DNA of 64,000 nucleotides, taken from positions 187,840-251,839 of the forward strand of contig JAHLWZ010000423.1 in the NCBI GenBank assembly GCA_020536535.1. Direction: 5' to 3'. Shown in pieces: positions 1-64,000 of the stretch. Numbering within the stretch: position 1 is the stretch's first letter; every line of letters starts with the position of its first letter. A model generated the notes under the pieces. It was not told the origin of the DNA and made no database searches. It saw only the letters and a list, made by a program, of their open reading frames with translations. Position numbers and translations under genes: made by a program. The DNA comes from Pelomyxa schiedti. Lineage: Eukaryota; Protista; Evosea.

Positions 1-2142
1 TTCCCAACTACTTGAAGTTTTGGATTTCTCTTTTGCAGCAAAGTGGACAGATAAACAATCCAGAATGCTGTCAAGTTGGGACATGGGAGTCCTTTTTTCA
101 AGCTCCAACAGAACAAGAAGCCTCAGAAAAAGCGAGGATGGTTGAGTGAAGTTGTTCTTGATGAATTGCACAGTGTGGACATCAGAAGATTGCACTATTT
201 GCCCTACAATGTGCTTATTTATAGCGCAAAAATCCTTCTTTTGTACGAGTACATCATCCACTGGACGTAGACGTGAAAAAACTTTGTGTCCAACTTTTGG
301 TGCAAGCTTTACGGCTTCCAAAGAAATTTGCCACGTCGTTGGGTAGAAGAGAACCCAGTCCCAGAGAAAGCCCAGAACGTCATTTATTCGATTTGGGAAC
401 TTCGGCAGAAATTTGTGTACGATAAATCTTAATGCCGAGATTTTGGCACCGGCTTCGAGGCTAGATTCCATCACCCTCCTGACATCCTTTAGCAATGTTC
501 CAGCCTCCACCAAATTGAGGTATGCAGGGATCTCAAATACTTCAGAGACAACACAGGGATCTTCATCAGCGATTCTCTCAGCAAAAATAGACTTCAGAGC
601 ATCCCTTGTGTCTATTGAAGAGATATTTACTTCTTTGATACTCTGAAGTGCTTTCAATCGGACTGTTGCGTCTGGGTGTCGTGCAGACACAATCAAGACA
701 TTTGGTAGCCCACCTGAACCACTTGGTTCTACGATCTGATGGACAGTACCAGCCAGAACTCTGTCTGCGAATTGTAAAATCTGGTCATTTTCAGCAATTA
801 GTCTTTTTAGCACTGCTGGTAGAGTCGTATCAAATTGAAGCTCGCGTTGAGAGAGGAACTTCATGCACTTGGCAATATTCACCTCGTCTAGTGAATGAAC
901 ATAAGAGAAGTAACAATAAGAAGTAAAAGAACACACATTCAGGGTGCATGTATAAGCTCAAGAGACTTTCTGTTAGCCACTCCATACTTGAGTGTGGTGG
1001 GGCAACTTTGAGAAGTCCCCAGAATACCTCCCATTCGGCAGTATGAGTATCTTTCTTTGGATCATTGAAAACCTTAAAGAGGGTAGCCAACACCACTTTG
1101 ATCAAGGGTTCTATGTAATATCCCTTGCTGCTAAAGAATTTAACTGCTTCACATAACTTGCTACCTTCCTTCTTAACCATGGTTTCCACGAAGGCATCTT
1201 CAAATATATGAAGACACTGATAGCGACACAAGTTGGCCAAGCACATGCATACGCCTTCACATTTCTCTGGGAAATAGCCAATAAAAATAGCCTCTAGCAC
1301 AGCATCAAGCATGGCGGTGCTGAGCTTCCATGAAGAAACAAGGACAGAAAGTATCATAAGAGATACAGTGTGAAATTGCATATCAGAGCTGGCAAGGCCA
1401 ACAAGAAGAGGTTTTGTGACGTCTTGTGCAATTGATGGAGATGACTGAACCGCCTCAAAGAAGAGAGCATAGTACAAAGATAAAAGTGCCTTATTTGTAA
1501 TCTCTGCCTGGATAGATTCCATAACGGCATCACATACGAAGCGCAGCAGGGCAGTAGTTCCTGTGCATTCTTTCACCAGTAAGTGCCTAGATACTGGTGA
1601 ACGTTTCCTAGCACAAGGGCTCAAAAATATCCACTTCGGTGGTAGTTGTAGTACTTGAAGTAGCTTCGCAAACGTAACTGTCTCGTGGTATGGCAGGGCA
1701 CACTTCATTAGTGCGTCCACGTCATAGATGTGGCTGGAGTAGTTCCTTAGCAAGTATTCCAGCACTTGAGTAGCCGACGAATCCATGAAATGGGGGGACA
1801 AAAGGGTTAGGAGTTTGGAAATTTCCCTCCCAAGTTTTGCGTTCTCCTTTTCAGTGTGCATTTGGCGCTCAAAACCAATTCCAGCGTCTGTAAATAGAGT
1901 CTCCTCGAACACTGCAAAGTGCTGGTCTTTGGCTATCAAATCCTCAAGGCCAGTTTTCCCCAGCCTTTTACCGTGTTATTGACATGAGCGAATTGGAGGG
2001 GAAAAAAGAACACCTACTTGTGGACAGTGGAAAGTGGCATTTTTTCTGCTTCTTGCGTGTCGAACAGAAGCGACACCGCGCCATAGAGCTTCGGCGTTCT
2101 TACATGTTCTCGTTGTCGGTCGATGGCCTCGCGGATAGACAT
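1..2142 (-). CDS. UTP10: U3 snoRNP protein UTP10/HEATR1, 5' part; multi-exon, continues off the left edge
   Basis: Exon 1 from ATG at 2142 reads MSIREAIDRQ...SLLFDTQEAEK. The next exon reads GLEDLIAKD...LLTLLSPHF...VLEYLLRNYSSHIYDVDALMKCALPYHETVTFAKLLQVL, matching the UTP10/HEATR1 N-terminal motifs (SLLFD..EA; LSP.F; EyL...y.ih.y..d.l..c.LPYHET). Confidence 0.9.
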
Positions 2143-2277
2143 TGTTAGGCCTTTACGATGTGGGCAGATTTAAACCCGTGCCGCAACACCCAGCACCACC
2201 AGATCTTGGATAATATAATAATTCGACGCAGGCAACTGCCATCAGATCAAAACCAAAAAATCTTTCCCGGTGTGAAC
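2143..2277. promoter_or_regulatory. Putative bidirectional promoter (135 bp) between UTP10 and the pLGIC-fusion gene
   Basis: Head-to-head start codons at 2142 (-) and 2278 (+). Function is inferred from position only. Confidence 0.45.
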
Positions 2278-5200
2278 ATGGCGACTGTGGATTCTCCCAT
2301 TCTTGAAAGAACATGGCGAGTATGCAAGGGAGCACTAGTGCTATCGATCTCCCTCCCCAGAGTCCAGCTTCCTCCAGTCAGAGCAGGGAAAACAACAACC
2401 GCTCCGTGAACATCACACGAAACCCTTTGGGTGCCGATTCCGTTCACCGACAGCGATGAAACGCCGCAACAACGCCAAGAAGCCCAACAAGCAACAACAA
2501 CAGCCCCAGGCACAACACGTTGGAGACGACGCCAAGGCCAACGCCGAGGAAGATCTCGCAGTGGTCGTCGACCCACACGACGGCGATGGCGTGGTGGTCG
2601 TAGGGACAACGACACCAAAGGGCACCCCCGACTCTCTCCGCGGTGACCACGACGCGAGGTCCGCAAATAGTCCCATAATCCTGCCCGCCGAGCAAGACAA
2701 TGGCGACGCCGACGATGTCGATGGGGAAGACAGAGACAAGGACGCTGGAACGAACAAACCCAAACCCAAGAGCAAGAACAAAAAGAGGAGCGTCGGCAAC
2801 AAGGGCTCTAAGAAAGTTGTGGGACAAACAATTGCCGACTCTGAAGTAGCGTCATCAGTGTCCCCTGGCGTTGAAGTTTCATCCTCGTCCTCTTTGCCGA
2901 CGTCACTCACAGCTTCCTCACCAATTACAGCAAATGCAAATACAAATACAAATACAAATGCAAATGCAAATGCAAGTACAAGTACAACTACCACAACTAC
3001 TACAACAAGTTGCACGTCATTCACCAAGCTAGACTCAAATGATTTGCTATTGGATGACGTGCTGAAGCCATCTGATGTCATTCATGTTAGGCTTGAGAAT
3101 TCTTCGAAGTGGTCCTGCTCTTCCACGTGAGCGCCTCTCTAACTCTATTACACTGTAACACCTTACTTCCTGTGGTTTTTTTCTTTCTTCTTCTCTAACT
3201 ATGCTGAAAAGTGACGGAACTGAAGTTAAATGTGTGGAGGCAATGACAGAATTTGTAATTCTGTATGGACTTTCTCCAGGGACAATCAAATTAAGTTGGA
3301 ATAAGGAGTGGTCACATTTCCTTGGCTTTGAAGCTCACAAGGAGGTTTCTCAAACGTTTTTATTTACTTTTCTGACTCGGTGGAAGGACTCTCCATTTTT
3401 CGTTCATGATGCTGAATTCCTAACTGCATCTTCGGACCTCATTCCAATCGTGCACAGTACTCCAAGCAAAGGGGAATTGATTGTGTCATTGGGAAGTGCC
3501 AAATTTCCTGGAACCTTTATTTCCAGTACGATTTTGGATAGAGGAGTACTGGATGTAACAAACAACATTATAAATGCTGCACACTTTAGTATGCACTTTG
3601 CCAGGGTATATTCTTCTCACCTTTTTTAGGGCTCTCTTTGAGTGTGTCCCACTTCAAAGATCTTGAAGGTGCAAATTCTCTTTATAAGAACATGCTAGAA
3701 TGGATAACCCCCACACTTACAACCTCCCACATACCACCTGAGAGTAGTAGACTGCTGCATACTCTTGAACACCTTCCTCTTTCTCGTTTATTCCTTCCTC
3801 TAAGGCACTACTTGGGTGACAGTATCCCGTTCTACCTTCACATGGAGCGAGTCGAGTATTACCATTTGTATTTGTCGAATGTTTTTAAGTCACCTTGACA
3901 GGCAAGAGCAGCTTTTTACACAAGCCCTGGAATTCATGGATCTTCACCCGGGATTATCGTTCCTCCATATAGGTTTAGCACAGGGTAGAATTCCTGTAAT
4001 AGTTTGCGCTCTCCTTGGAGTATGTTACTTGATTAGACTTGCCCATGTCTGCACTCATAACTCTTAAAGGGGCAACTTAATTACACTGCCTGGAATATTG
4101 ACAATGCACTAGAGAAACTCATAAAGTTTATTTCATTGCCTTTCACACTTTTAGGTCACTTCATTCAGGTATCATATTGGACAAATATCTCCCCACTATG
4201 GGCCACAGAATGTGCGAGTTGATTTACAAAACTGCTTCATGTTTGAACCAACCTCAGAAACACAATTTGATCGCGTGTTGATCTGTGGGAAGGCCCCACA
4301 GGCCAGATTCCATCAAATGTGTAAATTAATTAAACCTGGTGGTCTACTTGTGGTACGTAGTTTTCTTCTTTCTAATTGACTTTGTGTTTTTGGACTGACC
4401 ATTTTTACTTAGGGCTGCTTTGAAACCGCTTCAAAAGCCAAACTTGTGTTGGTGAAAAAGGCAATAGATGGCTCAATTAGCCGTGCCGCACTTCCATGTC
4501 CACTAGATTTAGATCCAAGTTCTGCTGTAGTCCCATTGGTAGCTCCACCAATGATATCTGAAGTAAAAGCAAGGGTAATTTTAGTTTCTATCAAATTTAT
4601 CTCACTGTATGCAGTTTTCGCGGGTGAAAGGAGACTTTTCTGATGAAGAAGGTAGGCTAAAGCGTTTTCTAACCCACCAATTTGTTTTCAGAGTTGAAAC
4701 AATGGCTCCTCTACATCAGTGATGCCTACGGAATTGAGCTGCCTGATTACTCAACAAAAATATTGGCTGCGGGATTTTCACTTTCTGTTATCAAGGAAGG
4801 TAAAATCTGAGAATCTTTTTCCCTTTATTTACTGCATTTTGTAGTTGGACTTGCTGAAGAAGACGTTGGTTGTCTTGGAATCCCTCAGTCACACTGTTCT
4901 GCCCTGAAATTCGCTATGGACAAATATGTCGAGTTCCAGAAAGCGTTGAGGGACGATACAAAAGGTGAAGTTCTTTGGTAACCCGACTTGACCCTGACAT
5001 TCATCATTTAGTTTCGTCACAGGAGATGATTGTGAAACCAACTCGTGTTAAAATTACCTTCACAAGGGTGGGTGTAGTGGAATCTGAGTTTGATGCAGAT
5101 GTAGACATTGTCCTAACTTGGAAGGATGAGATCGCTTGGCGAGAATTTGCCGTAATTTATTCTTTGATGGCTATGACATCAGGCTAATAAAACTTAGGCT

Positions 5201-6477
5201 GAGAAGAATCTTAATGCAGAAACTAGCACCCAGGCGGAACCTGTGCACATTGCCCTCTCTCAGCTTCATCCAATACCGCTGCTTGGGTTTCCAAACTCCA
5301 AGGGAGATGTTACTTTGACTTCTGAGGCAGCCTATGTTGTCCCACATACGGGAATGATTGAGTATCATGTTTCCTTCAGTGGTACATTTACTGAAATTAT
5401 GGAACTCCAAAAGTACTTCCTTGTCATTTTCTTTCTCCAATGACTCTCAATAGGTTTCCATTCGATAGACAGGCTAGTTTTTTGTTTACTCTTTTCCTCT
5501 GGCTAATAAATTACCACAGCTTCTACACTTAAATCTTCAGCATGACACTCGAAAACAGCCTGATTTGAGGGTTATCTGGGATCTTAAGGATTTGTTGGAA
5601 GAAAGTGTAAAACCCAGAAATGAAAAGTAAGTGGCTCATTCTTTGATTTTCCAATAAAATGCAATAGGGAAAACAATAAGATTCTAGAGCTGGTGTCTGC
5701 TGACCGGGAATGGGCTCGAGCAGAAGCAAAAATAGACAAAGAACCACCAACTGCTGAAGAGCCAAGAGAGATTGAACAACTAATCCTTGTGGCTCAAGCT
5801 GAAAGTAAACCCCTCCTTTTTAATTGTGTGATTCAACCCTTTTGCCAGGATATTCCTCCTACTTCATGTGGAATATTGTCTTTATGATGTTCCTAATCGT
5901 TGTCATGTCATTTTTGACTTTCACTATACCTGCTGATGATGGTTCTGGCCGACTTGGCTTGAACCTCACACTAATGCTGACTGCTGTTGCCTACAAGGTA
6001 AACTATTGTTAGTTTTTACTGGTAACTAATGAGGTTCAGTATGTCATTGCCGGCTACCTTCCCAAAACAACCTACCTCACTCTACTGGATAAATATGTGC
6101 TTGTGGGATTCATTGTCCTAGCTTCCGTAATATGTGAAAACTCTGCGGCCTCCGTAGCGGAGGATTCTGCAGCACCCTTCTTTGACAAAGTGGCCATTCT
6201 CACCCTCATCCCTGTATGTATTACCTTTTGCACTAAAAAACCACAACCCCCCAACAAACCAACCAAATTAATACGCACCAAGCTGTGGTTGCTATTGCAC
6301 GTGGGGATTGTGATAGGCTGTGCATTCGACTTCTTCAGGCAAAGCTGGGCAGAAGTAGAGGCCTCACAAGAGACCACAGAACCTATTTCCGGACCTGTTT
6401 ACAAGGCAGATAGCACGATTCCTCCTGTTGCTGTTTCTCTGATCGCCGCTTTAGCTGTAAAAAAGGGTGCTAGGTAA
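2278..6477 (+). CDS. Multi-exon Cys-less pentameric ligand-gated ion channel (Pro-loop receptor) with N-terminal low-complexity region, PCMT/PCMTD-like methyltransferase-fold domain and SAM-like domain
   Basis: Spliced exons give, in order: ELIVSLGSAKF...LDRG; QALEFMDLHPGLSFLHIG; QNCF...QFDRVLICG...KLIKPGGLLV (PCMT-like); ELKQWLL...EEDVGCLGIP (SAM-like); FDADVDIVLTWKD; GMIEYHVSFSGTFTEIMELQK/FPFDRQ (Pro-loop); YFMWNIVFMMFLIVVMSFLTF (M1); RLGLNLTLMLTAVAYK (M2); YLPKTTYLTLLDKYVLVG (M3); and a hydrophobic M4. Confidence 0.72.
2930..3008 (+). repeat. Coding microsatellite (GCAAAT/ACAAAT/ACAAGT/ACT units) encoding ANANTNTN...TTTT
   Basis: Directly visible hexamer and trimer repeats. Confidence 0.85.
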
Positions 6478-6588
6478 TTGATTTTGTGATCCTTTTACCA
6501 CACCGACACTTTCTTTCTATCATCTATCTCTATTGTATTGGGAAAAGAAACAAAAAAAAACCAGTAACTACAAAAGAAGCTGTATTAC

Positions 6589-9500
6589 TTACAAAATAGA
6601 GATTGTGTCATCCACAAGAAACAATAATACCTTGTCTGCAAGGTGAGATACAGTCTTTTCCAGTGCTTCACTTCTTTGTAGCTCCCAGCTTTTTATCCCT
6701 TTCTTGCACAAGTCCGTGACAGGCTTTTTGGGGTTTACTTTTGCTTGTAGGACGCCAGTCAAGAAAGTCTGTAGCTGGTTGTTGATGCTGATAGATGTGA
6801 CTCCCATTTGCGTGGAGAGTGGCACAGAGGAACGGAAGAAGTTCCGTTCAAGGGGGGATGGTACAGGTTGTCTGAAGTGCTCCAGTCCTTCAACAACGAG
6901 GTCATGTTGCTAAAATAGGCTTTTAGGTGGCTACTATATCATTTGTAAAATACCAAGTGATGGTATGCATGCTTGTACATCTCCAACTGCATGTCGGCGC
7001 CTGTGGATTTTTCGGCATCATGGAAGTGCCTAGTCTCTAAAGATGAGAGGTCTGCTAGTGATATAGGGCAGCCAACACTTCCTTCTGGAAAAATCATCTT
7101 TTGTGCATAGGAGACAGTCCGCGATACAGAGAGCTCCAAAGTGGGAGGGTCACCTTCCACTGCCCTCCGGGCTGCTTCTAGATCATAATGGTATGGAGGA
7201 TTTGAGGGTTCTGGTAGTTTTGGAATTGGGTTGCTGTCAATGGGAATGGGAGTAGCTTCGGTATCGTGAATAGTGTTCGGCTGTGCAGTTTGAGAAACTA
7301 TCTCTGAAGCAGCATATTCTGTTGTTAGGCACTCCTCGAGGAGTTCAAAGAATATGTAAGAGGATACACTTTCAGAATAGTGGAAGTGGGTTTGACAGAG
7401 CCGGGTCTCGACAAGACCCTATAGGACAGAAGTGAGTACGAATATTAACCTTCAGCTAAAAAGTAGCTCAAAAAAAAAAACCTGCATTTCTGTTAGAAAC
7501 GATCGATACTGACGCCAATGTGTAAGTGCATTGTGCCTGAACAGGCACCTCTTCAAGCAATCAATGAGATGCCTGTGTTCTTTGACCACTTTTTCTGGAG
7601 GAGTTGCTGTGACGGGGGACTCGATGGCCGAAGAAACCGTGGAATCAGTCCCATTGTATGGAGTGAATTCTGAAAGAAGAAGCTGCAAAATGTACTCAAC
7701 AACGTTATCATACTCTGAAGCATGTTCCAGCGAAAAATGAATAGTGATAGCATCATCCAGTAAGAGCTCAAGAGCCCATTGGACAATATTTTCTGGTTCA
7801 ACAGACTTGACTTCTTCTACATACCGTTAATCAACGGCGCGTTGTGAGAACTCAACCTGGTGTCTTTGTTCCTGGTGTAGCTACTTCGTCAATAAGATGA
7901 TTGAGAATACTCTCTGCAAGAGCATCCACCTGACAATCCAATGAACTCCCTTCCTGATTCATTGTGTCCAAATGGAATAGATCGTCAAGCAGTTTTTGGA
8001 ATATGGAGCATGTAAGGATGTTGCACATATCTTCAGAATTTGTGGTGTTCTGTGATGAATTCAGCCAAAAATTGGAATACAGGAAGCTCAGGAACATCAG
8101 AGTTAATTAAATTGCTAGGGCTTTGGCTCACAACGTTCGGTTGGTTCTGTGGAAGAGAAGGAGCCAGCCAATTACTGAGTGCTTCATTAAGAAGGTAGGA
8201 CAGAATGTCTGTTATGAGAGGATCCACCATGGAAAGAGCGAATTGGTTTTCTATAGTTTGTAACTGCTCGCAAGACTCTACAGCTTCTTGGGAGACTTGT
8301 GTTAACTGTTCGTGCTCAGGTTTGTGGAAAGTAGTTTCCTCATGGTTTGAGAAATCATCGCAAATAAGTTGCTCTGTGATGCCTTCTTTGTACTGTTTTT
8401 GTGAGAAATCCTCCTCACTTGGCTTGTCAATACTTTCAGTGAGCTCGGCATTTAGCTCTTGAGGGCTTGTCAAGGGCTCTAAATTTGCAAGTTCGTTTTG
8501 GGAAGTTTCCTCTCCAGTATGGGTTGCCTCATCACATATCAAAATTTCTTGTGTGTATTCTGGAGAGTATTCAGTTGATTCCTCCAATAACTGTTCCCCA
8601 GGTTGGACCTCGACCTCTCCTTCACCAACTTGGCTGTGGGGTTCTTCAATTCCCACCGCAAGAGTTTCTTCTTCCACAATTTCATGAATCTCCTGACTCC
8701 CCTCTAGGCAGATATCTGCTTTTTCTGTTAAATACTGGGCTTGCACGGTTGTAGAACTTGGATCTGCATGTGAGTCCTGGGGTTGCCCCTCTGAGAGATC
8801 ACAAGTTCTATCGTCTGGAAGGTCTTCTTCAGGGTTGATCACACCCTTTGTAGGGGTGTCAATGTTCTCTTGAATGTTGTCACAAATTTCATTGATACAA
8901 TTCTCTTCGGGGTTGTCTTTTCCATCTTTTTGAGGGGACTGAATGTCCTCTTGAGGGAGACTCTCGAAAACATCCTGAAGATGATCGGTACTCTGATGTG
9001 ACCCCACATCTTCTTGACAATCTCCTTGCGACTCTTCTTGGGTGTGAATCTGTTCACCTACTGAAAGGTCGTAATCATTCTCTGTGCCTTGCGGGATACT
9101 TTCCAAGATTCCCAGAGGGCCGCAGTTTGAGTGATTTATGGAGTTATTTTCCTCATCTTCTTGAGGTAATTCAGAGAGCTCTTCTTCGGAGTTTACTTGT
9201 TCAGGAATGGTCTCAAGAATGCTGTTTTGTGCAACTTGATTATCTTGAACATCTTCAACACACAACGTTTCTTGTATAGATTTGTTTTCAGAATCACCCT
9301 CACACTGTGGAGAAGGAAGGTCTTCACCCACATTTGGGTAAGGATCGTCATGAGACTGTGTGCTACTGTTGGCAGAGATTCTGAGAGAATTGACTTCCTC
9401 GGTCCACTCCTGTGAAGAGTCATTTGGAGGCTCAATGCACTCTGATGGTTCCTGGGAATCGTGGTGTAAGTAGTTTTGTTCAGTGTCGAGGTTATCAGTA

Positions 9501-12500
9501 GCATTGGAAATTTCGATACTGTGATCCGGGGAAATGAGAACTTCAATAGAGGGAGAGTAATCACTTGAGTGAAGATTCTCTTCTACGTCATTTGGTCCAC
9601 CAGTGGCAGATACTTGTGATAGTTCGGTTGTATCTTGGATTTCTGGAATCGGGGTAGTTTCCCTCATATCGGGAACTTCCAGGTTATGGAAGTCATCTGT
9701 TGCCTCTGGGACTTCAGTTGTATCCGGTACTTCTGGGATGGGAGAAGTATCTCGTGCATCGGGAACTACCAAACCAAGTGGATTATTTTCATTTGTATTG
9801 GGCACTTCTTGTGCGTTGGGAGTATTTGATGTATCTTCTGGATTGTTCAGGCACATATCCACAATTTCTGGACTACCAGTATTTACTAAAGGCTCGCTAG
9901 AAAATACTGTTTCACAGTTCTCATTCTGTGCGTTTTCATTGTCACGTGGCTCTGGCTCTTGTTGAAAGTCAAATTCTTCCAGAATTTGGTCTACTTCCAC
10001 TGGTCCTATGTTACTGTCTCCATACTCCACGTCATGAAAATGCGATGGGAGTTCCTTGGCAAATTCCTTGCTTGTGCTTTTGTTTGCTATCATATTTTCA
10101 TTTTCTATGACCTCAACAACCTCAAGTTGCTCTCTTACAGAAGCTTCAGTCGGGGGTTGAGGGTGGTCTTCTTTGGTGATCTGTTTACTTGAGGCACTTG
10201 GCTCCTCGAATGATGGTGTTTCCTTCGTCCTCAAGCCACTTTCAGAACTTTTAACGCCTTTAATGCCAGCCCTTTCAGTTTCTGCACAGCCACGAGGAAT
10301 CTTTTCTGCGGTACTGTTTATCTCATTTACATTCACAGAGGCTGCTGCCTCGTGCTGGTCGTGCTGGTTTGTCAAGAACGTCTAGAGGGAAAATTAGGTA
10401 AGTTACTGAATCGGAGTACCTTTTCCAGCCGATCCAAAAGAAGTATTCTGCGAAAATATGTATCAGCCAGAAGGTTTGCCTTGTCTCTTTCCAATTGATA
10501 ACTTGAGGAGACAAGTGCTAGTTTTAGGGACTGTGAAAAAGGTGAACAGATGGAAATTGACTAAGGCGTACGTTAGAGGGTTGCGCAGAGTCAGAATGCT
10601 CAAGAGTTTGCAGATAGGCACGGGCTTGTTGTAAAAGGTTTTGTTCTGTCAGTTGCATGCTACTCGGAAGCACAGTACCATAAGCAACTTGGCCTTGTGT
10701 CAACTGGCACACTGAATGTAAGGAAACTTCTTAAATATGTGTTTACATTTGATATGAAAGTTTTAGCCCATTCAATTTCAGTCTCACGCTCAAAGTGTGT
10801 TTCTGGAGTAGGAATTAATGTTCCTCCCTGAGCGGTGTTTTCAGCACGCAATTGTATAGAAGTCTGGGGCTCAAGGCCAAAACTGAAACAGTAAGTAAGG
10901 ATTTCAAGTTTTTCGATTTGAGCGACGAACGTTGTTTGAGAGCTGCTATCATGTGATTTCAAATTTCTTGCAGCTGTATTCACTCCTGGCTCGGGGGGGC
11001 GATATTGACTGAGTTGAAAGTCTGGTAAAGCTATTTTGTCCTTTTCTACTTGCAATTTGGAGCAATCGCGGTCTTCGGGCAAATAGCTTTGTTCATTTTG
11101 TAAAACCTCCGGAGGTTTTATCTGGGGAATAACGGGAATAGTGTATGAAACATCCTCATTCAATCCTGGTGTAGATTGCTGAACGCGCTTTGGAGGTTCA
11201 AGGATCTTGGTTTTGCTCTCCAGTTTAATTGTAGGGACAGTATTGGTAGGGAGAGGGGACTGCTCTGCAGGAGGACTACTAGTAACGGAACTTGAAAGAG
11301 CAGCAAATACATTTATTGGAGTGGAGAGTGAACTTTCCCCTGAACTGGGGGCTTCTGTATTTCTATTTTGGAAAACAGTACTGGACTGTGGCATGGCTTC
11401 TGAGGGTCCTCTTTGCCGCTGCAGTGCCCGAATTTCATCTTCAATAAGTTTTTGGGTAAGTGCTTGATTTTGAAGGACACTATTTAACGCCGTAGACTCC
11501 ACCATTTGTGAGACATGAAAAGCGTGAGTACTAGAAAGTACGGAAATCTGGTGTTCGTCATGTCTTCAATTTGAATTATTAAGAGGAGATGTACTTGTTT
11601 CAGTGCTTCCTCACATAATTTTATATGGTCCACATCTGAGGGCCACAGAGAACCGGCAGAAGGCGGAGGAATGTTATTGTGGTTTGGATGTACTTGAGGT
11701 TGTGCGTGTTCGGTAGTTACATTCCTGCTATGACATTTGCCAACGACAGTGTGAACGGGCCTTTCTGTGTAGTGGGAACAATGTACGTGTGGGTGCCTGT
11801 GATGATGTGAAACCATCTTTCTGGAATGTTTTCTCTGTGAGGTCATGACTTCTCGTTCGCATGTCCGTTGGGAGAGGGTTGCTTCTACCAGCTTGGATGG
11901 GGATGATAATTCTGTTGATTCCTCAAGGGTGGGCTCTTCGAGGGGTTGAGTATCCCCTGCATGCACTACTCCAGTATTGGATACTAGGAGCGGAATGATG
12001 CTGTATGGGTCGGCTAGGTGTGAGCTGTAGGAAGGCACATCAATTTGTTTTGCGGTTCGTTTTTTGTTGTATCGTCTCCATGCCCTTTGAATTATAACGG
12101 CTGCTCTCCATTCGATTTGGAGGGATGACCAAGTGAACTTTGGGCTTGAAGGTAATTGTTTGTTACTTGGGAGAAGGGGTTGAGCTTTGGTCGAAGAATG
12201 ACTCACTTCACAAGTATCCTTAATTGGGTTAATTCTTTCATTTAGTTTGAGCTCGTCACACAGAGGTCTAGGAGCGGTGCACAGCGGTACTACATTTGCT
12301 GACCAAGGAGGCCAAGGTGGTAAAGGAAGCGGGAGTGGCCCATTAGATTTTCGTGCTTCGAAACTGGGATTTGTTGGAGGCTGCGAAGGGGTTTTAGGAT
12401 CAAGTCGAGGGCGATGAACTGTGGCCTCAGGTGGATATTTTTGGGACTTGTGGTTTGAACTGGGTTGACTGGTTTGCTGGACACCATTGGCAGATACACC

Positions 12501-13451
12501 CTCTGAATTAGGACCAGTGTAACTGTTTCAGTTATTTAGAACTTGTTCATATTAGTATGTTAACAACCTATCAGGCAATGGGGTTGATCGCAGATACTTA
12601 AGTCGTTTCTTTGCAATAAACTCCTGTAGCAGTCAAATGACGGTCATATCACTGAAAAGCAAAACCTGAATTTTTTTTTGTTCCTCAGCTGTTCGAGGTT
12701 TTCTCTTAGAGACTTCAGCTGAACTGGAATCCACCACTCCAGGTTTCACTTTTGGATGATCAAACACTGGAACAGGAGGTTTGTGGTGATAAGCAGGACT
12801 TTCATTGGGATCAGGGTTTGAAGGCAGTTTTTTCTTAGTATTTGATCCATCACAAACTGGGGGATACTGTGTAACAGCATCCACACAGGTTGTGAAAACC
12901 AAATTTGGCACCTATGCACAACTATTAAGCAATAACCAGCAGTGTGTCACAAACAGATTGTTGTAAGCAAGTGACAGACACGTGGAAGCCACATTGATTG
13001 TTGTCACTTCCTTGCTGTGCATTTCTAGCATCCAGTCCATTGGAAGACTTAGTTCCAGTAGGCTTTCTGGCACCAGAAAAAGGAAAAACAAAAAAAAAAA
13101 AAAAAAAAAAAAAAAAAACGAAATCAATAACAGTAGGATGGAACTAGAAAATGCAAAGCACAATTACTTTGGCAGTGGAGCAGACTCGGGTACAGGAATA
13201 TCGACTGAATCCCAAACGTCGAATTTCTTTGTTGTAACACTAGCGGCAGTGTGTGCTGTTAATTCGGTAGTCGTATGGTGGTGGTGATGGTTACAGTGAC
13301 ACTGCTGTTGGTGTTGGTGTTGATGTTGATGGTGATGTAGATGTGCCGCTGGAGATCTAGATCTATGCCCGCTGCGGCGCCGTGCCTCTTGTTCAATTTC
13401 TTCTTGGTGCCGTGTGAAGTGATACGCCGGTTGGTCGCCGTTGTCTCTCAT
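6589..13451 (-). CDS. Large acidic low-complexity protein with IQ motif and C-terminal DUF4378-like domain; CEP350/TRM-like centrosomal protein
   Basis: ORFs 13164-13451, 11484-12206 (AAVIIQRAWRRY, IQ motif), 10660-11505 and 8033-10375 lie on one strand. Repeated helical motifs occur (ILNHLIDEVA, ILSYLLNEAL, IFFELLEECL). The C-terminus SWELQRSE...SHLADKVLLFLVDDTISIL resembles the CEP350/DUF4378 end (QLAD.if..Li.DTi.vL). Confidence 0.5.
9600..9830 (-). repeat. Degenerate coding tandem repeats (PEVPD/ETSPIPE units)
   Basis: Translated repeats QEVPNT, VVPDARDTSPIPEVPDTTEVPEA, EVPDMRETTPIPEIQDTTE. Confidence 0.55.
13090..13118 (+). repeat. 29-nt poly(A) run (poly-T on the sense strand, within an intron of the CEP350-like gene)
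   Basis: Homopolymer seen directly. Confidence 0.85.
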
Positions 13452-13496
13452 GGTTGACACCCAGTCGAATTAATTGGAAATTACCGGAACCACAAT

Positions 13497-15245
13497 TTAG
13501 GTTGGCGTGTGAGGCAACCGGTTTAATTTGGGGCTCGGGAGGCACCAACTCAACAAGGCACTTTGCAAGCTGTAAAAGGATGAGAAAGCACTTTTAATAA
13601 TGAGGCCATAGGCCGTTGAAATTTCACAGTGTTTGTCTGGACCTCTGATTTCCAGTTTTTCTTTTTCTTTTTTTAAAAATTTGTACAGCTGCCCACAAAC
13701 TGACAAAGGCCAAGGGCCACCACATCAACATTGAGGCTGTTTGTACTCTGGCAGTGTATACATCCACAAAGAGGGGTGTGTGGTGGGCCTGAGGGTGGTG
13801 CAACAAGCAGTGCTTTTTTGAGCTGTGGGTGTGAGTTTTTTAGATAACAGATTGACACTTTGGCACCATATCCAGCTGTTGTGGAACTACTGAAGGCTGT
13901 AACGCCAATCGTTGTGTATCCTGTGAGTGTGTTTAGTTGAAGGCGATTTTATATTTTGTGTTTGGGTTTGCGGTCAGGTTTAGGTTGTAAAATAAACCTG
14001 AGGAATATAGCATACCCTTGTCCAGAAATTTCGCTCTCGAGAAAAGAAAGCCGGGAGAAGAAGTGGTTAAAGTTTTGATGAGTCCGGACCAAAGTAAGTT
14101 GATGTTTTCCGTTGACATTGTCCATCTTGTAAACCTTACAATGATACTTAAGTCTAGCCACTAGAGTTAGAATTTCCTCGATACAGGGAATTGTACCACT
14201 CGGTATTTGTTGGTAGAATGGCATTAGCGACTTCACTTGGTGTGTCTGCGTTTGGGTTTGGGTTTGGGTTTGAGATTGTGATGCTGATTGTGAAGGTGCC
14301 TTGTGTGTTGGAGGCCGCTTCCGTGAAGATTCTTCCTGAGTTTTGTGATATTGTTGCATTTCAGATATTGTTTGTAGACATTTTAAGAGGTCTAGTTGTG
14401 TATTAGGTGCGCGTTGCTTTGGCTGTTCCGATTTTGTTTGATGATGTCTGTTATGCCGGGTGGGTAGCTGCTTCTTCGACTTTGGTGTTGGAGAAGGTGA
14501 GTGATTATCCACCATACTCCGGTTCCCTGGGCCGTGGGTTGTTTCTGTGCAAGGATTGGGTGACTGTGTGTCTGTTGGAGGGCTAACTGATGCCGGGGTG
14601 TGATCTGGAGTGGTTGTATTTGAATGGGGTGTTAAAATACATTGTGGGGTTTTTGGAGAAGCCGTTTGGGTTGGTGGGGCCTCAAGAGAAGAGTGCTTGG
14701 TGCTGGATGCATTCTTTGTGGGTTTTCTGTGACTATTGCCAATAATTTTAAATGACGCCGAGGTCAACAAACCACAAGGAAGGCTGTCCACAACCAATTG
14801 CAAGTCAGAACCAATGTGACTACAGGAGTAGATAAGTAATTGTCGAGGATGGGTGGTGGGCACATACGTGACTGAGGAATTGCATCTACATCGGCACTGA
14901 GAAAATTCGAAAAACTCCTTCCCATCTGATGATATAGTAGGTCCTTTTGGTGCAGCAATATGGACGAGTTTCTTCCCAGGAGAACAATGCATACACGTGG
15001 CAACTGTAACAGTTCATAAGTTTGCTCAAGGTTTATCAGGATATCAAACGTTACCACGGTCGGTGTTGCAAATACAGCACTTGGCGTCCGTTCCAGCAGC
15101 CCAAATTTGAGCATCAGTTGGACATCCACACACCTGTCTCCACCCTGGTGGGGCCACAATGTGCACCTTAACAGCAAGTCATTTTTAAAAAAGAACTTGG
15201 GAAGATATACAAAATAAGATACATAGCCTCAAATGAAACTCGCAT
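13497..15245 (-). CDS. Multi-exon hypothetical protein with a Cys/His-rich N-terminal domain and a central S/T/P/Q-rich region
   Basis: Spliced exons read MRVHIVAPPGWRQVCGCP...KCCICNTDR/VATCMHCSPGKK...FFEFSQCRCRCNSSVTHIGSDLQLVVDSLP. ORF 13949-14992 supports the coding region. The 3' exon structure is uncertain. Confidence 0.5.
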
Positions 15246-15729
15246 TACGCCACGAAATGAAAAAAAAAAAGAGAAAAAATAAAATAAAAAGAATAGGAAT
15301 GCACACCGCAAAACGCGTTCGTTTGGCGATGGCCCGACAGGAAACAGCCAACTCCCACATCTCTAAAAGAATAGTGTCAGGAAATCAAATCCTCTCTTAA
15401 AGTGATGAGACACACCTCGCTGCTCAAACTTTTTCGTTTTATTAACTTTCCTTTGCACTGAACTGAACGTTCGGTTTCTCCTATTTATTGACGTTTTTTT
15501 TTCTCCCCGTGCCTACACCTGGCCCTGTGGGAAAAACGGGGGAAAACAATGCAGCAGACTGTATGTCCTCTTTCTGTGAGAGCTTCTCTTCTTTTAATTA
15601 CGGACCTTCAAAGATCTGCATTCACAAACAAACAACCGAACGAAACCTCCAATGGACAGGAACCTGGCTTTTCGCGCGAATGTTTGCCCACCTTTTTCGT
15701 CTGGGGTTCCGGAAAAATTGATGATCACG

Positions 15730-17690
15730 ATGGCCGACCTTGGAGACGAAACGGCAGCTGGCTGCAGCGAAGAGAAAAGCAGCCTCGCAGCACCGCCGGT
15801 GCCGAGCTTCCGCGCCAAGCTCGAAGACGTGTCGGACGCCGTGATCGAGTATCTGCTGGGGTCGTACTGCGCCGTGTCGGACATCGCGCGGTTCTCGCGC
15901 ACGTGCCGCCGGTTCGCGCGCTTGGTCGGGCTCCCGGACCGCGAGTCGTCGCTGTGGCCCCGCGTCGCGTCGCGGTACCTGCGGGTCCCCGTGCGCCTGC
16001 TCGCCTCGGCCTCCCGCGACGACCTCGAGTCTCTGCGGCGGTCTTGCGGCTGCCCGGCCTGCGCCGCCCCGCCTGGTGGTACCCAACGCGCCAGTGCCGA
16101 GACGCCGTCGTGTGGCGGAGCAACGCCAGTCAGCAGTGCCGAGGCCAATCTCGGTGCCAGTCTAGACGACGGAGACAGTGAAAGCAGTAACGGCGATGGC
16201 GATGATGGTCACGACGACGACTACGACGGCGACAGGGGACACGACGGCGGAGACGTGCGCGTGCGAGTTACTTTCAGCAGCGACAGTGAAAATGGCAGTG
16301 GCAGTGAAAGTGACGACGGAGACGAAGATGTGGTGGCCGAGGGGGGCCGCGCAACCCCGGATTGTGGGACCAAGGGCGGTTGGGGCTGTGGGCTGTGGGA
16401 GCTGTTGGGGGGGCACGAGGCTCGCGACTTGGTTCGGGAGTTTGTGACTCTTCCAAGGAAGCCTCGTGCTGCTTCGATGATGCATTGTGATGAGGTTCTG
16501 TGGGCCGAGTTCAGCCCCTGTGGCACTTATCTGGCAACCGCTTCCAGAGACAGGATGCTTTTCTTGTTTAAGACTGAGTCCATCGTCAATGCGTGCAACT
16601 CCTCCGGCGTTTCTCAAGGAGGGGTCCATCAGGAGGGTGCACTTGTGAACCCGTGTTCTGTGTGGAGAGCAGGTTTCGACAATGCAAAGGTGTCCTGGAG
16701 CAGGTATGCTTCCTCCACACGGATTTCCTGCAGCTTATGGTATCCATGAACTCAAAGCGACTCCAAATTCTTGGTTGTGGACGAAGCAACGAATCATGGC
16801 ACATATGTTCGGCAGACTTCTTCTTCTGTTGTTTTTGAAGTCTCTGATGGAGCCTTGATACACAAAGCCATTCTTCCTGGCGGCCACGTATCAATTCTTT
16901 ATTCTGAGGTTTTGGTTTCTTTCCCCTAAAATCAAGTCCAGTTCTATTCCTATGCGTGGTGGATCGATGCTGGTGTGGTTGTATACCGGACATCACCATC
17001 TCAAGTTGTGATAAAGGACCTGATCCACAATACCTCACACAGTGCTACTTTTAAATTGCCACCCATGGTTTCGCTTCTGACACTTCCAGTGCCACAAAAC
17101 CAAGGAACTTACAGAAGCGTGATTGCAACTTTGAGTGGCCGTTCTATGTTTTCCGATGTTTGGTTTTACAAGCTGAATGAAGACCGGTCGAAATATGAGG
17201 TTTTAAACCTTCTCTTCCAAAAGAATTTGGACTTGATTCCCGTTCTCCCAAAAAACAAACAAACAACAAAACAAAGATTTGTTGGAAAGCAAGGCACTAC
17301 CCCAGTGTCATTGTTGGATATCACATATCACCCTGTGGGAAGTACATGATAACAGCGACGAGACTTGACACAGCACAAGACCAAGTTCACGTGTACTTGT
17401 GGTCTCTGGAACACCGTGCCGTGGTTCGGCTGTATGAATCGCACGGCCTCGCCACCATTTCACCCTTCACGTCCACGTTCATCCTCATGCCATGCTTTGT
17501 CAACAAGGGGCTGCGATACATCGCACTCCCTGACGAGGAAGGAAATCTCAGGCTGTGGAACACATTTTCTGGAAGCCTGGTGTGCCAAGCCAAGGCTCAC
17601 ACGAACTTGATCAGCCTCGTGGCATCGCACCCCACAGTTTGCTTGATGGTCACTGTCAGCGATGACATGAAGGTCCAGTTCTGGATGTGA
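15730..17690 (+). CDS. F-box/WD40 repeat protein, FBXW5-like
   Basis: F-box LEDVSDAVIEYLLGSY...DIARFSRTCRRF...LW. WD repeats HCDEVLWAEFSPCGTYLATASRDRMLFLF and AHTNLISLVASHP...LMVTVSDDMKVQFW. Alternative starts at 15652 and 15721. Confidence 0.8.
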
Positions 17691-17749
17691 TGTGTGCACT
17701 TATGATACGAAAAAAAAAATAGAAGTGGAAGGGTAAAGATTCTATTGTT

Positions 17750-20746
<2,997 letters not shown>

Positions 20747-21174
20747 CTGCGTCTGGATCTCGTCCTCTCTGCTGACTCGCTGGACTTTTTTTTTTTGCTT
20801 TTTATTCGCGTTTAGTGAATCGCAAGCAAAGGCCATTTTTGTTTCTGACAGTTGCCAAGGGATCTTAGACACCAGTACTAACTACAGGTGTTGTCTCAGG
20901 GGCAGGAAGCTGATCTTGGTAGATTCCCTTCCAGGGTCTGTGATTCCTCAGTGAACAAACTGTTCTCGTTTTTCGTACTCTTCCATCATTTTTCCAATAA
21001 GGTTCTTCCTTTCCACTACGGCTCTACCCCGAACGGATCCCAATCGGTCCATTTGCACAATCGAACTTCGATTATTTACCAACAAATCAACACAATAACA
21101 CCCCGGACTACCACTCCCACCCCACCGTACTCCCAACCAACAAAGCAAACAACATACCACACCCACCCACAATT

Positions 21175-22123
21175 ATGTCTATACGGTCGTGCACGTCGTG
21201 TATAAGCAGTCGCCGGCTAAGATCCCTCGCACTGCCAGTGGCCCTTCTCCTCAGTGCGGTTGCGATAGTTAGTGTCCAAGGACAGCCGGCGAGCACGTGC
21301 TGCAGCTCTCTGAGGGAGAAGGAGCACATTGGTAGGTATTGTGGGCTGGATAGGGACGTCACTACGTGTGGGTACAAGTACAACACAATGTGTCATGAGT
21401 GGAACGACCACGGCCAACACATAAACACTGCCACCAAAGTCGATCTCGTGTGTACAACCTTTTTTTTCTTTCTTCGTTTTTCGTTTCCATTTTAATTTTT
21501 TTTTCCCCCAGGCAGTTGAAACCATGATTAATGACGATGGGGAGGATTGCCTGAGGGCTTGGCTGACATGGGAATGCTCCTTGTGGTGCGTAACGTGCAC
21601 AGAAGGCGATGATGGAGCGTGGACATACCATGGCGCCTGCAGCAAGTTTGTTTCCCAAGCAAAACCTCCTTTTTAAAATGTATTACATTTGTATGGCTGT
21701 ATGTATATATGTTAATTTGTATTTTAATTCCAGATAGTTAAACGCAGCCCCTACCACACCAATCAAAATCCCACTTACACCACTATCTTTCAGCCTATGT
21801 GATGACTTCAAGAGCAAGTGCCCAACATTGGTCACTAACCCGGACTATGGTTCTATTTTCACTTGCAACAGTTCACTCTACAACTCAGACCTGGCAACAT
21901 GCAACAAAGTCAAATACTGGGGTCAGTTCTCTTCTTCCTTTGTGTCATTTAAATAACCATGTAAACAGACAACACACAGAACAACCTTGGGTGGGGCCTG
22001 ATGTCAGCAACTGTGTTCACGCTGGCTGGAATAATCGTAGCTGGATTCATATGGGAACTCTGGGGATACAACATGTATCAAAGATACCTTGACAAGAAAG
22101 TAACAACACAGCTTGGCCACTAA
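21175..22123 (+). CDS. Type I membrane protein: signal peptide + Cys-rich Frizzled-CRD/folate-receptor-like domain + one TM helix
   Basis: Four exons read LALPVALLLSAVAIVSVQG (signal peptide); TCCSS...YCG...TC...MC; DCLRAWLTWECSLWCVTC...GACSNLCDDFKSKCP; TC...C; then LGWGLMSATVFTLAGIIVAGFIW (TM) and a short tail ending at TAA 22121-22123. Confidence 0.7.
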
Positions 22124-22268
22124 AACAACGAATTTTTAAACTTTTTTTTTGTTGCTTTGCCAAGAAAGAAAAAAGGTGTAAGGGGAGTGAGTTTTCTCCA
22201 CTCCCAATAAGGACTTTCTTTCACTTGAGTCTCTCCCGCAATAAAGCTACTAACCAGAAAGCCCCCAC

Positions 22269-23926
22269 TTACCTACGGCCGCCTCTTCCTCTTCCTCCAC
22301 CACCTCTCCCTCCTCGCCGTACTCCCCCACTGTGACCACCTCCTCTCCTGCCTCCTCCCATTCTTCCTCCTCCCCCCATTCTCCTTCCCCCACCTCCCAT
22401 CCTCCTTCCGCCGCCCCCCATTCTCCTTCCCCCGCCGCCCATTCTTCCCCCTCGGCCCCCCCTTGCTCCACCCTTGGTCTTGCCAAGAAGAGAGCCCCAG
22501 GTCTCTTTCTTTTCAGTTGCGGGAATTCTAGCTGAGACTTTCAAGTTTAATGCCGACGACTGCGGCGGCGGAGACACTGACGGAGGTGGCGGAGATGCGG
22601 CCGGTGGAGGAATGTTTTCCCAAGCCAGGATAGATGTCACACACTTTTTCTCGCCGTTCCCCTCTGCTGCCGGTTTGGTAGTGGCTTCAGGTTTCTTTGT
22701 GGTAAATGTAGTACTGGCGGTTAGACCGCCACCTTGCCGTAGTCCAACTCCACCTATTCTTCCCAGTCCACCTCCACCCATTCTTCCCCGGCCACCTGCT
22801 CCCATTCTTCCCATGCCACCCCCACTTCTTTGTGGTTGCGACCGCATGCCGCCACCAGAAGGGCTCCCTCGAGCAAAGCTGGAGCCAGATCCACCAAAGG
22901 AACCTCCCCCGGAACGAGTGGAGTTCAGAGAACCCCACTCTTCAGGAACTTCTTCAAGTGGTTGATGGGAATCACTTGGGGTCGGTTTAGGTTGCGGTGC
23001 CTTTGGAGGCAGTACACCTGCCGCTTGCTTTCGTGCCATAGCAGTGAAAATGTCGGTATTCTCCTCTTTACCTGTGCCCACTAATTTAGCGCTCATGGCA
23101 GCGCCACTCCCTACACTGTTGGTACTTGCCGGGGCATTCTTTGTAAGTTTACCGAGAAGGTGCTCAGCCATGTTATTCATAACAGGTTGTCCACTACGTG
23201 TTTTCTGGTTGAGCTTTCTGGTAACTTCTTGCCGTTGCTTAATATTTTGCTTGACCTGAGCTTCATGCTCCTCCTTTTCTAAGCGCTCCTCAAACTTCTC
23301 TCTCAGTTCATGAGCGTGCTGTGCATGGTATTTGCGTAGTGACCAAGGCAGATGTGCAGCATTTTTCATGTCTTCCTTTTTTTGTGCGTCATCTGTGCTT
23401 TCCTCTGGCTCATCGGCGGCAGGTTTCTCCAGCGCAAGCGCGAGAGCAACCGGATCAACTTTGACTGGAACAGCTGGGGACTTTGTTTGCGACACAGTTT
23501 GCCGTGCCTTCTTGGCTGGTGGTTGACCATTTACTGGAGCAGCTTCTTTGGGTGGCGTCTTCTTATCTGCGGGTTCGTCAGCATTTTCCGGGGTGTCCCA
23601 TGTCGCCTCATCGAGGGAAATTTTTCCAGAGAAGAACTGTCAATACGTTAAAGCTAGTGGGTGTATGTTTTTAATAGTAAAACCTTGTCGTAAAACCCGT
23701 CAGACGAAGCGTTAGTGGCAGCGTACTTGCCCTTGTACTTCTCGTAGATCCGCTTGGTCGCTCCCTCCACGTCCTCTTGTCTTTGTTTTCCTGTTGTTGT
23801 TTCGATAAACAGAAAAACTCGGGTGAGTGGCAGTCCGGGCAATTAATAAAAAGATTGTCATTGACATGTACCTATGGACTTGTACTCGTTGCGGCGGCGA
23901 CCTTCCTTGCGTTGCGGGGTCCACAT
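22269..23926 (-). CDS. rRNA-processing FYV7/CCDC59(TAP26)-like protein with long Gly/Arg (RGG)-rich C-terminal tail
   Basis: EERLEKEEHE...RQEVTRKLNQKTRSGQPVMNNMAEHLLGKL matches the family motif K(L)xxKT(R/K)xGQP...(E)HLL.KI. RGG and RRMGGGG repeats follow. The stop may coincide with a splice donor (AG|GTAAGT at about 22271). Confidence 0.65.
22370..22465 (-). repeat. About 21-nt coding tandem repeat (RRMGGGG x about 4)
   Basis: Translation GRMGGGGRRMGGGGRRMGGGGRRMGGGGRMGGG. Confidence 0.75.
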
Positions 23927-24141
23927 ATTCGTAGGTCAATTAAAATGCGATAGGCAACTGCACTTTAAGCCGAATCTTTTTCCTGTTTTCTGTGTGAGGC
24001 TGAACCTGTTCCACTCGGTGCCAGCACTTCTCGAGGAGGTTCCTATAGTAGCGACTGAGATCCCCCCAGAGTCCACCGGAGGGCAAATTTAATTGTGGAA
24101 AGTCTTTCAGTTGATCTGCTTAGTGAAATTGGGGCGTCGGA
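23927..24141. promoter_or_regulatory. Putative bidirectional promoter between the FYV7-like gene and POLD1
   Basis: Head-to-head starts at 23926 (-) and 24142 (+). Confidence 0.4.
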
Positions 24142-27100
24142 ATGAAGAGGCCGCGAGACGAAGAAGGCCCCAATGGTCGCGTCTTGAGCGACGGTAGGGA
24201 AATGACACTATTCCCCTGCGCATTGTGCTTTCCACTTATTTCGCATTGGCGCAGCATAAAATCTAACAAAACACTCAAGATAGCGGACCCGACGACACTG
24301 ACCTGGCCGACGATATCCAATATGCACAACCGCCTGCCTCTACTCAGCAACAAACCGCATCTACATCCACAAAATTCTTCGCGAGATCCACCCAGAAATC
24401 AGTAGCCACAAGACCGGGTGATGGTCAACCTACTCCCAAACGCCCCCGCAATGTCACGGCGAGTGGTGCTGGTGGCGGAGCTGGAAGGGGAGCGGGCAGG
24501 GGACGTCGCTCTTCCAAGCCGGGTGCTGCCGTGCAAATTACTCCACAACTTGGGGATAGCTCGCAGCCTTCTCAGTCACAATCCCAGTCTTCTGTTCCTG
24601 AACACGTTCGCGCCATGTATCGCGTTGCAAATCCACCAGATATTGAAGCTTGCAAGGTGGCGTGGGCGAGGCCTCCTGTCAAAATCACCACCAGGGATCC
24701 ACTTGGTGTGCTGCTTTCACAAGTTCTAATCAAGATTTGCATTTGCCCTTCCTTGTGCATCAGGACTTACTCTACTGTTAGTATTCCAGAAACTAGAAAT
24801 TGACTACACTGTGGGAGACCCAATAAAAGGAATGCCGGGCTCTCCTGTTAAGCCAGTTCCCATCGTGAGAATGTTTGGTTGAACTAAGCCCTACATTTGG
24901 ATTCAATCCTTATCTTTGGCTAGGTGTTAATGAAGCAGGAAACAGCATTCTTCTTAATGTCCATGGCTTTACACCATATTTTTACGTGAAAGCACCTCCT
25001 GGATTTCATGAGAACAGTTGTGCTGAATTCAGACATGCTTTCAATGTTTTTTCTTTCTGAAAGAAAAATGACAACAAAATTTTTACACGGATAAACAGGA
25101 TGTTGCAAAGTCTTTCATGACAGGTGCTATGGCTCATCCACACAAAGATTACATCTTGGATGTTAGGATCGAAAAGAAGCAGTCACTACTTTACTACCAC
25201 AACAACATATTTGAAGATTTCTTAAGAATATCTTGCTCCCTTCCAAAACAAGTTCCACAGCTGCGATGTAAATTTTTTTTTTCCGCCAGGGAGTTGGGGA
25301 ATCAGGCTTTAACTCATCATCTCTAGCATTATTAGAGAAAGGGGCCTTGTGGGGACGCAATATGCCTACCTATGAATCAGATATACTGTTTGTGCTTCGT
25401 TTTATGATTGATACCGGACTGAGCGGTTATTGCTGGGTCCGGATTGAGGCTGGGCATTGGGATGTATGCTTCCACTTTCTTCTAATGCCTACTGAATGGA
25501 AATAGATACTGCCTCCAGATATGCGTACGTCCCATTGCCAAATAGAAGCTTTTTGCTCGTATGTCGTTTTCTTTAGTTGAATAAGTGACGGGATTCCAGT
25601 GTGGAAGACATAAAAAACCTTGGTTTCGATAATGAATGGGCCAAAGTGGCACCTCTAAGGATTTTAAGTTTTGGTGCTTCCTTTTGGTACTCTCAATTTT
25701 TTTATAACTCTGTGCAGATATTGAGTGTGCTGGCAGAAAAGGACTTTTCCCTGATGCTGCTCATGACCCTGTCATTCAAATAGCCAACATGATAACCCTT
25801 CAAGGTTTGTAGCTGTACCATAGGGCTTCTGTTCACATTCTTAGGTGATACAAAACCCATTATCAAGAACATCATGACTCTGCGGAACACCTCTAGTATT
25901 GTGGGAGCCGAGGTCCTCAGTTTTAACCAGGAAGAAGCAATGTTATCTGCTTGGCAACAATTCTTGATTTCTGTATCTCTCTCAATATCGTTTGCCGAAG
26001 TGATGCTTCCTGCAGGCCGATCCTGATATTTTGACTGGCTACAACATTGTTAACTTTGATATTCCCTACTTGCTAGATCGTTGCAAGACAATTCTCCCAA
26101 GAGGACCACCAATCAAGTGGAGCAAAATCAAAGTAGTAATTTAAATCTTGTTGTGGTTAACAAGTACCCAGACTTCGAGAGTTCAGTGTGAGAATGCATC
26201 ATTTAAGTCAAAAGCACTAGGAAGGCGAGAATCAAAGGAAATCTGTGTGTTCAATATTTGTTCTGAGTTCTTTTAACTTCAAAAGCTGTTGATGGTCGAA
26301 CTACTTTTGATATGCTGCAGGTATCCTCAGTAAAACTTCAAGGGTTCAACAAAAAACCTAAAACAGGTAATTCAAAGGGAGCACAAACTCCGCTCTTTTA
26401 CTTTGAACTTTGTATCGGCAACTTTCTTGGGAGAGCAAAAGGAGGAAGTGCACCACTCGAATATCACAGAGCTTTTTGATGGATCTCCTGACGACCGACG
26501 CAGGCTTGCTGTGTACTGCCTTAAGGTTCGTTTGCTGTCATCAAGGAGTACTAACTTTCCTCTTCAGGATGCCTATCTTCCACAACGCCTCATGGACAAT
26601 CTCATGTGCCTTACGAACTATATTGAAATGAGTCGTGTGGTTGGAGTTCCATTGTCTTATCTACTTGGAAGGGGGCAGGGTATTAAGGTCATGACCCAGA
26701 TTTACAAGAAAGCAAATGCAGATAACCTTTTGGTGCCATTTGTGCAATCTGAGAAAAAAAAAGGTAATTATGCTCTTACCAACAACAAGTTATTAACTTT
26801 CCTATAGACGGAAAGGAAAAAGGTTTTCAGGGCGCTGATGTTCTCAAACCAGTTAAGGGTTACCATGATACACCTGTCACAACTCTGGACTTTTCATCTC
26901 TATATCCCTCTATTATGATGTCGCATAACTTGTGTTACTCCACTTGGGTGCAGTCTGAGGAGGCTAAAAATGCCATGAAATTGACCCCAGATCAATATGA
27001 AGTAACTCCCCAAGGAGGTACATTCAGTGTACCATTTTCTTCTTTGACCTCTTTAGCTATGTTTATACGATCAACAGTGAGGCAAGGAGTGTTACCCAAG

Positions 27101-28993
27101 ATTTTACAAGTTGAGCTTGAAACAACTTATTTCATTGAGGATAACTGTTTTCAGAGCCTTCTTCAGGCACGTGCACATGCAAAAGAGCTTCTTAGTAAAG
27201 AAACTGACCCTGGCAAGCGTGCTGTCTATGATGGAAGGCAACTTGCATTGAAGGTCAAAAGAAGAAAACTTGTACAAACGTTCACTGCAATATACCTCAG
27301 ATTACTGCTAACTCTGTCTATGGGTTTACTGGAGCCCAACGAGGAAAGCTTCCTTGTACAGACATTGCTGCTGGTGTGACTGCTTATGGTCGTGCAATGA
27401 TTCTCCTAACCAAAAATGTTCGTTATTACAATGAAATTTTGGCTCATTAGTGCAGTTAATTGAAACAAAGTACTCTGGTTCACGTGTCATATACGGAGAC
27501 ACCGATTCAGGTTTGGCATATTTATTTTTTCTTTTCTTGACAGTGTCCTAGTCATGGTGATTTTTGATACTAAGGATATTTCCGAAGCAATGCGATTGGG
27601 TATCTCTCCTATCCTCTTTTTCTCATTTATCCTCTTCCAGGAAAGGCAGCAGCAGATGTCATCAGTGAGGAATTTCCCAAACCAGTTCGCCTGTTATTTG
27701 AGAAAGGTACAAATACAAAAAAATCCATCTCAACTGAAACAAAAAAAAGTGTACTATCCATACTTGCTCATTACCAAGAAACGGTACGCTGGCTTATTAT
27801 GGACAGACCCCTCACAGCCTGGTAAGATAGACACAAAAGGTCTTGAGGTACGGTGTTCCTCTCAATTTCCGCATGTAACCACACCATGTAGTCCGTAAGG
27901 CGTGACAATTGTCCTCTTGTGAAGCACGTGATGACAACGTGTCTAGAAAAGATTTTAATCGAACGAAACATTCCCTCTTCTATCGAGTTCGTCAAGGGCA
28001 TAATCAGCAATTTACTACAGAACAAACTGGACCTCAGTTTACTGGTTATTAGTAAAGCCTTGTCAAAGTCGAGTTCAGTTTGTTTCCTGACTATATTGTG
28101 AAATGCCCAACCTCACTTTCCAGGAATACGCAGCGAAACAGGCACACGTTGAATTAGCCCAAAAGTTACATGCAAGAGACTCTGGTACCTGACATTTTCT
28201 TTCGAATGTGGGTATTAAAACCTCTCTGTAGCCACTGCCCCAGGAGTTGGAGACAGAGTTCCATATGTAATTGTTAGTGCATTCAAAGGTATGCATTCCC
28301 CTACGTTCAAGCAAAAATAGAACGAAAACTAATTAACAATCCAAGGTTCTCGAGCATACGAAAAAGCTGAAGACCCTCTTTATGCTTTAGAGAAAAATTT
28401 ACCTCTCGATTATGACTACTATATCCACCAACAATTAGAACTACCAGTCACCAGAATTTTCAAAAATCTATTACAAGATCCGTCCTCGCTCTTTAGTATG
28501 TAGGATTCAATGCTTTACAGTGCTAAGAAAACAAAGAGGGAGAGCACACACGAACAAGGATTATTACGACTCCCGTTGCAGAAGTTGGAGGCATCTTGGG
28601 TTTTGCCAAAAAAGTACAGTGCTGTGTGGGTTGCAGGTATGCTGATATTTGATAATAACATGAGTTTTACTCTCTGGCAGAGCTCTACTCCCATCTAGTG
28701 ACTCAGCTGCACTATGCACAACATGTGAGACTAAACGAGTCAGTCTCTACAGTAAGCAAGTAATGACCGTGCGGGAACTGGAGCAGAAATACTGCCGTGT
28801 CTGGACACAATGCCAACACTGTATGGGTAGCATGCATCAGCCTATCATATGTGCCAAGTACTCTACTCCTTAACCATAAACACTCCTAACGCACATTCCC
28901 AGCCGCGACTGTCCCATTTTCTACATGAGGACCAAGGTAAAGAAAGACCTCCAGGAAGCTCAAGACACCCTTCAACGATTTGACGATTGGTGA
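24142..28993 (+). CDS. POLD1: DNA polymerase delta catalytic subunit (many short introns)
   Basis: [16 protein letters not shown]; LRILSF/DIEC; DPVIQIA; [20 protein letters not shown]; YDGRQLALK; YGDTDS; [13 protein letters not shown]; C-terminal CysB CQHC...[15 protein letters not shown]. Confidence 0.98.
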
Positions 28994-29091
28994 TGGAAAA
29001 TTCCACCAGCCGGGAAAGCTCCTGCCTTTTTAAAACCCAATGGCCCATCCGCCCTTTGTGCCCACCAAACAACAACCAAAAAAAAGTCCCC

Positions 29092-31100
29092 ATGGACTTG
29101 ACAAACGACAACTACTACGAAAAGTTGTTTGAGGGCGAATCAACAACATGGCTTGTTGAAGAAACATCACTCGTGTGGGCCTTACACAGAACATTCGAAG
29201 GAAACCTATGCATCAAGCCCACAACTGGTTCTGTGCGTCCCCTTTGTTTTTTTCGACTCTGGCAAATGGTGTTTCGTTCTCGTGCGTTGTTGTGTTTGTA
29301 CTCCTGCGCTCCTTGAGTTAAATGTGATGAATTCGGCAGACATTGGTGCTCAATGCCAAGACTGGGCAGGCATGTTTAAAATTGTTTGTGCCAACAACAT
29401 TTGTTTCAGCTGAGCGCATGATTTCTCTTGCAAAGTGGAAAGCTGCTGAGGAGGTTGCAACGTTGATACGGGCACTGCCTAGTGAGGAGCGTCCCACATC
29501 TATTTTTACTGCACATAAATGCATTGTTGACCCCTTGTCTGTACACATGTTGGATTTCCCTGGTATGGGAATTCCTTCCTAAAGTGTGAAAAAAGCCCTT
29601 TTTATTTGACTTGAATATTTCAAGATATCTCTATTGCATACTCTCGGGCCTATTTCCCCTTCAGAGCGATCATGAAAATTACCAAAATTCATGAGGATGT
29701 AGTCCGCTCCTATGACCCTAGGCTTAATGTCTACAATGTATACGATGATTGGCTTAAGACTACCTCACCTCACTCTGCCTTCTTACGGCTTCTCTTGCTT
29801 TTGCGTTCAATTCTTGTAGATTATGACCAAGTCAAAGCAATACTTTGCAGCACGAATGCGGAAACCCTTCCAAATCACATTTGGCCAAGCATGAGCCAGT
29901 CTGCATGGATTGAAGTCGAAGCCCGACTGAAGGAGATTGTAATAAACAGGTGGCAGGCAAACAATCCTCAACAACTCTCACCAACAGAATCGCAGCTAGG
30001 AAGCATTATTTTGGGAACACTGGTATTCATTCTCCTTATTATACCCACCATCTCACTTAGTTAGCACCCACATCCTGAGATACAAACAAATGTTGACTGG
30101 AGAGCACGGGCAATCGAAGCAACAGAATTATCTTCAAATGCTAATAATATATCCCTCTCACAGTCAGAGGTGTCAGGGACTGTCACTTACGTAATTCCTG
30201 AAAACTTGATAAAGAAATTCGTAAGTCCGGACCACCCAATTCCATGCCTCACAATAATTAGATATGCATTGCCGATGTTCACAGTCAAGTTGGTGGCATT
30301 TTATACGGGTACTCACCAACTTCCTCTGTGAGAGAAGTACGTTGCATTGTGATTCCCCCTCAGGTTGAGCTCTTTTCCAAACTGTGCACTCTAATAGTAG
30401 AAACAGTGTGGCTGTTCCTCAACAGTATCATTTGCCCGGCTGCAGTCTCACAGCCTCCTACGCGAAATGGGGTTGCTTGGCTGGATACACACACAAACAA
30501 ATCACTCTACTCACGTATCACCACACACTCTAGTAAGCTACGCCAAACTGGCAGAAGAAAACGGATTCAACAATCTGAACATCATCACCAACATGCTCAC
30601 CATAACTTGCTCTATTGTTTCCGGTGGTTGCTTGCTTCTTGCACACTCACCAACTCTCCCTGGCGTTGAATGGGGACTTACACAAGCAAAATCTTGCAGT
30701 GCAACCTGTGGTCTACCCTGTGAAGAATTCAGCCCCTCGTTCTACACCGAGAAGAAACTTGTAGTAGAAAGCAGCTTCATGGGCTTTTGTGTGTCACTTG
30801 TTCTTCTTTACCCTGACTGATTTCGTTGTTTCAGACCTCGTTCCCGACCAGATTCCATGGAACTTCAACTTCATGCCAGATAAGTTCAACCTGGCCCTCG
30901 ACTACACCCTGACAAACCAAAACCCTAAGGATTTCTATCACGAAACCCACCGTCCCATGCACTTTTCCCAGTCGAATGGTGACGAGCCATCATCAACAAA
31001 CACAACATGCACTACAACCAGTGCATCCACTACGTTCTCAACAACATCTGGCAACGAGGAAGCCTCAGCAGAAGATCTGTCTGAAGACCTCTTCTCTTAG
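29092..31100 (+). CDS. Stand-alone PRP8 C-terminal paralog: RNase H-like (domain IV) + Jab1/MPN domains only
   Basis: HRTFEGNLCIKP; LNAKTGQ; LAKWKAAEEVATLIRALP.EERP; DPLSVHMLDFP; NVYDDWLKT; HIWPS; DWRARAI; TYVIPENLIKKF; REVRCIVIPPQ; NPKDFYHETHRP.HF; ends EDLFS. All are PRP8 C-terminal motifs. No PRP8 N-terminal, RT-like or endonuclease exons lie upstream, because POLD1 ends 98 bp before. Confidence 0.9.
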
Positions 31101-31167
31101 AAAATAAGCAAACAAAGAGAGAAATACTTTGTGTTTGGTACATTTTGTTCCTTCTGTCTTTGGCCAT

Positions 31168-33636
31168 TCAGAGGTAATCAACAGGGGATAGAGCCCTCAG
31201 ACCGGCTACACGTAGTTCCCTGACTCCATTGGCTGAGAACACTCTTGCACTTGTGAAAGTCTCCAGGCAAAAAACAACCACCATGGTGTGATCAGGAATC
31301 GGTGTAGTTCGTTCAGTGCAGCGAAAATCAATAACAACCCAGTCTGTGAAGGGAAAGGCCGAGTAGGCATCAGATATGAATCTCTTCCTATGCTCCCTCA
31401 TACCGGCATCTACTCGGAGATGTGCGAATATTACAGAATGAGCTTGTGATGGAGAGAAAGAAGGAAGAAGAAAGGAACCTGTTCCCTCGCGCAACACTTC
31501 AATCCCCCACCTCAGAGAAGTGGTATTGATAAGAAGGTCAATGTAGCCTGTTGCGGCAGCACCGCCACAGCCAACGTTGGTGCTGACACTAACATTGGTG
31601 GGCAGAAGGCAAGACAGTGTGCGATATAACTCCACCAGGTAGCAACTTTCCAATGGGTACCCATCCTCTTTTTTTTATTAATCATTAGTGGCTGGTTTTA
31701 GGATAATTTCTAATTTTTTCTTACTTGAAGACTTAGATTGTGTATCTGCAAGTACTTTTGGGTCAAATTCGGCAATGGCATGATGGACTAATTCCCTAAG
31801 GCTTGGAGGTGTCACACGTGGTTCCAAATGACGAACGAGCAATTTCTTTTTGTCTGTTTGAATTTTAGAGCAACATGCATGACAAGGATTCAGACATGCA
31901 TATATTCTGAATCAAAGGAGATGAGAAAGCGTAAGCTCCATCATGAATATAAACGACTCCAATTTTCACCATACGTCCCAGTACTGCGGGGTCTGCTGTG
32001 CGGGAAAAGGTGGATACAGGAGACGGGCTTATGACAAGTTCAGTTAATGTTGCTAGAAGGGAGTCTTTCTGGACAGAGCTCAGAGAAACGCCATCAAGAA
32101 TGATCGGAATAGAACGAGAGGACTGGTAATGATTGTGCATTGAAACTGCACTGTTCTGAGTGATACTCTTGAATGCAATTGTCAACCTGAGTATACATAG
32201 TTCATCACCTTCTCGTCAGATACTTTGTCTTGAAATTCGTGGAAGAGGCGGAAGACAATTAAAGTGGAAAGACCAACATGGAGACCTGTAAATTGAGCAA
32301 TGCACCGAATGACAGGGTCAGTTAACTGGAAGAGTCCTGCATTCCCAGTGTTCATAGCATGACAATATTCAATAAATTCCTCCTGTAGAGAGGAGGTAGG
32401 TGGACGTTGGTGAGAAAGAGGCCATGTAGAGATAAGGAGATAACCTCACGAAAGGAGAGAAACTCCGCACTTTTCTCACATCCCATAAAGTCGACAGGAG
32501 TGGAGCCCTTTGGGGCGTTCACTTTCCCATAGGATGCAAGCAAGATAATTCTATTTCTAGTTGCACTTCCTTTTGCAGCTTTAACAGTACACCAGAATGA
32601 GCTCTCCGGCTCATTGTACGCTTTCTGGGCCTATGGATTCTGAGGAAGGTTGTGATTGAGGGGAGAAGTTACTTCGTCTATAATTAACGCAAATGGTTCT
32701 TGGATATTGAAGAACTTTCCAATTGGCATGTTGGAATTGGACAGGAATTTATCAAGGGGTGTATCCGCTTTCCCAGCCAATGAAATGACAGACACCTGTG
32801 TATGGAAGGGAAATTTAAGGTGCTCACAACTCAGTCAGATGAGTCAGAGGCATGCCTTCCAGCCTTTATTATGGAGATAGGCTTCAAAAACGTCTCCCAG
32901 ACTCGTTTTGCCCGAATACGGTGGTGCGCGAACCAAAACTACAGGCCTGTGCTCCATGAAACTGTACAACTCTTGGCAAGTACTCTCACGGAATGTGAGG
33001 GGTGAAGCCGCGCCCAACCCGTCTGTCTGGAAAGTGATTGTGCACTTTTCAGTTGTTTTCGCTCTTGTCTTGATATCTTTCCTGGGAGAAATTGGAGCTG
33101 TAATGGAGACCAATGTTAGGTTTACAAGAGGTAACGGGATAGAAACCAGGTATAGAGCACTTCTCTGAAAGGCCAAGAGCTCTCAGTGCTCCTTGAACGC
33201 TGCCTACAAGTTCCAATTTTGAGATAACTTGTTCAGGATCCATTCCTGCTAAAAGAGCATCCACAGACTGAAAGGTTTCTTCCGAGAGAGTTTTCATCAT
33301 GTCCAGTACGGTCTTTTTTAACCTATTGCTCTTCTCCATGGTCTCCCTAACTCTAAGCAGCTCTTCTTTAAGTTGCAGGGCCGTCTCCACTACACCACCT
33401 GCCAAACTGGGGTCCTTCTGGGCCCTCTGCGCTGCCGCAAAAGCACGATTGAGAAGAGTCATCAAGATTAGAGACTCGGTGGTGATCAACGGTAGCATCC
33501 TCATAATGTCCAGATCGTGGGGCGGTTCCACAAATTCAAGCACGGCGCCGAGTTTCTCGCGAATTGGCACATTGGGCATGTACTGCTCGTTTGGGCGGTG
33601 CGATTGTAAGGGTACGCTACTAGCTGCTGTCGGCAT
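31168..33636 (-). CDS. Crinkler (CRN)-type effector-like protein: helical/SAM-like header + P-loop NTPase + PD-(D/E)xK REase-fold domain
   Basis: LTFRESTCQELYSFM..VVLVRAPPYSGKTSL (Walker A). The C-terminal ESCYLVELYRTL...GYIDLLI...WGIEVLREG...EHRKRF...Y....DWVVIDFR is typical of CR-REase domains. Confidence 0.72.
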
Positions 33637-33997
33637 TGTCTGTGACCCGGATCTATTGGTTTACAATTGGATCAAAAAAGTGTGATCAAAAAAACTTCCT
33701 CCGAAATTGTGTTTTATGTGCTTGGTTACAAAAGAAGTTCTGTGGGCTTTCATTCTGTGGCAAACTGGAGAAATTGAGCAAGAAGGGGGTGACAGGGTGA
33801 TGGTGTGTTTTGTTTCTTGACCTTTATTAATTATAAACCGATTTGTTACTTAATACTTGTTGTGTGTTCTTAGTTTAGTAGTAATAATGGAAAAAAGAGG
33901 AAGGTAACGAAGTTATTTTAAGATGCTAGTTATAAGGTGACATGGGTGTTGAGATTTCTGCCTGTATTTATGCATGTATTCAATATGGCCTCCCACC

Positions 33998-35716
33998 TTA
34001 GACATCCAGTACAGAGAGAACACAAAACAAACGAAAATAAAATATTGAGTTGTTGGTGGATGTAGTTAGAATAAGTTGGGTAATGTGATAACATAAGGCG
34101 TCGCTTGTTATATGTACTGGAGAAATGAGGGACGGCATACCAGGATGAGGAGGGAGCACTCGTCCATGACGTAATACACCATTTACATCATATCTTGGAG
34201 GCTGTGCAATGGATGGCCGCAGTACGGCAGCTGCAGCTGCTGCCCGCAGATACGGCGGTACACCTGCTCCCTGGGGCATTACATTTGCAGGAGTTGAGAG
34301 CAACGATTGAGGCTGTGGTGGTGGTGGGATGGGAATGAAAGGCTTTGACCCAAGTGGAGCGGGAGGGAGTTTTGCCCTGGCGGCAGACACTGCCGCTAAC
34401 GCAGGTGTGGGTGGTATAAATGGAAGGTTTCCTTGTGGGTGAGGGAGAAGTCGTGGGAAAGGAATTTGAGGGGACCCTAAAGGACTAGGAGGTGGAATTG
34501 ATGGAATAAGCGGTGCTCCACGGCCTGGGGAAGGGGTAAGTGTGGGCAGGGAAAGAGTGGCAGTTGGCAGAGGCCCTCGCCCTGAGAGTGGAAATTTGCA
34601 CTGCATTTGAAATGAACTGTTGTTGACAAGTCCTGGTGCATTACCCAGGAGAGGCAACAATGACCATGATGGCATGGATCCGGCTTGTAGTAACTGTGCT
34701 GATGGCGATGTGAATGGTCTTATATGGTTGATTGGCCCAGGGAGAAGGGAAGAGGAGTTGGAGAGAAGTTGGAGTGTGTTGAGAGCCCCAGGTGGAGGGG
34801 GTAAAAACCTGGATGGTGGAGGGACTGGAATTGGAATGAGTGGTCTTTTTAGAGTGGAAGGAATAAGGGGTGGTTGCTGTGGAGATGGAATAAGTGGTGG
34901 GCTAGGGACCAATGAACCGCTTTTCAACTTTGAATTCAGTAGGGCACTTGGTTTTAGGGGAATTGCTGGCTTTGATGAAGATACGAGTTGAAGTGGCTGC
35001 TGGCAAATTGGCAATGATTGAAGTGGGTTGAGCTTGGCAATTGGGAGAATTCTATTCGGTTCGTCTAGAATCCCTATCAAACAGTGAATGGGTGGTAGAG
35101 TGCAACTTAAAGTAAAGGTACACAGACCTAATTGAGGTTGTCTGAGAAGTAACGGTGATTGGGGCACCTGACTGTGGTCCTGGTACACCTGTTGCAGAAG
35201 AGGAGGGGCACAAAGAGGTACCATAGGCGAAACAGAGCCTTGCATGCGCTGCTGCCGCTGCCGCTGTTGTTGCAGAACATATTGCAATTCGCTTTGGTTA
35301 TGCAACAACAGCTGCTGCCTATCCAACTCAGCGGCGGCGCTCAAATAGTCCTCCCACTGCTGCCACTGCGCCGCGTACTCCGATTCCCTCTGCTGCTGTT
35401 GCAATGCCGCGTTCGCCGCCACAACTGCTGCCGCCGCCGCCGCTGCTTCCGAGGTTTGAATTTGCATTTGCATTTGCATTTGCTGTTGTCGCTGGTGCGG
35501 TGGTTGAGCGGCGGTCAAGATCTCGTCACGACGCTGCAGTAATGCCGCGGATTGTTTGTTTTGGTGGTGTTGCTGCTGCAGCTGTTCTAAGATCTCAGCG
35601 GGAATGTAGCTCGAGTGCTGGGCATCTACGTCGAGAAGTTGTTGGTAGTATGCGAGTATGGCTTCGTCGTATGTTTGTGCTTGTTGCTGTTGCTGGTACT
35701 CGTATGACCCCAGCAT
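33998..35716 (-). CDS. Gln-rich/Pro-rich low-complexity hypothetical protein
   Basis: 572-aa ORF with poly-Q/poly-A N-terminal half and Pro-rich C-terminal half, probably containing in-frame introns. No recognisable domain. Confidence 0.5.
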   Translation of the reverse strand: MLGSYEYQQQQQAQTYDEAILAYYQQLLDVDAQHSSYIPAEILEQLQQQHHQNKQSAALLQRRDEILTAAQPPHQRQQQMQMQMQIQTSEAAAAAAAVVAANAALQQQQRESEYAAQWQQWEDYLSAAAELDRQQLLLHNQSELQYVLQQQRQRQQRMQGSVSPMVPLCAPPLLQQVYQDHSQVPQSPLLLRQPQLGLCTFTLSCTLPPIHCLIGILDEPNRILPIAKLNPLQSLPICQQPLQLVSSSKPAIPLKPSALLNSKLKSGSLVPSPPLIPSPQQPPLIPSTLKRPLIPIPVPPPSRFLPPPPGALNTLQLLSNSSSLLPGPINHIRPFTSPSAQLLQAGSMPSWSLLPLLGNAPGLVNNSSFQMQCKFPLSGRGPLPTATLSLPTLTPSPGRGAPLIPSIPPPSPLGSPQIPFPRLLPHPQGNLPFIPPTPALAAVSAARAKLPPAPLGSKPFIPIPPPPQPQSLLSTPANVMPQGAGVPPYLRAAAAAAVLRPSIAQPPRYDVNGVLRHGRVLPPHPGMPSLISPVHITSDALCYHITQLILTTSTNNSIFYFRLFCVLSVLDV

Positions 35717-35951
35717 CGACTTTGGTTATTTTATTTGTTCTTTTGGGTTGGAGAACAGGAACTGGGTGTTTGTGGCGTCTTCAGTGTTGGACTGCATCGG
35801 AGGACAAAGAAAGGGGGCACAGTCTAGAAGGCATTGACTGAGGGTCCTTCCCAGAGTTGGTACAGATTCGTATCTATTAGTGTTTGTTTCTCGTCTTTTT
35901 TTTTTTTTCCCTTCGTCATTCCGGGTGTTGACCTCACTACAACAAAGGACG

Positions 35952-38900
35952 ATGCAGGAGCCGAGGCAGGGTACCGGTGACAGTGGTGCAACGACGACCA
36001 TACCGCAAGATCCAAGCAAGACGACGGCGGTGGGTGGTACTACGACCGGCCAAGCCAATGATCTGGCCGTGTCGTCATCGCCTCCTTCTTCTTCGCCGTC
36101 TTCTACAACGGCTAGTTCTTCCTCTGTTTTCTCTGTTGGTGGCGGCGGCGTTGTTTCGGCGGCGACCTCGTCTTCATCTTTGTCGGCGTCGGGAGACCGG
36201 CGAGAGGGTGGAGCCACTACGAGCGTAGCTCAGACGGTGTCGGTGGTGCCCGTTGAACAATCGCCTGCGGCTGTAGAACAACCGGCTCAACTAATGGAAG
36301 AGGATGCGGTTGTGGTGTCACACTGGGGTTTTTATCCCTCCCCCTCTTCGATGTGTCTTGTCTTTCGGCCTTCTTTCCACTGCTCGCCCTCCCCTTCCTG
36401 CTACCTTTTGTCCCTTTTGCTATTTGGCTTCTGATTCGTCCCATTCAGAGCAAAAATTTAATGAAATGGAGTCAAGGGTTGTTACAGCAGAGGGGGAAAG
36501 AGATGACGCACTTGCACAGCTAGTCGTAGCACGGACTGAGTCTCAACAACACAGTTTGCCCATTTTGTTATATTTTGTTTTGTTTTACTATGTAAAGGTT
36601 CCATGCTTTTGGCGTGCCAAAAAGCTTTGGAAGCACAGAAACAAGAAACTGAAAAATTGGCACACTCACTTAATTTGATCACCAAGGTAATTCTTCCCAA
36701 GTAAACACCAACACAAAAAGAACTTAATACCACAACAGGAAAAAGAATCCCAAAACCAAGAACTGAAACTGCTCACCCACACTATCTCTAGGAAAGACAG
36801 TCAGCTTGAAAGCAATCGAGGTCCACTCAAAGGAATAAAATAATTAAACATTAACTCTGGGGAAAAAAAAGAGGAATTGAAGCTTGCAGACGAACGCATT
36901 GCAGCTCTCACAAGCACAAAAACACAGCTTGAGTCCAAATACATGCAACTGGAATCCTCAAGCTCAACCTTGAAGGTTCAGCTACTGTTGTTTTATACTT
37001 ACTGTGTAACACTAAGTAGCTTAAATTGGATCATCTTGAAAACGAGGCGAAGATATTAACACAAGAAATTGAGGCCTCTCAAAAACAGATGGAGTCCAAA
37101 TCCCAGGAACTACTTGAAGAAAAAAAATTACGGGTGAGTCATCTCCACTTGTACAATAGTTTAACTCTTACTACAGGCAGGTCAAGTAGCGCAACTGGAA
37201 GCAAAACTTAGACATCTCGTGGAGCAAAAAGAATTCATTGAAAGTGAACTCAAAGCGACTAAGGTATCCATTCGCTTTTGCAGGCCTCCAGTAATTCTTT
37301 CCAAACAGAATCACTCACAAAAGCTGCAAGCCTCAACAGACAAATATGAAGCACAGATTCTACAACTGAATAATGACATGGAAGCATTGAAACGACAATA
37401 TGATGGGGAATTGATTGCTTCAAACAAGAAATATGATATAGTGAAGGTTCCTTTGTTACCTACGAGGCCTTTCTTGTTGATTACTGCAAATAGGAACAAA
37501 GAGACACATGCCTCCAAAAAATTTCACACCTTAATGAACAAATCAGTGCATTAACATCACTTCTGGAGCAAGCACGTAACGAACACAATGCTGCTGTTTC
37601 CAAGGTGGAACTTTCAACACTCCTAGATTTACTTTTTACTTTGGCATTAGGCTGAAGAAGCTCTGGAGAAGTTGCACAAAGAAAACGAATCTCTGAAGAA
37701 AAAGATAGAAACCCCAAAAGATGTGCTTGATCCAATTGAATTTTCTGTTAATTGGCAAGAGGTTTTGTTTCTCCCCCCATACCCCATACTGGACTCTAAT
37801 ACCAACACAGATGTCCGGAGCCTCAATTGACGATTGGCGTGTCTTCTCTATGAATCTGGTAAGTGCAATCCAAAAATGTTTTCTCTAATTTTTTATTATC
37901 AGCAATCAAAGTACGAGGAATCTGTAAGGCTGTTTCATCGGGAAAAACAACTCCGTAACAATGCCGAAATATGTCTTAACTTTTTCTGCAAAGTACCCCC
38001 ACGTTACTTGAACTTTATCCAATTTCTCCAAAGGAACTTGAAACCAATGCACCTTCTTTGTCAGACAAATTATTGGAAAATAAGGAACTCAAGGAAAAAG
38101 TCTCAGACCTCACTGAAGCCCAGGCCCTCTCTGTGTCCAACTTAAGTGACCTGCAACAACAACTTTCCAGGAAGGAATTAGATTTTGTGGCATTAAAATC
38201 AGGTGTGTTCCATACAACCGTCCTCCCTAACAAAGAATTGCAGTAAACAGAGATCTGAGTGACCAAATTGCACACCTCCTAGAAACATGCACCGAGAAGG
38301 TAAATTCTATGAGTACAACAAACACGAGCAGCCAAATCAGCTTCAGTGATATCCAGGTAAGCAATAGTTTACTTGATGACCTTATACCCAATTTCCAGAG
38401 TCTCCAAGAGAAAAATCAACAATTACTATTGACTGTCCACAGACTTACACAAGAGAAGGAAACTATTCTTCAGAAACTCCCTACAGACAAGCAAACTGTC
38501 AGAACTTTAGCTTCTAGTATTTTTGTTAAATATCTTTCAGGACAGCGTGAAGGAGCTAGCTAAAATGCGCGAAGAAATGGAGAAGGCACTTCAGAGGGAA
38601 GACACTCTTAGAAAGCAATGCCAAATATTTAAAGATCTCTACGAGACTCTACTTTTGGAACACAAAAAATGCTCTTTGGTATAGCCTGAGCTTATCTTCC
38701 TTATTACCTATTTTTCTGTAGGTCATGCCATCTGAACCATGTATCCAACAGTCTGTATATGATACACTCAAGAAAGACTTTGATGAATACAGGGACCATT
38801 CAACAACTACACTCCAACAAATGAAAAAGGAGTGTGAGGATTTACAGCAACTTCTCAATTCCGCCAACCTGGACCTGACCAAAGTGCACACACAAGTGGA

Positions 38901-41900
38901 CTTGTATAGTGGTAATTCTTTTACTGCTCAAATACCTGTACCTCATTTCTTTTAGTCAGGAACGCACATTTGAAGGATGAGAACGACAAAATGAAATCTG
39001 AAGTAGAAGAACTCAGAGCACAAAACACAAAGCTCACAGAATCATTGGAAGCCCTTTCCAAGAAGTAACTGGATTAATCAATACATTACTAAATCCACAT
39101 AGGAGTCATGAGCGTGAAGCTGAGTCTGTGTATATTCGACAAGAAGTTAAGTCTCTTAAAGTAATCAACACAAGCTTACTACGGGAAAAAGCTGACTTGA
39201 AAGTACTCCCGTACTGATCACCTTTTCTTCTACTCATTCACAATCAGGAGAGCTGTCAACAGTGGCAGACGGAGTCGGAACAGTTGAGATCAGAGATATC
39301 TCGGCTCTCGGCTTCTTTTTCTTCACTCACGTCATCTCGTGCAGCTGCAGATGCTGTTGCTATTGCAGAGCGTAAACGCTTAGAGAATGATTTAGAGAAG
39401 GCCAATAAAAAAATGTGAGCACTTCAGCCCTTCCTGAGCACTAATTCTTTATTAGCATAGAGTACCAGAGGCATCTAGAGGAATCACGCAGCACCACAGA
39501 AGCCACACTTGGTACTCTTACAAGGCAGTTGCAAGAAAAAACAAGCTCATTGGCCGCAACTCAATCTGAATTGGAAATGAAGGAAGAACAACTTAAGAAA
39601 ATGCTGGATAGCCAAAAAACATTTGAAGCGCGTTTCCAATCAGTTCAACAGGAACTTGAAGCCTGCAAAAAGACCACTCCTCACGATCCCCTGCAACTTG
39701 CCCTTCTTAAAAATGAAATTGCGAACTGGAAAGATTTTGCAGAACGGGTCACTTCCCCCTTAATAATTGTCTCACTTAACCTCAAATAGGAGAAGGCTAT
39801 CTCCAAAAGCAATAAAGATATGGCAGAATCAGCAGAGAAAAGGAGAGCGGAAGTTGCACAACTCCTTCAGAAGCAACAAGTCGACAGCAACTTACAACTT
39901 ACAACATACCAATCCAAGATAGCTGAAGTATTATTTCTCAATCTCATGTGGTACTTATAAATAAAAGCTGGAAGAGCGTAGTAAAAAAAGGGAGGAAGAG
40001 ACCCAGTCATACATAGAGGAAAAAAAAGCTCTTCAGAGCAGGGTTGACGTATGTGCGCCTACACACCACGCTTTTGATTTATCGCAGTTAGGCACTCCAA
40101 TCAAATGTACATAGCCTTGAATCAGAAATAAAACAGTTTCAAAGTCAGCTAGCTAACAAATCAGAAGCAGAGAAATTATTACAAGGTACACCTTCTGCTG
40201 TGTTTTCGGGCTAACATTCATCCAGTACAATTACATGATATGGAGTTAGCCAAGAATAAGCTGCAGATATCATATGAAGACGAAGTTAAAGCACGGGGAA
40301 GAGATCTTGAGAACATATCTAAGATACGTGCTGATCTGGCACATTTCACTGTATCTCTTTTTGGGTAGTAAAAAGAAGTAACGCACATTGCAGAGCTTGT
40401 ATGAGTCTCTACACACACAGGCCGACACATGGAGAGAACAAGAACTAGATTACCAAAAGAGGATCGATACCCTTACATCGATGTACTCACAATTACTTCC
40501 CTCAGTTTCCTCTCGGAGATTAAGCTTTTTTTCAGAACAGAGACTCCAGCGTATCACAAAGACACAGTTCAAATGGATCAGATAACAAAAGACTTTAGCA
40601 TGAAAGGCGTACCCTCTTCCATTGTACGACATTGATGTGACGATTTTAGCTTATCACATGTTAGGCTGGGGTGATGACACCTCGTACCAATGAAGAATTA
40701 CAAGCAGTGGTATGCACGAGATTCGCCTTATTCAATCTAATGACCATTACCTTCAGGTTGAATGGCTACGAAAAGAAAAATGTCTTTCTGATTGCCAAAA
40801 AGAAGAACTGGAACAAAGAAACAAAAGGTATTATTCTTTGAGGCAAGTAATGACATTTCCCCTCCAACCAAACCTACAGGCTCCAATCTGATATTTCAAT
40901 CCATCTCAGTGAAGTATCCAAGCTAAAAGAAACTACTCGTCAATTGGAATCTAAATTAAAGGTATTGTTTAGCTTTCCTACAGTAGTTAAGCTGAGTTCT
41001 TTACTCGTTTTCCCAGCTTTTCCCTTCTGTCGAGGAATTTCAGGAAATGAAAAACTCTTTACAACAAGTAGAACTATTCAAGGAGAGTAATGTCACACTG
41101 AGAAAGGGCAAACAGTCCTTAGAGGAAGAAATCATCCTACTGAAAAGTATTCATTTTTCTTGTAATTCTGTTTTCTGAGATTCACTAGACGAGATCGCTG
41201 CCCTCAAGTGTGAAAAAGATTCATTCGATAAGCTTTCCCTGAACTTTGAAGCGCAAGTGCGGGATTGGAAGACCCGTTGCCATGCATATATTGTATGCAG
41301 ACTCCTGCACTATTGCACTAAAAAAAAACAGGACAAAATGAAACCCATTGAAGAAAACAACGCCTCTCTTTTAGAAGAGATAGCTAAATTAAAAGAACAG
41401 TGCAGTCAGAGTCGCGACCGAATATCGACCTTGGAAGTGGAAAGTTCTGCTTCAAAATCGGTATTGAAAAAGTATAGGTTTCCACGGTTTCTTAGCCGAT
41501 CTTTATAGCAACTTCTGCAAGCGCAAGAAAAACTACGGCAGCAAAGTGAAGCACGGGCTCGTCCTACAAGTCTTGTCCGCCCAAGGCCTACCCCGGGTAT
41601 GATAGCCACAAGGAATTATTACAGAGTAACACTTCCCCAGATATGAAGTCCCTAGAAAATGAGAAGGCTACCTTGGCGAGTGAAAGAGCTGCCTTTGCAA
41701 AGGAAAAAGCTGAGATGGAGCGCACAAACAATAAGATCGTACAGGTAAACTAACATTTAATACTGTACGTCCCGTTTCCCTCACATACACAAAGGATGCC
41801 GGTCAGGCACTGCTTAGCCACAAAGCCAGGTGGAACAAACTACAGAGTCTTGTACACGATATTGCCAATGCAATACACGTAATTTCTTCCTAAATTTGAT

Positions 41901-43257
41901 GTTTTGATCTCCTTAAAAACCATTAGGGAAAGCAAGCCATTGTCCAGTTATTGACTGACCCTCCTCCCAAATCCATGGAAAAAAGCCAAGATATCTTGAG
42001 CTTCTTTACTTGGCTTTCTACGTTTGTCTCTCAAGTCCTTATTCCATCTCTTCCTACTGGGGATACGTTGGGTGCACCTTTGGCACGTGGTGACTCACAA
42101 CAAAAACTGGAAGTTGAGAGTTCGTCGGAACCATCAACCACGAGAATTGAAGCTCCAACAACGTCAGCCCCACCTGAACCTTCAACACAGAAGTCTACTA
42201 TTGTAAATCTGAAAAAAGTAACCAACAAGCCCGCATCTGATCCATCAATGCCCCCTCCCAGTACAGTAGATATTCAAAAGCGGCCTGTACCTATCTCTAC
42301 ACCAGCACCCACTCCGAGGATAGCAAAGCCAACAACCAGTACTCCTAATACCCATGTTCCAAATGTTCCAGCCACAGACAACATGCCAACAGCAGTTGAA
42401 ATGAATTATGGAGTACCAGGTGAGCCAACTGCCCTGATCTCAACTGGGCACCTCTCCACTATCCCCCCTGTTATGGATACAGATGTAACCTCGGGTCACG
42501 TTCCCGCCTTAATTCCTGTTGACGCACTCCCTACAGAGACTGCTAATCTTATGCCTCCTTCAAATACAGAGGCAGCAGTCCCGCCCCCATCTGTACCTAT
42601 TACCATAGCCTCTCCAGTACCCGTACTCACCATTCCCACAACCATGTCTCCTTCCCTTCTCCCACCCACACCAACCATTTGCACAACATCCCTTTCTGCA
42701 TCTACCAACCTACCGTCCCCTCTGGAATCCTCCTTGGAGTCATCTACCACAAACGCGATTGCTCCACAGGTACTCGAACATGGTGTGGCTTCTCCATTAT
42801 CGGGTGAATTCAGCAAAGGCCCACAGATCCCGGAAGAAGAAACTGACTTGATAGAGGGAAATGAAGATAGTGAAGCTGCACTCCCAAGTCATTCAGTTTC
42901 AGTGCAACTTTTCAAAACTAACCAAAGTTACAACAGAAAGAACGCGTGAAGAAGCTGGCCTAGACCAAGAAGTGTCAAAATCGAAACGCAAGTGCACAAC
43001 CGCTCAACCAGTAACACCCCCACAGTCGGGAATAGCATCACCCACACCAGAGGAGAAGTCGGGAATTTCATCTGTAGAAGATGCAGAACTATTTCAGTTA
43101 CCTCCGGAAACCACCAACCCCCCAGACACAGAACTACCAACAAACGAGCCCGAGGAAGGACAAACACCCACGGAGCCAAGTGACGCAAAGACTGAAGACA
43201 CTGAGGAGTATGATTATTTCTGATTCCACTTTTTACTAACCCTTTTACAGTAGTTGA
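35952..43257 (+). CDS. TPR: Nucleoprotein TPR/MLP1-like coiled-coil nuclear basket protein (many exons)
   Basis: Long coiled-coil exons. SFSDIQ/SLQEKNQQLLLTVHRL and AKMREEMEKALQREDTLRKQCQIFKDLY resemble TPR (f.nI.ELQ.qNq.LL...reL; qRDmYr.L). The C-terminus is S/T/P/E-rich and disordered. The last intron is 43208-43250. Confidence 0.8.
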
Positions 43258-43438
43258 AGGCAATGTAAAGTGATGAATTGGCTGGATTGAAGAGGACTTT
43301 TTTTTGTATACAAAGCGCCAAGGGACGGATTGTTACTACACCTTGTGGCCATATTTTCGGTGGTAAATTCTGTCGTGATACAGAAAGCCACAACAAAATT
43401 TTTATTTTAAACGTATCACTCTCTAGCCTAAAACAAAA

Positions 43439-45221
43439 ATGTGGCGAAACGGTGCCGTTTCCCCAAGTGATGAGTCGCAAACAGCCAAGAGCGCAACCGA
43501 AACCACCGCGTCACCAGTCCTGCAACAACAGCCTCAGCCTCAATCGCCGTTACCAGGGGGCGAAACGGGAGGAGGGACTACTCCTCCGACTACGTTTAGC
43601 TGTCCAATATGCTCGAGGAAGTTTAACTCGGAGGCGGCGGTGATGAGGCACGTGGACGACTGCCTTACGGAGCAGTCGATGATCGGCGAGGGGGGGCAAA
43701 CCAACGAGCCCAGGGTCGGTACCCCTCCTTTGACCAGTTGGAGCGCCGGCTCTCGCGCCCGCGACGAAGTGAGTTCCAGTACTGGGTCGGAGGTTTCTGG
43801 GGAACCTTCATTTAGGGAAATTGGCAGGAAGTTGGGTTTTGGCTGGGGGTCAAAGGGGCCAAGTGGCAGGGAGACCTTCAGTGGGAGTAATTGGGAAGAG
43901 CAAGAGTCTGGAGACCCTCGTTTGAAACTGGATTGGTCTACTCCCGGCCCGCTTAAGCCGCTACCTCCTGGTGACTCTGGATTCGATTCGGACAGCAGTG
44001 AAGATGAAGGAGACGTTTTTGATGCAATATCACCAGTACATGTGGAGAACAACGGGGCTATCAAGTTCAAGTGTCCATATTGTATGTTGACCTGTCTGTA
44101 TCCACTCGTCTACCGCCTGACAAATACTTAGATGGGTGCCTGAGGGAACTTGAAGCAGCCCGTCTCCTAAGGCACATCATGAGACGGCACACTAGGGGCT
44201 CACAGGCATACGCCTGTCCTATATGTGACTATGGTAAAGTGAGTTAAGCCTCCACAGCCAAAATCGTTTTTAATAAGTAAAAAACAAGATTGAGAGATAC
44301 CGCGTAGACTCGAGCACAAACCTACTCTTCCACATCACTAGTGCTCACGCGTCTGAACTGATGCCGCCAAAGAGGAATGCCCTAGCCCCAGAGCAATTTT
44401 TACCCGCATCTTCCAATACATTACCTCCACAGTCGCCACACAGCCCATACACCTACAGACCCTCCTCATACACACACGCACTACCAACATTGAGCCCCTT
44501 CCCTGCAGTAGACCCACCCAAGTTATCATACTCCTCTTCGCCACAACCCTCACTAACGTCACACCTCCCCCCGTATCCTGCCCATCTCATCACTCCCAGC
44601 CTGGGTGCTCCTCAACTCCCACTTCCTCAGACTCCTGATAGTGGAAGCCTCAGTAGTCGTATGGAGCATTTATTGGCCTTACAGAGGAAAATATCGCCCC
44701 AGGGTCCTGAACTTCATAGCCCAAGTACAACTGTCCCCGAGCCAATTCCCGAGACATGGCGTGCTGGCATTCGCCCAAGTTTGCAAGAATTTATCGAACC
44801 TAGCACTTCCAGCTGGAAGCTGCCGCCAGGGACAGCTTCCTTATCAAATCCTCTCAATCCAATGAAGCCGTATGCGCCCGCACACACGAATCCAGGTTGT
44901 TTTTACACTGCAATTCGCAACTGACCATTCCACGTAGATCTTGGCACTGAGGAGGAAGATCTATACAGCAGTGAGCCCAGTGAACCAAGTGGCAGTAAAC
45001 AAGACATGTTTGCCGGGTTTACATACAAGCCCAGCACGGAAAAACGCAGCACAGCTGAAAGCCTTCGTCTTTCTGAGATGCTGCGTCGTTCACCTCCCAT
45101 CTATGGACCGAGTGTGATACAAGCAGATGAACCCACCCGCCAAGATCTCGTCACTGCCCTCCATTTGTTTATCAAAGATGGCCCAGATCCACCCTCTTCT
45201 GTAATCGACATTCTTGTATAG
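43439..45221 (+). CDS. Multi-zinc-finger protein: UBZ-type finger, C2H2 and Di19-like fingers, Pro-rich region, C-terminal AGC-kinase-tail-like hydrophobic motif
   Basis: FSCPICSRKF...VMRHVDDC (UBZ); CPY.GC...HIMRRH; YACPIC...NLLFHITSAH; ...KPYAP...QDMFAGFTYKP. Confidence 0.7.
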
Positions 45222-45340
45222 TACCAACATTATGAAGTTGGAACAGAAAATATCTGCACTGCTAATCACATGACACCTTAATTTGCCGGACCTTTTTTTT
45301 TGACCGAAACACAAAAAAACAATCAAAGTCGAAACAAATC

Positions 45341-47907
45341 ATGGCCAGCACAGAGCACGTACCGACAACAGCGGAGCCATCTGCGACAGCGACAGGAGGC
45401 TCTGCGTCACACACGACAGCACCACCGGCTCATAATCCTTGGGGAAAGAGCACTGCGGCTGCACCCCAGCAGCAGCCGCAACCACAACAACGTGCGAAGA
45501 AGTCCGAAAAAGGGAGGCGCGAGGAGCACCAGCCGTCTCTGGCACATATAATGAATGAGGAAAAGACCCGGAAGCACCAAGAGGACACAGATCGAGCTTT
45601 GGCTGTGGCGTTGAGTGAGGCTCTCAATTCGGGGCCACCACCGCAATCAACACCCGGCGGTGCACACAAAAAAAGGTCGAAAGGCGGCCGGAAAACCCCA
45701 GAACACGTTGCATCAAACACGCCTACTCGCGATCATCCCACAAGTGATGCGCCTGCCACTGTCAACACACAACCCTCTAGTGTGGCACATGAGCCAGTGG
45801 CAGTGCCCAAGGCAGACCCAACTACAAAAGAACCGGCTGTAGTGTATGTCTATCCTTACAGGAGTGATTTCGGTAACTATGTTCCAGAGACAAAGTTAGT
45901 GATGAAGACTTAGCAAGAAAACTAAGTGAACAAGAGGACTATTTGTATGCCCTTCGTCTTCAGGAGTCCCTAGATAATCCCCCCGCCGATAGTGAAGTTA
46001 GCCAACGTAACGAGACAGGTAATAGCCACAATTTCTTTGATTTTATTTACATCTTCAGTTGTCACGGTTCATAAAACAAGGGAGACACCCTCCCACCACG
46101 CACGGGCCGCGCCACCATTAAAACACGAGGCCTCTGATTCGGAAGACAGTGATGATGGATTCACTGTGGTACAGAAGCCTGGTAAAAAGAGTTTGGCGAC
46201 AAAGCATGACCCCGTTCTCTGTGGGAAGAAGAATGCCAAACGATTACAGGAAGTGTGGTGCCAGTTTTTACACCTAATTACTCAATCAAGCACAGGTTTT
46301 GGATGGGGATATGAGGAATCTATCGATTGATAACCCCACATTCAATTTATTGGTTAAGCACGCCAAAAGAGAAGAGAGTAGAAGGTATGTCTTGTGCCTG
46401 TTTCAGTAGAAACCGATGCCCATCAACCTAGGATTCGCGTCAAAGGAAAGGAGGATACAACCACTTCTGAGCAAGTACTTGATACGCAGACAAGATTAAT
46501 TATTTTGAAAGTAAGTGTAGAAGGAGCAACCAACTCCCTAACGATCCTTTGTAGCTTATTAACAAAGATCTCATTTCTGACATTAGTGGAGTTCTAAGTA
46601 CCGGGAAAGAAGCGAGTGTCTACCATGCTAAACGGGGCAGGTGACAAGTATCTCAAATTTGCCGTTTGTTCACATGAAAGCAGTTATACCGATGCTAACT
46701 CGCCACCACAATCCTGTACTGAGTATGCAATCAAAGTTTTCCGGACAATCAATGAATACAAACATCGCGATGTATACCTTGACGGACAATTCTTGCAGCA
46801 GTTTATTGCTTCAAAGCGCAAGCCCAAGAAGTGCCTCAAACTATGGGCACAAAAGGAACTCCAGAACTTGCGAAGGTATACCATCATCACCTCGTATTAC
46901 GCGTCACCATAGATCAGAATTCACCGAGCTGGTCTCCCTTGCCCTCAGCCTGTTGGTCTTTTTTCACATGTACTGGTCATGCAGTTCATAGGCGCGAATG
47001 GATACCCAGCCCCCACTCTCAATGTATCCACCTTTCTTTAGCACAATTCACTAAGTTGCTCAGGATGCGGATATACCACCGGAATCCCTTGGCACTCTTT
47101 ACTTACAATGCGCTGATTTGATGCGCAAACTATTTCAGAAATGCAATTTAGTTCATGCCGATTTTTCTCCGTTTAATATACTGTACATTTGCTTATCTTT
47201 TGTAATTAGTTCTAACACTTGAAAGCTACTACGAAGATCAAATGTATGTCATTGACGTGGCTCAGGCAGTCCTCAATGATCACAGAAACGCGATGGATTT
47301 TCTTCGCCGTATGCTGCCCTTTTCTGTGGTTTGTCCCAACTAATGGTAATCCAGGGGATTGCGAAAATATAACTCGTTTCTTTAAAGGCCGAGGTCAAAC
47401 ACAGCAGTAAGGAAAAAGCTTTCACTTAAACTTCATAGGTGTGCCAAATGTTGCTAGTGTGCACAGGCTTTTCGATTTTATTTGCAATCCAAGTATTCCC
47501 GAGGAACTTGTAAGTGAGAAATTACAAGAGCTCACTTCCACACCTGACACCACTCCATCTGAGGTATTACCCCCCCTTGAAACACTTACACCCAACACTC
47601 AAACAGGTTGATGACGCTGTGTTCTTGCGTTCATACATGCCTCGCTCCCTGTAAGAACCCACTTCACAGTATTGGTGGTCTAACGTAACTTAGAGCCGAT
47701 GTTAAAGACCCCGCACAGGCCATCGAAGGTGTTCAGCAAGGTGACCCTGATTCCATCTCCCACCTCACTGTTAGTGGGATAACCCCAGGGATGGTCTTGG
47801 GTATTGACGAAGAAGACGACGAGGAAGATGAAGATGAAGAGGAGGAGGAAGACGAGGCAGAAGGAGGGGAAAGCATTTTCGTCAAGGAGAATACACAACA
47901 TTCTTAA
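45341..47907 (+). CDS. RIOK3: RIO-family atypical kinase, RIOK3-like (long N-terminal extension with UIM-like helix)
   Basis: SLAHIMNEE...DRALAVALSE; TKHDPVLCGKKNAKRL (RIOK3-like TKHD...GRKN); EQVLDTQTRLII; STGKEASVYHA; EYAIKVFRT; WAQKELQNL; LVHADFS; YVIDVAQAV; acidic tail. Confidence 0.8.
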
Positions 47908-47971
47908 AACATTTGGATACATAAAAGATACAATTTTGTATTTAGAAGAACAAAAAGAAAAACACCCTCTA

Positions 47972-49409
47972 TCAACTGGAGGAAGAGGATGAAGAGGCTA
48001 CTCTCTCACCGGTGTTTGTGGGTGCACCAGAACGCTTCCGTCGGGCACAGACTGCCACAATTTCTTGCAGTACATCCGCAGAGAGTTGTTTGAATTGAGA
48101 TGAGGTAAACAACTGGTCTGCGTTATCGGATAAGAAGAGCATACAACGTCGTCGTAACCCTACAGCCGTTGGGCACTGCATGGCCGCAGCAAGTCTATCA
48201 TATACATTATCAGCAGTTAAGGTAGAGGCTAACCTGTTCGCTGTTAAGGGATTCACTTTGCTGGAATGAAGCCATGAGAATTACCTATTTTCACAACATC
48301 CTCGTAGACCTGGTATATCGTATCTATCAGCTGTAAGAAGCAGGGATATTCCTTGTGTTTCATAGACGCTGCTGGAGCTTACGCGCCCGGAGTACATAAA
48401 ATACAGTAGCTCTTGGAAAACCTCATGGGCCAGTCAATTGGGTGTGAAAAAGAAAGTGGACGAACATCGGGTTCGACTTCCTCTATCGCAACCTCGCCAG
48501 TTGTTGCTTCTTTCATCCCGCTTAGTCAGATTTAACAAAAAAAGACAAAAAAAAAGTTGTACCTATCAAGCATAGCTTTCATTACTGGAGATCTTGCATA
48601 AAGGATCCCTCTATTTTCAATTTAGTAACAGGTTTAAGAGAATTTTTGGGACCCACTTATGAGCTGAAAATCTTCTTCCACGCACATTAAATCTAATGTC
48701 AGCTCCAAATCCACTTTTAAGTAGAGCAGCCATGTCGTCAGCTAAAGTGTCTGCTACTGGGGTGTGAAGGGCCACAGTATTGAGGGTCTCAGTGATTACA
48801 GTTAATCTTAAATGGACTGTCAATGTATCATCAACTAGTCGTGGCAGCAAGTCATCTGCCCTCACAATCTGAGCAAGACCCCAGGCTGTGCTGATGCGTT
48901 GAGAATCATCAGACTTTCTTCCAAAGACTACTGCTGCGTGTTCGTTTTTACAAGCAAGGGAAGCATTTCCACTTCGCAATTCAATACTATAGGTAACCTT
49001 TTATAAATGTTGGCTTCCAAAACAAAACCAAAAAGTGTTATTCAAGTTCACAAAGATCCCAACAAACCTTTATCCGGTCTTCCGTGCCAAGGTAATACAA
49101 GTACCATCCACAAAATCCTTGATTCTCACCGCCACAACCACGCGGATAGCACTGCATCTTCCACCTCTCTCCTGCAGCATCAAAAGCCGGCGTGTAGAAA
49201 TAGGGCTGAGCAATCATGCTATACTTTTTTATAGCGCACGTAAAAGCACCGTCCACAGAGGCAACTTCAAGCACACAATCGCAGTCCTTCCCGTCGCGGT
49301 CACTACAAACGGCGAAAAGAGATCCAGATCCCGACGACGAATACGAAGAATACGACGGAGACGACGAAGTAGGTGAGGCAGATACTATTGGCGACGCCGA
49401 ATATGACAT
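47972..49409 (-). CDS. MATH-BTB(-BACK) protein, SPOP-like Cullin-3 adaptor
   Basis: MATH: FTCAIKKYS...FYTPAF...WKMQCYPRG...WGLAQIV...DDTLTV. BTB: DDMAALLKSG.GADIRFNVRGRRFSAHK...FQELLYFMYSG...ADRYDIPGL. BACK-like: LTADNV...LRRRCMLFL. Confidence 0.9.
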
Positions 49410-49567
49410 CCTGCCGGTGTGTCCGCGCCGAGCGTTGATGACTTTTTTAATTTGTAACAAAATGAAACGCGAAAGGGTTTCTTTTTACAAAACGAAAAAA
49501 ATAGATGTCAATTAGTGCCAGGAAGTGCCAAAAAACAAAAAAAAAAAAGGGAGGCTTGTAGCCCACG

Positions 49568-52500
49568 TCAAGGTGCTGCTGTGACGAGAATGAGGCCTCT
49601 TAGGACTCCCACAGGATACGCATGCCTGAGTATCTCTACTTCGAACTTGCATGCCACTCCAGTACTGTGTGTGGAGGAGGCTGATGCAGAGTCTATGGAC
49701 TCCCCAATGGGTATTGCGGAGTGACCTGTTTTGTTTCTTGGTTATTATGTTGTTGGAAAAACCTGGAAGTACAAACCGTAGATGTGGCTTGCAGTTTGAA
49801 CTTGCACAAAGAGGTGCTGTCTCACATAGTACTCTGGGTCAGGTACATGGGCAAGGAGCTGTGGTATATCTCGGTCTGCCCAACACAAGCCTCCAGTTCC
49901 TTCAGCACCTCTAAGAGTGTGTTAACTATTCATTCTAGTATAGTTCGCATTATTACGGGGTGCTCGGGCGTGATTGCCAGTTTCTTTCTGGATTTAAAAA
50001 CGGGGCTCTGAATAAAAGTACGAGATCTTCATAAGTATGAGGGTTGTACAAAGTTATAAAAACTGTTAACCTGTTGCAGGTGGAGCAAGGTCTTCAGGTG
50101 TTGATTCGGAGGTTGGTGGGGTAGCTGAGGCTGATGCGGTGGAAGTGGTGGAAGTGGAAGCTACTGTAGTCGACATTAATGAAGGATGAAGTGCATTAGC
50201 AGGATAAAGAACAGCTGTAACACTCGTGATAGTGATGGAGAAAGGAGTCTCCAACAAAGGTGACGGCGCAAGCTGAGTGGTGGTAGTAAAAACACTAAAT
50301 ACAGGACTGTGATCACTTGACGTCAGCAAATCACAACAAAAATATTGTTTTTGCTCAAGTGGTGCCGCCCCTGGAAGAGTTTTCCACAGTACCCTATCAC
50401 ACCATGCTGGTATGCGCTTCTTCTATTAAAGACGTAAGCTTGATTCTAGTTAGTATTAAACGTCTAACCTTTCCTCCAGTGTCATAATCGCGCGTGCCCA
50501 CATGATATTTATATGTAGGACGGAACAGCAGCTCCCCTTCCTGGAAACCGTAGAACACTGCGTTTTTCGCTCTCTGAGCAATTAACTGATCTGCCTCAAC
50601 CAAATGTCGCCAATCAGAGTTTTGAATAAGTTCTAAGGTCTTTTCCTTGGAGAGGTCAATCCTTGTTGATGTGAAAAAATGAAAGGTATTACGGCTTGTT
50701 ACCGGTAGTTCAGATCACCACACCAAATAACGTGGTCAAACTGTTGCAAAATATTGAATTTATTCATGCCCAGGTCCAAATTACTGGCTATAGTGTGAAA
50801 ATGTTTATTACGTTCATCAACTCGGCTCTGGTTCATGTAAAAAAAGGAAAAAAGTTTAAAGGTTCTCACCTGATGGGCAGCAAGGTGTGACCCAATGAAG
50901 CAGAAGCTAGTATCATGGAACTGAAATGCCACTGCTGTTGAAGGGTTATTTACTTTTTTAGTTGAAAAACCATTCTACCAACAGCTCCCTTGTTGCCCAA
51001 AACAGTGGCTATTCCGGTATTTTCTGAGCTGTGCTGTATTCAAGTTATGGAGTGCCAGAAGAGTTTTAAATTACCTCAATATTTCTTATCTTCGCTATGT
51101 GAGAATTGTGAACAAAAACGGCCATCTTGACAGTCAAAATTGAAACCACTTTTGTTTGCACGATTAGAGAATTTAGATAACTTACGTGCACACAAACATA
51201 CGCACATTCAAGCCGTAAATAATCAGCACCAAGGTGCTCAATCACTTTTTCGAAGAGACTTTCGTACATGCACTCCTGAGCACATACAACGACAATATCA
51301 AAGTGATGTCCAGTGGGAATCCATAAAGAGACTGGTTGTTGTGGAGCAGCTCCACCTTGACCAAGGTAAAGTTAGATACTAGTGGGAAACTGCACGCAGA
51401 GACCACACCCATATTCCAGGTCCCTACGAAAATTTTTACTTGTTCCACCCGAGGCATCTTGATGTACCTTAGGACACCTTCTATATAACTGAAAGCTCTA
51501 CCTTTGTAGTCAACATCATATTACATTGCCCAAGCCAACAAAGCCCGTAAAATCGCTCTCGTTGAACTTGGTTTATGAAACAGAGGTTCACATCATCAGT
51601 TGTTCTCATTCGCAGGGTTACTTTCCTTGGGTCTGTCTCCGATCTTCAGAAAGAGACCAATTAAACTAGGCGAGGCCAGCTAAGTGTATACCTTACAGCT
51701 TGCAAAATTTGAGAGAATAACCACTGCTCTTTGTTTTTGTGTCGGACTTTGCAAAATCGAGTTATAATGCCGGTAGATAAATTGACTATGGGAATGTTAC
51801 CCAAGTTACTTTCCCAGTTAAAGAGAGAGGGGAAAAGCCTTCGAGGGATCGTTTTTTCCGTGTAGTACCAATCCACACTTCAAAGGGAAAAATGTGAGCC
51901 TGTGAAAGGGTAATTTTATTTTTGAATTGGGATCAGTCTACCAGAATCCTATCTTGGAGTTTGATATAGAAGCTTGCCAGTCGGTGCTGCATTTTATTTT
52001 CCTCTGTAAGAAACAAAAAAAAGTCCCAAGAAGATGAGAAACCTTCACTTCAGCCGACTTTTCCTCAGTGGCCAAACTGGCCTTCATACCAGGAGGGGCC
52101 ATGCTCACTGATTTTCCCGCGGAGCCCAGTTTCCCATCATGTACAATTTTGTCGCCTCCGCTCGCGTCAGTACCGGGTGCGGTCGGTACCAACGGCTCGC
52201 TTGTAGAAATCAGCGTCACTTTTGCCGCCGATTCTCCTCCCGTTTCGCTGTTATCGCTCGTACTAGTGCTAGTAGTAGTAGTAGTCGTTGACGTCGTAGT
52301 AGCCGTGTGTGGTGTGGAGTTTTCTGCGTGATTTTCTTCAGCGGCCGCCGTTGTGCGGTGCGGCGATTGTGACTTCCGCGTCGCGCGTTCAGCCGTAGCA
52401 GATCCGCCCGACGAGGGGGCGGCGGCATCTCGCGCTGCCGATGTGCCATCTGCGGGAGAGGAAGGAGATCTCTTGCGCGTTTTTGCAGATCCAACGTTTG

Positions 52501-52573
52501 CTGTCGATGGATCCTTTGGCACAATGGGAGCGTAGTGCCGCCTCGCTCCGGAGTGACGATCTCCGGACGACAT
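49568..52573 (-). CDS. Inositol polyphosphate 5-phosphatase, SHIP-like (PH-like + IPPc + C2; no SH2 seen)
   Basis: IFVGTWNMG; TSFCFIGSHLAAH; FDHVIWCGDLNYR; FQEGELLFRPTYKY; PAWCDR; SSDHSPVFSVF. The C-terminal VPDPEYYVRQHL...GE...H..VG.L.G resembles the SHIP C2 domain (DPEYLLDQHI). Confidence 0.88.
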
Positions 52574-52703
52574 CGCGTGATTCGTTGGTTTTTTTTTTTG
52601 GGGTTTCGAACAACCAGTTTTCGGTTCTTCCCCCTTCAAAGAAACTCAAATCTGCACCTTTTTATTTCCTTTGATCTGGCTTGTGATTTTGAAGAACCAA
52701 TCA
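52574..52703. promoter_or_regulatory. Putative 130-bp bidirectional promoter between the 5-phosphatase and Ras
   Basis: Head-to-head starts at 52573 (-) and 52704 (+). Confidence 0.45.
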
Positions 52704-53464
52704 ATGGAATACAAGGTGGTTGTCGTTGGTGGCGGCGGCGTTGGAAAATCGTCGTTGACCATACAATTCATTCAGGGACACTTCATTGAGGGTGTGTGTG
52801 AGTCTATTGGTGGTTCACTTGGCTCCAATTGACCCAGTTGCTCTGTTTGTTGTTGTGCTTGCGGGGTGGTTTCCACAATTAGAGTACGACCCAACGATAG
52901 AAGACTCGTACCGCAAAAAAGTAGCAATTGACACTGAGGAGGAATCCCTGATTGACATCCTTGACACTGGTTGATAGTTTTGCCTTTTGTGGAGCTATCT
53001 TGTTTCTGACTTTTACCTTGTATGTGTTGCTTATGTGTAGCTGGACAGGATGAGTTCAGTGCCATGAGGGACCAATATATGAGAACTGGCCAAGCATTTT
53101 TGTGTGTATATGCCATTAACGCTCGATACTCATTTGATGAGATACGGACATACAGGTAATATCACTACTTTTTTCCATGTTTAATTTATGCAACAGGGAG
53201 GTAATACTCAGAGTTAAGGATGCAGACACAGTGCCAATGGTTATTTGTGGCAACAAATGCGACCTTGACTCTGAGAGACAAATATCAACCATGCAGGGAA
53301 TTGAGCTGGCCAGGAGCTTCTGCTCCCCATTCCTGGAGACCTCCGCAAAGACAGCTTTTAATGTACAAAACGCATTCTTTGAGCTCATAAGAGAATACCG
53401 GCGATCACAACCTAAGAACGCAAAGAAAGTCGTGAACAATTCCAGCAAGTGCTCCCTCCTTTAA
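52704..53464 (+). CDS. RAS: Ras small GTPase (4 exons)
   Basis: [21 protein letters not shown]; [12 protein letters not shown]; [22 protein letters not shown]; GNKCDL; ETSAK; CaaX CSLL. Confidence 0.97.
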
Positions 53465-53623
53465 AACTCTGTACGAACGGATAGAATGTAAACACCAAGC
53501 ATTTTATGTATTAATAGAGTAGCCACCCGAGTCACAAAAGCCAAAACCCAAGCCAGAAAACTACTCAAACCCAAGTCGGTACCCTCGGGTTCTAGTAATC
53601 CAAAAAATTTTTTTTTCCGGTGT

Positions 53624-54668
53624 TCAGGTGTGTTGGCTGTTTGCAATGGTCTGTGGTGTGCGAAATTGCATTAAAAATGCAGGAGAATGTGTGTTAAGGT
53701 TGTTGTTGGGTTGGATTAAGGTAGAGTGAACAGACTGTGGTGAGACTGTGGGAGATATCAAGCCAGGAAAGGAAGAACTGGGAGGCACAACAAGATTAGA
53801 TGAGGCAGACTGAGGTGCGAAGTTTGATGACACAGGGTGAGGTAAAACAGGATTGGGTAAGACTGGGTTGGCTAAAACTGACTGTGTCAAGGCAATGGTA
53901 GACAATGCAGGGTGAAGTAAATCATGGGATAAAACAGGTTGAGGCAAAGTTGAAGGCAATGACACTGGGGTGAGAACAACAGGATGAGGTTCTATGGCTG
54001 GATTGGTGTTATTTTTTGCTTTTTTTTTTTGTGGCTGGGCTTTTTGTTGGGCTCTCAATTGGGTTATTATATCCTAATTTTTATTTAATATAATTCATAA
54101 CGAATTATTATAATACTGATTCCAAAGGCACAGTGGTTGTTGCATGATAAGGAAGGGCATGTTTCTTGGAGAATAACCTCCACCAGGTCTCAGAGCATTC
54201 AGGTACAGATGTTGGTACTGTCTCTGGGTTGTGTGTTAAAATGATGTGTTTAGCCTAGAATTTCATTACTCAGTGTTGTGAAAAACCTGAATTACCTGAG
54301 CTCGAATTTCAACTTGAGTGGGATGTTCATTTGCAGTTACTTTCTCATGCATCCAAGTGAGCAATTTGTCTTTTTGAGGGGGAGTCAACAATGGTGGTCG
54401 ACCTTTTTGGCGCAAAGGACGGCCATCCCGATGAGCAAAGAAAGCTCTATGTACAACTGCTTTATCAACACCATGAATACGACTTGCTTGTGCAAAGGAA
54501 ATTCCATTGTCAAACTATTTTCACATGTATAAGTATTAAAAAAATGATAGAATTAACAACAAGATGAAGGGCTAAAGCAAGCCCAGCAGGAGTGTCATCA
54601 ATATGAAACTGTGGAGGCACAACCAAAGCCCTTACTTGCTCATCGGTATACTTAGTCTTGCGACCCAT
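53624..54668 (-). CDS. Intron-containing pogo/CENP-B-type DNA-binding protein (HTH-psq + Tc5/CENP-B HTH) with Pro-rich tail, no DDE domain
   Basis: Spliced reading: MGRKTKYTDEQ...LALALHLV/FDNGISFAQASRIHGVDKAVVHRA...KGRPPLLTPPQKDKLLTWMHE...PTQVEIRAQ/AKHIIL...ETWWRLFSKKHAL.../DIITQLRAQQK then a PVL-rich tail (ORF 53624-54058). Confidence 0.7.
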
Positions 54669-54751
54669 GGTTTTGTTTTCGGTTGTCGATCAATTTTAAC
54701 AGAATCTGTTGATGCCGATCCCGGTTTAAAAATCCCGGACTTTTTTTCGTT
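54669..54751. promoter_or_regulatory. Putative 83-bp bidirectional promoter between the HTH gene and the Sel1-caspase gene
   Basis: Head-to-head starts at 54668 (-) and 54752 (+). Confidence 0.4.
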
Positions 54752-57700
54752 ATGGGGAACGCCACGTCGCAAGACATCAACCACGAGGGTGAGCGGCACC
54801 GCGACGGCGACGGGGTGAAGCAAGACTACGGGAAGGCCTTGGCCCTGTTCAAACGAGCCGCGGCGGGGGGCAGCGGCGAGGCCCTAAACAACCTCGCTCT
54901 GATGTACCTCAACGGGCAGGGCGTGCCCAGCGACCCCTCCCGCGCCGCGGCCCTCTTCCAGGGCGCCTGCGACGCGGGCTGCCTCGACGCGATGTACCAC
55001 CTCGCCTGCCGCCACGCGGAGGCGGGGGCCATGGCCGCCGCCGCGGCCCTCGTGTGGCGGGCCTCGTGCTGCGGCGCCGGGCCCGAGGCCGTGCGCGCCC
55101 ACTCCCGCAGGGTCTACGACGCCGTGGGGGGCCGCGACCCGGGGCGGTGCGCGGAGCTGCTTCGGCAGGTGCTGGACGGCGGCGGGGGCTGCGCAGGGGA
55201 AACCGCCTCGCTCGCGGCGTGCTACCTCGCGGCGCTGCACCTGGCGGGAGGGGGCAAGGGCGGGGTGCCCAGGGACGGGGCGCGGGCCGCGGCGCTGCTG
55301 CAGCGGGCCGTGGACGGGGGCAGCGCCGAGGCCATGAACGCCCTGGGGATATTGTACGAGCGGGGGAGCCGGGGCTACGGAATCCCGCCGGAGATCGACA
55401 GGGCGGTGGGGCTCTACCAGAGGGCGGTGGATTCCGGAAGCACTTCCGCGCTGATCAGCCTCGCGTGGTGCTACAGGGATGGGCTGGGAGTGCAGCGAGA
55501 TGTGGGCAAGGCGGTGTCATTGTTTCAGACCGCCGTGGACCGCGGCGACCTGTGGGCTCTCAATGGCCTTGGGTGGTGCTACACATGTGGGGGTGAGGGC
55601 GTGAAGAGGGACTACAACACAGCGGCATCGCTGTTTCAGAGGGCTGCTGATGCCAGTTGCCCTGGGACTGGCCTGGGGTGGTGCTTACAACGTGGGTGGG
55701 GTGTGGAAAGGTGCACAATCAAAGCGGCTTCACTTTATGAAAAGGGTGTTTCTGCTGGAGAGCAGGGTTCTGTGTGGGGTGGTGGCGGGGAGAGGGGAGG
55801 AAGGGGACCCCTCGCAAAACCGGGTTTCACAGTGTTTCTGGGTTTTTGTTTGGAAAATGGTGAAGGTCTGGCTCAGGACACAGCCAAAGCACTTTCACTT
55901 TACAACGCGGCTGCAGAAAATGGAGAGTCCTTTGCCTTTGCCCACCTAGCCCTGAACTTGTTGCAAGAAGGTGGTAGCAGAGAAGCCAGTGCGGCAGTGT
56001 CACTTCTCAGGAGGGGTGTTGACTTTGGAGACCCCAAGGCGATGTTTCACCTTGGGATGTGCTTCAAAGATGGTGTTGGCGTTTCTCAAGATAAGTCTGA
56101 GGCATTTCACCTGCTCCAAAGGGCTGCAGGCCTCGGACATAAAGAGCCTTCAAAAATCCTCGCAACTCTGCCTCCACCATGCCTTCCGCCAAAACCATCC
56201 AAGACAGCGCCTAAACTTACTCCATGCACATCCACACAGGAGGTACTACAAATTCAAGAGCAGTCAATTCGAACCAAAACAACATCACCTGCGGCACCAC
56301 AGTTGCTATCAACACGTACACCCACTCCAACAACACAAAACGCAGAGACTGCAACTAAGGGAGCAGACACAACTTCCTCAAATCCTTCCAAACCCTCAAT
56401 TTTGGCCACACTTGCGCAAGATATTCTAAGCAGAGCACAAGAAGGCGATAATGACAATGACAGTGCCAACCCACAGAGTCAAATATCCAACATGGAACAA
56501 GTATGTCTCTGGCTTGGGTCCCTTGGCATCGATGAAGAGAGTTTGAATGTCATCAAAAACAATAAACTTGTGAACTATTCAGTGCAACAGTTGTGCAATC
56601 TTGGCATGGTTGGTGATGCAGAACTAGGGAAACTCATTGTGGAGGAGGTGCAAGCAAACCTGGCAAACCAACAAGAAGAAGAACCCCCACGTCAGCGGGA
56701 ATTTTTTGGTTCCACACAGCCACTTGCTGAGATGAATTACAAGTGCTTTGCATTCGTTGTTGGGAACGGATCATATTCTCAGTGTCCACTCACAAACACC
56801 ATCAACGATGCGCAGGCGATTGCTCAGGTTTATCTCTCAAACTTGGTTTTCTCCATTTTGTTCACTTTCTTTCACCAGCTACTCGAAACTAGATGCAAGT
56901 TCGAAGTCACATGCCACACAAACTTTCCAACACTCAAAGAATTCATCATTGCCCTGGAGGAATTCAAGAAAAAACTTAAGCAAGCCAAAAAGGCAAACAA
57001 TAAGGTAACCAATAAAGAAAATCACATCCCAAGTCATCTCATCCTGTTCTCCATTTGTCAGGTAGCAAGCATTTTCTACTTTGCCGGACATGGAAGGCAA
57101 CTGAAGGGGCACAACTTCCTGCTAATGACCAGTGACGAGTCTGCCTTCACCGAAAAAAATTTTGAGCAACTGAGGATTGCAGCACCCATGCTTGGGTCTG
57201 TTTTGGATGGAATCAAGAACTACTCTGATTTGACAATTGGAATTATGGATGCTTGCCGCCAATCTGATAGAAATGACGGACCCGAGGAGTTCCGGGTATT
57301 CCCCCTTTCATTTTTATTCACAACCAGCATGCCCACTCACTAACACAATTTTCAGACACGTGGATTTGGGCCAAAAGGAGGAGAACATTTGACTAAAGAG
57401 GATTTTCCTGTTGGCTGCATTGTTGTCTACCCCACTGGCCCAGGTTCGTTTCTTTTCTAAGTTTTCTCACACCTCCCACCTAATTAATAATATTTGTACA
57501 GGGGAGCTGACGGGTGACTCTTGCACTATCCCTCACAGGAAGGATCATGGATTTTTCACTGGGTGTTTTCTTGAGGGTGTGTTCCCCTTTCCAAAGAAGA
57601 AAAAAAATCAACACTACCCAAAGCAATGGATCTCGCCAGACCAGGGACACCCTTCACTGATATTATTGATGATATAATTGTGATGGTCCAGGGATTGTCT

Positions 57701-57760
57701 GATGGTAAGCAGAGCCCCTGGCTCTCAAAGAGTGTTGGAACCAGATTTTCTCTATTCTAA
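54752..57760 (+). CDS. Sel1-repeat protein with C-terminal caspase-like (peptidase C14, paracaspase-type) domain; N-myristoylation motif
   Basis: Starts MGNATS. About 10 Sel1 repeats (QDYGKALALFKRAA..G..EA.NNLA.MY..G.GV). SAM-like VCLWLGSLGI. Caspase-like AFVVGNGSY...L.N..NDA; FYFAGHG (His); IMDACR (Cys); FFTGCFL; final exon ...DGKQSPWLSKSVGTRFSLF*. Confidence 0.87.
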
Positions 57761-58057
57761 GTTGAATACTGGATACCCTGAGCCTATCAGATTGTGAAAC
57801 TTTAAAACCTCCTGACTTAGTCACAGAGCTCCTGAACACAGTCCAAATTCTCATCTAAACCCTCTGTTAGTCAATGCCATGACTTGTTGTCATTCTTGTT
57901 ATGTTAGGAAACCCACAAGAAAATGAGTCCTCTTTGGCATAAATGAACAATTTCCTTTTGAGTTCACGCACGTTTTTTTTCTTTGGCATTCTCACTTCCC
58001 TGCTCTGCTGTCACCAGATCTCGGTTTTTTTCCGCACTTTCTCATCATAAAATTTTG

Positions 58058-59462
58058 ATGGGGTTGCTGGCTGACCCCGTGCGTGCGGCAAGGTTGTCGA
58101 CTTTAGTTGCGAGCACTTTGTCTCTGATAGCATCTGCTGCGACTGTTGTGTTCTACTGTTTGCCCTCGGGGAAGTTAACTGGCAAGAACGTGACAACAAA
58201 CAATGACCCCGCGAGGAGGCATAGCCCTTTCTTAAACATACAACATCGCTTGCTTTTAGTGGGCGTTGCTAATCTATTGTCAAAGGACAACACACACTGG
58301 TAATAAAATTGTAGCACGACTAGTTTTCTGTATGCAGACAGCAGATATGTTTTCATCCCTCTTTATGATAGCGTCTACTGTTATGCTTCTTTGGTTTCCC
58401 GAGCAGTATGCGAACAATTTCTAATAACTCGGTAATAAAGGGAAAAAAGATACTCACTTGGTTGTTGTGTCAGCTTACGCGCAGCAATTCAGGTTATGGT
58501 TTTGTCCAGTTTCGCATGGTCGACTGCTGTTGCATTCTATGTATTCAGGGACACCTCTTTTGCTGTTGGTGAGGTAGGACTCTCTCGTGACGTTAGGAGA
58601 AGCTTTTTACCAAATACTCACGTACCCTCACCTGCAAACAGACAGATATAGTAGCAACAGTTATTTATTCCAAAAGTTGTTCGATACTTCCTTGTGTCGG
58701 AAGATGGAATGCTGAATTCATTATTCTGAATGTTGTTATATGGGGGTTAACAGTGGCCTCTTCCATATACCTTGTTGCATCTGGTAACTTTATCGCGGAT
58801 GCAACGGGCTGGTATTTTCCGCTACATATACTCTCTACACTGACATTCACAGGTGCCACCCTGAATTGTTGCTACAGTGGATACTTTGGTACGCCCCGAT
58901 GATCATAGTTTTCTTGGTCAATTTAGTTCTGTACCTGCTTGTACTTCGAGCAATCAACAAAGTTTTCCGACATTTCAACTCTGAAGCATCAAAACTAAGG
59001 TAGGGACTCCCAAAATCAATCTCAGAGGGTGAAGGCCATTTAATATTAATGGTATTAGCTTACCTCTTTTGGTTCAAGACACGCCGTGAATCCTAAGATT
59101 ATTCTGTACTCAATGGTTATACCACTGTGCTGGGGATTCAGCCTAGCAAACCACATACAAATGACCGTCGATCCGACCCTGCAGTGGGTGTGGTTGTGGA
59201 TCTTGGGAGATGTAGCAGCCCCGCTCCACGGTACAGGGCGTATCTACTGTGAAGTCTCTAAAATTAATTATTAGGGTTTTTCAATTTTTGGGTGTACAGC
59301 ACAACGTCAAGTATTGTCAAATTTCCCTGTGGCCGGCACAAGGAAACCCCCACTGCTGATTCTACCCCTTTCCTCCCTGGTGAGATGGTAGGTGACAGCA
59401 GACCAATATTCCATGAGTCAGGAGACCTAGCCAGCCGTATTGTGTATGACTATGAACCATAA
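58058..59462 (+). CDS. 7TM GPCR of the cAMP-receptor-like (CAR/Crl/GCR1) class
   Basis: Spliced TM segments: STLSLIASAATVVFY; C.SLRAAIQVMVLSSFAWSTAVAFYV; NVVIWGL...IYL; GWC; LWYAPMIIVFLVNLVLY; ILYSMVIPLCWGFSLAN; APLHGFFNFWVY. Confidence 0.8.
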
Positions 59463-59961
59463 ACTTCTTTGTTTAAACTGTAGAGTTTCTAAAACTTTTT
59501 TTTTTTGGTTGATTCAACTTGTCATTGTGTAATGGTAAGAGCCATAAGCCAGGGCACAGCTGCACATTGAAGGCTGACTTCTGTGGAATTGGATTGTGCA
59601 AGAGGTGGCAACAGTCTTCCCAGCCTCATATTAATCACCAGTGGGGGTGATTCATATCCCTTACTTTTGTGCTTAGAGACCAAACAGTGCGGCACGTGGT
59701 TTCCACGCACGTGGCGCGCCGTCAGGGTAGGAGACGACCACTCATGAGCGCTGTTTTTGGCCCCTTTCGCTGATAGAATAGAGCGTTGTTATGCTCTATC
59801 ACAATATTGTAGAGCGGAAAAAAGTCAAGAGAGAACCCAGTACCGGCAGAAGAGGGGCATACACACAGCACGTAATTTGGGAGTGCAGTTTGGAGCGGTC
59901 CCAGTGGGTGCATTTGGAGTTTGGTGCCTCCACGGCTTTTGAAACTCAAACTGCCTGTAGT

Positions 59962-60010
59962 GCATATCTGGAGCCCAAGGGCGGTCATTTTACATAGAGG
60001 AAAAACCACA
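59962..60010 (+). repeat. Left TIR GCATATCTGGAGCCCAAGGGCGGTCATTTTACATAGAGGAAAAACCACA
   Basis: Inverted copy at 63827-63875 with 1 mismatch. Confidence 0.92.
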
Positions 60011-60221
60011 TGATGTAATTTAGGGGCGGTCACCTATCATTTCCTGTGTAAAATGACCACCCTGGGGCGGTCATTTTACACTTTGTATCCTGCAGTCAAA
60101 AACTCCAACCAGAGGTCCCACAGAGTGTTAAACAGGTTAAAAAAGTGTTTCCCCGCATTTTCCATCGGTCATCAGTTCTCAGAAAAAACTCCGAGCGAAA
60201 CTGTGGTGCCGGTTGGTGGCA

Positions 60222-63200
60222 ATGAAGTCCGAAAACGAACCCCCGAAGCACAGGCACAACACACGCAAAACCTCACTACACCATTCAACTCTTGCAGTTT
60301 CACCAATGTGTGTTACACCATGCAACACAACAGCACCTCCTCCTCCACGAATTTTAGCAGTGAATGAACATCCTCAACAGCTCCATGTTCCACAAGTTGG
60401 TGGTAAGTCTGGTCCCCTTGATGCAACAATCAATGAGTGTTCAGAGGACTTTGCTGTTCCTGTTTCATCACAAGACAACATCACACCTATTGTGGTGTCA
60501 GACTCCCCCCCTCAAAGTGCTATTGTTGATACAATCTTGCCTGTATGTTCATCCACACCAGATGAACATGGAGTGCCAACCCCCACATCTGTTACCTCAA
60601 CTGAGGTCACACCCACAACATGTTCTTCTTCTTTCCTGAATGACAACACATCAGTGCCTGTGCTCCCACATGATACTCTCACAGAGCTACAAGTAAACAC
60701 ATCAGGCCCATGTGCCATGTCCACAACAAATGACTTTTTGGCTGAACCACAACAAAACACTGGTTCACATGTATGTCTTCTCCCCCAATGTGATCTTCTT
60801 AAAATGTAATAGACTTCAATATCTGGTTCACCCACTTCTTCCTGTACAACAGTGTCACAACCACGAAGAACCAAGTCGAAAGTTGAAGGTTGTGTGGGAA
60901 CAAAACTTTCCCTTACATTTTTTTAGGTTGTATGGATGTAATCAACCATTCTTTTGCATTTGAACAATGTGCCCCAGAGGAAAAATTGCTGCTCTCCAAG
61001 TGGAAGGACCTCAACAGTGAGGAACTGAATTCAATTCTTGAATTTTGTGAAGGACATCCAAAAGTAAGCTTAATGTCATCACATCTCAAGCTTCTCAGGC
61101 AAGAAATTGAGGAAAGAAAGATTGAAGTCTTGAAACAGGAGAAACAACAAAGTAGACAACAACAAAAACAAAGCCTGTTCATACACTGTTGAAAAGGGGT
61201 TTGTATGGCAAGGGGAGGGTTGTGGGCAGCCTGTTGATGGGGTGTTAATTTGGGATGCTGCAAAAGCTGAGAACACAAAAACCACCAAGTATTTTATTCA
61301 TCTTGAATGAATGGATGGATACATTTGGGTGTAGGTATTTGTGTTGGGGTTTTTGTATATTTGTATTGGGATTCTTGGTATTTTTTGTATAGAAATGAGG
61401 TGACTTGGTGTGTGTTTATAAAGGAAGGGAAAGGTCTTGGGTATCTCAATGATCTTTCTGTGAACTTGATTTCCGAACTTGGTAAGTGATGACTCAGCCT
61501 CCAAGTCTCCAGTCTCGAGTCTCGTGAGTGTGCCTTGTGCACAGTTTGCCTGTGTGTTCACAGAATCACACACAAGAAGTAAGTAATGGCAAAAACCTTG
61601 GGGTGCATCCTGATTGTTGTCTTTGTACCAATTGACAACATTCAATCCATCTCACCAACCAACCCAGAAGATGTACAAGTTTGTCTAGATATAGCTGTGG
61701 GTCTTTGTGAGGCCAGCAGTGCCCGCATCCACAAAGAGAGGTCTGTTTCAGGGGTGACTCAACCAAAAGCTTCAAAAATACCCAAAACCTCCAAAACAAC
61801 TCCATCTTCTCAAACTGATGCCCCCACTGTCATTGCACTTGGTTCTACATCACATACCCCCCAAAGTGCATCTTCTGCACCTGTGTCACTCAGCCAAGCA
61901 TTGACTGAAAGACAAAACCAAGGTGGAAATGCAAGGATTGCTATGACCGCTATGCAGGTAACACAGGCACTTGCCACACAATCTGTTGTAAGTGAGCTGT
62001 TTTTTAAATGCTTTGGTCGACACAACTCCAAGAGACTGTGGCTGCCTTGAGAGCTGAGAGCAAGGCACAGCTTCAATGCATACATGAACAACACAGAAGC
62101 TGCTTTGGAAGCACAAGCAAGAGAAACAAGAGATGGAAAAGAAGCATCAAGCTGACATTGACCATCTCAAAGAAGAGTGTTGGAAAGAGAAGGAAGCTGC
62201 AGTGACATTCAACCAAAGTATGAATGAGAAGAGTTAAATCTTGTTTTGAGTCTTCTTAATAAAAAAACTTAAGTTTGATTTGTAGGCTCTTCCAATGTTT
62301 CTTTATGCACATTGTCACCCTCAAAGCAAGTAAAAGTGCTTCCAAGTGGCACTTGGGAAGACTACTGTGGGAGATCTGCAAGGGAGAAGGAGGAGAGGAC
62401 TCATTTATTGGAACATTGCACTTATGTGAAGCTTCACATGAACTTGTCTCACTCTGAGTGGCATCTGCTGTGCTCATTGCTGCACATTCCTGAAAGAAAA
62501 AAGGCCATTTTACAATGCATGAAACAACACTGCTCTTGGGCACAAGTTTCCCCAATGAGGAATGGCTTCAATGGTGCCTATGCTTCATGTTATGCAGTGT
62601 TTCAGTCATTGGTGGAAAGAGCCACCAAGCAGCATCTGTGGGACTTACATGGTCTGAATCACATCTTAGTCAAGGGGTTCATTGATGGCAGGCAGCTGTG
62701 GGGTAAAAATCTCTTCTATGGGATGAGTTTAGCATCTGTTTCACACCCACAACACCATTCCTGTTTTGGAACAGTGGCTGTGCTCAAGGTGGAGAGAGTT
62801 GGCAATGAGGGTTTTCTGTGTGATGTGGAAGAGTTGCCTTATTTCTTGCAGGAAGGTGCTCCTTCTTTCTTGTTGTTGTTGTGTTGACTGGATGCAAGCT
62901 GTTCCCTTGACCCACAATTGTGCACAACCAAATGCTTCAGAGAGGCAAGGAAACATTGAAGACAAACAGATCGCACAAGAGATGGCTGTACATTCTCTGT
63001 GGCTGATAAGCTTGGCAAGTGGCTATTGGACATTTGGAAATTTGCATTGTTTCACCAATCTTGTCTTGAACTTGTTAAAAGCCTGCCTTGAGTGGTTGCA
63101 AGGAATTCACTGTTCATCTCTTGCTGCAGCTCTATTGCAGGCAGTATCTTCTCAGGCTTCTAATTGGCCAAAAAAGACCTTTCAAGCCAATGTGGCAAAG

Positions 63201-63491
63201 AAACTGCTGGCCAGCTGCAGCTTACAGTATGTTTGTGATGAAAGAAGCACAGACACTTCTGTTGAACTCAGGCAGCAGGTGCAAGTGCAATGGAGGTCCA
63301 ATGATACTCATTGCTCCTCAGTTGAGAGCATCTTTCACACATTGCTGGATGTGTTGAACTTCACTTACAAATGGTTGTTCATTGAAGAGTTGACTGATAC
63401 ATTGCTTCAACAGTGGAAAGATACTCGTGACAATATTTTAGCTCTCTCTGCTTTATTTTCAAAAATCACCCCACTCAAACATAATAGGTAA
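60222..63491 (+). pseudogene. Intron-containing, probably decayed DDE transposase gene (Transib/RAG1-like core)
   Basis: YVKLHMNLSHSEWHLL; HILVKGFIDGR; GNLHCFTNL; TFQANVAKKLL; FSKITP. Compare RAG1 LAIRVNTFLSCSQY, VVVKESCDGM, ALHCDIG, MNGNFARKLM, KITNYFH. There is a frame break near 62860-62890, a stop at 63491, and no clear third catalytic Glu. Confidence 0.6.
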
Positions 63492-63826
63492 CCCAGACTG
63501 ACAGGCAGGTCCAGGAGAATACATGTGGCAGAAGGACTGGCATCCACCTCACCTCCACACCCACCACCCTCTTGCCCTTGCACACCCCACTCTATCTCAC
63601 ATCTGTGCTCTGTGCCACTGCTGTGCTCCTCTACCCTCACCCCTGTGCCCTGGCCTGATGCCCATTTTGTACATCAGGCAAAAAAAAATTTTTTTTTTAA
63701 GTTATATGAGTACCACGAGCTCCGTAAGGATTGAGGCAGAAGGAAGAAAATAATTAAGAGATTAAAAGGAAAAAATTGTCAAACGACCGCCCCCAAAACG
63801 ATGCGGCGGTCATTTTACAATTTTCC

Positions 63827-63875
63827 TGTGGTTTTTCCTCTATGTAAAATGACCGCCCCTGGGCTCCAGATATGC
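63827..63875 (-). repeat. Right TIR
   Basis: Reverse complement of 59962-60010. Confidence 0.92.
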
Positions 63876-64000
63876 CCCCACCTGTCACCGTTTGTGCGCA
63901 GCCTGCTCATAAGATGTAAGAAAGTAAGGCCTCAGCGAGCACTATTTGAGACACTTTAACAGTGGGCCATGGGACACAGTTTATTCCTTAGTACAACTGC

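Follow-up and report, generated by a model that had tools for sequence, protein, structure and literature searches.

Ligand-gated ion channels of the pentameric kind (pLGICs) serve as textbook receptors for ligands outside the cell, and the anaerobic amoeba Pelomyxa schiedti has a gene in which such a channel appears to follow a methyltransferase-like and a helical domain in one reading frame, which raises the question of whether this fusion is real and, if so, to which side of a membrane its ligand-binding domain is turned. The gene lies in the window analysed here, a stretch of 64,000 nt from contig JAHLWZ010000423.1 (assembly GCA_020536535.1, positions 187,840 to 251,839 of the forward strand), to which all coordinates below refer.

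Gene structure and integrity of the fusion

The coding sequence is complete, occupies positions 2456..6477 of the plus strand and comprises 19 exons and 18 introns encoding 1050 aa plus stop, with exons 1-10 at 2456-3126, 3212-3344, 3387-3588, 3630-3855, 3902-4019, 4070-4125, 4169-4352, 4413-4574, 4615-4651 and 4692-4799, and exons 11-19 at 4845-4964, 5012-5151, 5198-5412, 5454-5472, 5520-5626, 5668-5804, 5849-5997, 6040-6213 and 6283-6477 (all +). The 18 introns measure 40-85 nt (median 44.5), and two of them, 3345-3386 and 6214-6282, are in frame, free of stops and easily overlooked. The spliced translation, derived from an independent splice model after two corrections, equals a GenBank protein of P. 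schiedti (P0047, 1050 aa) exactly, and the original prediction of one spliced frame, running from a methyltransferase-like part through a helical domain into a full pLGIC, is upheld. P0047 is one of the automatic P. schiedti models produced with Augustus, PASA and EVM (PMC8887013) and was auto-named "acetylcholine receptor subunit beta"; this name and 'GABA receptor gamma-3', also used in GenBank, are automatic and misleading.

Some details of the gene required revision. The range originally given begins at 2278, where the ATG opens a short upstream ORF of 43 codons in the leader (2278-2409, +); a second ATG-initiated leader ORF of 48 codons (2313-2459, +) has a stop that overlaps the main ATG, and the coding sequence begins at 2456. 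A proposed 29-nt intron at 4127-4155 is wrong because the splice enters a frame with an early stop, the true intron being 4126-4168 (43 nt). Nor are all introns of the GT-AG type, as had been supposed, since that at 5473-5519 (+), directly 3' of the FPFDRQ codons, is a GC-AG intron whose junction is backed by paralogue alignment; such introns make up 1.59% of those in P. schiedti (PMC8887013). The junction given as 4964-5011 was correct, the intron at 4965-5011 (+; 47 nt, in frame, no stop) joining the SAM (sterile alpha motif)-like exon to the first exon of the ligand-binding domain.

The methyltransferase–SAM-like protein and the channel might nevertheless be mainly separate products of an internal promoter or start, for example at the ligand-binding domain's start, at the Met of QEMIVKP, with the long fusion rare or absent. 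Such a mixture would fit three transcripts of Pelomyxa sp. JSP (P0004, P0038 and P0050) that are labelled complete and start only inside the SAM-like part or beyond it, so that shorter isoforms may exist, as well as the extension-less relatives of 330-400 aa present in other eukaryotes. We judge it very improbable, because the parts are separated by the 47-nt intron alone, which is too short for a terminator and a promoter, and because the collinear architecture is no one-off, P0047 being one of five P. schiedti paralogues that share it on different contigs at 33-65% identity. A Trinity transcript from JSP (P0040) moreover covers methyltransferase motif I as well as the SAM-like part and the channel in full, crossing both junctions. 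In the AF2 model, strand beta1 of the channel is separated from the last, long SAM-like helix by a six-residue linker, with pLDDT of 70 to 95 across the junction (10-residue block means), and the SAM-like part is conserved like the channel (79% vs 81% identity to paralogue P0001, the N-domain and the methyltransferase-like domain showing 51% and 63%). A single genuine and conserved gene occupies the locus, the fusion is no artefact of the gene model, and the gene belongs to a Pelomyxa-specific expansion. The claim that such a fusion was not known before holds in that no architecture or topology of this kind was found described in the literature searched, but the protein was already present as one auto-named GenBank model and is one of five paralogues.

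Domains along the protein

From its N-terminus, P0047 consists of a low-complexity region, a beta-rich domain and a PCMT/PCMTD-like Rossmann fold, followed by a SAM-like bundle of five helices and a complete Cys-less pLGIC. The low-complexity region (aa 1-204; 2456..3067, +) is probably disordered, contains a microsatellite within the coding sequence, (CAAATA/CAAATG)x10 at 2931-2991, and shows no conservation among the paralogues. The conserved beta-rich domain (about aa 245-340; 3273..3643, +) is modelled by AF2 with 7-8 strands (pLDDT 56-84 as 10-residue block means), and no relatives outside Pelomyxa were detectable for it by profile search against the PDB or in Pfam.

The class I methyltransferase fold that follows (aa 346-588; 3659..4626, +) had been predicted to be a degenerate PCMT/PCMTD-like domain, an assignment with which the structural comparisons agree. 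In a profile search against the PDB the best match was PCMTD1 (9oma_A, E=1.7e-5), with the archaeal isoaspartyl methyltransferases (PIMTs) 1vbf and 1jg1 also found, and the top 17 Foldseek matches of the AF2 model, itself of moderate confidence (pLDDT 61) and built on a six-sequence alignment, were all isoaspartyl methyltransferases, from human, archaea and bacteria, plus PCMTD1 (E down to 8e-10, target-normalised TM-scores 0.42-0.70). The Pfam PCMT model (PF01135) reached only 11.4 bits in P0047 vs a gathering score of 20.3, and was also sub-threshold in the paralogues, for which one reported score was 19.0 bits (E=0.0013) and the best E-value 0.00041. Motif I (3972..3986, +) reads GLAQG for GSGTG, the GxGxG pattern becoming GxAxG, and the strand end after motif I, WNID (4091..4102, +), places Asn at the position aligned to E112 of PCMTD1, so that the acid reported missing there is indeed absent from P0047, whereas P0005, P0007, P0048 and P0040 have Asp. 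Of the five positions named as contacting AdoMet in PCMTD1 (PMC12590147), three carry non-conservative replacements (N86 by H, T91 by Q and E112 by N), and the domain of P0047 is probably non-catalytic.

It was originally proposed that this domain senses AdoMet/AdoHcy or isoaspartyl peptides and gates the channel, and a working enzyme may be considered alongside. The specifically PIMT-like fold favours either role, as does the precedent of human PCMTD1, a non-catalytic PCMT fold that nonetheless binds AdoMet and isoaspartyl peptides (PMC12590147), and two paralogous sequences, P0007 and P0040, keep the GTG of motif I together with the following Asp. None of the paralogues, however, keeps the full GxGxG, each being degenerate differently, and the HMM alignment spans residues 70-193 of PCMTD1 only, leaving the substrate region before motif I outside it (and, past residue 193, giving no evidence of a SOCS/Cul-box region). 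Together with the sub-threshold Pfam scores, the replaced AdoMet contacts and the GxAxG motif weaken the sensor proposal for P0047, and we regard an enzyme or sensor as unlikely.

The helical domain between methyltransferase-like fold and channel (aa 589-672; 4627..4963, +) was rightly described as SAM-like, since AF2 gives a five-helix bundle (helices 6-21, 28-34, 39-45, 49-53 and 59-81 of the model, with beta1 from 88) at pLDDT 78-95 over the helices (10-residue block means), and its profile matches the Caskin-1 SAM domain in the PDB (E=3.3e-5) and, weakly, Eph SAM domains. No Pfam SAM match was obtained in any of the seven members searched.

The channel begins with a ligand-binding ('extracellular') domain (aa 673-882; 4964..5859, +) that contains the beta1-2 motif FDADVDIVLTWKD (5089-5127, +) and the Pro-loop MELQK/FPFDRQ (5399-5472, +), interrupted by the intron at 5413-5453. 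FPFDRQ (5454-5472) is invariant in seven aligned Pelomyxa channels, and the P, D and Q within it do not vary in any of the 34 clade sequences. Residues 690-900 of the first splice model, which cover almost the whole ligand-binding domain, contain no Cys; over this span the Cys-x13-Cys disulfide loop of Cys-loop receptors sensu stricto is absent, and the domain therefore needs no disulfide. In the transmembrane domain (5860..6327, +), M1 (5860-5928), M2 (5953-6048, spliced), M3 (6076-6141) and M4 (6190-6327, spliced) appear as hydropathy peaks and as AF2 helices 293-316, 322-344, 355-379 and 385-412; M2 aligns to that of ELIC with the 9' Leu conserved, and the M3-M4 loop is acidic and 16 aa long. 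M4 is followed by the motif FFRQSWAEVEASQE (6331..6372, +), whose pattern SW..V...Q is kept in most of the close clade, and by a C-terminal hydrophobic or amphipathic helix PPVAVSLIAALAVKKGAR (6421..6474, +) of low AF2 pLDDT. A profile of the Pelomyxa channels found ELIC in the PDB at E=1.3e-19, along with GLIC, GABA-A beta3 and DeCLIC, and the AF2 model (pLDDT 83.9) matched ELIC in Foldseek at E=1.4e-19. The motifs originally quoted, including GLAQG and M1-M4, are all present, and the channel is a Cys-less pLGIC as predicted. The suggested profile check for PCMT and Neur_chan was positive with the PDB profiles of PCMTD1 and ELIC, but P0047 misses the Pfam cut-offs, scoring 19.1 bits vs 26 for the ligand-binding domain in a single-sequence search and 26.6 vs 28.1 for Neur_chan_memb, a cut-off passed by P0005, P0007 and P0048.

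Orientation in the membrane

P0047 has no signal peptide, as predicted, the maximum 19-residue hydropathy in its first 60 residues being 0.9 in a test that consisted of a hydropathy scan only, and it has no transmembrane segment before M1. The atypical topology that had been proposed follows from this absence; an internal membrane, also suggested, is possible but not required, since the evidence bears on orientation and not on which membrane is involved. A hydropathy scan likewise gave no hydrophobic segment upstream of beta1 in any close-clade member whose N-terminus was aligned (about 25), whereas starts resembling signal peptides occur among more distant matches; a signal peptide is absent throughout the surrounding clade of about 30 sequences. 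A hidden signal-peptide exon has no room, because the divergently transcribed UTP10/HEATR1 gene (5' part at 830..2142, -) limits the space for an extra upstream exon to about 310 nt. In 28 of 31 non-redundant clade members, K+R counts on the ligand-binding side exceed those on the other (means 4.68 vs 2.16) and net charge is +0.19 on that side vs -2.52 on the other, the compared flanks being of unequal length (about 39 vs 25 residues); a small outgroup with signal peptides shows a mixed charge pattern. In another clade member, P0030 (Logan SRR24204719), the pLGIC is preceded by a PH domain (Pfam E=2.7e-11) in an ORF that adjoins RICTOR. These sequence features, together with a ligand-binding domain that needs no disulfide, suggest that this domain of P0047 faces the cytosol.

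To our knowledge, the ligand-binding domain lies outside the cytoplasm in all pLGICs characterised so far, and this speaks for an alternative in which the domain and the modules N-terminal to it are extracellular or luminal in P0047 too, by way of an unrecognised signal, which a hydropathy scan could have missed, or of unconventional translocation. The N-terminal accessory domain of DeCLIC sits on that side as well, being periplasmic and calcium-binding (PMC9897478). Against this arrangement, about 680 residues of folded domains would need to be carried over the membrane with no signal peptide, which no close-clade member has by the scan, and with no upstream exon possible beside UTP10/HEATR1; the charge bias is opposite to that expected. 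Methyltransferase-like and SAM-like folds, moreover, resemble families known as cytosolic, and P0030 has a cytosolic module in its PH domain, so that we consider the canonical orientation improbable.

The explanation that we favour, with moderate confidence, is that P0047 is a subunit of a multidomain Cys-less pLGIC that has a cytosolic N-terminal half, is inverted in the membrane and carries its modules as a crown. With cytosolic-type modules directly preceding beta1, the whole N-terminal half, including the ligand-binding domain, would most likely remain in the cytoplasm, and M1 would insert N-in, leaving the channel inverted with respect to the pLGICs of animals and bacteria. It may then pass ions through the plasma membrane or through an endomembrane upon a cytosolic cue, and its acidic M1-M2 mouth suggests that cations would be favoured. 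Five SAM-like bundles, each joined almost directly to beta1, and five pseudo-methyltransferases would form a crown on the ligand-binding ring, with a putative regulatory or scaffolding role that would make it a functional analogue of the N-terminal domain of DeCLIC.

A broader proposal, for and against which we would give even chances, is that the whole clade of Cys-less pLGICs from Pelomyxa, Diphylleia and many uncultured protists is inserted with the ligand-binding domain in the cytosol. Its members would be the first pLGICs gated from inside, an orientation that could have allowed lineage-specific fusions, with PH in one lineage and a pseudo-PCMT and SAM-like crown in Pelomyxa. If these readings are true, the pentameric machine can be reversed to serve as an intracellular sensor in a conserved and expanded subfamily, P0047 would be a eukaryotic counterpart to DeCLIC, the single structurally known pLGIC with an accessory domain, and the isoaspartyl-methyltransferase fold would have been reused as a non-catalytic module in a second case after PCMTD1. 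The analysis also flags misleading receptor names in the databases for an amoeba, and it provides structural studies with channels that are compact and free of disulfides.

Comparison with known systems

P0047 shares with the Cys-less 'Pro-loop' pLGICs of prokaryotic type (ELIC, GLIC, sTeLIC) and of protists (set of Jaiteh et al. 2016, PMC4795631) the beta-sandwich ligand-binding domain, FPFDxQ without Cys, M1-M4, a short M3-M4 loop and the 9' Leu in M2, ELIC being the best match in both sequence profile and fold. Unlike all of these, it lacks a signal peptide, has about 670 extra N-terminal residues, the post-M4 pattern and an acidic M3-M4 loop, and is predicted from its sequence to have the opposite orientation. 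DeCLIC from Desulfofustis (9ftg, among both the sequence and the fold matches) is likewise a pLGIC with a large N-terminal part before the ligand-binding domain, modulatory in DeCLIC, whereas in P0047 the modules are a beta domain without detectable relatives outside Pelomyxa, a fold like that of PCMT and a SAM-like bundle, and are predicted to be cytosolic. With PCMTD1 and PCMT1 it has a PIMT-type Rossmann fold in common, and as in PCMTD1 (PMC12590147) this fold is probably a non-catalytic module within a larger machine; unlike in either, motif I and the acid after it are lost, and the fusion partner is an ion channel and not a ubiquitin-ligase adaptor. The modelled bundle resembles the SAM domains of Caskin-1 and EphA2 as an approximately 80-residue five-helix bundle but differs from known SAM domains in matching neither SAM_1 nor SAM_2 of Pfam and in its extended last helix, which ends six residues before beta1. 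We know of no other SAM domain placed next to a channel ligand-binding domain. P0030, of the same channel clade, also lacks a signal peptide and has a cytosolic-type module directly N-terminal to the ligand-binding domain, although that module is a PH domain and the protein, at 512 aa, is encoded without introns.

Gene structure and reality of the fusion

The channel gene lies at 2456-6477 on the plus strand of DNA that is eukaryotic in character, with very short introns, and identical to GenBank contig JAHLWZ010000423.1 of assembly GCA_020536535.1. Its splice model was assembled by hand from the three forward frames of 2200-6600. Translations of single exons were too short for Pfam to return anything but noise. 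A library search queried with 6040-6474, a stretch free of stops, retrieved the 935-residue paralogue P0001, which is 76% identical across the query, and a subsequent search recovered P0047, a protein of 1050 residues that GenBank names 'acetylcholine receptor subunit beta [Pelomyxa schiedti]'. The hand model differed from P0047 in two respects only, a 42-nt intron at 3345-3386 and an acceptor at 3901 instead of 3889; the 3889 acceptor and the unspliced 3345-3386 were dropped on comparison with P0001 and P0047, and the resulting 19-exon model translates exactly to P0047.

The 18 introns measure 40-85 nt (median 44.5), and the original prediction of GT-AG borders holds for 17 of them, the one at 5473-5519 being GC-AG. 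These sizes and types agree with the published description of the P. schiedti genome, which reports 7.43 introns per gene, 1.59% GC-AG introns and transcriptome-informed gene models from Augustus, PASA and EVM (PMC8887013). A proposed 29-nt intron (4126-4154) had to be replaced by one of 43 nt (4126-4168) that fits all paralogues, as the shorter version leads into a frame with an early stop. Two introns had been overlooked, 3345-3386 and 6214-6282 (69 nt), both of which are in frame and stop-free; retention of the former would add 14 residues to the N-domain and of the latter 23 residues within M4, neither with a frameshift, although M4 would probably be disrupted. The coding sequence starts at 2456 and not at the ATG at 2278 first chosen, which opens an upstream ORF of 43 codons in the leader (2278-2409). 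A second ATG-initiated leader ORF of 48 codons (2313-2459) has a stop that overlaps the main start codon (ATGA), an arrangement which suggests that the channel gene may be under translational control. Exon 1 also holds a coding hexanucleotide microsatellite, (CAAATA/CAAATG)x10 at 2931-2991, encoding a low-complexity run rich in Asn, Ala and Thr.

That one gene encodes all these parts, as originally proposed, is supported by four lines of sequence evidence, which together argue that the fusion is real. Five P. schiedti paralogues (P0047, P0001, P0005, P0007 and P0048) on separate contigs have the parts in identical order at 33-65% overall identity; a Trinity transcript of another isolate (P0040 of Pelomyxa sp. 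JSP, 594 residues) covers the methyltransferase-like domain from motif I onwards, the helical part and the channel to its end; and the intron between the parts is only 47 nt long. Finally, every part of the protein is under constraint, the aligned identity between P0047 and P0001 being 51% in the N-domain, 63% in the methyltransferase-like domain, 79% in the SAM-like part and 81% in the channel. Two further JSP transcripts, P0004 and P0038, join the helical part to the channel. Three JSP ORFs begin inside or after the helical part, so shorter isoforms may also be made.

The gene is tightly bounded, with about 310 nt shared upstream with a divergent, head-to-head UTP10/HEATR1 gene (830-2142, minus strand; U3snoRNP10 and BP28CT domains, product of 2144 residues) and 112 nt downstream to the end of a minus-strand gene. 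Elsewhere in the window, an uninterrupted plus-strand ORF of 863 residues (54752-57343) encodes seven Sel1 repeats (E=1.9e-54) with a caspase-type Peptidase_C14 domain (E=2e-8) after them, and a minus-strand ORF (22272-23495) carries an rRNA_processing domain (PF08524, E=7.6e-11). The long ORFs at 8036-10375 and 34001-35716, among others in the window, had no Pfam match, and the window gave nothing in tRNA or Rfam scans.

The channel and the domains that precede it

The motifs quoted in the original prediction are all present where they were placed. Its description of the channel as Cys-less is borne out for the ligand-binding domain, in that a scan of residues 690-900 of the model, nearly the whole domain, found no cysteine. 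Against the PDB, a profile of the Pelomyxa channel part matches ELIC (E=1.3e-19), then GLIC, sTeLIC, GABA-A beta3 and DeCLIC, and an AF2 model (pLDDT 83.9) consists of a beta-sandwich and four helices for which Foldseek also returns ELIC (E=1.4e-19). Single-sequence Pfam scores fall near or under the gathering score, indicating a divergent channel family. The names 'acetylcholine receptor subunit beta' and 'GABA receptor subunit gamma-3' borne by P0047, P0007 and P0048 are automatic, and the animal Cys-loop orthology that they imply is unsupported by the sequences.

After M4, a motif F..SW..V...Q(E/D) (6331-6372) is kept in most of the close clade of channels without a signal peptide and is absent from more distant hits in the clade alignment; it may mark the clade and dock against the ligand-binding domain. 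At the C-terminus, the helix PPVAVSLIAALAVKKGAR (6421-6474) is hydrophobic or amphipathic and shorter than a normal transmembrane helix; it is common to P0047 and P0001 and partly to P0038, and is absent from P0005 and P0007.

For the methyltransferase-like domain, the profile matches PCMTD1 (9oma_A, E=1.7e-5) and two archaeal PIMTs in the PDB, and the top 17 Foldseek hits of an AF2 model of moderate confidence (pLDDT 61) are all isoaspartyl methyltransferases, with PCMTD1 at rank 13. Pfam PCMT is the best match in several paralogues, yet sub-threshold. Motif I of P0047 reads GLAQG, and in the profile alignment N86, T91 and E112, which are among the listed AdoMet contacts of PCMTD1 (PMC12590147), are replaced by H, Q and N; on these grounds the domain in P0047 is regarded as a pseudoenzyme. 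Other paralogues retain T and D, and some may have residual AdoMet binding.

The helical part is predicted by AF2 with high confidence as five helices, the last being the longest and ending six residues before beta1. Its profile matches the SAM domains of Caskin-1 in the PDB (E=3.3e-5) and Pfam gave no SAM family match; 'SAM-like' is a reasonable but not proven description. A match of the same profile to IcmE/DotG was rejected, as no single matched stretch is significant alone, a usual sign of a repeat-driven or biased score. The N-domain is predicted by AF2 as a beta-rich module without detectable relatives, for which a PDB profile search gave chance-level matches only (e.g. HIV gp120, E ~0.2).

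Membrane orientation

The most economical reading of these sequences, which we favour by a little, is that channels of the close clade insert N-in and expose the ligand-binding domain to the cytosol. A hydropathy scan of the channel protein found no hydrophobic segment before M1 except the Rossmann beta1/alphaA of the methyltransferase fold. In the roughly 25 close-clade members whose N-terminus is aligned, 7-150 residues precede beta1 (as many as 800 in the long forms of Pelomyxa) and none has a signal-peptide-like hydrophobic run there; more distant hits have typical N-terminal signal sequences. The methyltransferase-like and SAM-like folds resemble cytosolic families. A PH domain, likewise a cytosolic module, matches significantly (E=2.7e-11) directly N-terminal to the ligand-binding domain in P0030, a 512-residue clade member encoded by an intronless ORF (L001:5001-6539) adjoining RICTOR on a eukaryotic contig (Logan SRR24204719). 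The M1-M2 and M3-M4-side loops are acidic, and 28 of 31 non-redundant members have more K+R on the ligand-binding side, a comparison in which flank lengths are unequal and a small signal-peptide-bearing outgroup is mixed; this bias is what the positive-inside rule would predict for a cytosolic ligand-binding domain, and is a weak indication of that placement.

Outside Pelomyxa, a word-based search for long relatives gave only P0049 (Logan, 846 residues), which has another architecture, with the channel first and then a C-terminal extension of about 300 residues (weak thioredoxin match, E=4.9e-4) that would be placed on the ligand-binding domain's side of the membrane. Two signal-peptide-less channel genes of the same clade stand in tandem on a metagenome contig (L003:286-2750), alongside a split Peptidase_M18 gene.

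Proposed mechanism and known systems

We propose that the protein forms a pentamer whose ligand-binding ring, M2-M3 loop and post-M4 SW..V...Q motif would be at the cytosolic face. A crown that scaffolds or regulates gating would be built from five SAM-like bundles, each attached almost directly to beta1, together with five pseudo-PCMT/beta-domain units. The acidic M1-M2 mouth (ADDGSGR; PEDGGDR in paralogues), together with an ELIC-like M2, hints at cation conduction. As Pelomyxa harbours prokaryotic endosymbionts (PMC10579272), a role at symbiont-containing vacuoles may be speculated upon.

The sequences are already public, under automatic names. Cys-less protist pLGICs were catalogued by Jaiteh et al. 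2016 (PMC4795631), a term search of which gave nothing on signal peptides, N-terminal domains or Amoebozoa, and our literature searches turned up nothing relevant to pLGICs fused with methyltransferase, SAM or PH domains, or to a cytosolic ligand-binding domain. One parallel is DeCLIC, described as the sole family member with an extra N-terminal domain of solved structure (PMC9897478); there the N-terminal domain regulates gating, and by analogy the Pelomyxa crown is proposed to act likewise.
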